This document shows, piece by piece, positions 1 to 64,000 of a stretch of 64,000 nucleotides of DNA. The stretch is from positions 124,001 to 188,000 of IMG/VR virus record IMGVR_UViG_3300034104_003795; one strand, given 5' to 3'. How positions within the stretch are numbered: position 1 is the stretch's first letter; every line of letters starts with the position of its first letter. The translations under genes were made by a program, and so were the position numbers. Under the pieces are notes generated by a model. The model searched no databases, was not told the DNA's origin, and saw only the letters and a program-made list of their open reading frames with translations.

Positions 1-548
1 AACATAATACAATCTAAATGCTTTAATACTTCGGTAGCTCCACTTAAAACAATCAACTCAGCACCTTCAACATCCATATTTAAGAAATTGTAAGTATTTT
101 TATTTTCAACCAATTTATCTAATGTAATGGTTGGTACTTCAATTTCAGCAATATGTTCATACGGTACCCAAGATGAATCTCTACCCCACTCATTGATTTT
201 AAAAATAGAATCAGTACCACCATCGTAGTTACTCAAATTAAAAGTAATAACACCATCTTCTTTATCGCTAACTGCGTAGTTATATGCTTTGTATCCTTTT
301 AGAATTTGGGCTTCACTATCGTTAAAATAAGAATATGTAAGTGGTGAACACCAAGTAACATATCTACCGGTATTTAATGATTCGCTTAAATTGCTGAATC
401 TAAATGGATTTGCTTCAACGAGTATCACATCTTTTATACCAGCTTTTACATAAGCTAACGTTTCACCGCCTTCATGTGCCCCAACGTGTAGAACACCATT
501 TATTTTAATATTGTATTTTTCTAACAATTGGTTAAAATCTAACATCAT
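1..548 (-). CDS. FkbM-family (Methyltransf_21) SAM-dependent methyltransferase, partial (runs off left edge); not in ORF track
   Basis: Manual translation from ATG at 548: MMLDFNQLLEKYNIKINGVLHVGAHEG...ILVEANP...FLNMDVEGAELIVLSG, with no stop before base 1. The HVGAHxG, EANP and MDVEGAE motifs are typical of FkbM. Confidence 0.85.
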   Translation of the reverse strand, partial: MMLDFNQLLEKYNIKINGVLHVGAHEGGETLAYVKAGIKDVILVEANPFRFSNLSESLNTGRYVTWCSPLTYSYFNDSEAQILKGYKAYNYAVSDKEDGVITFNLSNYDGGTDSIFKINEWGRDSSWVPYEHIAEIEVPTITLDKLVENKNTYNFLNMDVEGAELIVLSGATEVLKHLDCIM

Positions 549-559
549 AGTTTATAAGT

Positions 560-1936
560 TTATTTATTGTAATTTTCTAGGTAATATTTTAAATCTTCAG
601 GTGTACCTAATCCCCACATTTTTTCAATATTGAATGTTTTTATTTTTTTACCATCACCAATTGCTTCATTGAAAACAGGACAAACATAGAATTCATTATT
701 TACTCTTATATTTTTATTAATCATTTGTTCTGCATACTTTACATAATCAGAACCTTTAGCCCAATAGTAAACACCAACAGTTGCTATATCTGAAATTGGA
801 TTCTTCTCTTGTACTTCGGTTACATAACCATACTCATCCACTTTAGCAAATGACCATTTAGGATGAGTTGAATGAAATGAAAGGATACCACCATCAACTT
901 TTTGTTCAATCATCTTATACATAAACTCATTTGAATCCCACTCTATAAATTGGTCAGAGTTTGCCATCAATAAAGGTGCATCGGAATCAATCAATTCTTT
1001 TGCCAATAGAGTAGTACATGCTGCACCTTCTGTCAATCCATCAACTTCCACAATCTTACAATTAGGCGTAATTAAGTTTAAAAGGGTATCCAAGTTATAC
1101 TTCTCTCTATGTGATTTCTGAACTACATAGATAAATGTAGCATCTATGTTTAGGTTATCAACTACAACCTGAATCATTGGTTTACCTTCCACATCAATTA
1201 GTGGTTTAGGGAACGTATATCCGGCTTGTTGAAATCTAGTTCCTGCACCTGCCATTGGGATAAGTACGTTCATCTTACCACCTTGCCATTTTGGTTTACT
1301 CATAACTTTCTTTTCGTTTAATTTGTTTACTATTTTTTCTAATGTCAAATCATGTGGATTATCTACTCTCAAAACATTTGCTCTACTTCTACTCGCAGCT
1401 AACAAACCGGGTGGTGAATCTTCTACAATTAACGTTTCTTCTGGTAATACACCCATCATACTCATAGCCTTCCAATACATTTCAGGATGTGGTTTAGAGT
1501 TCTTTACATCCTCATTAGAAAGGATTAAATCCATATACTCAATAAGTCCTATCTTTGATAACATAACCAATACAGACCTTCTAATTGAATTTGAAGCACA
1601 TGCTAATTGATAACCTCTATCTCTCAACTCTTTGAATACCGAAACCAATACATGATTAGTTTGTAATTGGGATATTGCCTCAATAGTTAAGTGTTGTTTT
1701 CTATACCAAATTTCATCATAGAAATCGGTATGTAACCCTTTATTTTTAGTAAGCATTTCAAGCTTTTGAGTTGTCTTTAATCCATCGTATATTGATAGAT
1801 GTTCAGCTTCGGTAATTACATAAGAATTACCAGTTAGAATTTCGATTTCTCTCAATGCCTGGTTTAATGTATTGTAGTGTATTTCTTTTGCTTCAACTAG
1901 TACACCATCTAAGTCAAAGATAATTAATTTTGTCAT
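560..1936 (-). CDS. HAD-family phosphatase fused to BcbE-like sugar-phosphate nucleotidyltransferase
   Basis: N-half has FDLDGVL, KPHPEMY and VEDS HAD motifs. C-half has IPMAGAGTRF..GYTFPKPLI, ANSDQ and GLGTPEDL. Start trimmed to MTKLIIFD (ATG 1936). Confidence 0.85.
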   Translation of the reverse strand: MTKLIIFDLDGVLVEAKEIHYNTLNQALREIEILTGNSYVITEAEHLSIYDGLKTTQKLEMLTKNKGLHTDFYDEIWYRKQHLTIEAISQLQTNHVLVSVFKELRDRGYQLACASNSIRRSVLVMLSKIGLIEYMDLILSNEDVKNSKPHPEMYWKAMSMMGVLPEETLIVEDSPPGLLAASRSRANVLRVDNPHDLTLEKIVNKLNEKKVMSKPKWQGGKMNVLIPMAGAGTRFQQAGYTFPKPLIDVEGKPMIQVVVDNLNIDATFIYVVQKSHREKYNLDTLLNLITPNCKIVEVDGLTEGAACTTLLAKELIDSDAPLLMANSDQFIEWDSNEFMYKMIEQKVDGGILSFHSTHPKWSFAKVDEYGYVTEVQEKNPISDIATVGVYYWAKGSDYVKYAEQMINKNIRVNNEFYVCPVFNEAIGDGKKIKTFNIEKMWGLGTPEDLKYYLENYNK

Positions 1937-1937
1937 A

Positions 1938-2633
1938 TTACCAAATTCCTCTATCAAACGGGTTTATATTATATTCTTCAAAAATAGGATTTAATTCGGT
2001 TTGATATTCTGTTAAATTCCATTTACCTTTATTAATCGCAGTTGCTATGTATGGAAATACAAAACTATCATAATGGAATATTCCTCTTTTTTTCTCAATA
2101 CCATTCGTTGCTGAAAAATCTTTTTCATTCAACTTTATAGAATCTTCAAATTCATAAATTGTTAATTCTAAATGATTTTCTATTAACTCCTTAAATGTTT
2201 TAGTTTTAATAATAGTTGGTTGTATTGAAAATTTAGATAAATCATTTTGAACCAAAGTATCTTCAAATTCCGATTTTGTTCCACCCGAACCAGCATATAA
2301 TAATTTTATACTATTAGCTTTATCGGTTAAAATATATTCATAATATTTTTCTAAATATACGTGAAGTGGATTGGAATATAAAATCATATCTTCGTGAAAA
2401 AATAATATCACATCTTCATTTATTTTATCCAAACATTCTAAAATACGATTTGTATATTTTTTAGAATCATCATATGTGATTTGTAAGCAATTTTCTGGAA
2501 GTGCCTTATCAATTTCATTAACACATACATAGAGTTTATAATCAGGCATAAATTTATTTAATTGCCCAAAAAAAGATGGCCATACATCTTTCATATCCGT
2601 ATGCGTGTATATTACTAACGGTAGTTTATTCAT
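1938..2633 (-). CDS. Putative GT-A-fold glycosyltransferase / glycan-related hypothetical
   Basis: Likely start MNKLPLVIYTHTD at 2633. It has a FFHEDMIL DxD-like motif and sits in the glycan cluster. Confidence 0.5.
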   Translation of the reverse strand: MNKLPLVIYTHTDMKDVWPSFFGQLNKFMPDYKLYVCVNEIDKALPENCLQITYDDSKKYTNRILECLDKINEDVILFFHEDMILYSNPLHVYLEKYYEYILTDKANSIKLLYAGSGGTKSEFEDTLVQNDLSKFSIQPTIIKTKTFKELIENHLELTIYEFEDSIKLNEKDFSATNGIEKKRGIFHYDSFVFPYIATAINKGKWNLTEYQTELNPIFEEYNINPFDRGIW

Positions 2634-3348
2634 AAAAATAAGATATTTCTTTTGAGTATTGAGAATATGGGTCCATGTAAGGTCTTGTTTTTCTACCATG
2701 TGTAAATTCATCAATAGAAGAACCAACATCTACATATTGGTTATTTGGATTAGCCCTATACATTTCATCTATTAGTATTTCAGAAACAGGACCCGCAGAT
2801 ACAAAAAATGTTTGATTCTCTAATTGGGATACATATTCAATTAGTTGTGTAATATAGTCCTCACCATAATCTAACCAATATCTTATACAATCATCTGGAA
2901 ATGGAAATATTTCATTTACTTTAAATGGAAAATTTTCTTTCCTAGCTCTATGATTACATATAACATATACACTCTTATCTAATGTTTTATAAAACTCATA
3001 CATCTTTTGATAATTTGAATTTATCCAAAGATTTGCAAAAGTTTTATTTGAGTTTTGAATTCTATCTGATAAGAAAGTATAATCATCAATACTATCCGAA
3101 TGAGCTGATATTGCATAATGGTAATTGGTTTCGGTATGTTCCAATGATTTTAATAAACCTTCACCAACTTTATTTAATCCAATTGGAGTAGTCCATCTAT
3201 CAACTGCAAATGCTTGTGAATTAGTACCAATTGCATTACCTTTCATCAAACCAACTTCACCGTCAGCATATCTTGCATAAGCAAAATTTGTATCCGATTT
3301 TATAAGATTGGTGTAGTATTCAAAATCTGTTTGAAATTTATTCTGCAT
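2626..3348 (-). CDS. GT-D-fold (DUF1792-like) glycosyltransferase-like protein
   Basis: AYARYADGE resembles the GT-D RxGDGE motif; C-terminal VSAGP...YVDVGS. Confidence 0.55.
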   Translation of the reverse strand: MQNKFQTDFEYYTNLIKSDTNFAYARYADGEVGLMKGNAIGTNSQAFAVDRWTTPIGLNKVGEGLLKSLEHTETNYHYAISAHSDSIDDYTFLSDRIQNSNKTFANLWINSNYQKMYEFYKTLDKSVYVICNHRARKENFPFKVNEIFPFPDDCIRYWLDYGEDYITQLIEYVSQLENQTFFVSAGPVSEILIDEMYRANPNNQYVDVGSSIDEFTHGRKTRPYMDPYSQYSKEISYFYE

Positions 3349-4342
3349 CTAATATCTTTTTAATTTTTTCCGCTGCTCTACCGTCTCCATATGGACAAGG
3401 TTTACAAATATACGAATTCTTTTCCAACTCACCAAATAATTCTTTAAGTTTAGTTGGTTCTTCGCACATATAAAGATGACCGGTTTTTATACCTTCAGGT
3501 CTTTCGGTTGTTTTTCTACACACAATTATTTTCTTATTAAAGAAAGAACCTTCTTCTTGCAATCCACCACTATCGGTAACTACCAACTTACAATCTTTAA
3601 GAATATTAATCGTTTCATTGTGCGTTAAAGGTTCTACGATATTAATATTTGTTAGTAAATTCTTATGCTTTTGTACGTTTGGATTTGGATGAATCGGTAA
3701 TACAAATTTGTATTGTGGATAATCAATTGCTAACTGATTAATTACATTAAACCATTCATCTAACCAATGATGATTTTCTCTACGATGCATTGTTACTAGA
3801 ATAGTATCACCATAACTACCTTTATCATACTTCATAAGATTATCCAATACAGTATTCCCAACTATATGGATATCTCCTTTTACTCTTTCCGCATCTAAAT
3901 TTTCAGCAGAAAGCTGTGTTGGTGCAAAATTAATATCTGCTAAACGAGCTATCATCTGTCTATATCCTTCTTCAGGATATGGGTTTTCTAAATCGTAACT
4001 CCTTAACCCAGCTTCCATATAATATATCTTAATACCTCTATGATAAGCTGCTAATGCACATGCAAAAGCGGAAGCCGTATCGCCTTGCACCAACACACCT
4101 CTAAATTTGTAATTTGGAAAATATTCCATACAACTAATCATAATAGAATCTAATCTAGTATAACGAAAGGATTCTTTTATATTAACTCTAAAATCAACTT
4201 TTACATCCGAAAGTAAATCTTCATGTTGACCTGTGAATAAAAGTTTATATTCTTTCTTATCCATAATATCAATCAATGGTTTTACTTTCAACCATTCTGG
4301 TCTAGTACCAAAACATATTAATATTGGGTCTTTCTTATTCAT
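3338..4342 (-). CDS. wecB: UDP-N-acetylglucosamine 2-epimerase (non-hydrolysing)
   Basis: FGTRPE, FTGQH, VQGDT, EAGLRS, PEEGYRQ, HRREN and TDSGGLQEE motifs. Confidence 0.95.
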   Translation of the reverse strand: MNKKDPILICFGTRPEWLKVKPLIDIMDKKEYKLLFTGQHEDLLSDVKVDFRVNIKESFRYTRLDSIMISCMEYFPNYKFRGVLVQGDTASAFACALAAYHRGIKIYYMEAGLRSYDLENPYPEEGYRQMIARLADINFAPTQLSAENLDAERVKGDIHIVGNTVLDNLMKYDKGSYGDTILVTMHRRENHHWLDEWFNVINQLAIDYPQYKFVLPIHPNPNVQKHKNLLTNINIVEPLTHNETINILKDCKLVVTDSGGLQEEGSFFNKKIIVCRKTTERPEGIKTGHLYMCEEPTKLKELFGELEKNSYICKPCPYGDGRAAEKIKKILDAE

Positions 4343-5525
4343 TTTTATTTACTCCCCATTTTTGAATTGCTTTATTGTATTCTCTACCATATTCTTTATC
4401 TATACTCTGCCTCATAGCTTTTGCACCAGCCAAAGTACCATCAGGATGCCCATGAAGTGCACCACCAACATTTGCCATATAATCAATACCAACTTTATCA
4501 GTTACCCATTGAGTAAGACCAGGATGGAAACCACAGCTTAATGCCGGCATTACACCATATTGGTGCAATACTTTCATTGAATCAATTACCTCATCTTCAG
4601 GCCATTTGTAATATCCACCAATCATTCCGGCGTGAATAAAATCAACACCCATCATACCTGCTAACTTACAAATTACCGTCCAATCAATATAATAAGCGTG
4701 ATTTCTATTGGTTAGAATTTTATCACCACTTTTTTGAAAATGTACAAATATTGGTAAGTCTAATTCTCTTACAGCCTTATAAACCCCCATACCACACCAA
4801 AAATTAATATGAACACCATTACCACCCAACTCATATACTCTCTTTACTCTATCTAAAATATGTGGATAATCTGAATGAATAGATACACAATAAACTACAT
4901 TTTTATCTTTTAAATATTCTGCAATCAATGGTACTCTTTCTTCAATTGTACAAAAAGCGGGATTACTCATAATCTCATCTTCTTTAATGAAATTAACGCC
5001 ACCTTCTACTAATTCTTTAACCATCTCTAATAATGTCTGCGGAGTGATACCAATTTTAGGTTTCACAATTGCACCAAACAACGGTTTATCAAATGTTTTA
5101 GTGTATTCTCTAATACCTTTAATACCAAATTTAGGTCCTAAAAATAAATCTTCAATATGTTGTGGAAACCAGATATCTTTAACAGCACATTTTGTAATAT
5201 TATCAATATCCATCTGCCCACCCATAATATTTACCAACAAATGTGCAATCCCATCCGTTTTAAAATCAATGTTTATAACAGGAAACGCTACCTTAACTAA
5301 TCCATTATTAATAGATTTAAGCTCATCTTCATCTCCCAATACTAAACAACTATTTCTCTCAAATAGCTCATCAGTTTCCCATTGATTTCTTACATTTGGA
5401 TTACCTACACTTTGGCCTATTGCCAAATTCCAAGCGGCATCTCTTAAATTAGTTTCAGATGCCAAATCATAAGTAACAATAAAGTACTTTTCTATATCTA
5501 CTTCTTTTCTAAAAATATTTACCAT
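4335..5525 (-). CDS. RuBisCO-like protein (form IV RLP)
   Basis: GPKFGIKGIRE, GAIVKPKIG (K175/K177), GGVNFIKEDE (K201/D203/E204), DFIHAG (H327), PALSCG and VGGALHGHPDG. E60, N123, H294 and K334 equivalents appear substituted. Confidence 0.92.
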   Translation of the reverse strand: MVNIFRKEVDIEKYFIVTYDLASETNLRDAAWNLAIGQSVGNPNVRNQWETDELFERNSCLVLGDEDELKSINNGLVKVAFPVINIDFKTDGIAHLLVNIMGGQMDIDNITKCAVKDIWFPQHIEDLFLGPKFGIKGIREYTKTFDKPLFGAIVKPKIGITPQTLLEMVKELVEGGVNFIKEDEIMSNPAFCTIEERVPLIAEYLKDKNVVYCVSIHSDYPHILDRVKRVYELGGNGVHINFWCGMGVYKAVRELDLPIFVHFQKSGDKILTNRNHAYYIDWTVICKLAGMMGVDFIHAGMIGGYYKWPEDEVIDSMKVLHQYGVMPALSCGFHPGLTQWVTDKVGIDYMANVGGALHGHPDGTLAGAKAMRQSIDKEYGREYNKAIQKWGVNKNE

Positions 5526-5526
5526 A

Positions 5527-5847
5527 TTATATAACGTATTTATCGCCAGGTATTGACGGAGTTTTTATAATTAAGACTGTACAATCTTCTAAAAAGATTG
5601 GGTCAGCAATTTCGTATGGGTTTAAAATAAAGATATCACCTTCATTTAATTCTTTGTCTTGTATGGTCATTTTTCCACTAACCAAATAATTTATTTCAGT
5701 ACCAGCTTTGTGATAATGAGTATCCCATTTTTCACCTTTAGTGTGGTGTTTATAACAAACCTCAAACTGGTCTGTTTTAAAAGCAGTTGGTTCAAAGTTA
5801 CCAATAAACCATCCACCTTTCATGTCTTTCATTTTAAGAATGTCCAT
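5527..5847 (-). CDS. Small cupin-domain protein (possible sugar epimerase/isomerase)
   Basis: HYHK..TEINYLVSG metal-binding cupin motif 1 and GDIFILNP motif 2. Confidence 0.8.
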   Translation of the reverse strand: MDILKMKDMKGGWFIGNFEPTAFKTDQFEVCYKHHTKGEKWDTHYHKAGTEINYLVSGKMTIQDKELNEGDIFILNPYEIADPIFLEDCTVLIIKTPSIPGDKYVI

Positions 5848-6562
5848 ATAATTGTTTGTATTTATTTAAATCCTCTGGTACACCAATTGGCCAATGTAAG
5901 TTATAAAAGAATGGTAATATTTTTTTCCCATCTTTAATAAGATAATTGTATGATGGTGCTATATAAAATTCGTTATTATACCTTTCACCAGATTCTATCA
6001 TTTCTTTTGCCGAAGATACGAAATCTTTTCCATGTTTCCAAAAATGTAATCCATTAGTTGCAGTATTACTGATTACAATCTTTTCTTTAACTTCAGTAAC
6101 CTCACCTTGTGGGTCTAATTTCATATATGAATTTTTCTTTGATGATGATATAAATGCACCTAATATACCATCTGCTTCATTTTTGTCACAAAACTCTAAA
6201 AGTTTATTAACATCAAAATCATGTATCATTTGGTCACAATTAACAATAATCAATGGAGTATCTTCATCTATATAATCACTAGCTAACAATGCGGTACATG
6301 CTGGTCCTTCTGTTAATTCATCTATTTCAATTACAACCGAATCGGGTTTTAGTGATTTTAAAAAGGTTTGTAAACTATTTCCTACTGAATGCTTTTTTTG
6401 AATTATAAAAATATGTTTCCCATCTATATTTAGATTTTCAACAACTGATTGTACCATTGGTTTTTTGTTTACCGGAATAAATGGTTTTGGTATCGTATAT
6501 CCTACATCGGAAAATCGTTTACCTTCGCCGGCCATCGGTATTATTACATTAACTTTTCTCAT
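5834..6562 (-). CDS. BcbE-like sugar-phosphate nucleotidyltransferase
   Basis: IPMAGEGKRF..GYTIPKPFI, VNCDQ, NEFYIAP and IGVPEDL; paralog of the C-half of 560..1936. Confidence 0.85.
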   Translation of the reverse strand: MRKVNVIIPMAGEGKRFSDVGYTIPKPFIPVNKKPMVQSVVENLNIDGKHIFIIQKKHSVGNSLQTFLKSLKPDSVVIEIDELTEGPACTALLASDYIDEDTPLIIVNCDQMIHDFDVNKLLEFCDKNEADGILGAFISSSKKNSYMKLDPQGEVTEVKEKIVISNTATNGLHFWKHGKDFVSSAKEMIESGERYNNEFYIAPSYNYLIKDGKKILPFFYNLHWPIGVPEDLNKYKQLYGHS

Positions 6563-6565
6563 TTG

Positions 6566-7162
6566 TTACGTTTTAAATGCTTCTATGTTTTTATAATGAC
6601 TCAAATAATTGTTATATTTTTGCCAATAAATGTCAACTCTATCTTTTTCTAGATTTTTGAGAATGAAATTGATTTTTTTATCAAATCCAAGCTCAAACAA
6701 TCTATTTGTAAATGCAACTTCTGCGTGTGGTACATTAAAATCTGAAAATGTAAATAATTGAATCATATCATCAACATTTCCTTCCGATAAATAATCTACC
6801 AAATATCCGGCATTATGTTGGTGATATGCTAGAAAATTTAAACAATCACTTTTAAACGATTTAAATATTTCTTCACAATTGATTGGGAACAAATCATATC
6901 TCCACTTTACAACTCTATCGTATCCCAGTTCTTTTGCCTTTATAAATCCATTTAAAGACGATACTCTTTGTAAATTTAAATTACCAACTCCAACTATTTC
7001 TGGTCTAGGGCTATATACAACCACATCGTTTTTATCCGGATAACAATAGGTTGGCTCCCCTTCCCATGTTGAAAAAATAATAGGAAATGGTTTCCAATCA
7101 TTTTTCAATTTTTCTATATTATCACAAATAGTGCTACCTTGTATAACAATTGCCGTTTTCAT
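6566..7162 (-). CDS. WavE-like glycan biosynthesis protein
   Basis: AIVIQG, IIFSTW, NLNLQRVSSLNG and VVKWRYD follow the WavE family pattern. Confidence 0.55.
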   Translation of the reverse strand: MKTAIVIQGSTICDNIEKLKNDWKPFPIIFSTWEGEPTYCYPDKNDVVVYSPRPEIVGVGNLNLQRVSSLNGFIKAKELGYDRVVKWRYDLFPINCEEIFKSFKSDCLNFLAYHQHNAGYLVDYLSEGNVDDMIQLFTFSDFNVPHAEVAFTNRLFELGFDKKINFILKNLEKDRVDIYWQKYNNYLSHYKNIEAFKT

Positions 7163-7164
7163 GT

Positions 7165-7935
7165 TTATTTTTCATATACAAGTTTCCAACCTTTCATTCT
7201 TTGGTTATGAAAATATTCATTCATCAATGCTCTAAATGGTACACCTTCCACACTTCTCTGATTTGATTCCCATAGTGAGTTAGCATCGCCACCATATTGT
7301 GCTCCTTTTATACTTCCCCACATTTGTTTATCATTCTTTGGATGTGGTGGTACAAATGTTTTAATTCCCGCATACTTCTGCAACATATATGAGAAGTGCA
7401 TATCTTCACCACAGGTATTATATTTAGATTCAGGTTGTTCTCTCCACATATGAGATAACCATTCCTTTTTAAAGAACCAACTATGCCCAACCAAATCAAC
7501 TTCTAATGTATGTTCATTATTTCCACCTTCAGGCCAACCAACTCTAGCATATGGTTCGTAGTATGATGATTGTTCCGGTGGAAGTGGTTGTGGATAAATT
7601 AATCCAACCGTACCCAATAGTCCTTCATTCGTTTTCATTGTATTCATGCAATTCTCTAACCATTTTGAACCAGGTATAGTATCATCATCAAAAATACAAA
7701 CATATGGATTTTTAGCCATAAATGCAAAAGCAAATCGTGCCCATACACCGAAGTTGTAATTACAATAAGCACCCGCTATTTCAGTACCAATATCATAATT
7801 AATCAGGTCATTATCACCAGGATTATTATACCAAAAAAGTATTTCATCCGGCTGAACCGTTTGGTTTCTTAATGCCTCTAATTGTTCATTAAGATTTTCC
7901 GCTCTTTTGTAACCATTTAATATAACTGTTATCAT
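7165..7935 (-). CDS. Glycosyltransferase, GT2-like
   Basis: MITVILNGYKR start, IFDDDTIPG DxD motif and GEDMHFSY. Confidence 0.75.
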   Translation of the reverse strand: MITVILNGYKRAENLNEQLEALRNQTVQPDEILFWYNNPGDNDLINYDIGTEIAGAYCNYNFGVWARFAFAFMAKNPYVCIFDDDTIPGSKWLENCMNTMKTNEGLLGTVGLIYPQPLPPEQSSYYEPYARVGWPEGGNNEHTLEVDLVGHSWFFKKEWLSHMWREQPESKYNTCGEDMHFSYMLQKYAGIKTFVPPHPKNDKQMWGSIKGAQYGGDANSLWESNQRSVEGVPFRALMNEYFHNQRMKGWKLVYEK

Positions 7936-8933
7936 AATTCTGTCATTATTCTTTTTAACCAAAGTTCTTTTGAAAAACAAGCTTCATAATTAGCCTTTGC
8001 CATTTCTGAACATTCATTGTAAAATTGTTTGTCATCTCTCAATCTTATTGCCAATTCTCTTGCACTTTCTAAATCATTTACAGCTACCGATAAGGATGGG
8101 TGACAAAGTAATTGTGTATCTACATCTTGATTTCCAATACAAGGGATACCAAAGTATGCACAATTTAGGGCAAACGTACCAGCTGCTACCGTTGGCATCA
8201 TATGAACTGCGTATTTGAATGTTGATAATACGGTCATCCATTCACTCCACATTAATCTTGGTAAGTGAGTTAAGTTATCAATTACATTTTCATTCTCTCT
8301 CATAGCATGAGATGTTTGTGCCCAAATAGGAACATCAAAGTTACCAGCTATCATATAACTTTCAAACCCACCATACCATCTTGCGAAGTTACCACCTATA
8401 ATTGCCTTATCTTCTTTTGTTGGTACTATGTCTTTGATTAGAGTATCAATCATCAATGTACCGATAGGTCTTACTTTTTTATTAGGAAACAATCCCTTAT
8501 AATAATATATATCTGAATCATTGTGCGTAAAGATTGAATCACATGATTGTAAGAAATTAAAGAAATAGATTTGGTCTGATATAGTATAATCATTATACCA
8601 CCAATGCGGTCCTTCTTGAATATAATGGACTTTCTTATTACCTCTTTCCTTCAATTTACCAACTATATCTTGTTGTAATAATTCTGAAAATGGATTAATA
8701 CCATCTATAATTTTACTTCCCTCTGCACTTAAAAATACTTTGCCTTTTGGAAATATAATAAACACATGGTCATAATTAATCAAATGTTTATCCGCACCAA
8801 ATAGATGAATATTATAATGGTCTGCGTCTAAAGCGTGCATCCAAGCAAATTCGGTTCTCATATTTGGATGATGTGCCGGTATTTTACCAATAAACCCCAT
8901 TTCAGTAAGGAAGGCTATTTTAGATTGTATCAT
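7932..8933 (-). CDS. Putative GT-B-fold glycosyltransferase
   Basis: C-terminal AGTFALNCAYFGIPCIG resembles the GT-B donor-binding region; cluster context. Start trimmed to MIQSKIAF. Confidence 0.55.
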   Translation of the reverse strand: MIQSKIAFLTEMGFIGKIPAHHPNMRTEFAWMHALDADHYNIHLFGADKHLINYDHVFIIFPKGKVFLSAEGSKIIDGINPFSELLQQDIVGKLKERGNKKVHYIQEGPHWWYNDYTISDQIYFFNFLQSCDSIFTHNDSDIYYYKGLFPNKKVRPIGTLMIDTLIKDIVPTKEDKAIIGGNFARWYGGFESYMIAGNFDVPIWAQTSHAMRENENVIDNLTHLPRLMWSEWMTVLSTFKYAVHMMPTVAAGTFALNCAYFGIPCIGNQDVDTQLLCHPSLSVAVNDLESARELAIRLRDDKQFYNECSEMAKANYEACFSKELWLKRIMTEL

Positions 8934-9549
8934 ATAAAGCGTTTTGTTTTTCTTGTCTTTCAATTTGCTTATGATGATACAAACAATAAATTTCTTCCTG
9001 AGGTAATATTGATAATGTATTATATCCCGCTATCCTTTCATGTACCTTACCACTCCATTCTATTTCAGAAGTTCTTCTATAAATACGAGTTTGATAGTCA
9101 GGAAAATTTACCCAACCGTTTTCATTAACTTTCCATCCCCATTTCTTAATATGTTCGGCAGTTAAACCATTCACCGTATTAATTCTAGGTACGAAGAAAA
9201 GGTCTACATCTTTATTATAATCTAAAAAGTTGTGAATATTTTCAACCAAATATTCGGATGGCATTTCATCTGCATCAATTTGAAAAATAAAAATACCGTT
9301 TGCATTATTTTTTAAATTATTCTTAAATGATGCAAAATCTTTATTAAGAGGAAATGAAATTACTCTTATATTCTTATGTATTTGTGAGATTATATTTAAA
9401 TAATCTTTTATCTGCGATGTTGCAGAATCGGAATCATACTGAACCAGTATTTCATCTTCGGATTTTATCCTAGGTTGTAGGAAATCAACTAAAGTTGTGA
9501 TTTCATTTATTTCATTACAAACTGTAATGGCGTATGTAACATTTATCAT
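8920..9549 (-). CDS. GT2-family glycosyltransferase
   Basis: YAITVCNE, FQIDADE, PDYQTRIY and VHERI motifs. Confidence 0.85.
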   Translation of the reverse strand: MINVTYAITVCNEINEITTLVDFLQPRIKSEDEILVQYDSDSATSQIKDYLNIISQIHKNIRVISFPLNKDFASFKNNLKNNANGIFIFQIDADEMPSEYLVENIHNFLDYNKDVDLFFVPRINTVNGLTAEHIKKWGWKVNENGWVNFPDYQTRIYRRTSEIEWSGKVHERIAGYNTLSILPQEEIYCLYHHKQIERQEKQNALYDTI

Positions 9550-9554
9550 AGATA

Positions 9555-9586
9555 CAAATATAACAATTTTTTTCTAAATTACCAAA
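9555..9586 (-). promoter_or_regulatory. Bacteroidota-type -33/-7 promoter heading the glycan cluster
   Basis: Minus strand TTTG-N20-TATATTTG, 5 nt before the ATG at 9549. Confidence 0.7.
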
Positions 9587-9646
9587 TCTATTTCGGTAAT
9601 ATATTTGTATATATAAATATAAAGTAAAAAGAGAAAACGATAAAAA

Positions 9647-11212
9647 TTATCGTATTTTAAACCCAATACCAGAAAATGATATGTTTGTAGCGGAAAATGT
9701 TTTTTCAGAATTAAACTTATTATATAACACCTTTAAACTACCACCCTTTAAACTTCTATAATTTGTCCAATCGTTGTTCACACCGGTATCGTATATCGCA
9801 GTACCTGCATTTGCTAATATTGCCGATTTTAATTGTGCAGGTGTTAATCTAGGATTTGCTTCTAAAAACAAAGCACATACACCTGCTACTTGTGGAGATG
9901 CCATAGATGTACCACTAATATTACATTGTTTATATGATGCGTTTAAGTAATAGGATTGTCCACTAAATCTATTTGTATTTGAACATGCACTCATAATATC
10001 GGTACCCGGTGCGTATATTGTTACACCTGGACCTGTTTCCGATGATGTTGATTTTTGGTCATTATTTGTATCATAAACCGTACTATCAATATTACCAACA
10101 ATAAACGCTTCATCATCAAACGGAGAAGAACCTCTATGATAATAAGTTGCACCAGTACCATCGTTATAATAATTATTATAATCTGTCCCACTAGGAACAT
10201 CAATTTTATGAGAACGATTACCAGCTGCTATACATACTATAATTCCAGCATCAATCATTTCTTGAATATCAGTATCAACCGATGATATTCTTACATTTGA
10301 TATAGATGATGCCGCTGACATTAATCCAAAATTATTTATTCTTTCAGTATTAGTATCAATAGATGCTCCCGTATATGATGTTCCTCTATAATTAATTTCG
10401 GTTAATGCTGCAAATGAAGTGTAATATCCCCAACTCATATTAACTACGGTTGGTCTTTTTACACCTGTTGTAAAATTCAATGACTTATTATTATGCCAAC
10501 CTTTAATCGCATCAAATGCATATGTTGTAGAAATACCAGTACCACTATCGCCACTTCCCTCTAATCCACTTATTTTTTGAGCATATACTCTTGCCTTTTT
10601 GGCCCAACCATATGTTTTACCCGCAGCTATACCGGCACAATGTGTACCATGTCCATCAAAATCTCTATAATGATTTGCATTTTGTGTGAATGAAACTCCA
10701 CTTTCACTTGACCAGTTAATTTGTTGTACTCTACTTACTCCATTTTCATCTTGAAATTCCGGATGGTCTACTTGTAATCCACTATCTTGAATTACTACAT
10801 CCACACCGTCACCGGTTAATGTATAATTATAGTTCAAAGTAGTAGTTGTTCCACTGGCATATACATTTGAGGTAGAATTACATCGTATCAATCCCCAATT
10901 GATATAAGTACCACTATCGGATGTTGTTTTTGTAAAATCACCTGTTTGAATTGCACGATGTCCTATTTGAATATCAGTTCTATGTTCAGGTGGAATCTCT
11001 ACAGCCAGCACTCTATCATCTAATTTTAATTGCTCAGCTTCTTCATCTGTCAGCATGTACCAACATTGACGTAAAGATGTAGGTCTTTCGTTTGTAAATT
11101 CTACTCTACGATTTGGAATGTAAAGTTTGCCACCATCGGTATCACTTTCTATATCATTCCAAAACCCATCGTAATCTACATCCTTTTTTAAGATAACGTT
11201 ATATTCTCTCAT
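9647..11212 (-). CDS. Subtilisin-like S8 serine protease with N-terminal prodomain
   Basis: Catalytic triad motifs VVIQDSG, HGTHCAG and GTSMASPQVAG. Confidence 0.92.
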   Translation of the reverse strand: MREYNVILKKDVDYDGFWNDIESDTDGGKLYIPNRRVEFTNERPTSLRQCWYMLTDEEAEQLKLDDRVLAVEIPPEHRTDIQIGHRAIQTGDFTKTTSDSGTYINWGLIRCNSTSNVYASGTTTTLNYNYTLTGDGVDVVIQDSGLQVDHPEFQDENGVSRVQQINWSSESGVSFTQNANHYRDFDGHGTHCAGIAAGKTYGWAKKARVYAQKISGLEGSGDSGTGISTTYAFDAIKGWHNNKSLNFTTGVKRPTVVNMSWGYYTSFAALTEINYRGTSYTGASIDTNTERINNFGLMSAASSISNVRISSVDTDIQEMIDAGIIVCIAAGNRSHKIDVPSGTDYNNYYNDGTGATYYHRGSSPFDDEAFIVGNIDSTVYDTNNDQKSTSSETGPGVTIYAPGTDIMSACSNTNRFSGQSYYLNASYKQCNISGTSMASPQVAGVCALFLEANPRLTPAQLKSAILANAGTAIYDTGVNNDWTNYRSLKGGSLKVLYNKFNSEKTFSATNISFSGIGFKIR

Positions 11213-11218
11213 ATTTTA

Positions 11219-14200
11219 TTAATGCAATTGTACCCAAGCCCCATTCGCGTATCCCATAAATTTATGAGTAGTTGAATTGTATATCATATCTCCATTCGCA
11301 GGAGTTAAACTTCCAGTTTGTACATCAGTAAATGTTGCCATTCTCATTGGTGATTGCGTTACAATTACCGCAGTACCAGCTGTTAAGTTTAAGTTAGTTG
11401 CCGATGTTATTTCAGGTGTACCGGTTGCATATATGTTAAATCCAGATGCACTTATCGCACCACTAACAAACATAGAACCTGTTAGTTTCATTTCTGCTCC
11501 ATCGAATGTGAGAGTATTACTTACAAATAATCTTTCAGGTGAATTTTCGTATCTAACTAACCCATTATTTACACTTCCAGTTACAGCTAATAGGGATGCA
11601 ACTCCAGAAGTTCCAGATGTACCATTCGTACCAGATGTGCCATCAACACCACTTGTACCAGTCACACCAGATGTACCAGATGAACCAAATGCAGTACCGT
11701 CTAAACCATTTTTACCAGATGAACCAGACGTACCATCAGAACCATTTGCTCCAGGTGCACCATTTGTTCCAGATGTACCACCACTACCAGCAGTTGCTCC
11801 TGCTGCGGTTAAACCACTTGTACCAGAAGTTCCAGAGCTACCACTAGTACCCATAGTACCGTTTTCTCCATTTAATCCCGATGAACCAGATGAACCAATA
11901 AATGTTCCATCTTTACCAGATGTACCAGATGACCCAAAAAATCCAGATATACCAGATGTACCGGAAGTACCATCTGAACCATTTACACCAGATGTTCCAT
12001 CTTTACCAAATCCAGATGAACCAGATGTACCAGATGAACCAACAAATGTTCCATCTTTACCGGAAGTACCGGATGTACCATCTTTACCAGATGAACCTGC
12101 ACTACCCGCACCACCACCGGTTCCTGCGGTGATTGTTATATGTCCACTACCAGGTGTATTAGTTACAACCGCCCCACCGGTAAATGTTATTTGATTTACA
12201 CCACTAATAGATGTAGGTCCAACATCATCATTTATTGTTAATGCAATAGATGTACCAGAACTACCACTTGAACCGGATGTACCGGCTGTTCCACCTATAC
12301 CAGTTATTCCAGATGAGCCAGATGTACCATCGGTACCAGGTGCCCCAATACCATTAAGTCCAGATGTTCCAGATGAGCCATCTTTACCAGATGTACCAGA
12401 TGTACCGCCACTTCCACTTACTCCTGCGGTTCCAGATGAACCAGAAGTTCCACCACCACCATCTTTACCAGATGTACCAGAAGTACCATTTGAACCCCCA
12501 CCGCCTACACCACCGGCTACAGTAAGTGCAACGGTACCGCCACCACTATTCGTAGCACGAATTGTATTATCCAATGTTAATGTGGTTGTTGCAGCTGCGG
12601 AGAATGAACCACTATTAATTGTAAGTCCACCACCACCACCACCGGTTGTTATAGTTACTTGTCCGCCACCATCATCTGCAACAACGGCTCCATTGAATCG
12701 TATTGTACGAACTGAACCAAAAGAACTACCACCTTGTTGAGATACTGTTATCGCTCCAAATGAAGATGTAGCTATTATTCTAGATATATCATTAACTCCA
12801 CCAACCCAAGCATATCCTTGTGGAAGTGAAGCAGATAAAGGTCCACTTACTTGTAGAGAACCTGTAATTTGTATATTATTTGTTGTTGCGAATACCGAAC
12901 CGGTTGCCGCAAATATTCCAGTACCACTACCAGCACTACCAAATGAAGATGTTGCTACTAAAATTGTTCTATTATTAGGACCACCTACCCAAGCATATCC
13001 TTCTCTTAAAGATGAAGTAATTGAACCACTAATATTCAAATTTTTACCAAATGTAACATCAGCATCGTCAAATGCAACTGCTTCAAAGGTTCTAAAATGT
13101 AGTTCATGATAGAGATTACCAGCTTTTGTATAAAGTTCTCCTTTGGCATTAGTACTTTTATCAGTCCACAATATTGAAGAATTTTCTTCCTGTGCTCCTC
13201 TAGAATCAGAACCTAAATCTAAAATTTGAACGGTAGGACCATACAACATACCACCATATTGTGTTTTACCAATTCGTATAGAACCGGTAATATGCAGAGA
13301 ACCACTAATATGTGCAGAACCAGTATAAGGGAATACAGTTGTTGTTAAACCAGATGTTCCCGCAGTTCCACTTATTCCAGATGAACCAGATGAGCCAGAA
13401 GTTCCAGATGAACCAGAGCTTCCAGAAGTTCCTGATGAACCACTTGTACCATCTAAACCGGTTGTACCATCTTTACCGGATGTACCAGAAGACCCACTTG
13501 AACCAGATGTTCCAGAACTACCACTACTTCCAGATGTACCAGATGAACCAGAAGTTCCAGATGAACCAGAGCTTCCAGAAGTTCCAGATGAACCACTTTG
13601 ACCAGGTGCACCTGCCGTATTTATATACCATGAAGTTATACCAGTACCACTACCTGATGTAGTTGTTATATTAACCACTAAATCACCTGTACCGCTGTTA
13701 TAAGATGTTACAGTTCCTTCTAATACATTTGATGCATTTTCAGAAATAATAATAGCCTGTCCAGGAGTCCATTGTAATCCAGTTCCTATTGTGAAATTTT
13801 TAGAACCAGTGCTTATATTGTTTGAAGTACTCGATGTTGATGAGAATCTATCACCATTTTGTCCAGAAGTTCCAGATGAACCCGATGAACCAGATGTACC
13901 ATCTTTACCAGATGTACCAGATGAACCGCTACTACCAGATGTTCCAGATGAACCGGAAGTACCACTCTCTCCAGAAGTTCCAGATGAACCTGAACTTCCA
14001 GAAGTTCCAGAACTACCACTACTTCCTGATGTGCCATCTTTACCAGATGTACCAGAAGAACCGGATGTACCTGAACTTCCTGATGTGCCATCTTTACCGG
14101 AAGTACCAGAAGAACCACCACTACCAGCAGTACCAGCAGGTCCACTAGCTATTGAAGTTGTTTTTCCTATTGTTTTTGTAGAACTATTGTAAACTAATAC

Positions 14201-14470
14201 TTCACTTGCAACAGCATCGGTTGAAATATTATCAAATCTTAAACTACCAGAAATTAAAACACTACCAGTAAATTGTCCGCTTAATTGTCCACTTAAAGTT
14301 GATAGATTCGATACGGATGAAGATACTGATGTTAATGTTGAATTTAAATTATCAGTTGTTGTATATAATGTATTTACGGAACTTGATACGTTTTCTAAAA
14401 TCGTCAAGTTGGCATCCATTTCTGCCGCCGTTAAGGGACTACCCTTTGGTATTCTTTTTATTATTGCCAT
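11219..14470 (-). CDS. Gly/Ser/Thr-rich collagen-like fibre protein (probable virion fibre)
   Basis: Long Gly-X-Y runs (GTS GSS GKD) separated by repeated TGSxxITGS-type fibre segments; C-terminal GDMIYNSTTHKFMGY. Confidence 0.7.
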   Translation of the reverse strand: MAIIKRIPKGSPLTAAEMDANLTILENVSSSVNTLYTTTDNLNSTLTSVSSSVSNLSTLSGQLSGQFTGSVLISGSLRFDNISTDAVASEVLVYNSSTKTIGKTTSIASGPAGTAGSGGSSGTSGKDGTSGSSGTSGSSGTSGKDGTSGSSGSSGTSGSSGSSGTSGESGTSGSSGTSGSSGSSGTSGKDGTSGSSGSSGTSGQNGDRFSSTSSTSNNISTGSKNFTIGTGLQWTPGQAIIISENASNVLEGTVTSYNSGTGDLVVNITTTSGSGTGITSWYINTAGAPGQSGSSGTSGSSGSSGTSGSSGTSGSSGSSGTSGSSGSSGTSGKDGTTGLDGTSGSSGTSGSSGSSGTSGSSGSSGISGTAGTSGLTTTVFPYTGSAHISGSLHITGSIRIGKTQYGGMLYGPTVQILDLGSDSRGAQEENSSILWTDKSTNAKGELYTKAGNLYHELHFRTFEAVAFDDADVTFGKNLNISGSITSSLREGYAWVGGPNNRTILVATSSFGSAGSGTGIFAATGSVFATTNNIQITGSLQVSGPLSASLPQGYAWVGGVNDISRIIATSSFGAITVSQQGGSSFGSVRTIRFNGAVVADDGGGQVTITTGGGGGGLTINSGSFSAAATTTLTLDNTIRATNSGGGTVALTVAGGVGGGGSNGTSGTSGKDGGGGTSGSSGTAGVSGSGGTSGTSGKDGSSGTSGLNGIGAPGTDGTSGSSGITGIGGTAGTSGSSGSSGTSIALTINDDVGPTSISGVNQITFTGGAVVTNTPGSGHITITAGTGGGAGSAGSSGKDGTSGTSGKDGTFVGSSGTSGSSGFGKDGTSGVNGSDGTSGTSGISGFFGSSGTSGKDGTFIGSSGSSGLNGENGTMGTSGSSGTSGTSGLTAAGATAGSGGTSGTNGAPGANGSDGTSGSSGKNGLDGTAFGSSGTSGVTGTSGVDGTSGTNGTSGTSGVASLLAVTGSVNNGLVRYENSPERLFVSNTLTFDGAEMKLTGSMFVSGAISASGFNIYATGTPEITSATNLNLTAGTAVIVTQSPMRMATFTDVQTGSLTPANGDMIYNSTTHKFMGYANGAWVQLH
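11580..14130 (-). repeat. Degenerate 9-nt-period coding repeats (GTS/GSS/GKD triplets) in several blocks
   Basis: Recurrent plus-strand units such as ccagatgaa, ccagatgta and ccagaagtt, around 11.6-12.5, 13.35-13.6 and 13.86-14.13 kb. Confidence 0.85.
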
Positions 14471-14534
14471 GGTTTTATTCTACTTGTGTGTAATTACACA
14501 AATAAATATAAATAAATGGAAGAAATAAACACTT

Positions 14535-15053
14535 TTAAGGATTTTCCGGTTTAGGGGGAGATTGCTTTGGTTTTGGTATCTTAAGAAACTTTAAAAAGTC
14601 ATCAGTAATAAACTTAACTTCCTTTATGGATTTCACATTATTAAGTAAATAGGTTCTATATGTACCAGGCTGATGTTCATATATTCCATGTCTTTTTAAT
14701 TCTTGAAATGTTTTTGAACCAATCTTATTATCGGGTGACAACAACTCATCTAAAGTATTTTTTTCTGCAATTTCTTTAATTTCATCGTATTTCAATCCCC
14801 TTTTTAAATTCAACTTTAGCCAATGAAAGAATTTTTCAGGTCGCGCTTCACTTATCTTTATACAATGTAGTACTTTATCAGGTGTAATACTAATTAAAAA
14901 AATAATAGCACTTTGAGGCCCATTAAACGAAGTAAGTTTTCCACCAACATACTCATACGAAACTATTTTATAAATTCGTCTTGGAGTTAGTTTTGTTTTA
15001 GGAACTATGGATTCTCTTTGTATCAGCCTATTATATAAGTTTCCGTATGGCAT
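14535..15053 (-). CDS. Hypothetical protein
   Basis: 172 aa ORF abutting the upstream GT4 gene; no recognised motif. Confidence 0.65.
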   Translation of the reverse strand: MPYGNLYNRLIQRESIVPKTKLTPRRIYKIVSYEYVGGKLTSFNGPQSAIIFLISITPDKVLHCIKISEARPEKFFHWLKLNLKRGLKYDEIKEIAEKNTLDELLSPDNKIGSKTFQELKRHGIYEHQPGTYRTYLLNNVKSIKEVKFITDDFLKFLKIPKPKQSPPKPENP

Positions 15054-16357
15054 TAACCTATTTTATTAAGTTTTGGTAATTGAATTTTTTGACTATTTAC
15101 TGTAGGTGCGTTAAATGGAACTACTTGAGGTGCTCTTTTTACATAAGTATTAAGTATTTCTTCAAATCTTTCCGTCATTTTTTCTAAAGTAAAACTTTTA
15201 AGAGTATTTTCTCTTAATCTAACGGATTGTGACTTATATGTGTTATAGTTCTTATATACATCATATAATTTATTTGCCGCATTTGAATAGTGTACCGTAA
15301 ACCATTGTGCTTCTTTCATACAAAACTGGTCTGCTGCTGAATCGTGTACATTTGTCAACGAACCCTCTAATAAAACCGCATGTTCTTTTGGTAAGAAATC
15401 GGTATGTCCACTCCAACCACTAGCTATAATTGGTTTACCCGTCAAACTAAATTCAGCCATAGGTCTACCATACCCTTCACCCTTCGCAAATGATACCATT
15501 GCTTTAACCTTCGGATGATGGTATAGATTACTCATATCGCTTTCTTCCATATCACCATGAAGTAAATAAATAGGTGGACACTTATCACCAAAACTCTTTA
15601 TAACTTCTTCAATTTTCTTTCTAGTAGCTTCTCTATCCATTACACTAAATCCGGCATGCGATGTCTTTATGATAAGAGCTGGTTTGTTTTCTTTGGTATA
15701 TTGGAATACGGTTGCAAATGTTTTAATTGCCATACCAATATCTTTTCTATCTTGTCCCAAGTCTCCTTTCAACCAATGTCCAACAACTAAAAAACAAAAA
15801 TCTTCTTTTATATTTTCTAAAATATCAGTATTTGTTTTAGATGGTACGGATGATTCAAATATATCGGTATCAACTCCTTCAAAAAGCACTTCAATTGGCT
15901 TTACAACTCTAATTTCACCAACTATTTCATCAGTTTGTTGATTTTTTTGTTGATAAACAGTTCCACCTAAATTTTGTCTTGTGAAATGAGATGGTACTAA
16001 TATCAAATCCATTTTGTTAGAACCATCAATGAAATCTTTTGGAGCGATTGTAGTTTCAACACCGGCAGTTATACCAATATTATAGTGCCCTTTTGGTTCA
16101 AATTCATTTGCTACCGAAACTTGCATAAACACATCCGGCTTTTGTTCTACTACTCCTACAACTCTTTCAAGCATCCATCTACCAAATTCATCTTGGTCAG
16201 TTACTTGATTTTGTGGAGTGTTACCCCAACGAAGTGGGATAATCTTAATATCATATTTATCCATTTTGCGTAGTGATTTCATCAAATCTCTACAATGGTC
16301 CCCATATCCACTTCTCGTAAAAATAGGTCCCTGAAATACTAATGTTGGTTTACTCAT
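15053..16357 (-). CDS. GT4-family glycosyltransferase
   Basis: SGYGDH, DRKDIG and KGEGYGRPMAE..GKPIIASGWSGHTDF (EGxGxPxxE motif). Confidence 0.85.
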   Translation of the reverse strand: MSKPTLVFQGPIFTRSGYGDHCRDLMKSLRKMDKYDIKIIPLRWGNTPQNQVTDQDEFGRWMLERVVGVVEQKPDVFMQVSVANEFEPKGHYNIGITAGVETTIAPKDFIDGSNKMDLILVPSHFTRQNLGGTVYQQKNQQTDEIVGEIRVVKPIEVLFEGVDTDIFESSVPSKTNTDILENIKEDFCFLVVGHWLKGDLGQDRKDIGMAIKTFATVFQYTKENKPALIIKTSHAGFSVMDREATRKKIEEVIKSFGDKCPPIYLLHGDMEESDMSNLYHHPKVKAMVSFAKGEGYGRPMAEFSLTGKPIIASGWSGHTDFLPKEHAVLLEGSLTNVHDSAADQFCMKEAQWFTVHYSNAANKLYDVYKNYNTYKSQSVRLRENTLKSFTLEKMTERFEEILNTYVKRAPQVVPFNAPTVNSQKIQLPKLNKIG

Positions 16358-16360
16358 AAC

Positions 16361-17746
16361 TTATTTAATTTTGAACACTTCAAATCTTTTTCTTGGTTTC
16401 CAATTCTCAAACACATCTTCAATCCCATCTATTAATTGTTGGGCCATATTGATATGTGTTAATCCCGCTTCATTGATAAAAAACTCTCTACCAATTAATG
16501 CGTTTGCTTTTCTTTCTTCTTTTGGTGTATTGTATGATTTAGCAATTGCTTGTGCAACATCTTCTATATCAACTCTATCATCCCAAATATACGGTGTTGG
16601 TACTGAACCTGCTAATGCTTGTGCTCTACTCCATACCGGATACGCCCAAGGACCAGGTTCTGCTTTACCTTCCCATTTTCTCCATTCATGTAAAGAACCA
16701 ATCTTAATATAATCATCTGCAACCAATACATTACCTTCAACTTTAAATCCACATTGGTCTTGCAATCCACCGGTTACGTTTACAATGATTGGAGTTCCAG
16801 CCATTATCGATTCTGCGGTTGCTAATCCAAATCCTTCGTTGTTAGCAATATTGATTGTTACATCTGCTATATTATAGTTCCAATTCAATTCTTGTTGAAC
16901 TCTTCTTTTTTCAGAAAAACGGATATTAATACCAGGTGTAAGTTCTTCAATTACAGCATACAAGTCAGTTCCATTTTCATCAACAGGCTGTGTATGCATT
17001 AATAAAAGACATTTATCCGCTTTATCTTTACCAATAATCTCACAAAATCTTTTATATGCCATTATTACATCGGCCGGTTGTTTTCTGCGAATATTTCTAT
17101 TACTCCAATACAATACAAAATCATATTCTTTACCACCTAAAATTTCATTACGATATTCCGCAGGTACTTCGGTTGGTTTGTAGATATCAGTATTAATACC
17201 GTGTGGTACATACTTTACTTGCCAATCTTTTAGAGGTCTCCATGTTACTTTATCGGTTCTAGAAGTAATTCTTTTTATAATACCATATGTTTGTCTTGAT
17301 ATACATCCAATCCAATCACAACTTTCATAATAATCTCTATTATACATTGGGTCTGGTAAATCATCCCAAATTGCGTAGAAAAGAATTGGAATATTTTGTC
17401 TGATTTCGTGTTCGATATCATACAACCATGTCCAATAACGAGGGTCAGTAAAGTGTAAGATTGCATCTGGGTTTTCTGAATTAATAATCTGCCTTAACAA
17501 ATCAGCATTTCCATACCCATTCCAAGGAAGTATTTTTAAACTAGCATCTGCTACTCCATAATTTTTTTGTATATCTTCGCTAACATCCAAAACCTTACCT
17601 TGTTCAGGATGGTTAATTGCCGCTCCAACTTGATACCAATCGTATTTGTGTATCGTACCCAATACGAATTCTTTTGACATTGTGGCTATACCACTTGCCA
17701 TTCTTAAATCATCCGAAAGTAATAGGATTTTTTTCTTTTTTGCCAT
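16361..17746 (-). CDS. GT4-family glycosyltransferase
   Basis: NRNIRRK and NEGFGLATAESIMAGTPII..TGGLQDQ. Confidence 0.87.
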   Translation of the reverse strand: MAKKKKILLLSDDLRMASGIATMSKEFVLGTIHKYDWYQVGAAINHPEQGKVLDVSEDIQKNYGVADASLKILPWNGYGNADLLRQIINSENPDAILHFTDPRYWTWLYDIEHEIRQNIPILFYAIWDDLPDPMYNRDYYESCDWIGCISRQTYGIIKRITSRTDKVTWRPLKDWQVKYVPHGINTDIYKPTEVPAEYRNEILGGKEYDFVLYWSNRNIRRKQPADVIMAYKRFCEIIGKDKADKCLLLMHTQPVDENGTDLYAVIEELTPGINIRFSEKRRVQQELNWNYNIADVTINIANNEGFGLATAESIMAGTPIIVNVTGGLQDQCGFKVEGNVLVADDYIKIGSLHEWRKWEGKAEPGPWAYPVWSRAQALAGSVPTPYIWDDRVDIEDVAQAIAKSYNTPKEERKANALIGREFFINEAGLTHINMAQQLIDGIEDVFENWKPRKRFEVFKIK

Positions 17747-17760
17747 AACTTATTTTTTCA

Positions 17761-17961
17761 TTAAAATTGTGAACCTGAAATTTGTAGTTTTAAGTATTCG
17801 TTCATTTCTTTTCTAAATTCTTCGTCAGAAACATATCTTTCAACAGTTCGGTTTACCAATTTTTGAAGGGTAACATCGGAATCAAAAGATACTTTTTTAA
17901 ATGATGAATATACATCTTTCAAGATTTTCACAGTTGTTAGCTTTGTGTTTTCTTGATTCAT
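17761..17961 (-). CDS. Small protein, possible ribbon-helix-helix DNA-binding regulator
   Basis: KLTTVKI beta-strand pattern followed by two amphipathic helices; 66 aa. Confidence 0.5.
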   Translation of the reverse strand: MNQENTKLTTVKILKDVYSSFKKVSFDSDVTLQKLVNRTVERYVSDEEFRKEMNEYLKLQISGSQF

Positions 17962-18019
17962 TGTAATATCGTTTTATATATTTGTATATATAAGTATATA
18001 GAAAATAAAAAAACGAAAA

Positions 18020-18886
18020 TTAAGGTTTACCATCACATATCCCTCTATTCATAAATTCGCACCATTTACAATTCTTTTTGTTATTGCCAGGTACTTTTGG
18101 GAATGGGATATCTTTGAAATTTCCATCATCATCAAAAACGGTATTAATAAATTCCATAAATTCATCATACACTTTGTTTACCGATGGTGTTCCATTTGGC
18201 GGAATATGTTTTGATATGTAAGGAATTGGAAATGCAGAATCTTCAGGAAGTTTTCTTCTCATAATTTGATATTCCACTTTGATTTTAGTCATTGGAATAT
18301 TAAACAATTCTGAATAATATTTTTTATACAAAAGAATTTGAGAGTTTTTCAATTTATCAGCCTTTTGATATTGATTCCATCCCATTGTTGAAGTTTTAAG
18401 GTCAACAATTATAATTGAGTTTTCCGCTAAATCTCTCAATACAATATCAATGAATCCAATAAAGTGTACACCGTTTTTAATAGTTGCATTTAAAGGAATT
18501 TCAATACCAACTAATTCATATCCACTTTTAGAATAAAATTTACTACAATATTTTTTAAACCAAGTTAATATTCTTCTACCATCTCCATAGAATTCTTCTA
18601 ATTCTATTTGAGTACAAGGTGTACCTTCGGTAAGAGATTCTTTTTCTTTAGTAAAAGCATCTTTTATTTTTTCTAAAAGAAGTTTATCTAAATCAATTTC
18701 ATCTGCCTGCTTTTTTGAAACACCATACATAACCGAAAGGTAATGTTGAATTGTTTCGTGCATTCCAGTACCGAAGATTGTGTGAATGTTGCCAGAACTT
18801 TCACCTAACTTATCTATGTAATTTAACTTATATTGTTGAGGGCAGCTACTCCACATTGAGTACTGCGAAAATGATACTTTTGCCAT
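18020..18886 (-). CDS. Cas4/AddB-like PD-(D/E)XK exonuclease
   Basis: SFSQY..CP, GFIDIV, VDLKT, QILLY and C-terminal CKWC..C (probable Fe-S ligands). Confidence 0.85.
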   Translation of the reverse strand: MAKVSFSQYSMWSSCPQQYKLNYIDKLGESSGNIHTIFGTGMHETIQHYLSVMYGVSKKQADEIDLDKLLLEKIKDAFTKEKESLTEGTPCTQIELEEFYGDGRRILTWFKKYCSKFYSKSGYELVGIEIPLNATIKNGVHFIGFIDIVLRDLAENSIIIVDLKTSTMGWNQYQKADKLKNSQILLYKKYYSELFNIPMTKIKVEYQIMRRKLPEDSAFPIPYISKHIPPNGTPSVNKVYDEFMEFINTVFDDDGNFKDIPFPKVPGNNKKNCKWCEFMNRGICDGKP

Positions 18887-18900
18887 TTGTTTTATTTATA

Positions 18901-18932
18901 TAAAGATACGAAAAAATGGTGATATTACCAAA
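18901..18932 (-). promoter_or_regulatory. Bacteroidota-type promoter (variant -7)
   Basis: TTTG-N20-TATCTTTA upstream of the nuclease gene. Confidence 0.5.
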
Positions 18933-19382
18933 TTAAAGTTTGAGTTTTAACTTGGTAATTAACTTGGGTTCTGTACCATATGCTTCAGCAATTCTTTTGA
19001 TTTCTTCTCTACCGGTGGTACTTTCATATAATATATCAAGATATTCAGATGCTTCTTTTGTAGAAACTTCGTACCATTTAGCTACCAAATCAATAATCCA
19101 TTGTTCATAATCTTTTACCGATTTGCCCTTCATATAACGAAGATAAGTTTTACCCTTTGGTATAACACCAATAAGTGCTTTATAAACTGCTTTTGGTGGT
19201 GCTTCTTGAATATAGGGTTGTATTTCTGCTATCATCTCTATCCAATCAGGATTCATAGACATATAGCGAAGAATTAACCAGTTACTCCAAGTCTTTTTAT
19301 CAGTATCATCTAGCTTATCCCAATACTTTGGGTCCTGGTCTTTTGTAATTGCGTTGATATGGTCAAATAATCCTTTAGGCAT
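18933..19382 (-). CDS. Clamp loader small subunit (T4 gp62-like), probable
   Basis: LFDHINAI...WLILRYMSM pattern; lies just downstream of the clamp loader ATPase. Confidence 0.6.
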   Translation of the reverse strand: MPKGLFDHINAITKDQDPKYWDKLDDTDKKTWSNWLILRYMSMNPDWIEMIAEIQPYIQEAPPKAVYKALIGVIPKGKTYLRYMKGKSVKDYEQWIIDLVAKWYEVSTKEASEYLDILYESTTGREEIKRIAEAYGTEPKLITKLKLKL

Positions 19383-19686
19383 TTGTATCTAAATCTAATG
19401 AGCGAGTTTCCGCTGCGGTTAATTTATCTTTTTGTTCTAATGCTCTTAATTCAAGAGGTTTAAGTGGTTCAAATTCTTCGCCACAACTTCCACATATAAC
19501 CAAATCAAATGGAATAACCATATCCTGTGCTCCACCAAATGATAATTTTGATAATCTTCTTACTTTTATAGTTGATATAAATTTATCATATCCACAATTT
19601 TCACATACCATAGGTAACGATTGTGAAATATCTACTTTAGGTTGAGGCATTTGTGGAACTTCACCTTGTCCAATAATGTTTGCCAT
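19375..19686 (-). CDS. Zn-ribbon hypothetical protein
   Basis: CENCG...CGSCG pairs. Confidence 0.6.
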   Translation of the reverse strand: MANIIGQGEVPQMPQPKVDISQSLPMVCENCGYDKFISTIKVRRLSKLSFGGAQDMVIPFDLVICGSCGEEFEPLKPLELRALEQKDKLTAAETRSLDLDTNA

Positions 19687-19687
19687 A

Positions 19688-20629
19688 TTATATTAAATTT
19701 AAAATTTGAATTAATGTTGCCGCTGCAATAATTTCTTTATCAATTGCTACTGCCGATTTAGCTACGCCATCTCCTAATACAAGAATAACGTTTGCTGTAT
19801 TTTCTCCCGCATACTCATCAACCTTATCATATAGTAATGTATAAAGGTCAGAAAAATCAGTTGCCTTTGAATCTAAAATAGCCTGTCTAACATTCATATA
19901 TTTATTTCTCTTATCATCTTTTGATTTAAGAATTTCCAAAACTTTCATTTTGTAATCATTCTCTAAAAGATTTTGAACATCTACTTGCAATTTACCTTTA
20001 AGAGAGTTTAATTGACAAGTATTAATAATCTTACGAATATCAGGGTAAGAAGAATCAATAATAGGAACTAAATCTTTTGGGTCAAACTGAACATCTTCTG
20101 CTCTTAAAATCTTACTCATCTGAATAGCTACATCTTTTTTAGTAGGTGGAGTTATTTGAAAAGTTTGACAACGGCTTTGGATAGGTTCAATGATTTTTTC
20201 AACATAGTTACAAGTCAAAATGAATCGGCAATGTTTACTGAATGTTTCCATTAAGTTCCTCAAAATCGCTTGTGCGTTTGGAGTCATATAATCAAACTCA
20301 TCAAGTATAATAATTTTATACTTTTTGAATCCCATAGATGATGCAAAGTTCTTTACCTTTGTTCTTACCGTCTCAACGTTGTTTTCATCTGATGCGTTTA
20401 TAATCATATAATCACAATCAATTGATTTGATAATCAATTTTGCCAATGTTGTTTTACCAGTACCGGCTTTTCCAAAGAACAAAAGATGTGGTACATCTTC
20501 GGTTTCTATATAACCTGCTACTTTACTTTTTAAGTGTTCATTACCTACATAATCATCCAATTTAGATGGGCGATATTTTTCTACCCAAAGTGAATGATTT
20601 ATTTGTTCTTCTTCTTTAAATTCAAACAT
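19688..20629 (-). CDS. Clamp loader large subunit (RFC / T4 gp44-like AAA+ ATPase)
   Basis: WVEKYRP, GKAGTGKT, NASDE, ILDEFD and SRC motifs. Confidence 0.95.
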   Translation of the reverse strand: MFEFKEEEQINHSLWVEKYRPSKLDDYVGNEHLKSKVAGYIETEDVPHLLFFGKAGTGKTTLAKLIIKSIDCDYMIINASDENNVETVRTKVKNFASSMGFKKYKIIILDEFDYMTPNAQAILRNLMETFSKHCRFILTCNYVEKIIEPIQSRCQTFQITPPTKKDVAIQMSKILRAEDVQFDPKDLVPIIDSSYPDIRKIINTCQLNSLKGKLQVDVQNLLENDYKMKVLEILKSKDDKRNKYMNVRQAILDSKATDFSDLYTLLYDKVDEYAGENTANVILVLGDGVAKSAVAIDKEIIAAATLIQILNLI

Positions 20630-20640
20630 ATTTTTATTTT

Positions 20641-21105
20641 TTAATTTCCAGTTGAGCCGAAACCACCTTCACCTCTTTCTGTATTTGATAATTCCTCTAC
20701 TTCATTAAACTCAATTGGTGGGTGTGGAATAATCATAATTTGTGATATACGGTCACCTACTTTATAAAAGTCATTAACCGGAACTTTAGTTTCTACCGTT
20801 TCATCATAAAAACCCTCGCCACCAAATATTTTGTTAAAGGTAGCCTGTATCTCACCTCTATATCCACTATCAATCACACCAACCGAATTACTTAATTGTA
20901 AACCGGTCTTTCTGATTGATGAACGAGGAAATACTAATCCTACAAATCCGTTAGGTATTTCCATAGCCAGTCCCGTTCCATAAGTTATTTGTTCAGGAGT
21001 ATCTTTAAGGATTTCAGTTGCTACTAAATCCATTCCAGCATCACCATCTTTAGCGTATGTTGGAATTACTGCGTTACTATTCAGTTTCTTTATTTTCACT
21101 TGCAT
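20641..21105 (-). CDS. dut: Trimeric dUTPase
   Basis: AGMDL, PRSS, GVIDSGYRGE and RGEGGFGSTG motifs; start trimmed to MQVKIKK. Confidence 0.95.
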   Translation of the reverse strand: MQVKIKKLNSNAVIPTYAKDGDAGMDLVATEILKDTPEQITYGTGLAMEIPNGFVGLVFPRSSIRKTGLQLSNSVGVIDSGYRGEIQATFNKIFGGEGFYDETVETKVPVNDFYKVGDRISQIMIIPHPPIEFNEVEELSNTERGEGGFGSTGN

Positions 21106-21469
21106 AATCTTCCATGTTTTTATCAAAGTTTTCTAAATCAGCTTGAGAGTTTTTGAAAGCCTGTCTTTGAGCTTCTCTCATTTCTTTTCCTGCATCTGAA
21201 ATTTCTCTAGCGTAAATTTTAAATGTTTTTCCCGATTTACCATTTGTAAATGTAATGTATGAATTTTCTCCATTAGTTATTTCAAAAATGATTTTAGGAT
21301 TCTCATCTGCACTAATTTCAGGATCAGTCCAAGCAAATACTTGTGGTTCATCTTCATCAAATTGGAAACACCATTCACAATCTTCATATTTTTTTTGTTC
21401 TAGTTTAACTTCACCAATTGGTTCTAGTTCAACTACTTCTTCTTTTTTTGTTTTTTTAGCCTTTGCCAT
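21077..21469 (-). CDS. Hypothetical protein
   Basis: 130 aa ORF with its own upstream promoter motif. Confidence 0.65.
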   Translation of the reverse strand: MAKAKKTKKEEVVELEPIGEVKLEQKKYEDCEWCFQFDEDEPQVFAWTDPEISADENPKIIFEITNGENSYITFTNGKSGKTFKIYAREISDAGKEMREAQRQAFKNSQADLENFDKNMEDYASENKETE

Positions 21470-21488
21470 ATTATTTTATTTTGTTTTA

Positions 21489-21519
21489 CAAATATACGAA
21501 AAAAAGTTTAGAATTCAAA
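21489..21519 (-). promoter_or_regulatory. Bacteroidota-type -33/-7 promoter
   Basis: TTTG-N19-TATATTTG, overlapping the polB stop. Confidence 0.6.
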
Positions 21520-24060
21520 AAACTTTTTTGCGTTTTGTGATTCTACCGATGCCATTTCCCATTTGAGAGCACCGAAGAAATCATTTAGTTTATTTTCTAA
21601 TTCTGCTTTATATATTTCATCTCTATCTATGTATTTATCAATGAAATCCAATACATCCTTTGGGTCATTATAATCTTTGAATGCCAAAGTATCTATTCCC
21701 AATGGATTACTTTTAAGATATACCCATTTAACTTTTTCACCATCTCTAATAGGTTCATGTTTAAACGGACATTCAAAGAATTTAAGTAATCTATTATAAG
21801 CAATTCCAGCCTTAACGTGTGCAGGTGTTCCTTTCTCAAAATTAGCAATCGCCAATCCACTATCTTTTCTCCACTTACCTTTATCGTATTTACTCAATTC
21901 TTTAATAGCTCCACCTTTTGCGATTTTATTTATCGGAAGTGTATAGATACTCTTTTTAAATTCTAAAAGAGATTCATTTATTTCTTCATTGGTTTTACCC
22001 ATTAGAATGTCTTTTAACATTTTAGCCATAAACTCCTGAAATGCTTTTGGAAACGATGAACGTACTACATCCAATCCTTTTACATCCAATTTATCGCAAG
22101 GAATTCCATTCTTCAAAATCATCCATTGTGCGTATCGCTTCTTTGCTACCCAAAATCCTGCTTTACTGATATACTCTTTCTTAATCTCAAAGCGGTGTTT
22201 CTCTTTTGGAATACAAAAGAATCTTTCCGCTAGTAAGTTATAAAATGAATTTAAAAATGCTTGAGTTTCTTCTGCAACGATATTAACTTCGGATGCCATT
22301 CTAGTTTGGTCAAATGTTTTATATTCAGGATACCTAAATTTAACCAAAGGTTCTGCCATCATATAAATTGAATCAGTATCAATGTAAACATTATAATCGT
22401 CTTTTGTACCCAACTCTTTTTGGTATTTAAGATTTGCCATTTCGGCAGTTTTCTTAATTACAGTTTGACCGGTAATCGTTACTGCTTCTGCATTATCAAT
22501 ATCATAGAATCTAAATGCAACAAGTCCTAACACACCATACATTGAGTTCAAAAGAATCTTTTGTACCAACTGCCTCTTACCATAGAATTCATATTTTTCA
22601 GTATCACCCGCCTCACCATACTTCTTCTCCAACTTTCTGAACTCAACCCTTTGTTTAAACCAAGTATCTAAAATATCTGCAATCAAACCAGGTTTCTTTT
22701 GTGTATATAACACACCATTTGCAGCAACACCTAATTGATTATCTCTAATTACTTCTTCTAATTCTTTTCTATTATATGTAAACTCTTTTGTTTTACCAAC
22801 AATCGTATATTGTCTATCTTCACCCCTAACCCAAGATTCAGGATCCCAATTTGAAATCTTACCAACCTTTGTTTCAGGTGAGATATTTAAGGTCATAATG
22901 ATTGATGGATATAGAGATGTTAAGTCCAAGTCATAAATCCAATCATACTTACCAACAATTGGTTCTTTAACATATGCCCCAATAAATTTTTCTTCACCAG
23001 CTTCAGCCTGTTCTGCAAGTTTATCTTTGTGATTCTTTGGTTTATTAGGTGCTACCAATCCTTTCTTTTTAAGATAAGCTAAACAAGCTCCTTCCAAATA
23101 CTTTGATGAGAAAATGTAATCTTCATATGGTGTAAATCCAGAATGACAAATCGCTCTACTTAATTCAATAAATTGAAGTTTGGTATCCATTGATACCACC
23201 AACTCAACGTCAGTAATGTTATATTCAATAAATTTTTCTAAATCATCCTCAAATAAGTCATCCAAACTTCCCTCATATTCAACCTTACCTCTACCCAATT
23301 CTTTCATAGCGATATGATTAAGAGTATATGAACTCTCTAAACCAAAGTTGTATCGTTTATACAAACCGATATAGTCCATAATACTCACACCCGCAATACT
23401 ATAACGATTACGATAAGGTGACCAATATGTTTTACCTATACAAGATAAACGATTGGCTTGATTTTCCCCACATACATTCTTAATACGATTATAAAGATAT
23501 GGAACGTCAAAGAAATCAATATTCCATCCCGTCCAAATCGTTGCGTTTACACTTTCAACATAAGTTAAGTATTTCATCAACAATTCACGCTCACTACCAA
23601 AGATATGAACATGCACATCTCTACCATCTTTTTGAAACGATTTACCGTTTACCTTACCTTTTTTATCTACAACGAATACATGATACTCTTTTGTGGCATC
23701 ATCATACGCTGCTATTGAAGTAATTTCGTTTTCGGCTTTTTCAATGTTTGGAAGTCCTGTTATCATTTCTACCTCAATGTCAAAAGTTAAAACAATATGA
23801 CCTTTAGATGGAGTATCATCCCCATATAGGTCTACTAATACTCTGGTGGTTTCCGGTACATCTGATTCAAATAATTCCTCACCACTATCCTTTTCCCATT
23901 TAAATACTTTACTTAAACGGTCACCATGCATAGATTGATATTCCCCATTTGGGTCTTTAACATATGCATATTTTTTATATGGAAATGTGCGATACCCTAA
24001 AGTGTCATCCCACAAATGAATTAAGTTTCTATTTCTTTCAAAGAAAATGTTTTGATACAT
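21508..24060 (-). CDS. polB: Family B DNA polymerase (T4 gp43-like)
   Basis: Exonuclease motifs FDIEV, GWNIDFFD and YNITDVE; polymerase motifs DLTSLYPSII, KILLNSMYG and YIDTDS; no intein apparent. Confidence 0.97.
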   Translation of the reverse strand: MYQNIFFERNRNLIHLWDDTLGYRTFPYKKYAYVKDPNGEYQSMHGDRLSKVFKWEKDSGEELFESDVPETTRVLVDLYGDDTPSKGHIVLTFDIEVEMITGLPNIEKAENEITSIAAYDDATKEYHVFVVDKKGKVNGKSFQKDGRDVHVHIFGSERELLMKYLTYVESVNATIWTGWNIDFFDVPYLYNRIKNVCGENQANRLSCIGKTYWSPYRNRYSIAGVSIMDYIGLYKRYNFGLESSYTLNHIAMKELGRGKVEYEGSLDDLFEDDLEKFIEYNITDVELVVSMDTKLQFIELSRAICHSGFTPYEDYIFSSKYLEGACLAYLKKKGLVAPNKPKNHKDKLAEQAEAGEEKFIGAYVKEPIVGKYDWIYDLDLTSLYPSIIMTLNISPETKVGKISNWDPESWVRGEDRQYTIVGKTKEFTYNRKELEEVIRDNQLGVAANGVLYTQKKPGLIADILDTWFKQRVEFRKLEKKYGEAGDTEKYEFYGKRQLVQKILLNSMYGVLGLVAFRFYDIDNAEAVTITGQTVIKKTAEMANLKYQKELGTKDDYNVYIDTDSIYMMAEPLVKFRYPEYKTFDQTRMASEVNIVAEETQAFLNSFYNLLAERFFCIPKEKHRFEIKKEYISKAGFWVAKKRYAQWMILKNGIPCDKLDVKGLDVVRSSFPKAFQEFMAKMLKDILMGKTNEEINESLLEFKKSIYTLPINKIAKGGAIKELSKYDKGKWRKDSGLAIANFEKGTPAHVKAGIAYNRLLKFFECPFKHEPIRDGEKVKWVYLKSNPLGIDTLAFKDYNDPKDVLDFIDKYIDRDEIYKAELENKLNDFFGALKWEMASVESQNAKKFFEF

Positions 24061-24068
24061 CTATTATG

Positions 24069-25640
24069 TTATGGTTTATAAAATATAAAAATTGGTTCGT
24101 ACTTATAAAATTGCCCTTCAATCTGCATACAATTTTTCGCTTTAGATAAATCCATTCCCGTCATTGGACTCATTGTCATTCTTAATTTGCCTTTATACTC
24201 ACATCCCAATTGTGTAAGTATATCAATACTATCTTGCTCCAATGGATAAAACTTATCAGGACCAACTTTAATATCTGCAATATTCCAACATACATAACGG
24301 TCATTACGAAGATACTCATATATAGTTTCTAATGTTGGTCTTAAAAATCCATCTCTCCAACTTTCATAGTTACCAAATTTCTTAAATGATTGTGTATCAT
24401 CATCAGAATATCGTTCTCTATCAAAGTATGGCGGAGAAGTAAATGCAAAATCTAATTTACCTTTATACTTTTGAAATCTCGGGTCATCTTTAATAATTTC
24501 AGAACCAGTTGTAAAGATTTCGTATGTATTAGCGTGTCCCCAAAAAGGATTAGCTGCACCCGGTACTTTATTATTAAAGAACTCCGCAAGATACTCATAG
24601 CGAGTCTTACCGATTTCTGAAATGTAGTTTTCGGTATTAGGGTCATTTCCTATGTAATGGATATTTCTATCATCAAGACTTAATGCTCCTAATATTCTAC
24701 CACCCCAACCCGCTGATGGGTCATAGATGTTAATTACATCTTGTTTTTTAATATGTTCCGTAAATCTTTTATAAAGATATTTTGCAGTAAGTGGTGGGAA
24801 GTTTACAACCGCCTGTGTACCCATACCGATACGAAATGCAGCAGTTGCTTCAGGAAATATTCTTTGTCCTAATGGGTATATCTTAATCTGAATTGGTTGT
24901 TTTGGAACATCAACTAAATTATCAATATTCTCACCCCAATCCGCAGTTTTTAATGAAGATATGTTTTCATACTTCAATATACCAGCTGCATAAAGGTCTT
25001 TAACTTCTTGTGCAGTAATTGGCGGTGATGGAACTTTGCTATCCGCTTGTGATAAACAAAATCCATATCCTTCTTTCTTATTACCCGCTGCCCATTTTTC
25101 AATCCACTCTTTACCACTTTGGATATGTGAATTATGAAATTCTGGATTATCTAAATGTAAGGTTTTAGAAAAACGATACATACCATCTTGCCTAGTTAAT
25201 CTTCTCATTTGTTTTACAAACTCTGTCAAATAGGCATCATCTGCGAATACATCGTAGATTGATGGTTTTGGCTTATCATAAGCCGAACCACCGATTCCCG
25301 TCTTATACATCGCAGGAAAGAATTGATTAACTGGTGTTGCAAACTTATTGAAGTTAAAGATGACTTCGTTTCCGTCATCATCTTTTTCTTCAAACTTTTC
25401 TACTTTGTAAGTTTGTAGTTTAGAAAATTGTTCAATCATTTCACCTTCATCAACACCGATTCTCGGTGGTGCTCCGGTTTCATTCCAAACTCTTACTGCG
25501 AGTTCTCTAAAAAATGCCACCCACCTTTCAAAATCGGCGAATGGCATTTTAAGAACATCTTCATATAATAAGTTCACTTCCGGTTCGTACAACCAGTCAT
25601 TCTTTTCGTAGAAATATTTCTTTTTGTAATTAAAACTCAT
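24069..25640 (-). CDS. Amino-methyltransferase-fold (N4/N6 DNA MTase-like) protein 1
   Basis: YDPSAGWGGR (motif I) and FTSPPYF (motif IV); long N-terminal extension. Confidence 0.8.
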   Translation of the reverse strand: MSFNYKKKYFYEKNDWLYEPEVNLLYEDVLKMPFADFERWVAFFRELAVRVWNETGAPPRIGVDEGEMIEQFSKLQTYKVEKFEEKDDDGNEVIFNFNKFATPVNQFFPAMYKTGIGGSAYDKPKPSIYDVFADDAYLTEFVKQMRRLTRQDGMYRFSKTLHLDNPEFHNSHIQSGKEWIEKWAAGNKKEGYGFCLSQADSKVPSPPITAQEVKDLYAAGILKYENISSLKTADWGENIDNLVDVPKQPIQIKIYPLGQRIFPEATAAFRIGMGTQAVVNFPPLTAKYLYKRFTEHIKKQDVINIYDPSAGWGGRILGALSLDDRNIHYIGNDPNTENYISEIGKTRYEYLAEFFNNKVPGAANPFWGHANTYEIFTTGSEIIKDDPRFQKYKGKLDFAFTSPPYFDRERYSDDDTQSFKKFGNYESWRDGFLRPTLETIYEYLRNDRYVCWNIADIKVGPDKFYPLEQDSIDILTQLGCEYKGKLRMTMSPMTGMDLSKAKNCMQIEGQFYKYEPIFIFYKP

Positions 25641-26359
25641 TATGCAGTTAATTGTTGTTCTACTAGGTAATATTTTGCAGTGAAATCATCAATTTTAAAT
25701 TCAACGTGCGAAATACCTTGTGTTGATACTTTAAGTACAACCGCAGTTGCCTCTTTATTTGCAGTTAAGATTTCTTTCAAATACTTTGCTGAGAAAGAAA
25801 TTGGTTTAACATCACCTGCATATGCTTTATCAACTACGAACACAACTCTATTTGAGTTAATATTTGAATAACCCAATACAACTTTTAATTCTTTCTTTTC
25901 AGTAAGAATAGTAAATGTATCAACATCACTCAATGCGTTTTTAGCTTTGATAAATTTATCAATAAACGCACCATCAAAATTAATATCAACATCAAAATCA
26001 GGAAGTTTTTTCAAATCTGGTACATTTGGAATAACTGCCAAATCTGCCAATTGAAACTGAACCTTTGTGTTTTCGCTTTTAACGAAAAGGTTTACAGCTT
26101 TACCTTCAATTTCTTGTGCTTCCAACTCAATATCTTCACCAACTACCGAAAGTAATTTTGATAATGCTGATGTTGTGTACACTCCTAAATCAGGTGCACT
26201 AAATGTGAAATTATCTAATTGAATTTCACCCAATACAGTTTTGTCATCGGATATGAAACGAGTAACTAATTTGTTATCTTCCGTTTTCCATGCAACTGAT
26301 TCTACTAATCCACCCAAACTATACTTTTGGATAAATCTTGTTAATTTTGCTTTGTTCAT
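25640..26359 (-). CDS. Sliding clamp (T4 gp45-like)
   Basis: 239 aa with a two-domain clamp-like pattern, in the PolB / clamp-loader neighbourhood. Confidence 0.7.
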   Translation of the reverse strand: MNKAKLTRFIQKYSLGGLVESVAWKTEDNKLVTRFISDDKTVLGEIQLDNFTFSAPDLGVYTTSALSKLLSVVGEDIELEAQEIEGKAVNLFVKSENTKVQFQLADLAVIPNVPDLKKLPDFDVDINFDGAFIDKFIKAKNALSDVDTFTILTEKKELKVVLGYSNINSNRVVFVVDKAYAGDVKPISFSAKYLKEILTANKEATAVVLKVSTQGISHVEFKIDDFTAKYYLVEQQLTA

Positions 26360-26391
26360 TTTGTTTATGTTTAAATTTTAAATTGTGAATA

Positions 26392-26423
26392 CAAATATAC
26401 GATATTTTATTGAATCTACCAAA
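26392..26423 (-). promoter_or_regulatory. Bacteroidota-type -33/-7 promoter for clamp-MTase1-polB
   Basis: TTTG-N20-TATATTTG. Confidence 0.7.
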
Positions 26424-26424
26424 T

Positions 26425-27639
26425 TTATTTTTCCCAAATCCATATTGGTTCTCCAAATGCGTGGTTTTTTGTTTCTTCAGCCTTTTCCTTCAATTCATCG
26501 GAGTAATATTCCGATACAGCCATCCCAGCACCCCCACTATTGGGTCTTTTTGTCATTTCCATACCAATACACCCTTTATAAATTAACCCTCTGGATTGAA
26601 GGAAATCGTTCATAGAATTAACTATGTCCACATACCCCTTATCAGGTGCGGAAAATACATCCGCAATATTGATTGCCAGTATTCCACCTTTTTTTAAGGT
26701 TGGTATAATTTTGTCTAATGTTGTATGAAAGAACCCTTTGTTCCAATCATCAAACTTTTTATATCTAATCCAACTTTGAGTATCATCAAAGCTGTATCTT
26801 TCCGTATTAAAATACGGTGGTGAAGTAAAGATTGTATCAAAGAAGTTTTCATACTCTGAATAATCTACATCTTCAGCCGCCGCTTGTAACATCTTTGCAT
26901 CTTTATCTTCTTCAAAGAATGTTGTATGTTTTTTATAGAACTCAATTTGTTTTTGATAGTTAGGATGATTACTACTATTTGGGTCAATACCTAAATAAAA
27001 CTTTGTTGTTTCTCCTGCAAAGAATCCAGCTAAACGGTCACCCCATCCTGCTGAAAAATCCATAACATTTTTACTTTGAAACTTATCATAGAATGCTTTT
27101 GCAATAACAGGTTTAAATTGTGATGCAACATACTTTCTTAATGTAGTTGCCATTTTAAGAGTTTCCAAATTTACATCCAATAACATTTTATCCAAAGTAA
27201 AGTATGCTCTTACGATTGTTTTAATACCTTCTACCGTTTGCCAAGTTTTCCAACCCGATGGTGTTCTAACCCAATCAACCTTCCAACGATTTTCTATATG
27301 AAATGGATTGGATGCATTATTACCTACATTAGTTCTTCTAAAATAATATTCAGAACCATCATAAGTTAATGGATACTTTGATACTCTTTCATTACGTGGA
27401 AACCATTTACCTTCTACTAAAATATCAGGCCACCAAGTTCCTTTTAATTTTTTATAAGCATCTAACGTATCTTCTTCTGTGATAGTTGGTATTGGTGGTG
27501 GGTATGTATGCAATACTTCTGAAAGTTCATCTATGATTTCTTTTTTCGTATAAGTTTTGAGAATAGTTTGCCATTCGTCTTTTTCAATACGAAGATACGG
27601 CTCCATCCCATAAAATTTTTTGAAGTATTCTTTTATCAT
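26425..27639 (-). CDS. Amino-methyltransferase-fold protein 2
   Basis: DFSAGWGDR and FTSPPYF; start trimmed to MIKEYF. Confidence 0.8.
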   Translation of the reverse strand: MIKEYFKKFYGMEPYLRIEKDEWQTILKTYTKKEIIDELSEVLHTYPPPIPTITEEDTLDAYKKLKGTWWPDILVEGKWFPRNERVSKYPLTYDGSEYYFRRTNVGNNASNPFHIENRWKVDWVRTPSGWKTWQTVEGIKTIVRAYFTLDKMLLDVNLETLKMATTLRKYVASQFKPVIAKAFYDKFQSKNVMDFSAGWGDRLAGFFAGETTKFYLGIDPNSSNHPNYQKQIEFYKKHTTFFEEDKDAKMLQAAAEDVDYSEYENFFDTIFTSPPYFNTERYSFDDTQSWIRYKKFDDWNKGFFHTTLDKIIPTLKKGGILAINIADVFSAPDKGYVDIVNSMNDFLQSRGLIYKGCIGMEMTKRPNSGGAGMAVSEYYSDELKEKAEETKNHAFGEPIWIWEK

Positions 27640-28865
27640 AATTTTTTCCAAATCCAAATAGGTTCACAAAATGTTTTATCACCGGCTTCTTCCGCCTTTT
27701 TCAAAGCTTCTTCGCTATATCTTTCCTCATCTCCTTCTATGATAGAACCCGCTCCAGCACTACCAGGTCTTTTCGCCATTTCCATTCCCAAACATCCTTC
27801 GTATTCTGCACCTAATGTTTGAATAAAATCATTCATTGGATTACATATCTCTTTATAACCTTTACCATCTCCTTTGGAACTTGCATATACATCTGCAATA
27901 TTAACTGCGAGGATACCACCTTTCTTTAAAGTAGGCCAAACGTTTGCAATTGTTTTATGTAAAAACTCTTTATTCCAAGCATCAATATTTTTATATCTAA
28001 CCCAACTTTGAGTATCATCGTAAGAATATCTCTCTACGTTGAAATACGGTGGTGAACTAAATACAATATCAAAGTGCTCTTTATATTGAGTTAAATCTGC
28101 ATCTTCCGCCGGTGATTCTATAAAATCAGCTTTCTTTTCAGTTTCAAAGAATGAATTGTGTTTAGTATAGAATTCCGCCTGTTTACGATATATTGGATGA
28201 TTTTCTTTTCTAGGGTCTATTCCTACATAATGTTCACCATTTTCAGATGCAAAGAATCCACATAATCTATCACCCCATCCCGCTGATATATCTAATACAT
28301 TTTTAGCTCCATAAAAATCATACAATACTTTTGCTGCATTTGGTTTAAATTGAGAACAAATATATTTTCTCAAACTTAAACACACTCTTAATTGGTTTCT
28401 ACCAACTTCATCAAATTTAAGAGTATATAACCCACCCATTAGAGTTGTCATAAATTCTTTACTTGCCCAAGTTCTAGAAGGTCCAGGTGATACCGTTCCA
28501 TCTACACTCCAACGATTTGCTTGTTGAAAATGATTTGATGCATCATTTCCGGTATTTAATCTACGAATGTATTGTGGTTTACCTTGAAAATCTAAAGAGT
28601 ATCTAAAATCTGATGCCTTTCTTGGAAACCATTCACCTTCGGTAAATAATTCATTCCAACGAATACCTTTTAATGCAAGATATTCTTTTCTAGCATCATC
28701 TTCACTTATTTCAGCAAAAGGCAATTCGTATGCCATACACACTTCTGCTAATGATTCTTTAACATCATTAACATCAAATGTTTTTTTAATATAAGTCCAT
28801 TCTTCTGAATTTATATATAGGTATGGCTGCATACCTTTAAATTTATCAAAATATTCTAAATACAT
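27636..28865 (-). CDS. Amino-methyltransferase-fold protein 3
   Basis: DISAGWGDR and FSSPPYF; clear paralog of 26425..27639. Confidence 0.8.
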   Translation of the reverse strand: MYLEYFDKFKGMQPYLYINSEEWTYIKKTFDVNDVKESLAEVCMAYELPFAEISEDDARKEYLALKGIRWNELFTEGEWFPRKASDFRYSLDFQGKPQYIRRLNTGNDASNHFQQANRWSVDGTVSPGPSRTWASKEFMTTLMGGLYTLKFDEVGRNQLRVCLSLRKYICSQFKPNAAKVLYDFYGAKNVLDISAGWGDRLCGFFASENGEHYVGIDPRKENHPIYRKQAEFYTKHNSFFETEKKADFIESPAEDADLTQYKEHFDIVFSSPPYFNVERYSYDDTQSWVRYKNIDAWNKEFLHKTIANVWPTLKKGGILAVNIADVYASSKGDGKGYKEICNPMNDFIQTLGAEYEGCLGMEMAKRPGSAGAGSIIEGDEERYSEEALKKAEEAGDKTFCEPIWIWKKL

Positions 28866-29377
28866 ACTGTTTCTATATTTTTGTTTGCAACCAATCTCAA
28901 TCTGAATACTATACCATTTATAACTCCGTCTTTTTTACTAGTCCAAGTTATATCACTATCTTTTACAAAACCATATCTCTCATAAAATAATACGGCTCTA
29001 TAATTGAATGCCCTAACGGTTAAGAATAGATTCTCTGCATGTTGTGATTTACAATATTCTACAAACTCATCTAATACTTCTTTTGAAGCATTTGTTTTAG
29101 AGTGATTTGTTGCAATTTGATGAAGAATATAATCTCCTTTCTTTTTATATGTAGTAGCATTTTTACTCATTCTACCATGAGATTTATATTTTCCAAAAGT
29201 GATAACAACACCGTCTTGCAGTATCATACCACCCTTTTCAATATACTTTTCCAACTTAAAGCCTTGCTTATATAAGTGTGGAAATATTTCAGGATACAAA
29301 TCAATAATAGTTGAAGCCTGATTTACAGCTTCAATCATTTCAGTTGTACCTTTTTCAGCTTTTACAAAATTAAGCAT
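28856..29377 (-). CDS. GNAT-family acyltransferase
   Basis: LHQIA...LFLTVRAFNYRAVLFYERYGF C-terminal GNAT signature; the CoA-binding loop looks degenerate. Confidence 0.75.
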   Translation of the reverse strand: MLNFVKAEKGTTEMIEAVNQASTIIDLYPEIFPHLYKQGFKLEKYIEKGGMILQDGVVITFGKYKSHGRMSKNATTYKKKGDYILHQIATNHSKTNASKEVLDEFVEYCKSQHAENLFLTVRAFNYRAVLFYERYGFVKDSDITWTSKKDGVINGIVFRLRLVANKNIETVCI

Positions 29378-30827
29378 ATTGAAAGAATTTATTTAAGTTT
29401 AGTTCGTCTTTATACAAATATAAGGATTTTAATTGAGATTTCAAAATATCTTTTTTAGCTTCCATCATATCACCTGTCCTACATCCTTTTGCGAAGTAAA
29501 CTTTAGGTCTATATAATAGTTCATCGGAAATCTCACCTTTGAATGCAGCTCTTAATAGTGGTTTCATATGTCCACCTTCTTTTTGATATAATGGTGGAAT
29601 ATTTAAAGTATATTCAACAAACGGTCTCCAACTATACGGAGTTCTTACCTCAACGGTTCCACCCCACATAATAGATTGGTTTGTTGTTAAGAAGTTTGTC
29701 TTATGTACATCTTCTACTAATTTTCTTCTGGCCTTATCGTAATCTTCGGGTTTGTAATGGAACGCTTGAATGTGCCCATAACTACCCCATATCTCATCGG
29801 ATAGGTCACCACTAAATACAACTTTGAATCCTAACTCATTTATCTTTTTAGATAGTGCTATTTGTGCAATTGCACTACCAACGTTTTGCCATCTACCTTG
29901 CTCAATAACATAAAGAGTTTCTTTAACCGCATCTTCAACATCCTGTTCGGTTAAAATAATTTCATGCAATTTTACTCCAAATTCTTTTGCAGCAATTCTA
30001 GCATATTTTATATCATCATTTTTAGTATCACCATCACCCATTGATACAACGAATGCTTCAATATCAGGTTTAATTTTAGAAAGAATATATGTAGTGATAA
30101 CGGAATCAATACCACCGCTAAGAATAGTACAAATAGGAACATCTGATACCATCTTAACTTTTACAGCTTCTTCCAACATTGTTCTAATATTCGTAACGAT
30201 AGTTTCTCTATCATCATTTATTATTTCATTTGGAAGTTTATAATAAGTTTGCGTTGAATGTTCTAATGTTTTATAGTTGTATTCTAAATAAGTTCCTGGA
30301 TAAATTGCCTTTACTTGCTTTTCATAAAGTTCTGATATTGGTAATCCTTTCTTTTCAGAACAAAATACCATCTTACCATCGTTATCAATTGCATACCATA
30401 AAGGTAACTCACCAACGTAATCTCTAACTACAAATATTTTATTAATTTTGGTATCAACTATTGCAAATGAAAACATCCCATCCAAATCTTTGAATGAATC
30501 AGTTCCAAATTCACAATAAGCATTAAGAATTATTTCAGTATCAGATTTTGTTTTAAATGGAATTGTAATTTTATCTTTTAATTCTTTTGTGTAATTACTA
30601 TCCCATAACTCTCCATTATATACAATACATACAGTCTTATCGCCATTCCACATTGGTTGGTTTGCTGTTGAAGATAAATCTTGAATTGAAAGACGATTGT
30701 GTCCAACAAAGACACTGTCTATCTCGTCTACAATAGAAGCATCTCTACCTCTATGAATTATTTTTTGTAAATGGGTATGGGTCTGCTTACTAGAAGTAAA
30801 CCAATTACCGCCTATTATTCCACACAT
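29370..30827 (-). CDS. Asparagine-synthetase-B-like glutamine amidotransferase (Ntn + PP-loop)
   Basis: MCGIIG N-terminal Cys, HRGRD, HNRLSI, YNGELW, SDTE, LSGGIDS and EVRTPY. Confidence 0.9.
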   Translation of the reverse strand: MCGIIGGNWFTSSKQTHTHLQKIIHRGRDASIVDEIDSVFVGHNRLSIQDLSSTANQPMWNGDKTVCIVYNGELWDSNYTKELKDKITIPFKTKSDTEIILNAYCEFGTDSFKDLDGMFSFAIVDTKINKIFVVRDYVGELPLWYAIDNDGKMVFCSEKKGLPISELYEKQVKAIYPGTYLEYNYKTLEHSTQTYYKLPNEIINDDRETIVTNIRTMLEEAVKVKMVSDVPICTILSGGIDSVITTYILSKIKPDIEAFVVSMGDGDTKNDDIKYARIAAKEFGVKLHEIILTEQDVEDAVKETLYVIEQGRWQNVGSAIAQIALSKKINELGFKVVFSGDLSDEIWGSYGHIQAFHYKPEDYDKARRKLVEDVHKTNFLTTNQSIMWGGTVEVRTPYSWRPFVEYTLNIPPLYQKEGGHMKPLLRAAFKGEISDELLYRPKVYFAKGCRTGDMMEAKKDILKSQLKSLYLYKDELNLNKFFQYA

Positions 30828-30831
30828 ATAA

Positions 30832-30863
30832 CAAATTTACGAAACTTTTTGGATATTACCAAA
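30832..30863 (-). promoter_or_regulatory. Bacteroidota-type promoter heading the AsnB-GNAT-MTase operon
   Basis: TTTG-N20-TAAATTTG, only 4 nt before the ATG at 30827. Confidence 0.7.
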
Positions 30864-30864
30864 T

Positions 30865-31134
30865 TTATTTTATAGCATCATTAATAGCATTTGTATATGC
30901 TACTTTAGCTGCTAAACCTTGAAATCTTTCTAAAACTACACCATCTTTTTCAATTATTACTAATGGAATAGATGTAACATTATATTGTACCGATTCTTCT
31001 GGAGAATTATCAACATCATATTCAACGAATGTTGCTTTACCTTCAAACTCTTTTTTAATTCCCTCTAATACAGGTGCCAATGCTCTACAAGGACCACACC
31101 ACGCTGCCCCAAATTTTTTAACTACTACACTCAT
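30865..31134 (-). CDS. trxA: Thioredoxin
   Basis: WCGPC active site and SIP cis-proline motif. Confidence 0.95.
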   Translation of the reverse strand: MSVVVKKFGAAWCGPCRALAPVLEGIKKEFEGKATFVEYDVDNSPEESVQYNVTSIPLVIIEKDGVVLERFQGLAAKVAYTNAINDAIK

Positions 31135-31318
31135 CGTTTTCTTTTTTATATATTTTTTCTAATTCTATATTTCCCTTTATATGTTTAGGTTCGTAAGGAC
31201 AGTGTCTACACCCATTCCCACAACAATATCCACGTTCTATGTGGTATTCCGGTGTAAACACTACCCTACTACCTTCAAAGTAATATAGGTTCTTATCGGT
31301 TTCCGCGAATCGAGCCAT
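31118..31318 (-). CDS. Small Cys-rich protein (DUF5522-like)
   Basis: RGYCCGNGCRHCPY motif. Confidence 0.7.
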   Translation of the reverse strand: MARFAETDKNLYYFEGSRVVFTPEYHIERGYCCGNGCRHCPYEPKHIKGNIELEKIYKKENDECSS

Positions 31319-31359
31319 ATATTCCGTTTACTATATTTTGTACCAAGTTATCGTGCATC

Positions 31360-33216
31360 TTACTTAACTTCACACGCACCACCCGCACATGCCAACTCAC
31401 CACTTAAGTCAGTTGTATCTTCTAACTCTATAACTTTACTTAAATCAACATCGTGCAATGTTTTCATAAGTTCTTCGTATTTTTCTTTTGTACAATCTTC
31501 AAATGGAGCCTGGATATAAGTTCCACCATCGTACGGTAATACTGAAAGACCATTATAGAATTCTTTGTTTTCCCACATCCACTCACCAACTGCTTTCCAC
31601 TCATGCTCTCTAATAGAAACAGTTGCAGATACATTGTGTGTATTGTTACCGCTTCTATGACCAGGCTTAACCCACTCGCTATGTACTCTCTTAACTCTCT
31701 CTAATAATTGAATTGGAGATTCAGTTCTAAAGATTGCATCTGCTGGTGCCTTTTGTGGAATACCAATTACGGCAGTATCATGTGGTCTGAAATATTCATC
31801 TTCAACCAATTCAGGATGATGTAATACTAAATGAGAATAAATTGATTCATTCTTACCAACTCTTACTCTACGAATGTAGTAATCATTGTGCCAAGCGTGA
31901 ATTCCAGAAGATGTACCCAAAGTTAATGATGTTGTTCCGGCAGGCTTTACGGTTGTACATCTTGCCGAAGCGTTGATTCCCATTAAATCAGCTACTCTTT
32001 TATTTTCTTCTTTAACAATTTTAGCCGCTGCCTTCATATCATGCTTTAAAATAGCACCACTTCCGATACCAGTCATAGATATTCCAATCAACGCATCCTT
32101 TTCGGTTGTTCTTTGCCAAATTGGTCTTAAATAATGGAAGTCAGTATATCCAGCTTGCAATGTTCCAATGAACGATGCTGCTTTAACTCTTTCTTCCAAA
32201 TCAGTTTGGTCTATAATATCACTTACGTTTACTTCACATAAGTTACAGAATTGATAAGGTCTTAATGCAATTTCACAACAAGGATTAGTTCCCCAATCTT
32301 TATCATTACTTAAATAGATACCAGGTTCACCGGCTCCACTTGCTTCAATTCTTTTCCATAAGTCCATAAAATAATCTTTTGTGATTTTATGTCTCATTAA
32401 TACCGCAGAGTTATTTGCTCTACCTCTTTGCGGATTTGTTTCCCACCATGCACCACTCTTACAACTAATCATTTTTTCATCGGTTGCTGAAAATAATGAA
32501 ATAAGTGCTGCTCTACGAATACCACCTGCCAATACTGCATCTGCAATATGACAAATAATATCATGTACTTCAATTGGTTCTAATTTATCACCGTCTTTGT
32601 GTGCATCTAATATACCTTCTACTTTAATCAAACACTCTTTAAGTGGTTGAGGTCCAGGTGCTTTACCACCCGAAGTAATTAATCTTGCACCCTTTGGTCT
32701 AATATCTCTAAAATCAAACTGCGGTTTACTTCCGCCAAAGAAGTATGCTTTCATTAATACTAACACAGCATCTGCCCATCCTTCAATAGAATCACCAATA
32801 AGAAATCTTCTTGTCTTATCTGCATTTGGTTTTCTAATTTCAGGTAAAGCATCAACGTGATGTTTTTGAACAGAGTAACCTACACCCGTTCCACCTAATA
32901 AAAGAAACATAATTTCTGAAAACACTCTCCAATCATCTGCTGGTGCGAATGCACAATTGTAAATTCTATTTGGTGAAATTTCAATTGGTTTACCAGCAAA
33001 CTGCATTGAACGCATTGATGGTAATACCTTTTTATCATACACGAATTTGTAGTTCTCTCTAATTTCGTTTTCTAATTTTGGGAACTTCTTAATATGCATA
33101 TCCATATTACGAGTAACTAATTCTTCCCATGTTTCTCTTCTGTTTAATTCCGGTACATACTTCGCATATTTCATATATACTGTAATGTCCGATAAAATTC
33201 GTGTTGAAATGTCCAT
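31360..33216 (-). CDS. nrdJ: Class II (adenosylcobalamin-dependent) ribonucleotide reductase
   Basis: TNPCCEI, CNLCEV, VKPAGT and C-terminal ACAGGAC; no beta subunit nearby. Confidence 0.9.
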   Translation of the reverse strand: MDISTRILSDITVYMKYAKYVPELNRRETWEELVTRNMDMHIKKFPKLENEIRENYKFVYDKKVLPSMRSMQFAGKPIEISPNRIYNCAFAPADDWRVFSEIMFLLLGGTGVGYSVQKHHVDALPEIRKPNADKTRRFLIGDSIEGWADAVLVLMKAYFFGGSKPQFDFRDIRPKGARLITSGGKAPGPQPLKECLIKVEGILDAHKDGDKLEPIEVHDIICHIADAVLAGGIRRAALISLFSATDEKMISCKSGAWWETNPQRGRANNSAVLMRHKITKDYFMDLWKRIEASGAGEPGIYLSNDKDWGTNPCCEIALRPYQFCNLCEVNVSDIIDQTDLEERVKAASFIGTLQAGYTDFHYLRPIWQRTTEKDALIGISMTGIGSGAILKHDMKAAAKIVKEENKRVADLMGINASARCTTVKPAGTTSLTLGTSSGIHAWHNDYYIRRVRVGKNESIYSHLVLHHPELVEDEYFRPHDTAVIGIPQKAPADAIFRTESPIQLLERVKRVHSEWVKPGHRSGNNTHNVSATVSIREHEWKAVGEWMWENKEFYNGLSVLPYDGGTYIQAPFEDCTKEKYEELMKTLHDVDLSKVIELEDTTDLSGELACAGGACEVK

Positions 33217-33380
33217 AATTTTTTGTGATTTGATTGTTTAATAATTTTTTTCAGGAAAACCCCAAAATGAAAATATAAATATGGGGTGTCTGACTAAACA
33301 ATACACGTTTGTGGATAAAAAATCCACTTTTTTTAAAATATTTTTATTTGTTAAAATAGGTGTCTATTATAACATATAAG

Positions 33381-33400
33381 AGGGGAGCCGTAGCCCCCCT
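33381..33400 (-). terminator. GC-rich hairpin with cUACGg tetraloop after the Hc1-like gene
   Basis: Minus strand AGGGGGGC-TACG-GCTCCCCT, 6 nt after the stop; the U-tract is weak. Confidence 0.55.
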
Positions 33401-33406
33401 ATCATA

Positions 33407-33580
33407 TTACGCTTTTCCTTCTTCTGTTGAAGCTTTCTTATAAGCAGTTACTAATTTCTTCAACTCACCAATTGCTTTTCTAGCTCTTGATTTGTTTACT
33501 TTTTTAGTACCATTGTGTTCTGTTTCAAAGGTTGTAAAATGTCCTTTGATTTGCTCAAATAATTCTTGACTTGTTGCCAT
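33407..33580 (-). CDS. Histone H1-like (Hc1-type) small basic nucleoid protein; not in ORF track
   Basis: Manual translation MATSQELFEQIKGHFTTFETEHNGTKKVNKSRARKAIGELKKLVTAYKKASTEEGKA (57 aa) resembles the Bacteroidota Hc1-like RARKA..ELKK...Y/FRKAS pattern. Confidence 0.75.
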   Translation of the reverse strand: MATSQELFEQIKGHFTTFETEHNGTKKVNKSRARKAIGELKKLVTAYKKASTEEGKA

Positions 33581-33599
33581 AGTTTTTGTTTTTTAATTG

Positions 33600-34994
33600 T
33601 TATCCTAATCCCGTAACCAGTTGCGGTTTGTTTCCAACCGGCATACTTTCAACATATTTCTTATGTAATAGTTGTCTTTCTATTTCATTCCCATTTGCAC
33701 TAGCCTTTTGTGCTAATACCCCATCGGTTGATGATGCTGTATATACTTCCAATGTACCATCGGTTGTATTCATTTTAGCTGGGAATGTTATACCATCTTG
33801 TCCAAATCGGTTTTTCATAACATGCACTCTTGCAGTGTTACTCAACTTATCTTTAGCTTTTCTACTCAAACTCATAATAAAGTCAGCGTTCATTACTTTA
33901 GCGTATGAATCTGCAATTTTATCAGCTTCAATAACCTCACTATCAATTGCTGAACGATTTGTTTGTGATGCTGTCCAAATTGGTATTCCTAACTCACCAC
34001 TCATTCCTCTTAAATCAATGTACACTCCACCTTGTTCAGCGTATGTACTATCGGTTTTGTTTGAATGTGATAATAACAAATCGGCATAATCCACAATAAC
34101 TAAATCGGGCTTATTACCGGCTGCTATCATCTTTTCTAAGTGAGCTTGAATTGTTTTTGAAGATGCACCTTTTGGTGGGAAGTATTTAATTTTAAGTTTA
34201 CCTCTTAATTTTTTCAGAGATGTTAATACTTTTTCTTTCTTATCAACCAATTCATGTGATGGTATGTGTGAAAATACAGTATCATATCGTAAACCAACAT
34301 ATTCTTGTGATAATTCCAATGAATAATGTGCAACGGTCTTTCCAGCTCTTACAGCTGCAGCTCCCAAAGCACATAATACCCAAGTCTTACCAACACCGGA
34401 TGGTGCAACTACAACCCCCAATTCGCCAGGTCCTAATCCACCATTCATAAGTTCATTGATACATTCCCAATCAGTACCAACAGTATCTCTTTTTGTTTCA
34501 TCATACCTTTTTTCAAAATCAATAAGGTAATCCATACCCAAATCGGCATCAACACCAACCTTCATTGCCTTATCAACCAAGTCTTTGATTTTATCATAGT
34601 TACCTGATTTCAACAAGTCAATAGATTGTACAATTACATTTTTTAAATTTTGATTAATACAAAATGAAGTAAACTCATCTTTGATATATTCAAAATCAGT
34701 ATTACCGATTTGTCCATATATTTCTTTAAGTTGTCCTACAATTGTTTTTTGTAAAGATTGATTATCAATTTTAGATACCTGAACTTTAAATACGTCCAAC
34801 GAAGGCACTTTATTGTAATCTTTATGATGCGATACAATCTCATCCACTATCCACTTATTCGCTTCCGATTCAAAGAATTTTTTATGAATAACATCGGATA
34901 ATGTATTCATCATTCTATCATCGGTAAGCAAAGCAGATATTACTTTGGTTTGAAATGATTGTCCGTATTTTGAAAGTGTGTCTTCGCTCTGCAT
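33600..34994 (-). CDS. Replicative DnaB-like helicase (T4 gp41-like)
   Basis: APSGVGKT, IVDYADL, TASQTNR and KNRFG motifs. Confidence 0.93.
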   Translation of the reverse strand: MQSEDTLSKYGQSFQTKVISALLTDDRMMNTLSDVIHKKFFESEANKWIVDEIVSHHKDYNKVPSLDVFKVQVSKIDNQSLQKTIVGQLKEIYGQIGNTDFEYIKDEFTSFCINQNLKNVIVQSIDLLKSGNYDKIKDLVDKAMKVGVDADLGMDYLIDFEKRYDETKRDTVGTDWECINELMNGGLGPGELGVVVAPSGVGKTWVLCALGAAAVRAGKTVAHYSLELSQEYVGLRYDTVFSHIPSHELVDKKEKVLTSLKKLRGKLKIKYFPPKGASSKTIQAHLEKMIAAGNKPDLVIVDYADLLLSHSNKTDSTYAEQGGVYIDLRGMSGELGIPIWTASQTNRSAIDSEVIEADKIADSYAKVMNADFIMSLSRKAKDKLSNTARVHVMKNRFGQDGITFPAKMNTTDGTLEVYTASSTDGVLAQKASANGNEIERQLLHKKYVESMPVGNKPQLVTGLG

Positions 34995-35011
34995 TTATCT
35001 TTATTGGTTTA

Positions 35012-35043
35012 CAAATATACAACAATTTAGTGATACCACCAAA
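35012..35043 (-). promoter_or_regulatory. Bacteroidota-type -33/-7 promoter
   Basis: TTTG-N20-TATATTTG upstream of the helicase. Confidence 0.7.
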
Positions 35044-36102
35044 TTATTTTACTATAATATTCGTGTATGTTGATTTTAGCCAATCGTTTATATCTTTCCA
35101 GTTTTGAAGAATTTTATACTTCATAGCTGCTCTGATAAATTCCATCTTATCAAACTTTTTGTTTGGTTCGGCAAAACGGTCATTTATTTTCAACTTTGTA
35201 TTTGTATTGATATGTGGTTCTTGCAATTGCATGATTTGTCTATTTCTCAAAACATCATCTTTGGCCGCAAGTATATCTTCATAGATTTTAGCTTCTTTCC
35301 TTCTATCTTCGCATATTTGAAAGAACTCATCAAAAGTTATTTCTCTATCTTCCGATAATTCAGGAAATCTTTTAAGAACAGTCTTTAATCCACATCCTTT
35401 AACACCAGGCACATTATCAGAATTATCTCCATCCAATGTTCTGAATAGTAAAAGATTTTGCGGATACATTCCCCATTCTGATTTAACTAATTCTCTATCG
35501 TAAAGTTTCTTTTTAGTTGGTGAAAATACTTTTGTTTTTTCATCTACTAGTTGTAAAAAATCTTTATCAGTAGAAACGATGTAACATTCTTCATCTTCAC
35601 CAAGCACATGCCTAGCTATGTGTCCTATTACATCATCCGCTTCAATACCATCATATATCATTGTAGTAATTGGTAAACTATCTAACAAGTCTACTAACCA
35701 TACAAATTGTCTTTTCATTGAAATTTGTTCATCTTCTTGAGTCATCATTTCAGGATACTGACGATTTACTCTAAAACGATTCTTACCTCTATCAGCTTTA
35801 TATCCTTCAAATAATTCTTTCCTGCCTTTTGAACCACCCTTACCATCAAAGGTTAAGATAACTCTGGTTGGATTGAATTGACGAATTTGATATCCGATTG
35901 AATTTAATGAACCAATAACTCCACCCGTATGTTCACCATCCTCATTCATAATGGGATTAGTAGTCCAACTACGGATGAAGGTATTGAGTCCATCTATGAT
36001 AAGAACTCTACCATTCCTTACCCTTTGGGCATTAGATTCATGTTCAGATTCTACTTCATTGAGTAATTTTTTGTATAAGTCTTTCATATTTTTTTGTAAC
36101 AT
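35044..36102 (-). CDS. 5'-3' exonuclease / flap endonuclease (T4 RNase H-like)
   Basis: IIDGLN, EADDVI, STDKDFLQL and GDNSDNVPGVKGCG. Confidence 0.92.
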   Translation of the reverse strand: MLQKNMKDLYKKLLNEVESEHESNAQRVRNGRVLIIDGLNTFIRSWTTNPIMNEDGEHTGGVIGSLNSIGYQIRQFNPTRVILTFDGKGGSKGRKELFEGYKADRGKNRFRVNRQYPEMMTQEDEQISMKRQFVWLVDLLDSLPITTMIYDGIEADDVIGHIARHVLGEDEECYIVSTDKDFLQLVDEKTKVFSPTKKKLYDRELVKSEWGMYPQNLLLFRTLDGDNSDNVPGVKGCGLKTVLKRFPELSEDREITFDEFFQICEDRRKEAKIYEDILAAKDDVLRNRQIMQLQEPHINTNTKLKINDRFAEPNKKFDKMEFIRAAMKYKILQNWKDINDWLKSTYTNIIVK

Positions 36103-36106
36103 TTAA

Positions 36107-37228
36107 TTAATCACCGATTACTTCTGAGTCTGTCACCAAACTATCAGTATCCAATGAATCTTTTTTGTATTGTGAAATTGTTGCTTCACAAATCCTTTTA
36201 TAGATTTGTTCTTTTATTTCCTGATTAGATTCTAATGTTGTTGGAAAATCTTTGGATTGAAATTTAATCACTTCGCCTGAATCAATATCAATATATTCAT
36301 ACCAAGCTCCTGATTGTTTTACAATACCATTATCCTTCATTAATCCTAACCAAGCACCATAGTTATCAATGCCTCTGTCAAAGAAGATATCAAAATCAGC
36401 GGAACGTAACGGTGGTCCCATACGATTTTTTACTACTTGACAACGAACTTTAATACCTACGATTCTTTCGTTACCATTTTCTTTAGCCTTAATCGTTCCC
36501 ATACTCTTTAATCTCAAACGAACTGATGCGTGGAAAGCAATTGCTTTACCACCAGAAGTTGTCCAAGGGTCAGAGAATGGCATTGCGTTCATCTTCTGTC
36601 TTAATTGATTTGTGAAAACCAAAGTGATTTTCTGTCTACCAATTAAGTTAGTAATTTTACGCATTGCTTTGGAAATGATAATTGCTTTATCGGTAGCGTA
36701 ACCATCTTTACCATAATCAGCTTCCATCTCCTTTTCAGTTGATGCCGCTGCTACTGAATCCACAACGATTGTTACATACTTATCTTTTGAGTTAGTTCTC
36801 ACTTTCTCAATAATGGTTTCGGTATATTCAAAACATTGTTCAACAGTTTCAGCTGCTACATAAAGTAATTTGGTTGTATCTACTCCAATGGCTTCCAAGA
36901 ACTCTCTACTTACGGCGTTTTCAGTATCAATCAACACAGCGATACCACCTAACTTTTGTGTTTCGGCAAGTAAGTGTGCTGAAAGTAATGATTTGCCGCT
37001 TTGTTCCAATCCTGTCACTTCGGTAATTCTACCAACAGGCAAACCACCATACGGGCGATTTGAGATAGCCACATCTAACATTGATGCTCCGGTTGAAATC
37101 CATCCCTCTACATTTGTGGGAGCTTCATCCGAGTCCAAAAAGAATGCTACCTTTTGGTCTTTTGATTGTTTGTTAAGGGACTCAGCAAGTACTGCTGCCA
37201 AGTCTATTTCCTTAGTTGCTTTAGCCAT
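36107..37228 (-). CDS. recA: RecA/UvsX recombinase
   Basis: GLEQSGKS, IDTENA, VVDSVAA, NQLR, GGKAIAFHASVR and KNRMGPP. Confidence 0.95.
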   Translation of the reverse strand: MAKATKEIDLAAVLAESLNKQSKDQKVAFFLDSDEAPTNVEGWISTGASMLDVAISNRPYGGLPVGRITEVTGLEQSGKSLLSAHLLAETQKLGGIAVLIDTENAVSREFLEAIGVDTTKLLYVAAETVEQCFEYTETIIEKVRTNSKDKYVTIVVDSVAAASTEKEMEADYGKDGYATDKAIIISKAMRKITNLIGRQKITLVFTNQLRQKMNAMPFSDPWTTSGGKAIAFHASVRLRLKSMGTIKAKENGNERIVGIKVRCQVVKNRMGPPLRSADFDIFFDRGIDNYGAWLGLMKDNGIVKQSGAWYEYIDIDSGEVIKFQSKDFPTTLESNQEIKEQIYKRICEATISQYKKDSLDTDSLVTDSEVIGD

Positions 37229-37241
37229 ATATTAACTTATT

Positions 37242-38063
37242 TTATGAATTGAAAAGGTCATCAAATGCCGCTGCCACATCATCTAATTTTTTAGCTGGCG
37301 CTGCCGCTGGTTTTGATGGAGTTGTATCAAATGGTGCTTCATCATCATCATTTTTAGCAGTTGATGAAAGTGTTTCAGCTGATGCTGATTTTTCATCTTC
37401 CGATGTTGCTGATGGATTTAACCAACCTTCTAATACATTTTTCAATTCTGCATAAGTTAATTCTGAATAAAGTTCAGTAATTTCTTTTTGAGAAGTTAAA
37501 TACTTGTCCGTATCTTCTTTAGATGTTGCCAATGGAGTTTCCTTTGGTTTAACACGGATTGTTGTTACAGGGTAAGATGTACCACTGTCTTCAGCTGATA
37601 CTACTTCAACAGTAATATCTCTACCTTCATTTGGGTCAGTAATATCACCGTAATCAGGATCTGCCATATAACCAAGAATCTCTTGATATACAGTTTTTCC
37701 AAAGCCCCAAAATTTTACACCTTCACCTTCTTCACCTCTTACCAATACTGGTACAAAAGTTCTAAGTTTCGGCTCCATTTTTTTAGCAGCTTTCCAATCT
37801 TCCTTATCACCCATTCTTTTAAGTTTGTCAGCAAACTCAACAATTGGGTCAGGTCTACCGAATGACATCGGAGATAGATAAGTTTTGTTGTTAATGTTGT
37901 AGTGAAAGTACAATTCAATGAAAGGATTCTCTTTGTTGAATTTGTAAGGGACTAAACGAATAGTGTGTTTTCCCGGTGCTGGTTTCCAAAGTTCTACAGT
38001 TGTTCTTTGGGTGTTTTGCAGTTTGTTAAGTCTGCTCTTAATTGCGTCTAAATTAATAGCCAT
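37242..38063 (-). CDS. Single-stranded DNA-binding protein (gp32-like)
   Basis: WKPAPGKHTIR, GFGKTVY, YGDITD..GRD and an acidic tail ending FDDLFNS. Confidence 0.85.
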   Translation of the reverse strand: MAINLDAIKSRLNKLQNTQRTTVELWKPAPGKHTIRLVPYKFNKENPFIELYFHYNINNKTYLSPMSFGRPDPIVEFADKLKRMGDKEDWKAAKKMEPKLRTFVPVLVRGEEGEGVKFWGFGKTVYQEILGYMADPDYGDITDPNEGRDITVEVVSAEDSGTSYPVTTIRVKPKETPLATSKEDTDKYLTSQKEITELYSELTYAELKNVLEGWLNPSATSEDEKSASAETLSSTAKNDDDEAPFDTTPSKPAAAPAKKLDDVAAAFDDLFNS

Positions 38064-38068
38064 TTTCT

Positions 38069-38140
38069 TTTAAGTTTTAAGAGTTTAAGGTTTAAAACGT
38101 TTATGTTTTAAGGTTGGATTATAGTGTCTTTCCTACACTT
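38069..38140 (-). promoter_or_regulatory. Candidate SSB autogenous translational operator (UUAAA repeats plus 5' hairpin)
   Basis: Five TTAAA copies in 43 nt just before the ATG, preceded by AGTGT-AGGAAAG-ACACT. Confidence 0.5.
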
Positions 38141-38169
38141 CCGTTACATTAATAAATATAATAGAAATA

Positions 38170-38201
38170 CAAATATACAACAATTTTCCGATATTTCCAA
38201 A
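38170..38201 (-). promoter_or_regulatory. Bacteroidota-type promoter (proximal of a tandem pair)
   Basis: TTTG-N20-TATATTTG. Confidence 0.7.
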
Positions 38202-38248
38202 TCTTTTTTTGTAATAAATTTCCATCTATTTTCTTATCAAATGTGTAA

Positions 38249-38280
38249 CAAATATACGATAAATTTGTGACAATACCAAA
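38249..38280 (-). promoter_or_regulatory. Bacteroidota-type promoter (distal of a tandem pair)
   Basis: TTTG-N20-TATATTTG. Confidence 0.7.
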
Positions 38281-38281
38281 T

Positions 38282-38313
38282 AAAAAAGGGAGAATTTTTA
38301 GTTTCTCCCTTTT
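38282..38313 (-). terminator. Intrinsic terminator
   Basis: Stem AAAAGGGAGAA/TTCTCCCTTTT running into a T-tract just after the 38316 stop. Confidence 0.8.
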
Positions 38314-38315
38314 GT

Positions 38316-39209
38316 TTATTTTTTAATCATTGATGTTAGTTTCGTTGAACTTTCTTTTACATTATCTCTATGATTCCATACTTTATTTTTGTCATCATAT
38401 CGGTAACCTAAATTTATCGCTGCATCAGCAAATCCTTTTTCATCAAAATTCTTACTACCAAATTTTCCAAAATCATATCCCATATCAGATAAAGCGTTAT
38501 ATAATTCCTCATCATCTTGTCCATCTACATCAGAATCATCATTATCATCCATGTCATCTCTATGATTCCATACTTTATTTTTGTCATCATATCGGTAACC
38601 TAAATTTATTGCTGCATCGGCGAATCCTTCTTCATCAAAATCATCACTGCCAAGTTCTCCGAAATCATATCCCATATCATACAAAGCATCGTATAATTCA
38701 TCATCAGTTTGTCCATCAATATCTTGTTTAACTGATTGTGAATATTTCGTATTAGAATCAGATTGTGAATATTTAGCAATTACATCTTTAGCGTATTTGT
38801 TACCATCAATACCACTAACTGCCGTTCTAAAATCAAATACATCTAACTCACCTGAATTTAAAGCATCGGATACTTTGGAAAGGTCTACACCATTCTTATC
38901 TGCCCAACCTGCTAACTGTTTTGGGACCATTTGAGCTCTAGATGCTACTGCAATAACAGGATCAGCTTTTGGAGCTTCTCCGCCTCTATCTTTTGCATAA
39001 TCTCCACCAAACATATCATTTGGTTTTGCAGATGCTTTAGGAGTTTTATCTTTTTTATCTTTAGGGTCTAAATGAGAACCAGCTTTCAATGCTGCATCTT
39101 TAGCTTGTGGTGTTTTGAAATAAACAAGTTTTCCACTTTCTTTACTTCTTGCTACCAATTTAGGGTCTATATTAGCTTCCAGTAATTCTTTTAATCTGAT
39201 ATTTGCCAT
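38316..39209 (-). CDS. Hypothetical acidic protein with a tandem duplicated ~60 aa domain (possible internal head protein)
   Basis: Two copies of DxDGQ.D.ELY.AL.DMGYDFG...FDE.GFADAAINLGYRYDDKNKVWNHRD. Confidence 0.7.
   Translation of the reverse strand: MANIRLKELLEANIDPKLVARSKESGKLVYFKTPQAKDAALKAGSHLDPKDKKDKTPKASAKPNDMFGGDYAKDRGGEAPKADPVIAVASRAQMVPKQLAGWADKNGVDLSKVSDALNSGELDVFDFRTAVSGIDGNKYAKDVIAKYSQSDSNTKYSQSVKQDIDGQTDDELYDALYDMGYDFGELGSDDFDEEGFADAAINLGYRYDDKNKVWNHRDDMDDNDDSDVDGQDDEELYNALSDMGYDFGKFGSKNFDEKGFADAAINLGYRYDDKNKVWNHRDNVKESSTKLTSMIKK
38364..38609. repeat. Direct repeat with a 54 bp identical core and 192 bp period
   Basis: 38364..38417 equals 38556..38609; flanks are similar but diverged. 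Confidence 0.9.
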
Positions 39210-39226
39210 TTTTTTACTTTATAATA

Positions 39227-39258
39227 TAAATATACGATTTTTTTATAAATCTACCAAA
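39227..39258 (-). promoter_or_regulatory. Composite promoter: host-type (variant -7) overlapping the ATATTTAT motif
   Basis: TTTG-N20-TATATTTA, with ATATTTAT at 39226..39233. Confidence 0.55.
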
Positions 39259-39261
39259 TTA

Positions 39262-40095
39262 TTATGCTAGTAAATGATAATATTCTTTAAAGTGTTTGAT
39301 ACGGTCTGGTAAACCAATTGTACCACCATTTACTCTTTTAGTAATAGATGTTACCACAGTATCATTTGCACCACCATCTGCCAACTTATTCAATCCATTT
39401 TTAGACCAGAACCAAGCTGCTGATAATAATGCGTATTGTCCACTAACTGCATCTGGATTATTTGCAATATCTTCACCAATTGCTTTACCGAATTGAGTGT
39501 AGTTATCTCTACCTGTTAATTGGATATATCCTCTACCTCTGAATTTGTAGCCATCACCACTTGCTTCAGAACCATTAGCCATACGATTTGCATATACTTT
39601 GTTTGCAATCTTTTGTGGTTGTCTAGCATATGGAGTTGCCGCTGCTTCAGTTGGGAAATATTTCTTAAAGATACCAGCCAATCCTTTAGCCGAATAGTTT
39701 AGGTTTTCTTGTGTTACTCTAAATCCACCACTCTCATGTCCACATTGTGCTAAGAAGTGTGCTAATCTTAATGGAGTATTAATTTGGAACTTAGCTGCCG
39801 TATCAGGAATCATAGCGATTACTGCATCAGGAATGTGTCCTTTTAATTTATCCAATTTTAACCCACCTACTGGTGCTATTGGTGCTGCTGGTGCCGGTGG
39901 TGGAGTTCCCTCTCCCATAATTTTAGCCCAAGTTGCATCACCTACAATACCATCTGCAGGAAGTCCATGTTTAGATTGGAATTCTTTTACTGCTGCTTCG
40001 GTTTTAGGACCAAAGTTAGTAACTGCCGGAGAGATACCTAATTTCTCCTGCATCAATTTTACGTTTTCGTTGTTATCACCTTTTTTTAATAACAT
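39262..40095 (-). CDS. Endolysin: peptidoglycan-binding domain plus GH19 catalytic domain
   Basis: FGPKTEAAVKEFQ..HGL.ADGIVG; AHFLAQCGHESGGF, FRGRGYIQLTGRDNY and KRVNGG. Confidence 0.92.
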   Translation of the reverse strand: MLLKKGDNNENVKLMQEKLGISPAVTNFGPKTEAAVKEFQSKHGLPADGIVGDATWAKIMGEGTPPPAPAAPIAPVGGLKLDKLKGHIPDAVIAMIPDTAAKFQINTPLRLAHFLAQCGHESGGFRVTQENLNYSAKGLAGIFKKYFPTEAAATPYARQPQKIANKVYANRMANGSEASGDGYKFRGRGYIQLTGRDNYTQFGKAIGEDIANNPDAVSGQYALLSAAWFWSKNGLNKLADGGANDTVVTSITKRVNGGTIGLPDRIKHFKEYYHLLA

Positions 40096-40102
40096 AATAA
40101 TA

Positions 40103-40531
40103 TTATTTGCGTTCTTCAGTTATAACCTCTTTTCCTTCACCAAAGTCAATTACTTCAAAAACTCTTGTTTGAATTTTTTTAGTACCTTCGGCGTTGGTTA
40201 ATATGATTGAATTTTTAAACTTCTGCCAATTGATGACAAAAGAAGTATCTAACACTCCACCATTTTCCTCTTTAACTAATTCGTTAAGAGCATTAATAGT
40301 ATAAAGTGAGTTAGACTCTTTTTTTCTATGTATTAAAATTGTATTTTCCAACGGAGTATCCGGTTGGAATGCTGTATCAATATTGTACGTGATAAATAAT
40401 TCATCTAAATTCGCCTTATTTTGGAGAATATAAATGTAATTATAAACGATGTGGTAAGTTTCTCTAATTAATTGTAATGTATTCTGTAACTCACCCTTCG
40501 TTGTAAACGTACATAGTAACTGTGTTTTCAT
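40103..40531 (-). CDS. Conserved-looking phage hypothetical protein
   Basis: 142 aa ORF preceded by the ATATTTAT motif. Confidence 0.7.
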   Translation of the reverse strand: MKTQLLCTFTTKGELQNTLQLIRETYHIVYNYIYILQNKANLDELFITYNIDTAFQPDTPLENTILIHRKKESNSLYTINALNELVKEENGGVLDTSFVINWQKFKNSIILTNAEGTKKIQTRVFEVIDFGEGKEVITEERK

Positions 40532-40592
40532 CCGCTTTTCCCTTTTCTTTTATATCATCTATAAATATGAAAAAACGGATGAAAGGGTATTT

Positions 40593-43500
40593 TTACATAC
40601 CCTTTGCTCGTTTATCAGCTTGTCTTTTATCAATTCTGTTAGTAATACAACTTCTTAAACCACCACCAAGTTTCTTTTCTACTTTTTGAGATGTACCGGC
40701 AGTTCTCCAAGTATCTTCTGCCAAAACACTAGTACCTTCTTCATTTGTAATTTCAATAGCTCTTGTTTGTGGATTTAGTTTACATCTTTGTAATAAGTGT
40801 TTATTTAGTAAATCTCTTCCTTCTTTTGTTTTGATTTCACCTTTAAATCCACTTAATTTCGTTAAACACTCTCTAAAGTCTGATGGAACTGAACCTCGTA
40901 TACCTGTGATAGCTCCTAAATTACCATCAAAGTTTTCAACCATCAAATCAAAGTGCATTGAATGCATTACAGTTGTAAGATATGCTTGTGTATGCGGACC
41001 ATTTACACCATCCTTTTTAGGATATCCAGCTACTTTATCTGCTTCCGCTATTGAATCTACTACATCTCTATGCACCGCTGCAGTTAATTCTTTTTCATCG
41101 TTTTTATTCTGAACTGCTTTTTTAACTGCAGAAGATTCAAAATTAATTTCAGTATGTTTTCTTACAAACGGTCCAACTTGCGCCAACTCACCAACTTTAT
41201 GTACAAATTTTCCAAATGGTTCGTATGGAGCATCATCGTTTTCTTTTGCATATTTTTGTGCAAGAACCAACCACTCTTTTGTTTCGGTTGGATTATATTT
41301 TTTATCAGATAACCATTGATTGAATTTTTTATGAGATTTCAATTGTCCCATATATTTTTTCATTTGTGGTGTATCACATACAGCAACAAAATCATCATTT
41401 AATTTCATTGTAGAAAACAGTCTTGTTGTTGCTTTTTTACTATTTGAAACTTTAAGTATTCCATCTTCAATAACACTTACAACCGTACCAGATACTTTAG
41501 GTCCAAAAGAATCTTTAATTAAATTTAAAGCATATTCAGGAGTTGTATTACCCCATATATCTTGTAAGTCATCTTGTTTTTTATTTGTAATACTGAACAC
41601 AGTTGTTCTTCCTTTCTTATCAAATCCAACTGCCATAGTATCATGGAATCCTAATTTGGTAAACGCATACACCTCGGCTTGATAATGTGCGATATCATCC
41701 TTATTACCTTTTGCTTTCGCTTGTTCTAATTTAGAATTCAAATGGTTTATAATACCATCATCATGTCCACCCTTCTTTGGGTCTGATTGTATAACAATAT
41801 AATCTTTGCTTGTATCAATTTTAGATTGTTCTTGAATTAATATTCTAGTTGATATTGCTCCATCAAAATCCGCTCTAGCCCATGCTCTAAACGCATCTTC
41901 ATCTTGTCCAAATCCTTGTTTTCCGGTTTTATACCATAATGAATTTTTATCTTTTTTCAATCTAGCCAATTCATTATCACCAAATACGATTCTTGCACCA
42001 ATATATTCTAAAACTTTAGCTTCATCCTTTGGTAAAACAAATCCCAATTGTCTAGCTACGGTTTCTATTGAACTTTTAAATGCTTTTCTATTTTTGCTAA
42101 TTTCACCAACTTTTTTAGCAACTGCGTTTTTATTTCCCGCTACATATCCTTCAAACCCACCAACTTCTTGTAATTTGTTTGCAAATGTAGTAAGTGCAGC
42201 TTCTCCATATGATGCAACAGGACCACCCGCTCCAGCTATTCCCTTATCTCTATCTGAAATCAATTTTGCATTTACACTTCTCAATGATTGTAAACTACCA
42301 TTATTTAATCCATTAGAAACTACCGATGGAGTTGAATTATCCGTAGTTACCGGTTTTGGTTCTGCCTTTGGAGTTGATTTTTTTAAATCTTTGGTTTGTC
42401 TAAATCCACTTGGAGCAATTGTTTTACCAACTTGTGCTTTTGGTTTAGGAGCTGCTGTTTTATTCTTATCTGCTTTTTCTTTTGCTGTTAATTTTCTTAA
42501 AGCACCACCATCGGTTTTATGTGTAATATCACCATCAGCTTGTTTAGAATAATACCCACCCCCTCTATGATAATATCCAGGATGTGTTTGAGATGGTTTC
42601 GGATTAGCTTCTTCAATAAATCCTTCAATAATTTGACCAATCATTTTATCAACTAATGGTAATAATTCTTCTTTCATTTGAATTTGTTCGTTTTTGTTTT
42701 TTTGTCTCCATATATCATCAACTAAATCAGCATGTCCCTCACCTGCAACTACAACCGGTATTTTACCTTGTGCAGATAATTCTTTTTGTTTTTTAATAAT
42801 ATTAAGGTCTCTTGCTTTATTAAATGCAACCTGAATATCATTTACTCCGGTTTCTCTATCGCCATTGTCTTCTGGAAATGATAATCTATATAGTGTATCT
42901 TTATCTTGTTCAGATGGATTATCCCAATTTCGTATTGGTGGGAATCCAGCTTCTTTAGCTGCATCTTGTAAGAATTGTTTACCTTCATTATCTAAAAATT
43001 TAGATGTCTCCATTGTATCAGTACCCTCACCTTGTCCAATCATACTAGCCCAATTACCAGCTTTGATTTTACTTTGTGAAAGGCCAGTTTGTTTCTCTTG
43101 TGATTTATATAATTCAGATTCGGGTTTGTGTACATCTAATGCATCTCCATCAAAACTATCCACACCCGCACCCATTTCTTTAAATTTTTCTTGTGCAGGT
43201 ATCATTTCATCATTGAACTCCAATTCACCACTATTACCGGTTGCACCACCTTCACCAACAAATACAATATCTTTCCACTTTTCTTTTGGTACGGTTGCTT
43301 TTACCTGATTTACAATATCATCAACCATTTTTTCGTCTCTATGAACGGTTCCAAAAAGGTATCCACCACCTTCAAATTCAATTGTTTTTATTTCTTTACC
43401 AGATGATTCACCTTTAAATGTTTTTACATTTGATTCAGGATCAGTTTCATTTGGTTTTACTTCTGCAGCTTTTGGTTCGGTTGGCGTTTCCTTATTAGCA

Positions 43501-44831
43501 TCTGCTTTTTTAGCTGCTATACCCATATCTTCTGCAAATTTATTACACATTGGGATAGCATCTTTAATATCCATATCAATTACCTGAACTTTCATTTGTA
43601 TTTGAGAATCTGAATGTGCTGCGTTATATGCCGCTATAGCTGCCCATCTATGATGACCATCAATTACATATCCATCTCTACTCACATAAATTGGTGCAGT
43701 AATTTTTTCATGTTCTGGATTTTCTTCCAATGCTCCCATCATTCCCACCACTTTAGCACCAACCAATTCAGATTGAGTTGCTTTTAATTTATCAGCGGGA
43801 ACTTCGGTTTGTGAAACGGTAATTCCTTTTTCTTTCAACATTTCTTTGAATACAGGTTCAGTATCTACTTCACCACTCGCATCAACTGGCATATTAGCCG
43901 CTCTACTACCCTCAATTGCTTTACCTTTAAATTGTGGCATCTCTGCTCTTGGAATACCTAAATTATCATCACAATATAAGTTAGTACCAGGCACTGTTAT
44001 TTGACAAAGGTTAATGTTTGGTGCTTTTTCACCTTTAGCCTTTGCATCGGCGACAATATCTTTTACTTTCTTTATATCAGTATTAAATTGTTCTAATTCT
44101 TTTTCGCCAATTCCATCTGGTATATCAGATTCACCACCAAATGTGTCAGGATCGGCTTCTGGTATTTCACTTTGAACATCTACAGCTGCTATTGGATTAA
44201 ATTCAGTTTCCTCTTTTGGTTTAACTTCTTTTTCAGCTTCCGCATCCTTTTCTTCATCATCTTTTGCCAATTGAGCAAGAGTTTCTTTTTCTTTATCTAA
44301 ACGTACTCCCATAGCAGGGTCTAATTTAGGGTCAAACATTGGAGCCGCTTTTTGAATTGGGTCTTCTTTTGGTTGTTGTTCCCCACCACCCTTATCATCA
44401 GTTGGTGTTTCTGGTTTTTCTGGTTGGTTTTCACCACCTAAATCTTTATTAATTGTATCTCTTTCCTCTGACCCTTCCGGTGGTAACATTCTTTCCGCTG
44501 CTTTTCTACCAGGATGTTCAGCCGGTAATCTCAAAAGGTTACCAACCAATCCTTCGGTATCTTCTCCTTTAGTATTTTTGTATTTTATACTTTTATTTAA
44601 AATAGGATTTTTAAATTGCTTATCCGCTTCTACCACATGCTTTTCTGGAGTTTTTCCTTTTTCAGTTAATAGATTTTCAACCAATTGGTTTTTGATATGA
44701 GATAGACCCATTTCAGAAAGCACAATACCCAACTCTTTTATATGGGTTGGGTTTTTTGGATTTGGCATTCCATCATCTACTCGGTATGCCCATTCGGTAA
44801 GAATTTCATTAATTAATTGAGATACGTTCAT
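40593..44831 (-). CDS. Large 1412 aa protein with an internal ParB/Srx-like domain (possible internal virion protein)
   Basis: KLKATQSEL...PIYVSRDGYVIDGHHRWAA, with low-complexity E/K/P linkers between domains. Confidence 0.65.
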   Translation of the reverse strand: MNVSQLINEILTEWAYRVDDGMPNPKNPTHIKELGIVLSEMGLSHIKNQLVENLLTEKGKTPEKHVVEADKQFKNPILNKSIKYKNTKGEDTEGLVGNLLRLPAEHPGRKAAERMLPPEGSEERDTINKDLGGENQPEKPETPTDDKGGGEQQPKEDPIQKAAPMFDPKLDPAMGVRLDKEKETLAQLAKDDEEKDAEAEKEVKPKEETEFNPIAAVDVQSEIPEADPDTFGGESDIPDGIGEKELEQFNTDIKKVKDIVADAKAKGEKAPNINLCQITVPGTNLYCDDNLGIPRAEMPQFKGKAIEGSRAANMPVDASGEVDTEPVFKEMLKEKGITVSQTEVPADKLKATQSELVGAKVVGMMGALEENPEHEKITAPIYVSRDGYVIDGHHRWAAIAAYNAAHSDSQIQMKVQVIDMDIKDAIPMCNKFAEDMGIAAKKADANKETPTEPKAAEVKPNETDPESNVKTFKGESSGKEIKTIEFEGGGYLFGTVHRDEKMVDDIVNQVKATVPKEKWKDIVFVGEGGATGNSGELEFNDEMIPAQEKFKEMGAGVDSFDGDALDVHKPESELYKSQEKQTGLSQSKIKAGNWASMIGQGEGTDTMETSKFLDNEGKQFLQDAAKEAGFPPIRNWDNPSEQDKDTLYRLSFPEDNGDRETGVNDIQVAFNKARDLNIIKKQKELSAQGKIPVVVAGEGHADLVDDIWRQKNKNEQIQMKEELLPLVDKMIGQIIEGFIEEANPKPSQTHPGYYHRGGGYYSKQADGDITHKTDGGALRKLTAKEKADKNKTAAPKPKAQVGKTIAPSGFRQTKDLKKSTPKAEPKPVTTDNSTPSVVSNGLNNGSLQSLRSVNAKLISDRDKGIAGAGGPVASYGEAALTTFANKLQEVGGFEGYVAGNKNAVAKKVGEISKNRKAFKSSIETVARQLGFVLPKDEAKVLEYIGARIVFGDNELARLKKDKNSLWYKTGKQGFGQDEDAFRAWARADFDGAISTRILIQEQSKIDTSKDYIVIQSDPKKGGHDDGIINHLNSKLEQAKAKGNKDDIAHYQAEVYAFTKLGFHDTMAVGFDKKGRTTVFSITNKKQDDLQDIWGNTTPEYALNLIKDSFGPKVSGTVVSVIEDGILKVSNSKKATTRLFSTMKLNDDFVAVCDTPQMKKYMGQLKSHKKFNQWLSDKKYNPTETKEWLVLAQKYAKENDDAPYEPFGKFVHKVGELAQVGPFVRKHTEINFESSAVKKAVQNKNDEKELTAAVHRDVVDSIAEADKVAGYPKKDGVNGPHTQAYLTTVMHSMHFDLMVENFDGNLGAITGIRGSVPSDFRECLTKLSGFKGEIKTKEGRDLLNKHLLQRCKLNPQTRAIEITNEEGTSVLAEDTWRTAGTSQKVEKKLGGGLRSCITNRIDKRQADKRAKGM

Positions 44832-44837
44832 AATTCA

Positions 44838-45443
44838 TTAAAATTTGTGGTCAGCCGGTTCACATATCATTTCTAACTCGTCCCAATGAAATTTTGGTTT
44901 TTCATTTAGAAATACAAAACATTTCCATTTATTTGATTTTTCAAAGTAAACATGTTTTTGTAAATATGATGGGATTGCTGCCCCAGTTGGTACTCTTTTA
45001 ACAGGAGTATCAAAAAAAGTTTTTATTAAAACGGTGATTGGTTCTACATCATCCCACTTACGAATTTGTTCTTCTAACAATCTCCACTCACCTCTATTAA
45101 GATATTGATTTTGCATTATACAATTTAGATATGAAAAAGTTTGCTTCAAATTTTCCATATTATCAGAAAATGATGCAGCAGGAGCTCCATGTCCTTTATC
45201 ATAAACATTTGCTTTATAATCATCTCCATCTGATGTTTTGATTGTTGGTTCTTTGTAGAAATCCATAGCTCCTCTATTCACATTTGTAGGTCTATTAGTT
45301 GAACGATATTTAATCACTAGGGGTTGTTCTAATGATTGTGAATAAAGTACTTCAAACACTTCATTCTTAATTCTCACATCCGCTTGTCCAATTGAAACCA
45401 AAGAAACGATTAAAAACGATAAAAGAAACATCAATTTTTTCAT
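44838..45443 (-). CDS. DNA/RNA non-specific endonuclease (His-Me finger) with probable signal peptide
   Basis: DKGHGAPA and QNQYLNRGEW; likely start MKKLMFLLSFLIVSLVSIGQA at 45443. Confidence 0.85.
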   Translation of the reverse strand: MKKLMFLLSFLIVSLVSIGQADVRIKNEVFEVLYSQSLEQPLVIKYRSTNRPTNVNRGAMDFYKEPTIKTSDGDDYKANVYDKGHGAPAASFSDNMENLKQTFSYLNCIMQNQYLNRGEWRLLEEQIRKWDDVEPITVLIKTFFDTPVKRVPTGAAIPSYLQKHVYFEKSNKWKCFVFLNEKPKFHWDELEMICEPADHKF

Positions 45444-45481
45444 ATTATAGCATATTTTTGTATATAATATAAATATGACTG

Positions 45482-46765
45482 TTATAACTTTCCGTAATCT
45501 AAACCCCAACTTGCTTTTACAGGAAACCCACTACCTTCAATGATTTCCTTCAATCCTTTAACCAATTCTTTATCCACATCAGTAGGAACATCAAAAAGGA
45601 ATGAATCGTATGTGTATAAACAAAACTTTATATCACTCCCCTTTATATAACCCAATACCTTTCCCATAACATCTACGTTCATCTCAGTCTCAACCGCTTG
45701 TAGTAGATAGTTAAATACTTTTTGTGGGTTAGCCCCTTCAATCCACTCCAAAGGAATAATACGATGTGGTGTTTGTAAGTATCCCAGCTTTTGTGTTTCA
45801 ATCCATAGGTTATCAATATAATCAGCTACGGCATTGAAATATGGAATTTGGCGGAAATCATCATCAATACCACCATACAATAATTGGAACGTAACCCCTT
45901 TGGATTCATCAACACTACACCCATATTGGTCAGCTAACCATTGGTGTACGTTACCATCCGGCATTTCGAACTTAATCAACTTACCGATAAGACGAGGGTG
46001 ATACGCATTATAATCCATTTGTAAGAATATCCCATCCGATACAAACACATCTCTACTACCATCCGATTTATTCAATGCCGCATAGTTCACACCGCCATGA
46101 CGATTGGATGGACGACCGGTTACGGTGAATGGATTGTATTCGGTATATACCACATCTCCTTTTAAGTGTTTCTGGGCTTGTGGCCATCTATCAATAAATT
46201 TTTTCTCATCGACCCGAACCCCATATCCCTCAATCTCTGAAAGGATGGGTAAGAAGATATCGTTGTACCAATTATAAGTTTTAGATTTTTGTCTATAAGT
46301 TTTTCTCAATTCCGGTTCTATCGCTTCCGCAAGTTTAAGAATGGGAATAGATTGAATGACATCTTCTTTGTAACCTTTGTGTAATAAGGGAGCTACCAGG
46401 TGTTGTAGTGGTTGTTGGTAGTCTATCGTTTCACCTGTTTTTAAGAAATAAGCGGTATCAATGTCATTCAATCCTTCCCTTATATTTTGAAACGATTGTA
46501 GTAGCTTTTTCTTTTGGAATACCCACTTATCCCCTTTTGTATTTAAGATACCCTCTATTAGTGATTTAGAGAGTGATAGAGAGTCTGTATGTTGATGTGG
46601 TAGAATATATCGGTCTGTCAAAGTTCTTACGAAAATAAAGGATATATGTGTGTTTCGTGGATGTTTATCATTATCCACCCACATAGGATACCAAACCGAT
46701 GGTTCAGTTTCCAAAATCCTCTTTAATTCATCAATCTCACCAATATTTTCTACTATCCTTATCAT
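45482..46765 (-). CDS. Compact family A DNA polymerase-like protein
   Basis: TVTGRPS, motif A MDYNAYHPR, motif B KGVTFQLLYGG, NYLLQAVE and motif C YDSFLFD. Confidence 0.8.
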   Translation of the reverse strand: MIRIVENIGEIDELKRILETEPSVWYPMWVDNDKHPRNTHISFIFVRTLTDRYILPHQHTDSLSLSKSLIEGILNTKGDKWVFQKKKLLQSFQNIREGLNDIDTAYFLKTGETIDYQQPLQHLVAPLLHKGYKEDVIQSIPILKLAEAIEPELRKTYRQKSKTYNWYNDIFLPILSEIEGYGVRVDEKKFIDRWPQAQKHLKGDVVYTEYNPFTVTGRPSNRHGGVNYAALNKSDGSRDVFVSDGIFLQMDYNAYHPRLIGKLIKFEMPDGNVHQWLADQYGCSVDESKGVTFQLLYGGIDDDFRQIPYFNAVADYIDNLWIETQKLGYLQTPHRIIPLEWIEGANPQKVFNYLLQAVETEMNVDVMGKVLGYIKGSDIKFCLYTYDSFLFDVPTDVDKELVKGLKEIIEGSGFPVKASWGLDYGKL

Positions 46766-47003
46766 TCTTATTTGCAGCCTTTGCTTTTTCTAATGTTGAT
46801 TGCTTTTTTGCCAATTTAGCTTCCTTTTGTTGTTTTTTCAACGCCTTCTCATAATGAGGCGGAAACTTATTTGTAACCTCTATCGGTCCATTTGGAAATT
46901 TTTTCAAATCATATTTCCATACGGATTCACACCCATCATCATCTTTATAGGTTATTTCAAACTTTGTAGGCTTTTCTTTTGCCGGTTCTGGCCACCTTCC
47001 CAT
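46737..47003 (-). CDS. Hypothetical basic protein
   Basis: The track start (TTG at 47021) lies inside the promoter, so ATG 47003 (MGRWPEP) is preferred. Confidence 0.6.
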   Translation of the reverse strand: MGRWPEPAKEKPTKFEITYKDDDGCESVWKYDLKKFPNGPIEVTNKFPPHYEKALKKQQKEAKLAKKQSTLEKAKAANKNDKDSRKYW

Positions 47004-47018
47004 ATAAACAAATTTATA

Positions 47019-47050
47019 CAAATATACGAAAAAATCCCCAAATTACCAAA
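47019..47050 (-). promoter_or_regulatory. Bacteroidota-type -33/-7 promoter
   Basis: TTTG-N20-TATATTTG. Confidence 0.7.
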
Positions 47051-47073
47051 TGTAAATTGAGGATTCAAAAAAA

Positions 47074-47460
47074 TGGTGGAGATGAGGGGAATCGAACCCC
47101 TGTCTTACGAAGTAATCATAATACCAGCATGTCACACGTTTAGGATAAAGTTTAATCTTATTTACTTTCCAAAATAATTGGGGCCGTATGGTTAGTACAG
47201 CTTTCCACCAACCTATCAGTTTTAGAGAGCCGATAGGTAGAGCTCCTTTTTGTTCACTTCTTTTTTAAACCCCATGAGTGATACGGGAGGTGATTAGGCT
47301 GCTACAGCTAAATCAGCACCCATGAATGACATTACATCATCAAAGGTCCAAGTAGATAATTCTACGTCAGTTATTGTTTTGTACAGATTTAAAGACATCT
47401 AGCACTTCTGTCTACGTGTGGTACTACCATTCTCATCGCAATCAAATCCATGGCATCCCC
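47074..47460 (-). ncRNA. ssrA: tmRNA (387 nt); predicted tag (A)DVELSTWTFDDVMSFMGADLAVAA*
   Basis: 5' GGGGATG pairs with 3' CATCTCC-A-CCA (G3-U wobble, encoded CCA). T-arm GGGG-TTCGATT-CCCC. ATAACT precedes the resume codon GAC. Tag ORF 47294..47368 ends AA-stop. Confidence 0.92.
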
Positions 47461-47471
47461 ATATAATTATG

Positions 47472-47503
47472 TAAATATACGAATAATAATTTAGATTACC
47501 AAA
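47472..47503 (-). promoter_or_regulatory. Promoter for tmRNA (variant -7)
   Basis: TTTG-N20-TATATTTA, 11 nt upstream of the mature 5' end. Confidence 0.6.
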
Positions 47504-47869
47504 TTATTTTATTTTTGCAAACTGCAAAAGATTTGGAAGATATAGTGAAAGTTTTGGCATGTTTTCTAATGCTAAAGAAATTGATTTTTTATTAGAATCC
47601 ATAATATCTTGTGGAGTTCCGATAATTCTCCATTTTATAGATTGAATTTTATATAGCCCATTCGATTGTACTGCATCCTGAAAGTAATTACTTATTTCAT
47701 ATATAGTAGCGTCCGTATCGTTTACCTTTTGTAAAAAGTATCTAACAATATACCCTACTGCATAATCATTTTCATCCGGAGTTGGGACATGTGTCTTTAT
47801 ATCTAATTGTGTAATTTCATCTTCATTTGTTGATTTAGCTCTAACATATGTAATAATATCTATTGCCAT
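47504..47869 (-). CDS. Hypothetical protein at the end of the baseplate operon
   Basis: Start MAIDIITY overlaps the upstream stop; contains PTPDENDY..GYIVRYF. Confidence 0.65.
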   Translation of the reverse strand: MAIDIITYVRAKSTNEDEITQLDIKTHVPTPDENDYAVGYIVRYFLQKVNDTDATIYEISNYFQDAVQSNGLYKIQSIKWRIIGTPQDIMDSNKKSISLALENMPKLSLYLPNLLQFAKIK

Positions 47870-50580
47870 TATACTGATTTTAATTGCTGAAAATATTGTC
47901 CGATTACGGTTGTGTACCAACTGTTACCCTCAACGGTTTGTTCTACCTGTGTTATTTGGAAAAATCCAAAGTCTCTATATTTTTTAGGAATACCAATAAC
48001 ATTAAAAGTATCACCTCTTCTTAAACCGCTTTTTCCCAAAATTTTAAAAGTATATTTTATCGGTAGTGGGTGTGATGTTTTTTCAACACCACTATATGCT
48101 TCAAATGCATTATTTTTCATAATGTCAAATAATTGAGTATCATCGCAACAATATATTTTAAAGTTTTTATTAAACTCCGTAAAACCTGCTGCGGGTTTCA
48201 ATGCCATTGGTACAATTATATTTGTAATTGGATTTGGTATAACATCAATTTTATTCAAATTTGTACTCAAAGCCGTCTCTGCTACATCCTTTGCCGCGGC
48301 CGTTAGGGTAGCAAGTTCTTTTCGTAAATCTAATAATTTGTCCGCTTCCGATATACCACGATTATATTTATTTGAACTCACTATACCACCAGTTCGTGTT
48401 TCGGTATAAACAAGATTACCTGCGGAATCTTTATATGTATCAGTTACAGTTGTAATCCCACTTCGTAATCCCGATGTTTTACTAGTTTTAACTAAACTAG
48501 CTAATAATGTATCAATTTCTTTTTGTACATCTGCTGGAGCACGAGATGGTGTTGAAGCTTTTTTGGGAGATGATGCTGTGGTTAGTGTGGTTTTTCTATA
48601 ATCCACTTCATCAAAAAATCTATCTTTTGATTTGCCAAATAATCCTCCCATATCCAATCCATGTGAATCAGGATTACTTGAATAATCTTCTCTTTTTAAA
48701 ACAATTTGGTTTGTCATTTCTTGTGGTATATCTATATCCAAAGTTGCTTCTAAAAAGATTGATTGCTCTCCTGAATGGAAAAATTCTTTTACAGTTTTTT
48801 TCTTATTGGCAAGATATCCTCTCCAGTTTTCATCAATTATTTGCAATTTAACACCGCCCTCCATTGGTATTTCAATAACTTGTAAATTCCAAAATGAGTT
48901 TACAGCAGATGACATTTCGTTACACATTTCAACCAACACATCTCTCATTGATTTATTTGATGAGTTTTTTAATGCGTTTATAAATACATTAAAATTTATG
49001 TATAAATTTTCTAATTTTCCATAATACCCAGCTTTTTCATAAAATCCATTATAATAACCACCTGCGGTAATAGTACCAGGTATGTCCACGTCTTGTACAA
49101 AAGATAATAGTGTGGGCACGTATTTGCCAGAACTCGCTTGAAACGCATATCCATCTATACGATTATCTATAAAATTTTTTGTTAAAATATCCTGAATTGA
49201 TACAGGAGTTGGATTGCAATAATATTGATAAAAATCCGGCATTTTTCCAGGTATTATTAATTTACTTGGTTTGGTAGAAAACATATTTGGAAATGCTCCA
49301 ATCAATCCATAATTATTTACTCTACAAGTAACCGATTGAGTTCCCATTTTATATGCCCACAATCCATTATTTGCATTAAGTATATCAAGTGCAGCCCCAA
49401 ATCTTATGTATCGATTTTCAGAAATCAATTTATCTTTTGGAACGGTTAATCCACCAACACTAAATTCTTTTTGACCAAATAATTCTTTTATAGAAGTAAT
49501 AAATGTATCAGCTAATGCATTAGCCACTTCTTGTGAAACTTTATAATCAAAATTTAGTAAATCCCACCAACCATATTCGTCAGTATCATATACCTTTTGA
49601 ATTATAGCTTTAACTTCAGCTGTTTGTCTATTTCCAGGTAGTTTGTTAAACATCCATTTATACCTTCTACCACCCATTGTTTTAGCTCTACCTGCACCAG
49701 TTGCAACCTCATCAATATCATTTATTGAATACGTCTGTGTTGCTGGTATATTTTTAACCTGTTTCGTACTTTTATCCAATTCTAAATAAGTGTGCTGCCC
49801 TTGTAAAAATATTGGTAATCCTGGTGCACCTCTTAAATTAATTGTTAAATTGAATATATCATTTTCCGAACTCAAAGAACCACCCACTATAAATCCATAA
49901 AACGCATCATAATCACCGTATGAACTTATTCGTTTGTTTTGTAATAAATTATAATCCAATCCAACATCGGTTGCTTCAGATATGATTGTTCCAGGAGTGC
50001 CAGTATCTATACATTCCGCAATTGATGCATCGGTGTTCCATCCATATTCAACAAAGAGGGTATGCCCCGGTTCCATTAAATATTCTTGTAAAAGTTCGGC
50101 CTGCGCAAGTGAAAAACATTTAACAGTTAAAGTACAATGTCTTGATATTTGGTCTTTACCTTCCTTTATATCCATAGCAGTTACCAACGGTCCAGGTCTT
50201 AATACAAGGTCTCCTGTCCATGGGGTTAGATACGGATAAATAGCCTTTCCACTAAAATCCACACCAAGCATACCACTTGTATATCTTCCCCCATATAAAC
50301 TCGGTGTTTGGTTTACCGCAGTAATTTGATTACTTGCATTTTTTGTAAATGAAAGGTAGTCCGCAAACATTGGTACATCTGGATTTGAAGAAAGTATCAA
50401 TCCAAAAGAACCAGATTTTCCCGCTTGTAATCTATCGGTTGCTGATATAATACGAACCCACGGCACCAATTCGGTTGAAGCCTGTGTTATATCTACACTT
50501 CCCCCGGTTGGTGCTTTACCTGATGTTTGTATGTTGTTATAGATATCGGTATCAATACTACCAAATACTGGATATGACAT
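47869..50580 (-). CDS. Putative baseplate hub protein
   Basis: 903 aa, downstream of the LysM/wedge gene; C-terminal GFFQITQVEQTVEGNSWYTTV beta-barrel pattern of phage hub proteins. Confidence 0.55.
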   Translation of the reverse strand: MSYPVFGSIDTDIYNNIQTSGKAPTGGSVDITQASTELVPWVRIISATDRLQAGKSGSFGLILSSNPDVPMFADYLSFTKNASNQITAVNQTPSLYGGRYTSGMLGVDFSGKAIYPYLTPWTGDLVLRPGPLVTAMDIKEGKDQISRHCTLTVKCFSLAQAELLQEYLMEPGHTLFVEYGWNTDASIAECIDTGTPGTIISEATDVGLDYNLLQNKRISSYGDYDAFYGFIVGGSLSSENDIFNLTINLRGAPGLPIFLQGQHTYLELDKSTKQVKNIPATQTYSINDIDEVATGAGRAKTMGGRRYKWMFNKLPGNRQTAEVKAIIQKVYDTDEYGWWDLLNFDYKVSQEVANALADTFITSIKELFGQKEFSVGGLTVPKDKLISENRYIRFGAALDILNANNGLWAYKMGTQSVTCRVNNYGLIGAFPNMFSTKPSKLIIPGKMPDFYQYYCNPTPVSIQDILTKNFIDNRIDGYAFQASSGKYVPTLLSFVQDVDIPGTITAGGYYNGFYEKAGYYGKLENLYINFNVFINALKNSSNKSMRDVLVEMCNEMSSAVNSFWNLQVIEIPMEGGVKLQIIDENWRGYLANKKKTVKEFFHSGEQSIFLEATLDIDIPQEMTNQIVLKREDYSSNPDSHGLDMGGLFGKSKDRFFDEVDYRKTTLTTASSPKKASTPSRAPADVQKEIDTLLASLVKTSKTSGLRSGITTVTDTYKDSAGNLVYTETRTGGIVSSNKYNRGISEADKLLDLRKELATLTAAAKDVAETALSTNLNKIDVIPNPITNIIVPMALKPAAGFTEFNKNFKIYCCDDTQLFDIMKNNAFEAYSGVEKTSHPLPIKYTFKILGKSGLRRGDTFNVIGIPKKYRDFGFFQITQVEQTVEGNSWYTTVIGQYFQQLKSV

Positions 50581-50598
50581 ATTGTATATATTTTATTT

Positions 50599-50883
50599 TT
50601 AATAACCCATTTGAGAAAGTATGGCCTGATATGCTAACGGTATTCTTAATATTGTCCCATCAGGAAATCCAATAGGAGCATTATGAATTTTATTTGCCGC
50701 AGCTATAATCCACCATAAATTTGAATCTTTGTAAAAAGTGTATGCCAAAGAATCCAGTCTATCACCGGTTTCGGTTGCCACATATATATCGGTTGGTGAT
50801 TCTGAAATATCTGGCAAAACTCTTGGTAAATAAACTTCTTTTCCGTCTATTGTTTTTTTTATTAAATTATTTCTATATCTCAT
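50599..50883 (-). CDS. LysM-like baseplate wedge / tail-X protein (gp53-like)
   Basis: GDRLDSLAYTFYKDSNLWWIIAAAN...GTILRIP. Confidence 0.8.
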   Translation of the reverse strand: MRYRNNLIKKTIDGKEVYLPRVLPDISESPTDIYVATETGDRLDSLAYTFYKDSNLWWIIAAANKIHNAPIGFPDGTILRIPLAYQAILSQMGY

Positions 50884-50907
50884 ATAATTAAGTATTAAAA
50901 ATCATAA

Positions 50908-52569
50908 TTATCTCTTCAAATCCGCACCTTGAAAAATCTTGTCACGTGCTGCATCACCGGAACGCAACCCCCTTTGACGATTGAATTCTTTTGGTGCATA
51001 TTTTGGATTTGCTGTATAAAACAATGGAAGAATATCTTTATTCCATTTTCCTTTTACCAATTCTTTATTTTCATTTTTAAAATTGACATATGCTTCGGTC
51101 GCTGCTGTCCGATTAGCATCTTTTACAAGTTCTCTAATAGCGGCCTCGTTATTTTTTAAGTTAGTATAATTAGCATAATTTATTGTAGTGATGGTTGAGC
51201 TAGTACCAGTTGTTCCGCTATTAGCACTTGTTGTTATAACAAGTTGGGTAGTAGTTAATTCTGCCTGTTGTTCCTTTTTCACAGGTGTTTTAACCATAAA
51301 ATTTCCATTTGGTTCAATTATAAATTGACCACCTGCCGCTTCCAAATCGGTTTTATACTTTGCTAACTGATTAATAACTGTATTGTTATAATCTATCCCG
51401 GAAGCTAATTTTTGTGATCCAGAATACCCCTTTCCAATCTTTGCTATTGATTTTACAATATCTTTTATAACTACTTCATATACTAAATCTACAACTCCAC
51501 TTGTTACTTTTTCAAAACCTGATTTTTTTTCTTTAGCCTTAAGTTGTTTTAATGCTGTTATCGCTTTATCATAACTTGCATATGCTTCAGGTTGAAATAT
51601 TCTATCTAATTTTTGAATCCATACATCTTTTGCCTTTTTAGTATCAAATTCCGCTATAAATCCTTCTAGTTGTTGTAGTTCACTTTTGGGTTTAGGTCCT
51701 AATAATCTCGGTGCTAAACGTACATTATCTACCAGATTTTTTTGTAATACCGTAGCTCTTTGTATTCCAAAATTTGTTGCAACATTATTCGTTGATGCGA
51801 CATTTTCTGGATTTGTTGGATTATAGTTATTTGTTTCAATGTGAGATTGATTGAGCTCACCATGTCCATTAGCCCATGGTTCGTAATGTTGTTTGTATCC
51901 AGGTACTATACTTTTTGCTATTTTTTTTGTACCACCTGCTTCAACTAATTGTAATCCCACAAACGGGTAAGTAATTTGCATCGGAACGTGACCTTTAACA
52001 TCCGGTGTTCCAAACTTTATGGCCGGTAAATGGTGATATTTTTTATGTAGACCAACACCAAAATTTGTCCATCCTTGTATTGCTTCTCCTACAAGTCTTT
52101 CCGTGGGGTCAACGGAGCTTAAAAGTTTTTTAGATGTATTATCAAGTGCAGGATTTGTAAATTTATATGAAGCAAACGATGGTTTAAGTACGGTCGCAAC
52201 TACACTTATTCCCAATGAACTTAAAACATTCACATCATCCGCTGCTAAACTAACTGTTGATGCAGTTATTCTTCCGGCGTTTAAACTAATTTGAGCAACC
52301 TTTCCCTCAACCGTTATTAATAACAATGTATTATATACTACTCCTGCAGCTCCTGATATCATTTTTTTATGAAAATCAGCAGCACTTAAATATTGTCCAG
52401 ATTCTGAATCAAATAATTTACCTCTATTTTGATAATAAAAATCCGATACTACCCCGTATGGAATTTTTTGAGTGGTCGTCCCATTCGGATTGGTGGTGGT
52501 TGTGGTTTTATTTGCGGGCTTTTCACCACCTTTATCATTTTTTACAGGCGCTGTACTATATACACTCAT
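50908..52569 (-). CDS. Hypothetical tail/baseplate-region protein
   Basis: 553 aa ORF inside the tail operon; no recognised motif. Confidence 0.6.
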   Translation of the reverse strand: MSVYSTAPVKNDKGGEKPANKTTTTTNPNGTTTQKIPYGVVSDFYYQNRGKLFDSESGQYLSAADFHKKMISGAAGVVYNTLLLITVEGKVAQISLNAGRITASTVSLAADDVNVLSSLGISVVATVLKPSFASYKFTNPALDNTSKKLLSSVDPTERLVGEAIQGWTNFGVGLHKKYHHLPAIKFGTPDVKGHVPMQITYPFVGLQLVEAGGTKKIAKSIVPGYKQHYEPWANGHGELNQSHIETNNYNPTNPENVASTNNVATNFGIQRATVLQKNLVDNVRLAPRLLGPKPKSELQQLEGFIAEFDTKKAKDVWIQKLDRIFQPEAYASYDKAITALKQLKAKEKKSGFEKVTSGVVDLVYEVVIKDIVKSIAKIGKGYSGSQKLASGIDYNNTVINQLAKYKTDLEAAGGQFIIEPNGNFMVKTPVKKEQQAELTTTQLVITTSANSGTTGTSSTITTINYANYTNLKNNEAAIRELVKDANRTAATEAYVNFKNENKELVKGKWNKDILPLFYTANPKYAPKEFNRQRGLRSGDAARDKIFQGADLKR

Positions 52570-52572
52570 TTA

Positions 52573-54531
52573 TTAAACTTTTGTATAGTTAGGTGGAACC
52601 GGTTTACCTGTTTTTTGGTCTTTACTTTCGTATATTGCAGGTAATTCGTAACCATATAGATTTGAAGTTTCAATTGTCTGTCTTGATTCTAAGAATTTAA
52701 GCGATACTTCAATATCCATCATCATTGGAAGTTTATGATTTTTTGATGTCAATTGATTTTCAATAAAAGCAGCATATCCCCCAATATTTGGAATAGGTAA
52801 CATTTGCGTACCATTTGCTATTTTTTCATTTAATCCGATTTCCCAAGGACTATCCTGATTAATTGCAAAAGAAAGGTTATCAATAATTGCCGGTTTTGCA
52901 ACATACAAATCACCTAATGTAAATTTAATAATAGGTGGAACAACTGCTCCAGATGCTCCTTTGAATTCTTGTGGCATGGTTAGTTTTCCTAAAAAATCAA
53001 GTTTTTTCCAAACATTCATATGCTCAACTAAATTCAAAGAAAAAACTCTAAAACTAAAAGTACAAGTTCTTTCAATACTATCATAGGTATAAAATGGAAA
53101 TGGATTTCCTATAAATTTATGAGTCTCCCAAGATGGTGTAAAAGTTTCAGTAAAATCGGTTACCGTACATCTAAATTGAACCGTTTTATCCAATCCAACC
53201 GAATAAAATTTTAAAGGAATAAAATCAAAATCATCAAAAGAGTTATTGGTATTTGAATCAACAACTTCAATACCACTATAAACCACATCATCCGATAAAT
53301 TTATTACATCACCTTTTGTTGACATTCCTCTTTTAGCATCTCTTGAATTAGCAATAATAGTTTTGTCACTGCTCTTTGATGCTGGTTCAGTATTTATAAA
53401 ATTTAACAGGTCTTCATCCGCTTGTTTTTGAGGTGTAGCGGGTGAAGATGCTGGTAATTTTATATTTGGGTCTGCTTTTAATGCTTCAGCTACTCTTTGT
53501 AAAAAAATCGCTTTAAGTGTAGTTTGCTCACTTAATGGTCTAGTAGTTTCATAATCCGCGGATTTTCCATATGGATTATAACTTGACCAAGGAGTATCTT
53601 CTCTTCCTAATGGTGTTTTGCCAGGAACACCACTGGCAGCTTGTAATTTATTTGCTGCAATTTTCTTTTTTGTTACAGCATTTACTCCTAAATTTATTAA
53701 TGACCTTACACCGGATTTTACAAGTCCTGATGCGATTCCCGCTACCGTAGATTGAATAACTCCTCCAGTTTGAGATAATATGTTTTTATTTTCTTTTAAA
53801 AGATTTGCAAAGAATCCCGGAACTTTTGATGAATTTGCTAATGTTGTTATGGCCTTATCTCTATTATATTCCCTATTAAAATTGGTTGCTTTATTGCCAC
53901 TACCCGCCTTTCCTCTTGTTTGCAATTCTTCTGCAACTTTTGAAGGGACCATTGGCATTGGTAAAACCGAACCCAATAATCCACCGGCCACATTTACCGC
54001 TAATTGCGTTCCCAGTGCAGTTATATCCGGTGCAGGTGGTCTTGCATCTTTTCCTTTTTTACCAGCAAATAAATTATTAATATAATCATTTGCCATATTA
54101 CCCGCTGCATTTGCAATAGTATCGGTAATACCAGAAAGTCCATTGTTTAAATTTGCTTTTTGTTTAATATAACTTAAACTTGTTGTTCTTTTATTTAGAA
54201 TTCTAAAAATATCCCCACCATAAATTAAAGGTCTTGCAGTGATTGCAAATTGTTGTAAACCTACCTGTTCTTGCTCTACAAATGATTCACCTTCCGTAAC
54301 ACTAAACTTTTTTCTTCTTTCGTTTATTTTACCGATAAAATCAAAACTTTTAATAACACCACCCAAAAGACTAGGATTTGTATTTTTATTAATTGCTCTT
54401 AATAAAAAATTTGAAGATTGTATAGGTAAATCTTTGCTGTTTCTAATAGCATATGCATCTTCCGCAGTTTTTCCTGTATTCGGTCCTTCGGTTATTACTT
54501 TATTTTTAAATAATTCTTCTAAAGTTGGCAT
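52573..54531 (-). CDS. Tail tube initiator / baseplate protein (gp48/gp54-like C-terminal domain)
   Basis: C-terminal TETFTPSW...FYTYDSIERTCTFSF...PPIIKFTLGDLY; follows the tape measure gene. Confidence 0.6.
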   Translation of the reverse strand: MPTLEELFKNKVITEGPNTGKTAEDAYAIRNSKDLPIQSSNFLLRAINKNTNPSLLGGVIKSFDFIGKINERRKKFSVTEGESFVEQEQVGLQQFAITARPLIYGGDIFRILNKRTTSLSYIKQKANLNNGLSGITDTIANAAGNMANDYINNLFAGKKGKDARPPAPDITALGTQLAVNVAGGLLGSVLPMPMVPSKVAEELQTRGKAGSGNKATNFNREYNRDKAITTLANSSKVPGFFANLLKENKNILSQTGGVIQSTVAGIASGLVKSGVRSLINLGVNAVTKKKIAANKLQAASGVPGKTPLGREDTPWSSYNPYGKSADYETTRPLSEQTTLKAIFLQRVAEALKADPNIKLPASSPATPQKQADEDLLNFINTEPASKSSDKTIIANSRDAKRGMSTKGDVINLSDDVVYSGIEVVDSNTNNSFDDFDFIPLKFYSVGLDKTVQFRCTVTDFTETFTPSWETHKFIGNPFPFYTYDSIERTCTFSFRVFSLNLVEHMNVWKKLDFLGKLTMPQEFKGASGAVVPPIIKFTLGDLYVAKPAIIDNLSFAINQDSPWEIGLNEKIANGTQMLPIPNIGGYAAFIENQLTSKNHKLPMMMDIEVSLKFLESRQTIETSNLYGYELPAIYESKDQKTGKPVPPNYTKV

Positions 54532-54550
54532 TATTTCTATTTATTTTTTC

Positions 54551-56956
54551 TTATCGTTGTCCGTAACTAAAATTGTTTCTCGTAGAATTTTCAGATACAT
54601 TTGTTATACCTGATGTGATTTTCATACCATCCAAGAATGCGTTTGCTTTAATCTTACCAGACCCCATATCTTCTCTTAATTTTTTCACTTCATTTATTAA
54701 AAGTGTTACACCACTATTTGCATTCAGTCCACCAGTTTGTACTCCACCGGCATTTGCCATTCTATTTTGGCTTTCTAATCGGTTTAATACACCAGGTCCT
54801 ACTGCAATTTGGTCATTTCCGGATGGTTCAAATATTCCACCTTCCGCTGTTGTGATTCTCGCTTTTCCACCACTATTCCCAGCATCAATCGCCATATCAC
54901 CAACTTGTTTCGCTTGATTTATTTTTGATAATAAGCCTGCTACAGCCAGTCCCGCTAAAGCAACTCCAAATGGTCCCATAGCACCAAAGCCGGTAAAAAT
55001 AGCTGCTATTGCACTAGCTATTGATTTTATATACAGTTTAGCTAAAACACCAACTAACACATATGCCGCAATACTACCTTGCTTTAAACCATCAACTACC
55101 ATTTTAATACCTTCCGCTGCCCATGTTATCGGTGCAAGTACGGCCTGTAATACCGGTGCTAAAGCTTCTAATATTGGCATTAATGCACCACCCACTTGTG
55201 CAACTACACTTTGAAATGAATTTTCTAATTGTTTTACTTTATCAACAATTTCTTCTTGTTTTTCCAATTCTTTTACTTTGGAAGCAAGTTGGTCTTCATT
55301 AAGTGCAGTAATATCTAAACCTTTATCCATTGCTTCGGATACAAGTTTCTTTTGTTCGGCAGTTGCACTATTTAATCTATCCTGTATAGTTAATTGCTTT
55401 GTAATTTCACCCACAGTCATATTCGTTGCATCTGCCAAAGCTTTTTGAGTGAACATATCTTTATCTCTAAAATCACCACTCCTTTGCAATTGTCTTAAAA
55501 CTTCTTGTTGTGCTTCAATTTCTTTTCCTGAATATGCTAAAGCTCTAGCACGTGATAAATTAAACTGCCCACTAACAAATGTAGCTGCAACTAATTCTTT
55601 TTCTATACCGGTTTCAAAATCTAAAAGACCTTCTGCCGTTTTGAGAACACCTTTTAAATTTGTTCCTAATCTTCTAGCTTCTATTGCCGATTTATAAAGA
55701 GCATTTACATCATCTCTAAAATATAGATTTGCTTCTTCGGCAGATTCAGCAATATCTGCAAATACCTGAGATGGTGCAACCCCTGCCATATTTGCAAGGT
55801 CAGCCAATTGCATTGAAACGTTTTGTGCAGTTTCAGCACTTAGCCCCGCCATACTCTGGAATACCATATTTACGGCAGCAGCATCTTTTTGAGCAACTGA
55901 AAAGTTTTTGTTTAAAACTACAATCGATGCGACTGTTGCATTGGAAAATCTAGCTGTATCACCAAATTCTTCGGTTACTGCTTTAATTGTATCGTAATAA
56001 TCTTCCGCGGTTACTCCTAATGCAGCAAAGTCAGCTCTAATAGTTTTTGCCTGTTCAGCTATTTCTTTTGTATTAGATTTTGTTAATCCAGTATCTTCTC
56101 TAAATTTACCGGCAGCTTCTTCAATTGCAGTAAATTCGCTTAATGCAGCGGCTAATACGGCCCCCAATATAACAATAGGACCTAATCCGGCTGCAATTCC
56201 TTTTATTAAATCTTTTACAACGGTTAACGCCGATTGTAGTCCTTCTGGCAATGCACCTACTAATTGGTCTTGTTGCTTTTGTAGTTCAACTAATCGTTCC
56301 TGTTGTTTTAATAAATTTTCGTTTGATTCAAATATTTGTTCGGATAGTTTTCTATCTTCTTCATTCATTCCAAGAATAGATGCCTGAAATTCTTGTCTCC
56401 TTCTTTGTGAATCGGTTATACCAAATACGTTTTCTTTTTCAGTTGCCAAAGCTTCTGCCGCATCTATTTGAGTACTTCTTATACCTTCTAATGCTTTTCT
56501 TCTCTCTTGTATTGCTTCTAACTCATCGCCCTCTGCATTAATTTCTTGCTTTTTTAAACTTAAAATTCTAGCAGTGATTGCCGCAAATTGATTACCACCC
56601 GTATTAGAATCTGTTAGGTATTTTTTAACCTCTGGTGTCATTTTAGCAAACGCAGATGCAAAATCATTTGAGGTTTTCCAAAAATCTTCTTGTTTTTCTG
56701 CCGCTTCTTCCCAAAGGTCTGTATAATCTTTGGCTTTATCTTCAACTTCTTTTAAAGTTTTTAATTCTTCGTTTAAGTTTTTGGCATGAGTTTTATCTTC
56801 CTCATTTCTTTTTTTAAGGCGTTTAATTTCTTCTTGTCCAGCAACAGCTATTCTTTTATTTCGCTCTTCTATTCGCTGTTCAATTTGGTCTCGCTCTTTT
56901 AGTAGTTGATTTTGTCTTTCCAACTCTTGAGCCGATAAATTTCTTACATCTGCCAT
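54551..56956 (-). CDS. Tape measure protein
   Basis: Coiled-coil, Ala/Leu/Gly-rich 801 aa protein with hydrophobic segments, downstream of tube and chaperone genes. Confidence 0.8.
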   Translation of the reverse strand: MADVRNLSAQELERQNQLLKERDQIEQRIEERNKRIAVAGQEEIKRLKKRNEEDKTHAKNLNEELKTLKEVEDKAKDYTDLWEEAAEKQEDFWKTSNDFASAFAKMTPEVKKYLTDSNTGGNQFAAITARILSLKKQEINAEGDELEAIQERRKALEGIRSTQIDAAEALATEKENVFGITDSQRRRQEFQASILGMNEEDRKLSEQIFESNENLLKQQERLVELQKQQDQLVGALPEGLQSALTVVKDLIKGIAAGLGPIVILGAVLAAALSEFTAIEEAAGKFREDTGLTKSNTKEIAEQAKTIRADFAALGVTAEDYYDTIKAVTEEFGDTARFSNATVASIVVLNKNFSVAQKDAAAVNMVFQSMAGLSAETAQNVSMQLADLANMAGVAPSQVFADIAESAEEANLYFRDDVNALYKSAIEARRLGTNLKGVLKTAEGLLDFETGIEKELVAATFVSGQFNLSRARALAYSGKEIEAQQEVLRQLQRSGDFRDKDMFTQKALADATNMTVGEITKQLTIQDRLNSATAEQKKLVSEAMDKGLDITALNEDQLASKVKELEKQEEIVDKVKQLENSFQSVVAQVGGALMPILEALAPVLQAVLAPITWAAEGIKMVVDGLKQGSIAAYVLVGVLAKLYIKSIASAIAAIFTGFGAMGPFGVALAGLAVAGLLSKINQAKQVGDMAIDAGNSGGKARITTAEGGIFEPSGNDQIAVGPGVLNRLESQNRMANAGGVQTGGLNANSGVTLLINEVKKLREDMGSGKIKANAFLDGMKITSGITNVSENSTRNNFSYGQR

Positions 56957-56966
56957 TTACAAACTT

Positions 56967-57200
56967 TTATTTTATAAATCCGTTTTTTTGTAAATACTGA
57001 TAAATTTCCGGTTCTTCTTTTTTTACTGTATCCAAATAATCGGTAGCTTTATCGTGTATATTTCTTAAATCAGATTGAAGTTTTTTAAGAACTGGGTCAT
57101 TATTAACAATTGCTTGTAATTTTTCCGGTGTTTTCTTATTAGTAAACAATCCCCAAAACTCTTGTAAGTTGTTTTCTGATATTTTGTATTTTTTTCCCAT
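56967..57200 (-). CDS. Hypothetical protein
   Basis: 77 aa, preceded by ATATTTAT at 57229..57236. Confidence 0.65.
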   Translation of the reverse strand: MGKKYKISENNLQEFWGLFTNKKTPEKLQAIVNNDPVLKKLQSDLRNIHDKATDYLDTVKKEEPEIYQYLQKNGFIK

Positions 57201-57241
57201 TTTACGTTTATTTACACTTATTCAAACTATAAATATCTACT

Positions 57242-57280
57242 AAAAGAAAAAGTTAGGACTATCTCTTAATCCTAACTTTT
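57242..57280 (-). terminator. Intrinsic terminator overlapping the stop of the frameshift ORF
   Basis: AAAAGTTAGGA-N11-TCCTAACTTTT followed by TCTTTT. Confidence 0.7.
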
Positions 57281-57481
57281 GAAGATGTATTACCTTTTTG
57301 TGCTTGTTTAGCATCTTCTGCTTCTTTTTTCTTGGATTCTACCAACTTATCGTAATAAAACATTCTTAAATAAGTTGGCATTTTATAAAGTTCCATCATC
57401 GTAAACCCATTACTATACTCAACCATTTCAAAAATTTGAGTATGTAGGTGTACACTATGATTCCTCGGAAGGCCAAAAAAA
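57259..57481 (-). CDS. Tail chaperone C-terminal extension (gp51/gpT-like), probably reached by frameshift; not in ORF track
   Basis: The +1 frame is open from the T7 run: FFGLPRNHSVHLHTQIFEMVEYSNGFTMMELYKMPTYLRMFYYDKLVESKKKEAEDAKQAQKGNTSSKVRIKR*. An internal ATG lies at 57426. Confidence 0.65.
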
Positions 57482-58219
57482 CCCTACTCCCATTGGAATA
57501 GGCGCCTCCTCCACCTCACCATCTTCGTGGATATATTTAAATACCATATTCATATCTGGTGAAATCTTCTTAACATAATCTCTAAATGCTTTACTATCTC
57601 TAGCTAAAAATTCATTATTGATGAATTTATTAATTCTACCAATATCCGAATTACCATCAACCGATTTAATCATATAACGTAATCTCGTTGTAATTTCAAA
57701 AGATGTATCCTTATTTAGTTTTTCTAATGCCTGAATATCTTTATCAATCGCTCTTTCATCACCATGTGTAAGTAATTTAAATGTTAATTTATTTTTACCA
57801 ATAGGTGTTGTAAATTCAAATTCATTGATATTTTGAACATCTGATACATCAATATCCTTTGTTCTAATTTCCGATATATCTACGGTTGTTTCAACTGTTT
57901 TATTAAGTTTATTAGAATAAAATGATATTTTATAATTAGGTCCATAACCTAAAAGTCTTGTTGCAAGAACAATTGCGTTTTTATCACCAATTAGAATATC
58001 ATCAATATTAACGTTATCTACTATAATTGATTCAAAAAGTTTATCTAAAACAATACCTTTTTTAATTAAATTTGCAGATGAAAGAATATCCTCTTCCTTC
58101 GCTGTCATATACTTTATTGTAATATTACCAGAGGATAATGGGTTTGTTTTTGGGTAAAGTTTTCCTTTAGACGGAAGTTCAATTACCTGTGTTGGAAAAT
58201 CAAATTGCTTTTCACTCAT
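57455..58219 (-). CDS. Tail assembly chaperone / baseplate hub assembly protein (gp26-like)
   Basis: IELPSKG..YP, MTAKEEDIL, GDKNAI..ATR..GYG and C-terminal GFFWP; lies between tube and tape measure genes. Confidence 0.75.
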   Translation of the reverse strand: MSEKQFDFPTQVIELPSKGKLYPKTNPLSSGNITIKYMTAKEEDILSSANLIKKGIVLDKLFESIIVDNVNIDDILIGDKNAIVLATRLLGYGPNYKISFYSNKLNKTVETTVDISEIRTKDIDVSDVQNINEFEFTTPIGKNKLTFKLLTHGDERAIDKDIQALEKLNKDTSFEITTRLRYMIKSVDGNSDIGRINKFINNEFLARDSKAFRDYVKKISPDMNMVFKYIHEDGEVEEAPIPMGVGFFWPSEES

Positions 58220-58277
58220 AACTTTGTGTTTTATTTTGTTTGTATATATAAATACATAAATTTAAAAAATTTGAAAT

Positions 58278-58308
58278 AAAAAAAGGGATACCTTTTGAGT
58301 ATCCCTTT
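58278..58308 (-). terminator. Intrinsic terminator after the tail tube gene
   Basis: AAAGGGATAC-N7-GTATCCCTTT running into TTTTATTT. Confidence 0.85.
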
Positions 58309-58327
58309 ATTATATCTAAATTGATTA

Positions 58328-58831
58328 TTAGTATTCTAATATAGCGTAATCATATGTAAGAGTTAATTCAATTGTTGCAGGTTCGTTTTCGCTTGAGAAA
58401 TCAAGTTCACCAAATGCCGCTCTTGAAATAAATGCACCCATAATAGTCCATTTTTCAATCTTATCACCAACAGGTCCTAACATATAGAAGTTAAGATTTT
58501 TCTTATAGAATTCAGCGTATCCATCTCTACCGGTAATAGATTCATGTGATAAACGTACCCACTCCATTACATATTGTGCCGCTGATGGTACAATTGGGTC
58601 ATAAAGTGTGATAGTTAAATCTTGCCACTCACCTTTACCTTTAAGTTTTCTATAAACGTTAATGTGGTCAATCTTTACAGTTTGAAACTGAATTTCTGGT
58701 CTATTTGCCGCCTTTACCATATATGCTGGAATGCCAGTATCTGCCATTTCCATATAGTAACGATTCTTCATCTTTGGCTCAAACTGAGCGAAAGTCATTT
58801 TATCATACGATAATATTAAATCATCTGCCAT
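58328..58831 (-). CDS. Tail tube protein (T4 gp19-like)
   Basis: EPKMKNRY, KGKGEWQDLTITLYDP, EKWTIMGAF and LTLTYDYA. Confidence 0.88.
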   Translation of the reverse strand: MADDLILSYDKMTFAQFEPKMKNRYYMEMADTGIPAYMVKAANRPEIQFQTVKIDHINVYRKLKGKGEWQDLTITLYDPIVPSAAQYVMEWVRLSHESITGRDGYAEFYKKNLNFYMLGPVGDKIEKWTIMGAFISRAAFGELDFSSENEPATIELTLTYDYAILEY

Positions 58832-58856
58832 TTTTCTTTCCTTTTAATTTATATTA

Positions 58857-58864
58857 ATAAATAT
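58857..58864 (-). promoter_or_regulatory. Candidate late-promoter motif ATATTTAT (representative copy, upstream of tube gene)
   Basis: The same 8-mer sits in about 11 short intergenic gaps (listed in findings). Confidence 0.55.
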
Positions 58865-58885
58865 TCAATTTACTGCTTTCCAATA

Positions 58886-61222
58886 TTATGCTGAGAAACT
58901 TGCTCCAGTTGGTAAGATGTTGAAATCAATTACGATGAATTCCGCGGTCTTAGTTGGTTGAAGGAAGATAGCTCCTGCTAATATGTTTCTATCAATTACA
59001 TCCGGTGTGTTATTTGTGTCATCCATTACAACGTTGAAAGCGTATAAGCCTTGTCTTTGTTGAATTGATTCCAAATAAGGAGTTACAGTATTGATAAATC
59101 TGCTTCTCGTTTCAGAAGTATTTTGTTCAAATACTAAATATCTAGATGTAGATGCAATAAATTTCTTCACAGCAATCAATAATCTTCTTACGTTGATTCT
59201 ATCTAATGCCGATGCTTTATCTTGCAATGTTTTTTGTCCGAATGCTACAATACCTTGTCCAGGGAATGAAGCGATTGGGTTTACTTTGTTCTCATATAGA
59301 GTATCTCTTTCAGCGTGTGTAAGTCTATTCAATACACTCACAGCACCGATAATACCACCTCTATTTAAACCAGCAGGTGCAAACCATTCTGCAGATAATC
59401 TATCACTACTTGCAAATACTGCAGGTAATAATACTGATGGTGGAACAGTTGTCATTTTATTGGTATTAACATCAATTGTTTTTAACCAAGGATAGTAACA
59501 AGCTGCGTAGTTTGAATCAACTGCGTTTGCTTGTTCAGTTGCGGTTGTTATTGATGAATCATAATCAGTAAAATCAGCAATATAGAAACAATCTTGTCTG
59601 TCTTCACACATATCAATTATTCTTTGTGTGATTGCAGGATGTAATTCTCTATTGATACCAGGTGCCGCAACTAAATTAATATCATATTCATCAGGATTAG
59701 ATAAAGCGTTGATTGCTTTAGTATATCCGATTGAACCAGATGTAGTTGATGCTCCACAATTGAAGCCTTGGTTATTAGATGCACCCCATATATCATTACC
59801 ATTTAGGTCTTTATCACCAGCTTTAGCGATAGGAATTGTTGGATTAACACCATCAAATCCACCCTGGAATGCTACTAAAAATTGTCTTTTAACCATATCA
59901 ACAGCTGCTGAACCGGTCATCTTATAAGTTAATTGCGAATCAAATGCAAACAATGTATTTGCACCATTTGTTGCATTTTTAGGAATTGGTTTTAAATATT
60001 GAGTGTTATCGATAACAACACCAGTTGTTTCATAATCAAATCCAGAGAAATAAACTGGAGATGATGATGTGTTATTAGCAGAACCAGTCTGATATGTAAC
60101 TGCAGGGATTAAACTATCACTTGCAGTAGTTTTGATTGGTAATTCATATGCTCCATGTCCAAATGGTGCTGCTGAAATAGGGAATGAACCCTCTTTAGCA
60201 ACTTCAACTCTTATATGAAGTGATTTGTTTGTGTAATCACCAAATTCAGTAATTTTACCATTTGCATCAGTTTCAAAATATCTGTCACCGATTACTCTAG
60301 CAATATATCTAGGAGATGATGGGTCTAAATTTACATTATTCCATGTTTCACTTACACTCTTTCTCTTATCAGTATCACCATATGTTCTAAGCGTTACAGA
60401 GAATACAGCATAATCAGTTGAACCATCTTCACCAGCTGCTCTTACATTTGAAATACCAATTTTGTATTTCTTATTATAAACATTACCATGTCCAATTGTA
60501 TGGAAACGGAAAAGGTCATATCTTATATCGTTATTATCTTTTTGTGATACAATCCAAGGAGTAGATGCTACAGTTGCATCGTTAGTAAAATCTTGTGTTG
60601 GTAATTGTACTACACTAATTACAACACCTTGTGCACCACCACCATCGGTATCATATTCACTTGCTACATTTTCAAAATAAGTGTATGAATATGCATGTTT
60701 AGAACCAAATGCAGATTCACCAAATACATCTCTAATATCATTTTGAGATGATGGTAATACAGATGCAGAAACCAAACCAATACCAGAGCCAGATAGTAAG
60801 AAAGAACCAGAAAACGCCGCTCTACCATCATTTGTTAGAACTGAACTTGGGAAACCCACAGTCTCATCTCCAACTCTTGTTGAATGTAGAGTTGCAACGA
60901 TTTTTTCTCCAAATGAACCAGATGCTTTAATTGCAATTGGTGATGTTTGGAAATAACCACCGATTCCACCAACTCTTACAATTGTTGCTGAACCCGCTTC
61001 TCTTAAATAATTTTGTACTGCGTATTCAGTATAATAAGTTCCATCAGGTGTTCCAAAAATAGTTTCAAACTCTGATTGAGTTCTTACTACAGTTGGTACA
61101 TATACAGGTCCTTGTTTGAAAGGTCCTATAAATGCGCCACCAATTTCACCTACTCCCTGTGCTAAGAAGGACAGGTCATTTTCTCTTGTGAATACACCAG
61201 GTGATACAATTCTTTCTGCCAT
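58886..61222 (-). CDS. Contractile tail sheath protein (gp18-like)
   Basis: SPGVFTRENDLS, WFAPAGLNRG, GQKTLQ..SALDRINVRRLL and PTKTAEFI. Confidence 0.95.
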   Translation of the reverse strand: MAERIVSPGVFTRENDLSFLAQGVGEIGGAFIGPFKQGPVYVPTVVRTQSEFETIFGTPDGTYYTEYAVQNYLREAGSATIVRVGGIGGYFQTSPIAIKASGSFGEKIVATLHSTRVGDETVGFPSSVLTNDGRAAFSGSFLLSGSGIGLVSASVLPSSQNDIRDVFGESAFGSKHAYSYTYFENVASEYDTDGGGAQGVVISVVQLPTQDFTNDATVASTPWIVSQKDNNDIRYDLFRFHTIGHGNVYNKKYKIGISNVRAAGEDGSTDYAVFSVTLRTYGDTDKRKSVSETWNNVNLDPSSPRYIARVIGDRYFETDANGKITEFGDYTNKSLHIRVEVAKEGSFPISAAPFGHGAYELPIKTTASDSLIPAVTYQTGSANNTSSSPVYFSGFDYETTGVVIDNTQYLKPIPKNATNGANTLFAFDSQLTYKMTGSAAVDMVKRQFLVAFQGGFDGVNPTIPIAKAGDKDLNGNDIWGASNNQGFNCGASTTSGSIGYTKAINALSNPDEYDINLVAAPGINRELHPAITQRIIDMCEDRQDCFYIADFTDYDSSITTATEQANAVDSNYAACYYPWLKTIDVNTNKMTTVPPSVLLPAVFASSDRLSAEWFAPAGLNRGGIIGAVSVLNRLTHAERDTLYENKVNPIASFPGQGIVAFGQKTLQDKASALDRINVRRLLIAVKKFIASTSRYLVFEQNTSETRSRFINTVTPYLESIQQRQGLYAFNVVMDDTNNTPDVIDRNILAGAIFLQPTKTAEFIVIDFNILPTGASFSA

Positions 61223-61291
61223 TTTATTTCTCCGATTTGATTTTGATTGTTGGTATTATTTTTTTATAACAATACACATATAAATATAATG

Positions 61292-61336
61292 AAAATACCC
61301 AAAACACAATTTTATTAGTTAAAGTGCTTTGGGTAT
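61292..61336 (-). terminator. Hairpin / possible terminator after 61359..61784
   Basis: ATACCCAAAGCAC-N16-GTGTTTTGGGTAT followed by TTTC. Confidence 0.5.
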
Positions 61337-61358
61337 ATACTATTTTTAAATTAATCTA

Positions 61359-61784
61359 CTAATCAGCTTGAGCTGCGTATAATGCTTGTCCAGATAATGG
61401 GTCTGGAGTTACTGAACCAGATAATGAACCTGAATACCAAGGTAATTCGGTTTCATTAACGATTTGTACAACATTTCGTTGACCATCTATATCTTTTTGG
61501 ATTCTACCAATTATATGGTCCCAATAATTTGTTGCTGTATTTGAACCACTAACGTGATTTTTTATCCATCCTAATACTTGCTCTTCTGTCAATTCATTAT
61601 ATGCCGTAAAAGTACTTACATTAACTTCCGCTGCTTTAAATGGAGTTGCTCCAGTGAATTTTGCACTATATCCGTCATCATCGGTAACTACTACTTCCCA
61701 GTTAGTTCCAATAATAACGCCTTCAAGACCTTCGTGATTTTGTTTTCTTAGGCCCTTTAATGACCAACTTTGTGTATATCCCAT
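61359..61784 (-). CDS. Tail-fibre-associated hypothetical protein
   Basis: FTAYNELTEEQVLGWI...LPW pattern, common next to phage fibre genes. Confidence 0.6.
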   Translation of the reverse strand: MGYTQSWSLKGLRKQNHEGLEGVIIGTNWEVVVTDDDGYSAKFTGATPFKAAEVNVSTFTAYNELTEEQVLGWIKNHVSGSNTATNYWDHIIGRIQKDIDGQRNVVQIVNETELPWYSGSLSGSVTPDPLSGQALYAAQAD

Positions 61785-61835
61785 AGCTTACTATTTTATC
61801 TATAAATATATGTGTTTTTAAAAAAAGTAACCAAT

Positions 61836-64000
61836 TTAGTTTTTATTTAAAATTTTATAAACTATTGTTTTCAGTTCTTCAATTTGTTTATTTTGATTTT
61901 CTATAATTTCTTGTTGTTCTTTAACCGATTGTATAAGTACAGGAACAATCTTTTCTAATTGAACTGTCTTATAGTGTTCTCCACTTATAGATTTACCATC
62001 TCCTAACGCATCAAATGGTGCCGGTTTAATTGCTTGTGGTATTACCTTTTCAACTTCTTGCGCAATTACTCCAATATCATGTCTATCAATTGGATTAAAC
62101 CCTAACGAATCAACCATCTCTTTCCAATCAAAATAAACACCTCTTAATTGCTTCAACATTCCCAATGCATCACTAATTGTAGTAATATTTTCTTTCAATC
62201 TTTCATCCGATGAATATGCAACAACGTTACCAGCTGCATACATGTCACCGCTAGCGTTTAACTGCCATCTGTTATTTGACATTGACCAGCCACCAATACG
62301 AATCCAGTTATCACCATCCAATCCCATATTAGTTGCAAATACACCGGTCTTATGCCAAGATAAGAATGCAGAGTTATTACCTTCCGAATATGCCTGTAAG
62401 TTGGCAGTATCGTTCATATAATAACCTCTATTTACATTAAATTGGAATTGGTTATTTGACTGAGAGAATCCACCATTAGTATTTGTGTATCTAAATCTAC
62501 CATCACCTGCACTAGAACCAAAGTAGTATCCAGTATCATCTAAATCATAGTAAATTCTTGCTTGTATATCGGAATTTACTAAAACAGTATTACCGGTGTG
62601 CCAGTTAAGGTACATTGGATATCCTGGTCTAGCATCAATATGTAAGTTACCGTTTGATGTGAACATTTGTGCCCAATCACCTATATGGTTGTTAGCACCA
62701 ACTCTTAAATAAGCTCCCCACCACCAGTTAGGTCCGTGAAGTGTACCACCTCTGATTCTTAAACCTTGGTTATCGGTATTGTGTTGGTCTAAATAGTATC
62801 CAGTATCTTGGTTATCATAGAAAATTGGTGCTCTCAATGAACCACCTGCTTCCAAATATTGGTCTACATATACACCCCATCCGGTTGTTACCATTCTTCT
62901 GGAACCTGCATAGTACATATTCAATTCAGCACCACTCATATACCAAATCCAACCTCTAGCACTATCATGTAAACCGATATTATCACCCAGTGTACTCATT
63001 AGAGTATATCTACTACCCACACCATATCCATACCAACCATTTCTGCCACCACCATAAGTTGCAATATGTCCATAAGGGTTACCCTCACACTCCGGTGACC
63101 AAATACCTCTACCATACGATTCCCAATATACACCGGTACATCCTTGTGGTCTGAACCAGTTATTTGCTAATACATAGTGAAGTTGAGATGTACCATTAGG
63201 GTCTAATCTATATCCAGAATCATTTCTATCATAATAGATATTAGAATAAATTTCACCAAATCCATACCCACCATATCCATTCATTTCAATATATCCATAA
63301 TATCTGGTTGGTCTATTGGTGTAATACTGCATATAAATGTCATATCCACAATATGAATCTATGTGTAAATTTCCAGGTAAGTAAATTCTACCACAACCAT
63401 TTCTAGATATAATTTCAGAATCTACAGTAATTCTACTTAATGCAGAAGTACCATTAGGGTCTGAATAGAATCCTGTATTATTACTATCATATACGATTGT
63501 AGCGTAGAAATCATTAGAATATTCATTTAGGCCATACATTGCTATTTTTCTCCAACCAGAAGGTGAAGACCAAACATTTCTAAACCATAATCCACTAATA
63601 GGTCCACCAACCATTTGCCAACCATATCCACAACCATATCCACAAGTGTAGTGAGCCGTTTGAATACCAGTCCAGTGAGATGTACCCGCTGGTTGGTTAC
63701 CAGGGTTACCCCAGCTATCAAAGAATCCACTACCCCAGTTCCAAACGGAGTTAAGGTCAGTTGTACCCCAACCCATTGAACCAACCCAATAGTTACTATC
63801 ACCAGTGAAATCCCAACGAGGTGAATTATATTTTGCGGTATTACCCATAGAAGCTTTTGTTCTATCGGTAAATCTATTCATATTGGATGTACCATTACCA
63901 TCAAAATAGTATCCAGTATCGTGGTCATAGAATATAGAAGCTCTAGCATCTGCATCAAAGTAAACACCATGCGATTCAGTTACCATTCTACGGTTTCCAG
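61836..64000 (-). CDS. Long tail fibre, C-terminal part with peptidase S74 intramolecular chaperone (5'-partial)
   Basis: The frame is open to the window edge (GNRRMVT matches internal GSRRMVT). Five IxYDxxDTGYYxD repeats; YSSDERLKENI...GVIAQE...coiled-coil end. Confidence 0.85.
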   Translation of the reverse strand, partial: GNRRMVTESHGVYFDADARASIFYDHDTGYYFDGNGTSNMNRFTDRTKASMGNTAKYNSPRWDFTGDSNYWVGSMGWGTTDLNSVWNWGSGFFDSWGNPGNQPAGTSHWTGIQTAHYTCGYGCGYGWQMVGGPISGLWFRNVWSSPSGWRKIAMYGLNEYSNDFYATIVYDSNNTGFYSDPNGTSALSRITVDSEIISRNGCGRIYLPGNLHIDSYCGYDIYMQYYTNRPTRYYGYIEMNGYGGYGFGEIYSNIYYDRNDSGYRLDPNGTSQLHYVLANNWFRPQGCTGVYWESYGRGIWSPECEGNPYGHIATYGGGRNGWYGYGVGSRYTLMSTLGDNIGLHDSARGWIWYMSGAELNMYYAGSRRMVTTGWGVYVDQYLEAGGSLRAPIFYDNQDTGYYLDQHNTDNQGLRIRGGTLHGPNWWWGAYLRVGANNHIGDWAQMFTSNGNLHIDARPGYPMYLNWHTGNTVLVNSDIQARIYYDLDDTGYYFGSSAGDGRFRYTNTNGGFSQSNNQFQFNVNRGYYMNDTANLQAYSEGNNSAFLSWHKTGVFATNMGLDGDNWIRIGGWSMSNNRWQLNASGDMYAAGNVVAYSSDERLKENITTISDALGMLKQLRGVYFDWKEMVDSLGFNPIDRHDIGVIAQEVEKVIPQAIKPAPFDALGDGKSISGEHYKTVQLEKIVPVLIQSVKEQQEIIENQNKQIEELKTIVYKILNKN

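What the first reader, a model, noticed from the sequence alone, without database searches (positions are those of the whole stretch)
47074..47460. Phage tmRNA with an unusually long, hydrophobic degradation tag
Seen: an intact alanyl-tRNA-like domain, its own promoter, and a 24-codon tag DVELSTWTFDDVMSFMGADLAVAA after the canonical ATAACT upstream signal. Established: most bacterial tags are around 10 residues (E. coli ANDENYALAA; Bacteroidota tags typically also short and ending YALAA). Inference: the WTFDDVMSFM insert could redirect rescued products to a different adaptor or protease, or alter their degradation rate. The phage may be reprogramming ribosome rescue rather than just supplementing it. 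No smpB is visible in this window.
Basis: partly seen in the sequence, partly recalled or inferred. Interest (0 to 1): 0.6.

Follow-up and report, generated by a model that had tools for sequence, protein, structure and literature searches.

The report
Jumbo-phage tmRNA with conserved long tag
A 274-kb freshwater phage carries its own ribosome-rescue RNA (tmRNA), and its 24-residue degradation tag is more than twice the length of the tags of its likely hosts and is kept at the peptide level across a large clade of related phages, so the extra length probably has a function that has not been identified.

Summary
ARAGORN and Rfam RF00023 (83 bits) both place a one-piece tmRNA at 47074-47460 on the minus strand, with the tag DVELSTWTFDDVMSFMGADLAVAA. 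The window lies in a 273,997-bp jumbo myovirus that has 26 tRNAs and no SmpB, ClpP, Lon or SspB.

About 120 lake viral and metagenome contigs carry the same tmRNA in the same gene order. Their neighbouring proteins have diverged to as little as 25-50% identity. Tags are always 23-25 codons and indels are whole codons. pN/pS is 0.36 in frame and 1.2-1.5 out of frame. The 16-codon N-terminal extension alone gives 0.32.

The last 8-9 residues (GADLAVAA) resemble a normal Bacteroidota tag. All 75 sampled Bacteroidota tmRNAs have tags of 6-10 residues. A 23-mer invariant in the 14 family members aligned at that stage is absent from 185,579 bacterial species genomes. Promoters, missing Shine-Dalgarno sites and the nearest isolates point to a Bacteroidota host. 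Contigs from four lake metatranscriptome runs cluster on the gene.

Long tags also occur in other phage tmRNAs (Bxz1, Cellulophaga phi38:1 and phi14:2, LR756508), so this is a new variant of a known kind. What the extension does, for example acting as an extra protease or adaptor signal, is inferred and untested.

The parts
47074..47460 (-). tmRNA (ssrA) gene, one-piece form, 387 nt, with CCA encoded
   Evidence: ARAGORN; Rfam RF00023 at 83.1 bits over the full model; about 87% mean column identity across 26 distinct relatives
47472..47503 (-). Promoter of the tmRNA: -33 TTTG (47503-47500) and -7 box TATATTTA (47479-47472). The box ends 11 nt before the mature 5' end, which implies a short leader removed by RNase P (inferred).
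   Evidence: Scan hit TTGGTA-17-TATATT. The same motif, TTTGGTA-N17-CGTATATTTG, occurs about 18 times on the coding strand of the genome. The + strand has one loose match that lacks this consensus. It fits the Flavobacterium sigma-A -7 consensus TAnnTTTG (PMC9723704).
47454..47460 (-). Acceptor stem, 5' strand (GGGGAUG), with G3 of the G3:U alanine-identity pair
   Evidence: Pairs with 47078-47084. G:U at position 3 in 26/26 relatives and one compensatory A:U to G:C change at pair 5.
47381..47413 (-). Pseudoknot PK1 (tmRNA nt 48-80), two stems
   Evidence: 97% of cells paired against 19-62% in slid controls; 4 of 11 pairs change on both sides; no shuffle reached the observed score
47369..47375 (-). 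Resume-codon upstream signal AAUAACU (tmRNA nt 86-92), ending 12 nt after PK1
   Evidence: Read directly. Sampled Bacteroidota tmRNAs have UAUAACU directly before their resume codon GGC.
47321..47368 (-). Tag codons 1-16, DVELSTWTFDDVMSFM: the phage-specific N-terminal extension
   Evidence: pN/pS 0.32 in frame against 1.09 and 1.53 out of frame; 15 synonymous codon variants; indels only as whole codons
47297..47320 (-). Tag codons 17-24, GADLAVAA: the canonical-like C-terminal degron part
   Evidence: Resembles host-phylum tags such as GENNYALAA and GETNFAYAA; pN/pS 0.45 in frame
47294..47296 (-). Tag stop codon UAA, followed by a hairpin (helix 5-like)
   Evidence: The hairpin at alignment columns 176-200 has compensatory changes.
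47074..47101 (-). T-arm (47085-47101), acceptor 3' strand (47078-47084) and ACCA (47074-47077)
   Evidence: T-stem pair G:C changes to A:U or U:A in 3 relatives. These are the only ~29 nt that match Bacteroidota genomes by BLAST.
47504..47920 (-). Conserved upstream neighbour p138, function unknown
   Evidence: Found next to the tmRNA in essentially all related loci. No Pfam or PHROG hit. The AF2 model (pLDDT 80) has no PDB fold match.
45482..46765 (-). Conserved downstream neighbour p427, DNA polymerase A-like fragment
   Evidence: phrog_17. 65-82% identical in most related loci, with a fragment as low as 52%. Nearest isolates are Flavobacterium phages at 26% identity.
47021..47049 (-). Next promoter of the same class, for the downstream gene at 46737-47021. 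It makes the tmRNA a separate transcription unit.

Best explanation
This is a functional, phage-encoded tmRNA of a freshwater jumbo myovirus that probably infects Bacteroidota. A host-type promoter transcribes it as its own unit. It must rely on the host's AlaRS, EF-Tu and SmpB, because the phage has no SmpB. On stalled ribosomes, translation resumes at GAC, 12 nt after PK1. That adds Ala plus the 24 encoded residues DVELSTWTFDDVMSFMGADLAVAA. The tag has two parts. The last 8-9 residues, G-A-x-(x)-[YL]-A-[VYI]-A-A, are a normal Bacteroidota-style ssrA degron for the host's ClpXP-type proteolysis. The first 15-16 residues, D-(V)-E-x-S-T-[WM]-[TN]-[FY]-[DEN]-[DS]-x-M-x-F-[MIV], are a phage-specific acidic-hydrophobic extension. 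The most likely role of the extension is a second recognition element: an enhancer of degradation, or a docking site for a different host or phage factor. Shown here: the gene, its architecture, its conservation, coding constraint on the whole tag, short tags in the host phylum, and presence in RNA libraries. Inferred: that it is charged and used, that the full tag is translated, and above all what the extension binds.
For: The gene and tag are confirmed by two programs. The genome is a phage, with tail sheath, tail fibres, PolB, RNR, DnaB and 26 tRNAs. The G3:U pair is invariant, and compensatory changes occur in the acceptor stem, T-arm, helix 2 and PK1. The order p903-p138-tmRNA-p427-nuclease recurs in about 85 viral loci. 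Their flanking proteins are 25-50% (p903) and about 36-56% (p138, a few close relatives higher) identical, while the tmRNA keeps about 87% mean column identity. There are 22 distinct tag-coding sequences and 13 peptide variants, all 23-25 codons. pN/pS is 0.36 in frame and 1.16 and 1.47 out of frame. Variable sites by codon position are 10, 11 and 20. The extension alone gives 0.32. A more divergent 366-370-nt subfamily in more distant phages keeps the same tag. The resume signal is the same as in host-phylum tmRNAs. Tags in 75 of 75 Bacteroidota tmRNAs are 6-10 aa. A 23-mer invariant in the 14 family members aligned at that stage has 0 hits in 185,579 species genomes and at least 81 in viral contigs. 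In 4 metatranscriptome runs, contigs concentrate on 47108-47509. Pieces with zero differences (47226-47394 and 47248-47351) together cover the whole tag ORF.
Against: No experiment or read-level data show charging, the 5' and 3' ends, or tagged peptides. The RNA data are assembled contigs, which cannot give expression level or strand, and some come from relatives. The host is inferred rather than known. No candidate partner for the extension was found. The phage lacks SmpB, SspB, ClpP and Lon, and its AAA proteins are a clamp loader, a STAND-like protein and a MoxR-like protein. RNAalifold draws a hairpin with compensatory changes inside the extension (nt 115-142), so part of the conservation may be RNA-level. 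The extension is not significantly amphipathic as a helix. The sequences are related to each other, so pooled pairwise pN/pS is not an independent-sample statistic.
Confidence: 0.6

Rival explanations
1. Translation resumes further downstream, at GGU (nt 141). The real tag is then the normal-length GADLAVAA, and the preceding 48 nt are an untranslated spacer or RNA hairpin.
For: The last 8-9 codons look like a complete Bacteroidota tag that starts with G. ARAGORN chose a downstream start, giving ADEYAYAA, for one relative, L018. RNAalifold predicts a hairpin with compensatory changes at nt 115-142.
Against: The extension alone has pN/pS 0.32 in frame against 1.09 and 1.53 out of frame, with 15 synonymous codon variants. 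Length differences are whole codons. AAUAACU|GAC lies 12 nt after PK1, as in host tmRNAs where UAUAACU precedes GGC. No such signal precedes GGU. Both other frames hit stops almost at once.
Confidence: 0.1
2. The full tag is translated, but the extension does not aid degradation. Instead it blocks, saturates or diverts host proteases, or it marks products for a non-proteolytic fate such as binding a phage factor or recycling.
For: The motif is strongly conserved, yet there is no recognisable adaptor or protease in the phage. Acidic-hydrophobic long tags recur in unrelated phage tmRNAs.
Against: The canonical A-x-A-A degron end is retained and under constraint. The simplest reading is that degradation still matters. 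There is no direct evidence for any inhibitory activity.
Confidence: 0.2
3. The RNA acts mainly as a decoy that titrates host SmpB or inhibits host trans-translation, as proposed for the TLD-only RNA of mycobacteriophage DS6A. On this view the ORF is irrelevant.
For: The phage has no SmpB of its own. DS6A is a precedent (PMC4131195; PMC11915505).
Against: The molecule is full length, with PK1, a resume signal, an ORF and a stop. The ORF shows coding constraint across many phages.
Confidence: 0.05
4. The gene is a recently captured host tmRNA or an integration-site remnant, and its tag simply reflects an unsampled host lineage that has long tags.
For: Many phages integrate at ssrA. The 27-nt 3' end is shared with many bacterial-type tmRNAs. 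The host is not known directly.
Against: The gene is internal to a 274-kb genome, with a phage-type promoter. It is syntenic in about 85 diverged phage contigs. A conserved 23-mer has 0 hits in 185,579 species genomes. BLAST against 401 Bacteroidota genomes matches only about 29 nt. Host-phylum tags are short in 75 of 75 genomes.
Confidence: 0.05

Closest known systems
Canonical one-piece bacterial tmRNA (Rfam RF00023), Bacteroidota type, with tags such as GENNYALAA
   Same: It has a tRNA-like domain with G3:U, a T-arm and CCA. It has helix 2 and PK1. The signal (U/A)AUAACU precedes the resume codon at about nt 93. The tag ends in A-x-A-A, followed by a stop and a hairpin.
   Different: The tag is 24 residues rather than 6-10, through a 15-16-codon insertion at its 5' side. 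The RNA body is at most 67% identical to sampled host-phylum tmRNAs, and only about 29 nt match by BLAST. It is encoded by a phage that has no smpB.
Mycobacteriophage Bxz1 tmRNA
   Same: It is a phage-encoded one-piece tmRNA in a large myovirus that carries many tRNAs. Its tag is long and acidic-hydrophobic: ATDTDATVTDAEIEAFFAEEAAALV, 25 aa.
   Different: The RNA and tag sequences are unrelated and the host phylum is different (Actinomycetota). The Bxz1 tag ends in ALV rather than A-x-A-A. I found no published analysis of its tag function in the library searched.
tmRNAs of Cellulophaga phages phi38:1 and phi14:2 (cultured Bacteroidota phages)
   Same: These are phage tmRNAs in Bacteroidota hosts with long tags. 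phi38:1 has 22-25 aa. phi14:2 has an in-frame ORF of up to 34 aa.
   Different: They carry a different motif, Q[IL]xANMxxVxxILN, and end in VGV or MVA. The phage families are different (Pervagoviridae, Crassvirales). The phi14:2 RNA scores just below the Rfam threshold.
Mollicutes ssrA tags (about 27 aa, e.g. Mesoplasma florum) recognised by Lon
   Same: These tags are much longer than the usual 10 aa, and in this case the length goes with a switch of protease (PMC9382460).
   Different: That switch occurs in bacteria that lack active ClpXP, and those tags end in NYAFA. Here the probable host phylum has ClpP and Lon: the Bacteroides control matches both. The tag also keeps a ClpX-style A-x-A-A end.
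E. coli ssrA tag with the SspB adaptor (bipartite recognition)
   Same: The concept is the same: the C-terminal residues are read by the protease and the upstream residues by a second factor (established knowledge; PMC9963277 listed).
   Different: No SspB family member is present in the phage. The Pfam SspB model matched only the E. coli and Caulobacter controls, not Bacteroides. The upstream part here is 16 residues long and unrelated in sequence.

Membership tests
tmRNA (RF00023, one-piece) | Covariance-model match above the curated threshold over the full length | tested here: met
   83.1 bits against a gathering score of 47, model positions 1-374
tmRNA (RF00023, one-piece) | tRNA-Ala-like domain: 7-bp acceptor stem with G3:U, T-arm, 3' CCA | tested here: met
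   G:U at pair 3 in 26/26 relatives; compensatory changes in the acceptor stem and T-stem; ACCA encoded
tmRNA (RF00023, one-piece) | Pseudoknot PK1 just upstream of the resume codon | tested here: met
   11 pairs, 97% of cells paired, 4 pairs with changes on both sides, slid controls 19-62%. It ends 12 nt before GAC.
tmRNA (RF00023, one-piece) | Short ORF with no start codon, entered at a resume codon after a conserved A-rich signal, ending in a hydrophobic A-x-A-A and a stop | tested here: met
   AAUAACU|GAC...GCA GCC UAA; coding constraint in this frame only
tmRNA (RF00023, one-piece) | Pseudoknots PK2-PK4 downstream of the ORF | tested here: inconclusive
   The Rfam alignment has low posterior probability in this region. 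RNAalifold finds hairpins with covariation there but cannot model pseudoknots. I did not build these by hand.
tmRNA (RF00023, one-piece) | SmpB partner protein | tested here: not met
   No PF01668 match at E<=1 in the six-frame translation of the whole 274-kb phage genome. The phage must use the host's SmpB, and that could not be tested here. This does not affect membership of the RNA family.
tmRNA (RF00023, one-piece) | Expressed as a stable RNA, charged with alanine and active in trans-translation | tested here: inconclusive
   Contigs from 4 metatranscriptome runs pile up on the gene and not on its flanks. Contigs cannot show ends or level. Charging and tagging cannot be tested with these tools.
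Mollicutes-type Lon-directed long ssrA tag | Host lacks ClpXP and the tag ends in the Lon-recognised NYAFA-type motif | tested here: not met
   The tag ends in LAVAA or YAYAA. The Bacteroides control genome matches both ClpP and Lon. I do not file the tag in this family.
Phage-encoded tmRNAs with long tags (Bxz1-like; an informal group) | tmRNA internal to a phage genome, with a tag at least about twice as long as the host's | tested here: met
   The gene is internal to a complete jumbo-phage genome. The tag is 24 aa against 6-10 aa in 75 Bacteroidota. Comparable cases: Bxz1 25 aa, phi38:1 22-25 aa, LR756508 36 aa by my reading of the frame.

The most novel reading that the evidence does not exclude
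Long, lineage-specific tags under purifying selection may be a general and so far unstudied property of phage-encoded tmRNAs. This clade, Bxz1, the Cellulophaga phages, LR756508 and others all show them. On this reading the extension is a phage-specific interaction motif that separates phage-tagged from host-tagged products. It could route them to a different protease or adaptor, speed amino-acid recycling during host shut-off, or tie up the host proteolytic machinery. That would make it true reprogramming of ribosome-rescue output rather than extra rescue capacity.
Probability: 0.3. Interest if true: 0.8.

Novelty: new variant of a known kind. Interest (0 to 1): 0.6.

Why it matters
tmRNA tags are a textbook degron, and their commonest length is 10 residues (PMC11915505). 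The one known large departure, in Mollicutes, marks a change of protease. Here a widespread clade of lake jumbo phages keeps a tag 2.5 times the length of the probable host's, with clear peptide-level constraint on the extra part. Other phage tmRNAs show the same tendency. If the extension is a second signal, phages are editing the output of the host's quality-control pathway. The motifs would also be a source of new orthogonal degrons. The question can be tested directly, because cultured Bacteroidota phage-host pairs with long-tag tmRNAs exist (Cellulophaga phi38:1).

Tried and rejected
1. A similarity search of the tmRNA against 50,697 phage records found only a 31-nt 3'-end match. The two other long-tag viral tmRNAs and a Flavobacterium host tmRNA found nothing useful there either.

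I obtained Bacteroidota genome handles through a 16S signature scan instead. That used the last genome-contig scan, so no other phylum was sampled.

3. I tested whether the conserved neighbour p138 is a hidden SmpB or SspB. It has no Pfam or PHROG hit. The AF2 model (pLDDT 80) is a three-strand alpha/beta fold with no PDB match (best Foldseek E 0.22). I rejected the idea as far as this test goes. VIA-align was not run.

4. I tested for phage-encoded proteolysis partners. There is no ClpP, Lon_C or SspB. The three AAA proteins are a clamp loader, a STAND-like protein and a MoxR/CbbQ-like protein. The PHROG 'protease' hit at 9647-11212 is a subtilase S8.

5. I tested whether the extension is an amphipathic helix. 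Its hydrophobic moment at 100 degrees is not above shuffled sequences (p 0.13-0.48), so I make no such claim.

6. A search of the phage's six-frame translation for the tag motif found only the tag itself.

7. Table S1 of Buchholz et al. lists phages with tmRNAs but gives no tag sequences. Literature searches found no paper that analyses long phage tags.

8. Complex prediction was not used, because the tag (24 aa) is below the tool's 30-residue minimum.

Full report
**Observation.** ARAGORN finds a single tmRNA in the window, at 47074-47460 on the minus strand. Its tag is DVELSTWTFDDVMSFMGADLAVAA*. Rfam RF00023 matches the same interval from model position 1 to 374, at 83.1 bits against a gathering score of 47 and E 9.5e-31.

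**What the genome is.** The window is bases 124001-188000 of a 273,997-bp virus record that CheckV rates as complete.
- Almost all genes lie on one strand.
- The window holds a tail sheath, tail fibres, a family-B DNA polymerase, ribonucleotide reductase and a DnaB helicase. This makes it a jumbo myovirus.
- Outside the window there is an array of 26 tRNAs at 85-92 kb. This is the only tmRNA in the genome.
- The phage occurs in lake and freshwater metagenomes from at least 13 studies.

**Probable host.** Three indirect signals point to Bacteroidota.
- A promoter motif, TTTGGTA-N17-CGTATATTTG, occurs about 18 times on the coding strand. The other strand has one loose match that lacks this consensus. 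It fits the Flavobacterium sigma-A -7 box TAnnTTTG (PMC9723704).
- Shine-Dalgarno cores are not enriched upstream of 194 ORFs (6.7% against 7.8% background), and the leaders are A-rich. This is the pattern reported for Bacteroidota (PMC6847099, listed).
- The nearest isolates for the neighbouring polymerase-like gene are Flavobacterium phages at 26% identity. A Microcystis phage also hits, at 27.6%.

The host is therefore inferred, not known.

**Anatomy of the RNA.** An alignment of 26 distinct relatives and its consensus fold show the following.
- The acceptor stem has G3:U in 26 of 26 sequences.
- Compensatory changes occur in the acceptor stem, the T-stem and helix 2.
- A hairpin with covariation follows the stop codon.

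I wrote PK1 in by hand. It has 11 pairs, 97% of cells paired against 19-62% when the 3' partners are slid, and four pairs that change on both sides. PK1 ends at nt 80. AAUAACU occupies nt 86-92, and GAC starts at nt 93. Sampled Bacteroidota tmRNAs have UAUAACU directly before their resume codon GGC, and ARAGORN places their resume codons at nt 90-103. One copy of the phage promoter motif lies directly upstream (-7 box at 47479-47472). A second copy lies just downstream for the next gene. The tmRNA is therefore its own transcription unit.

**A large, phage-only family.**
- A 23-mer invariant in the 14 family members aligned at that stage has no exact match in one genome each of 185,579 bacterial and archaeal species. 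A further 38 metagenome contigs matched a second pattern.
- In about 85 loci the gene order p903, p138, tmRNA, (p94), p427, nuclease, p1412 is kept. The flanking proteins are diverged: p903 is mostly 25-50% identical, p138 about 36-56%, and p427 65-82% in most loci, with a fragment as low as 52%. The tmRNA keeps about 87% mean column identity.
- A shorter subfamily of 366-370 nt, in more distant phages and with a different PK1 sequence, carries the same tag.

**Is the whole tag translated?** Across the family there are 22 distinct tag-coding sequences and 13 peptide variants, all of 23-25 codons. Every length difference is a whole codon.

| Region | pN/pS in frame | Frame +1 | Frame +2 | Variable sites by codon position |
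|---|---|---|---|---|
| Whole tag | 0.36 | 1.16 | 1.47 | 10 / 11 / 20 |
| First 16 codons | 0.32 | 1.09 | 1.53 | 7 / 7 / 11 |
| C-terminal part | 0.45 | 1.29 | 1.25 | 3 / 4 / 9 |

This matters because the last 8-9 residues (GADLAVAA, GASEYAYAA, GMDYAVAA) look like a complete Bacteroidota tag on their own. A downstream resume codon was therefore a serious rival. The first 16 codons taken alone show the same constraint and carry 15 synonymous codon variants. Both other frames hit stop codons within a few codons.

Together with the position of the resume signal, this makes resumption at GAC the best reading. The tag is a canonical-like end plus a 15-16-residue N-terminal extension. Its consensus is D-(V)-E-x-S-T-[WM]-[TN]-[FY]-[DEN]-[DS]-x-M-x-F-[MIV]-G-[AM]-(x)-[DEN]-(E)-[YL]-A-[VYI]-A-A.

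There are two caveats. The sequences are related to each other, so pooled pairwise ratios are descriptive rather than independent. RNAalifold also draws a hairpin with compensatory changes inside the extension (nt 115-142), so an RNA-level constraint may act alongside the coding one.

**Host-lineage tags.**
- In 151 genomes drawn evenly from the GTDB phylum of a Flavobacterium MAG, 147 had a tmRNA match and 144 scored over the Rfam cut-off.
- I ran ARAGORN on 75 of them. All tags are 6-10 residues. The commonest are GENNYALAA, ADDYSYAMAA and DNNYSYRLAA.
- The best global identity to the phage tmRNA is 67%.
- BLAST of the phage tmRNA against 401 genomes of the phylum matches only the 3' ~29 nt.
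- The tmRNA database paper gives 10 aa as the commonest tag length overall (PMC11915505).

Other phyla were not sampled.

**Expression.** Six lake metatranscriptome runs hold 6-8% of the words of a 4-kb stretch around the gene, which is roughly the size of the tmRNA. I laid four of them on the stretch. Their contigs concentrate on 47108-47509, at depths of about 6 to 122 per bin, against 0-12 on the flanking genes. Two pieces with no differences, 47226-47394 and 47248-47351, together cover the whole tag ORF. Contigs cannot give RNA ends, strand or true level, and some pieces come from relatives. This is support for a stable, abundant RNA, not proof.

**Partners.** The phage genome has no SmpB and no ClpP, Lon protease domain or SspB.
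- Its three AAA proteins are a clamp loader, a STAND-like NTPase and a MoxR/CbbQ-like ATPase.
- A PHROG 'protease' hit turned out to be a subtilase.
- The conserved neighbour p138 folds with confidence (pLDDT 80) but matches no solved structure. It is not an SmpB-like barrel.
- The tag motif occurs nowhere else in the six-frame translation of the genome.
- The extension is acidic (net charge -5) and rich in aromatic and Met residues. Its helical hydrophobic moment is not above shuffled controls.

**Other phage tmRNAs.** Long tags are not unique to this clade.

| Phage or contig | Tag | Basis |
|---|---|---|
| Mycobacteriophage Bxz1 | ATDTDATVTDAEIEAFFAEEAAALV, 25 aa | ARAGORN |
| Cellulophaga phage phi38:1 | 22 aa, or 25 if resumption is three codons earlier | ARAGORN; the longer form is my reading of the frame |
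| Cellulophaga phage phi14:2 (crAss-like) | in-frame ORF of up to 34 aa, sharing the motif Q[IL]xANMxxVxxILN with phi38:1 | my reading of the frame |
| LR756508 (484-kb phage) | 36-aa frame after UAUAACU that contains FTAEDFAQMDG | my reading of the frame; ARAGORN chose another site |
| IMG/VR lineage L060/L078 | 21 aa | ARAGORN |
| IMG/VR lineage L064/L066 | 25 aa by ARAGORN; 35 aa if resumption is at the upstream GCA | ARAGORN; the longer form is my reading of the frame |
| Bacillus phage G | 13 aa, an ordinary length | ARAGORN |

I found no paper in the searchable library that analyses this pattern. Phage tmRNAs as such are well known. They occur in 2.3% of phage genomes (PMC9004378) and in huge phages (PMC7162821).

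**Mechanism.** The most likely account is as follows. Host RNA polymerase transcribes the gene from a sigma-A-type promoter, and RNase P trims a short leader. Host AlaRS charges the RNA through G3:U. Host SmpB and EF-Tu deliver it to stalled ribosomes. Stalled ribosomes should be plentiful if the phage degrades host nucleic acids, and a non-specific DNA/RNA endonuclease gene lies two genes away. The ribosome then adds Ala plus the 24 encoded residues. The A-x-A-A end presents a ClpXP-type degron. The conserved extension supplies a second determinant.

The gene, its structure, its conservation, the coding constraint and the contrast with host tags are shown. Everything from charging onward is inferred from established tmRNA biology. 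The role of the extension is a hypothesis. Its closest precedents are the SspB-binding half of the E. coli tag and the Lon-directed long tags of Mollicutes (PMC9382460). I do not file this tag under the Mollicutes type. Its end differs, and the host phylum has ClpP and Lon.

**Verdict.** This is a new variant of a known kind. The wider pattern, long lineage-specific tags in phage tmRNAs, may be the more interesting result.

**Limits.**
- The host is inferred.
- Only one phylum was sampled for host tags.
- The RNA evidence comes from contigs.
- No structure or complex prediction was possible for a 24-residue peptide.

Noticed in passing
window 47502-47474, 47049-47021, and starts near 39257, 38279, 26422, 9585 (minus strand); about 18 sites genome-wide: A sharply conserved phage promoter motif, TTTGGTA-N17-(T)CGTATATTTGTA, occurs about 18 times on the coding strand, against one loose, non-consensus match on the other strand. 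It matches the Bacteroidota sigma-A pattern (-33 TTTG, -7 TAnnTTTG) and probably marks genes read by host polymerase.
   Followed up: partly
G000:C1:85230-92009 (outside the window): An array of 26 tRNA genes covers nearly all amino acids and includes three tRNA-Met-like genes. All are on the same strand as the tmRNA.
   Followed up: no
whole genome, 194 ORFs of at least 120 aa: There is no Shine-Dalgarno enrichment upstream of start codons (6.7% against 7.8% background). Leaders are strongly A-rich at -12 to -10. This is the Bacteroidota style of translation initiation.
   Followed up: partly
window 47319-47346 (tmRNA nt 115-142, inside the tag ORF): RNAalifold predicts a hairpin inside the tag-coding extension, with several pairs that change on both sides. 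An RNA-structure constraint may overlap the coding constraint.
   Followed up: partly
LR756508.1:92434-92880 (locus L399): The tmRNA of this 484-kb uncultured huge phage has a 36-codon open frame after UAUAACU (GVNNADYESAGFTAEDFAQMDGESLYHGSERKPAAV). ARAGORN picked a different 8-aa tag and flagged it as not identified.
   Followed up: partly
NC_021796.1:26803-27164 (L410) and NC_021806.1:4031-4502 (L411): Two cultured, unrelated Cellulophaga phages, phi38:1 and the crAss-like phi14:2, carry tmRNAs whose long tag frames share the motif Q[IL]xANMxxVxxILN. They offer a cultured system for testing long phage tags.
   Followed up: partly
L064/L066 and L060/L078 (IMG/VR contigs): Two further viral tmRNA lineages share the same 27-nt 3' end but have different bodies and long tags. 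One reads ...NNADEFLGGVEEEYCALAA, possibly 35 aa from an upstream GCA. The other reads GNILDKMSAIGLIRAEEVVVA.
   Followed up: no
L013, L023, L054, L067 (IMG/VR contigs): A 366-370-nt subfamily in more distant phages has a shortened middle region and a changed PK1 but keeps the tag DEKSTMTYNDLMAFVGMDYAVAA. Here the frame is also open upstream of GAC (AAA before it), and ARAGORN did not call these genes.
   Followed up: partly
window 47504-47920 (minus strand): p138 lies directly upstream of the tmRNA in essentially all relatives. It has the conserved motifs PxPTxxDYxxGYIxRYFIQKxND and YLPNLLQF, a confident AF2 model, and no Pfam, PHROG or PDB fold match.
   Followed up: partly
window 44838-45509 and 45482-46765 (minus strand): A DNA/RNA non-specific endonuclease (PF01223) and a 427-aa protein that matches only the C-terminal part of a PolA-like PHROG lie just downstream of the tmRNA. 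The nuclease could generate the truncated mRNAs that a tmRNA rescues.
   Followed up: no
window 9647-11212, 29370-30827; G000:C1:108566-109771: The phage encodes a subtilase (Peptidase_S8), an asparagine synthase and a MoxR/CbbQ-type AAA ATPase.
   Followed up: no
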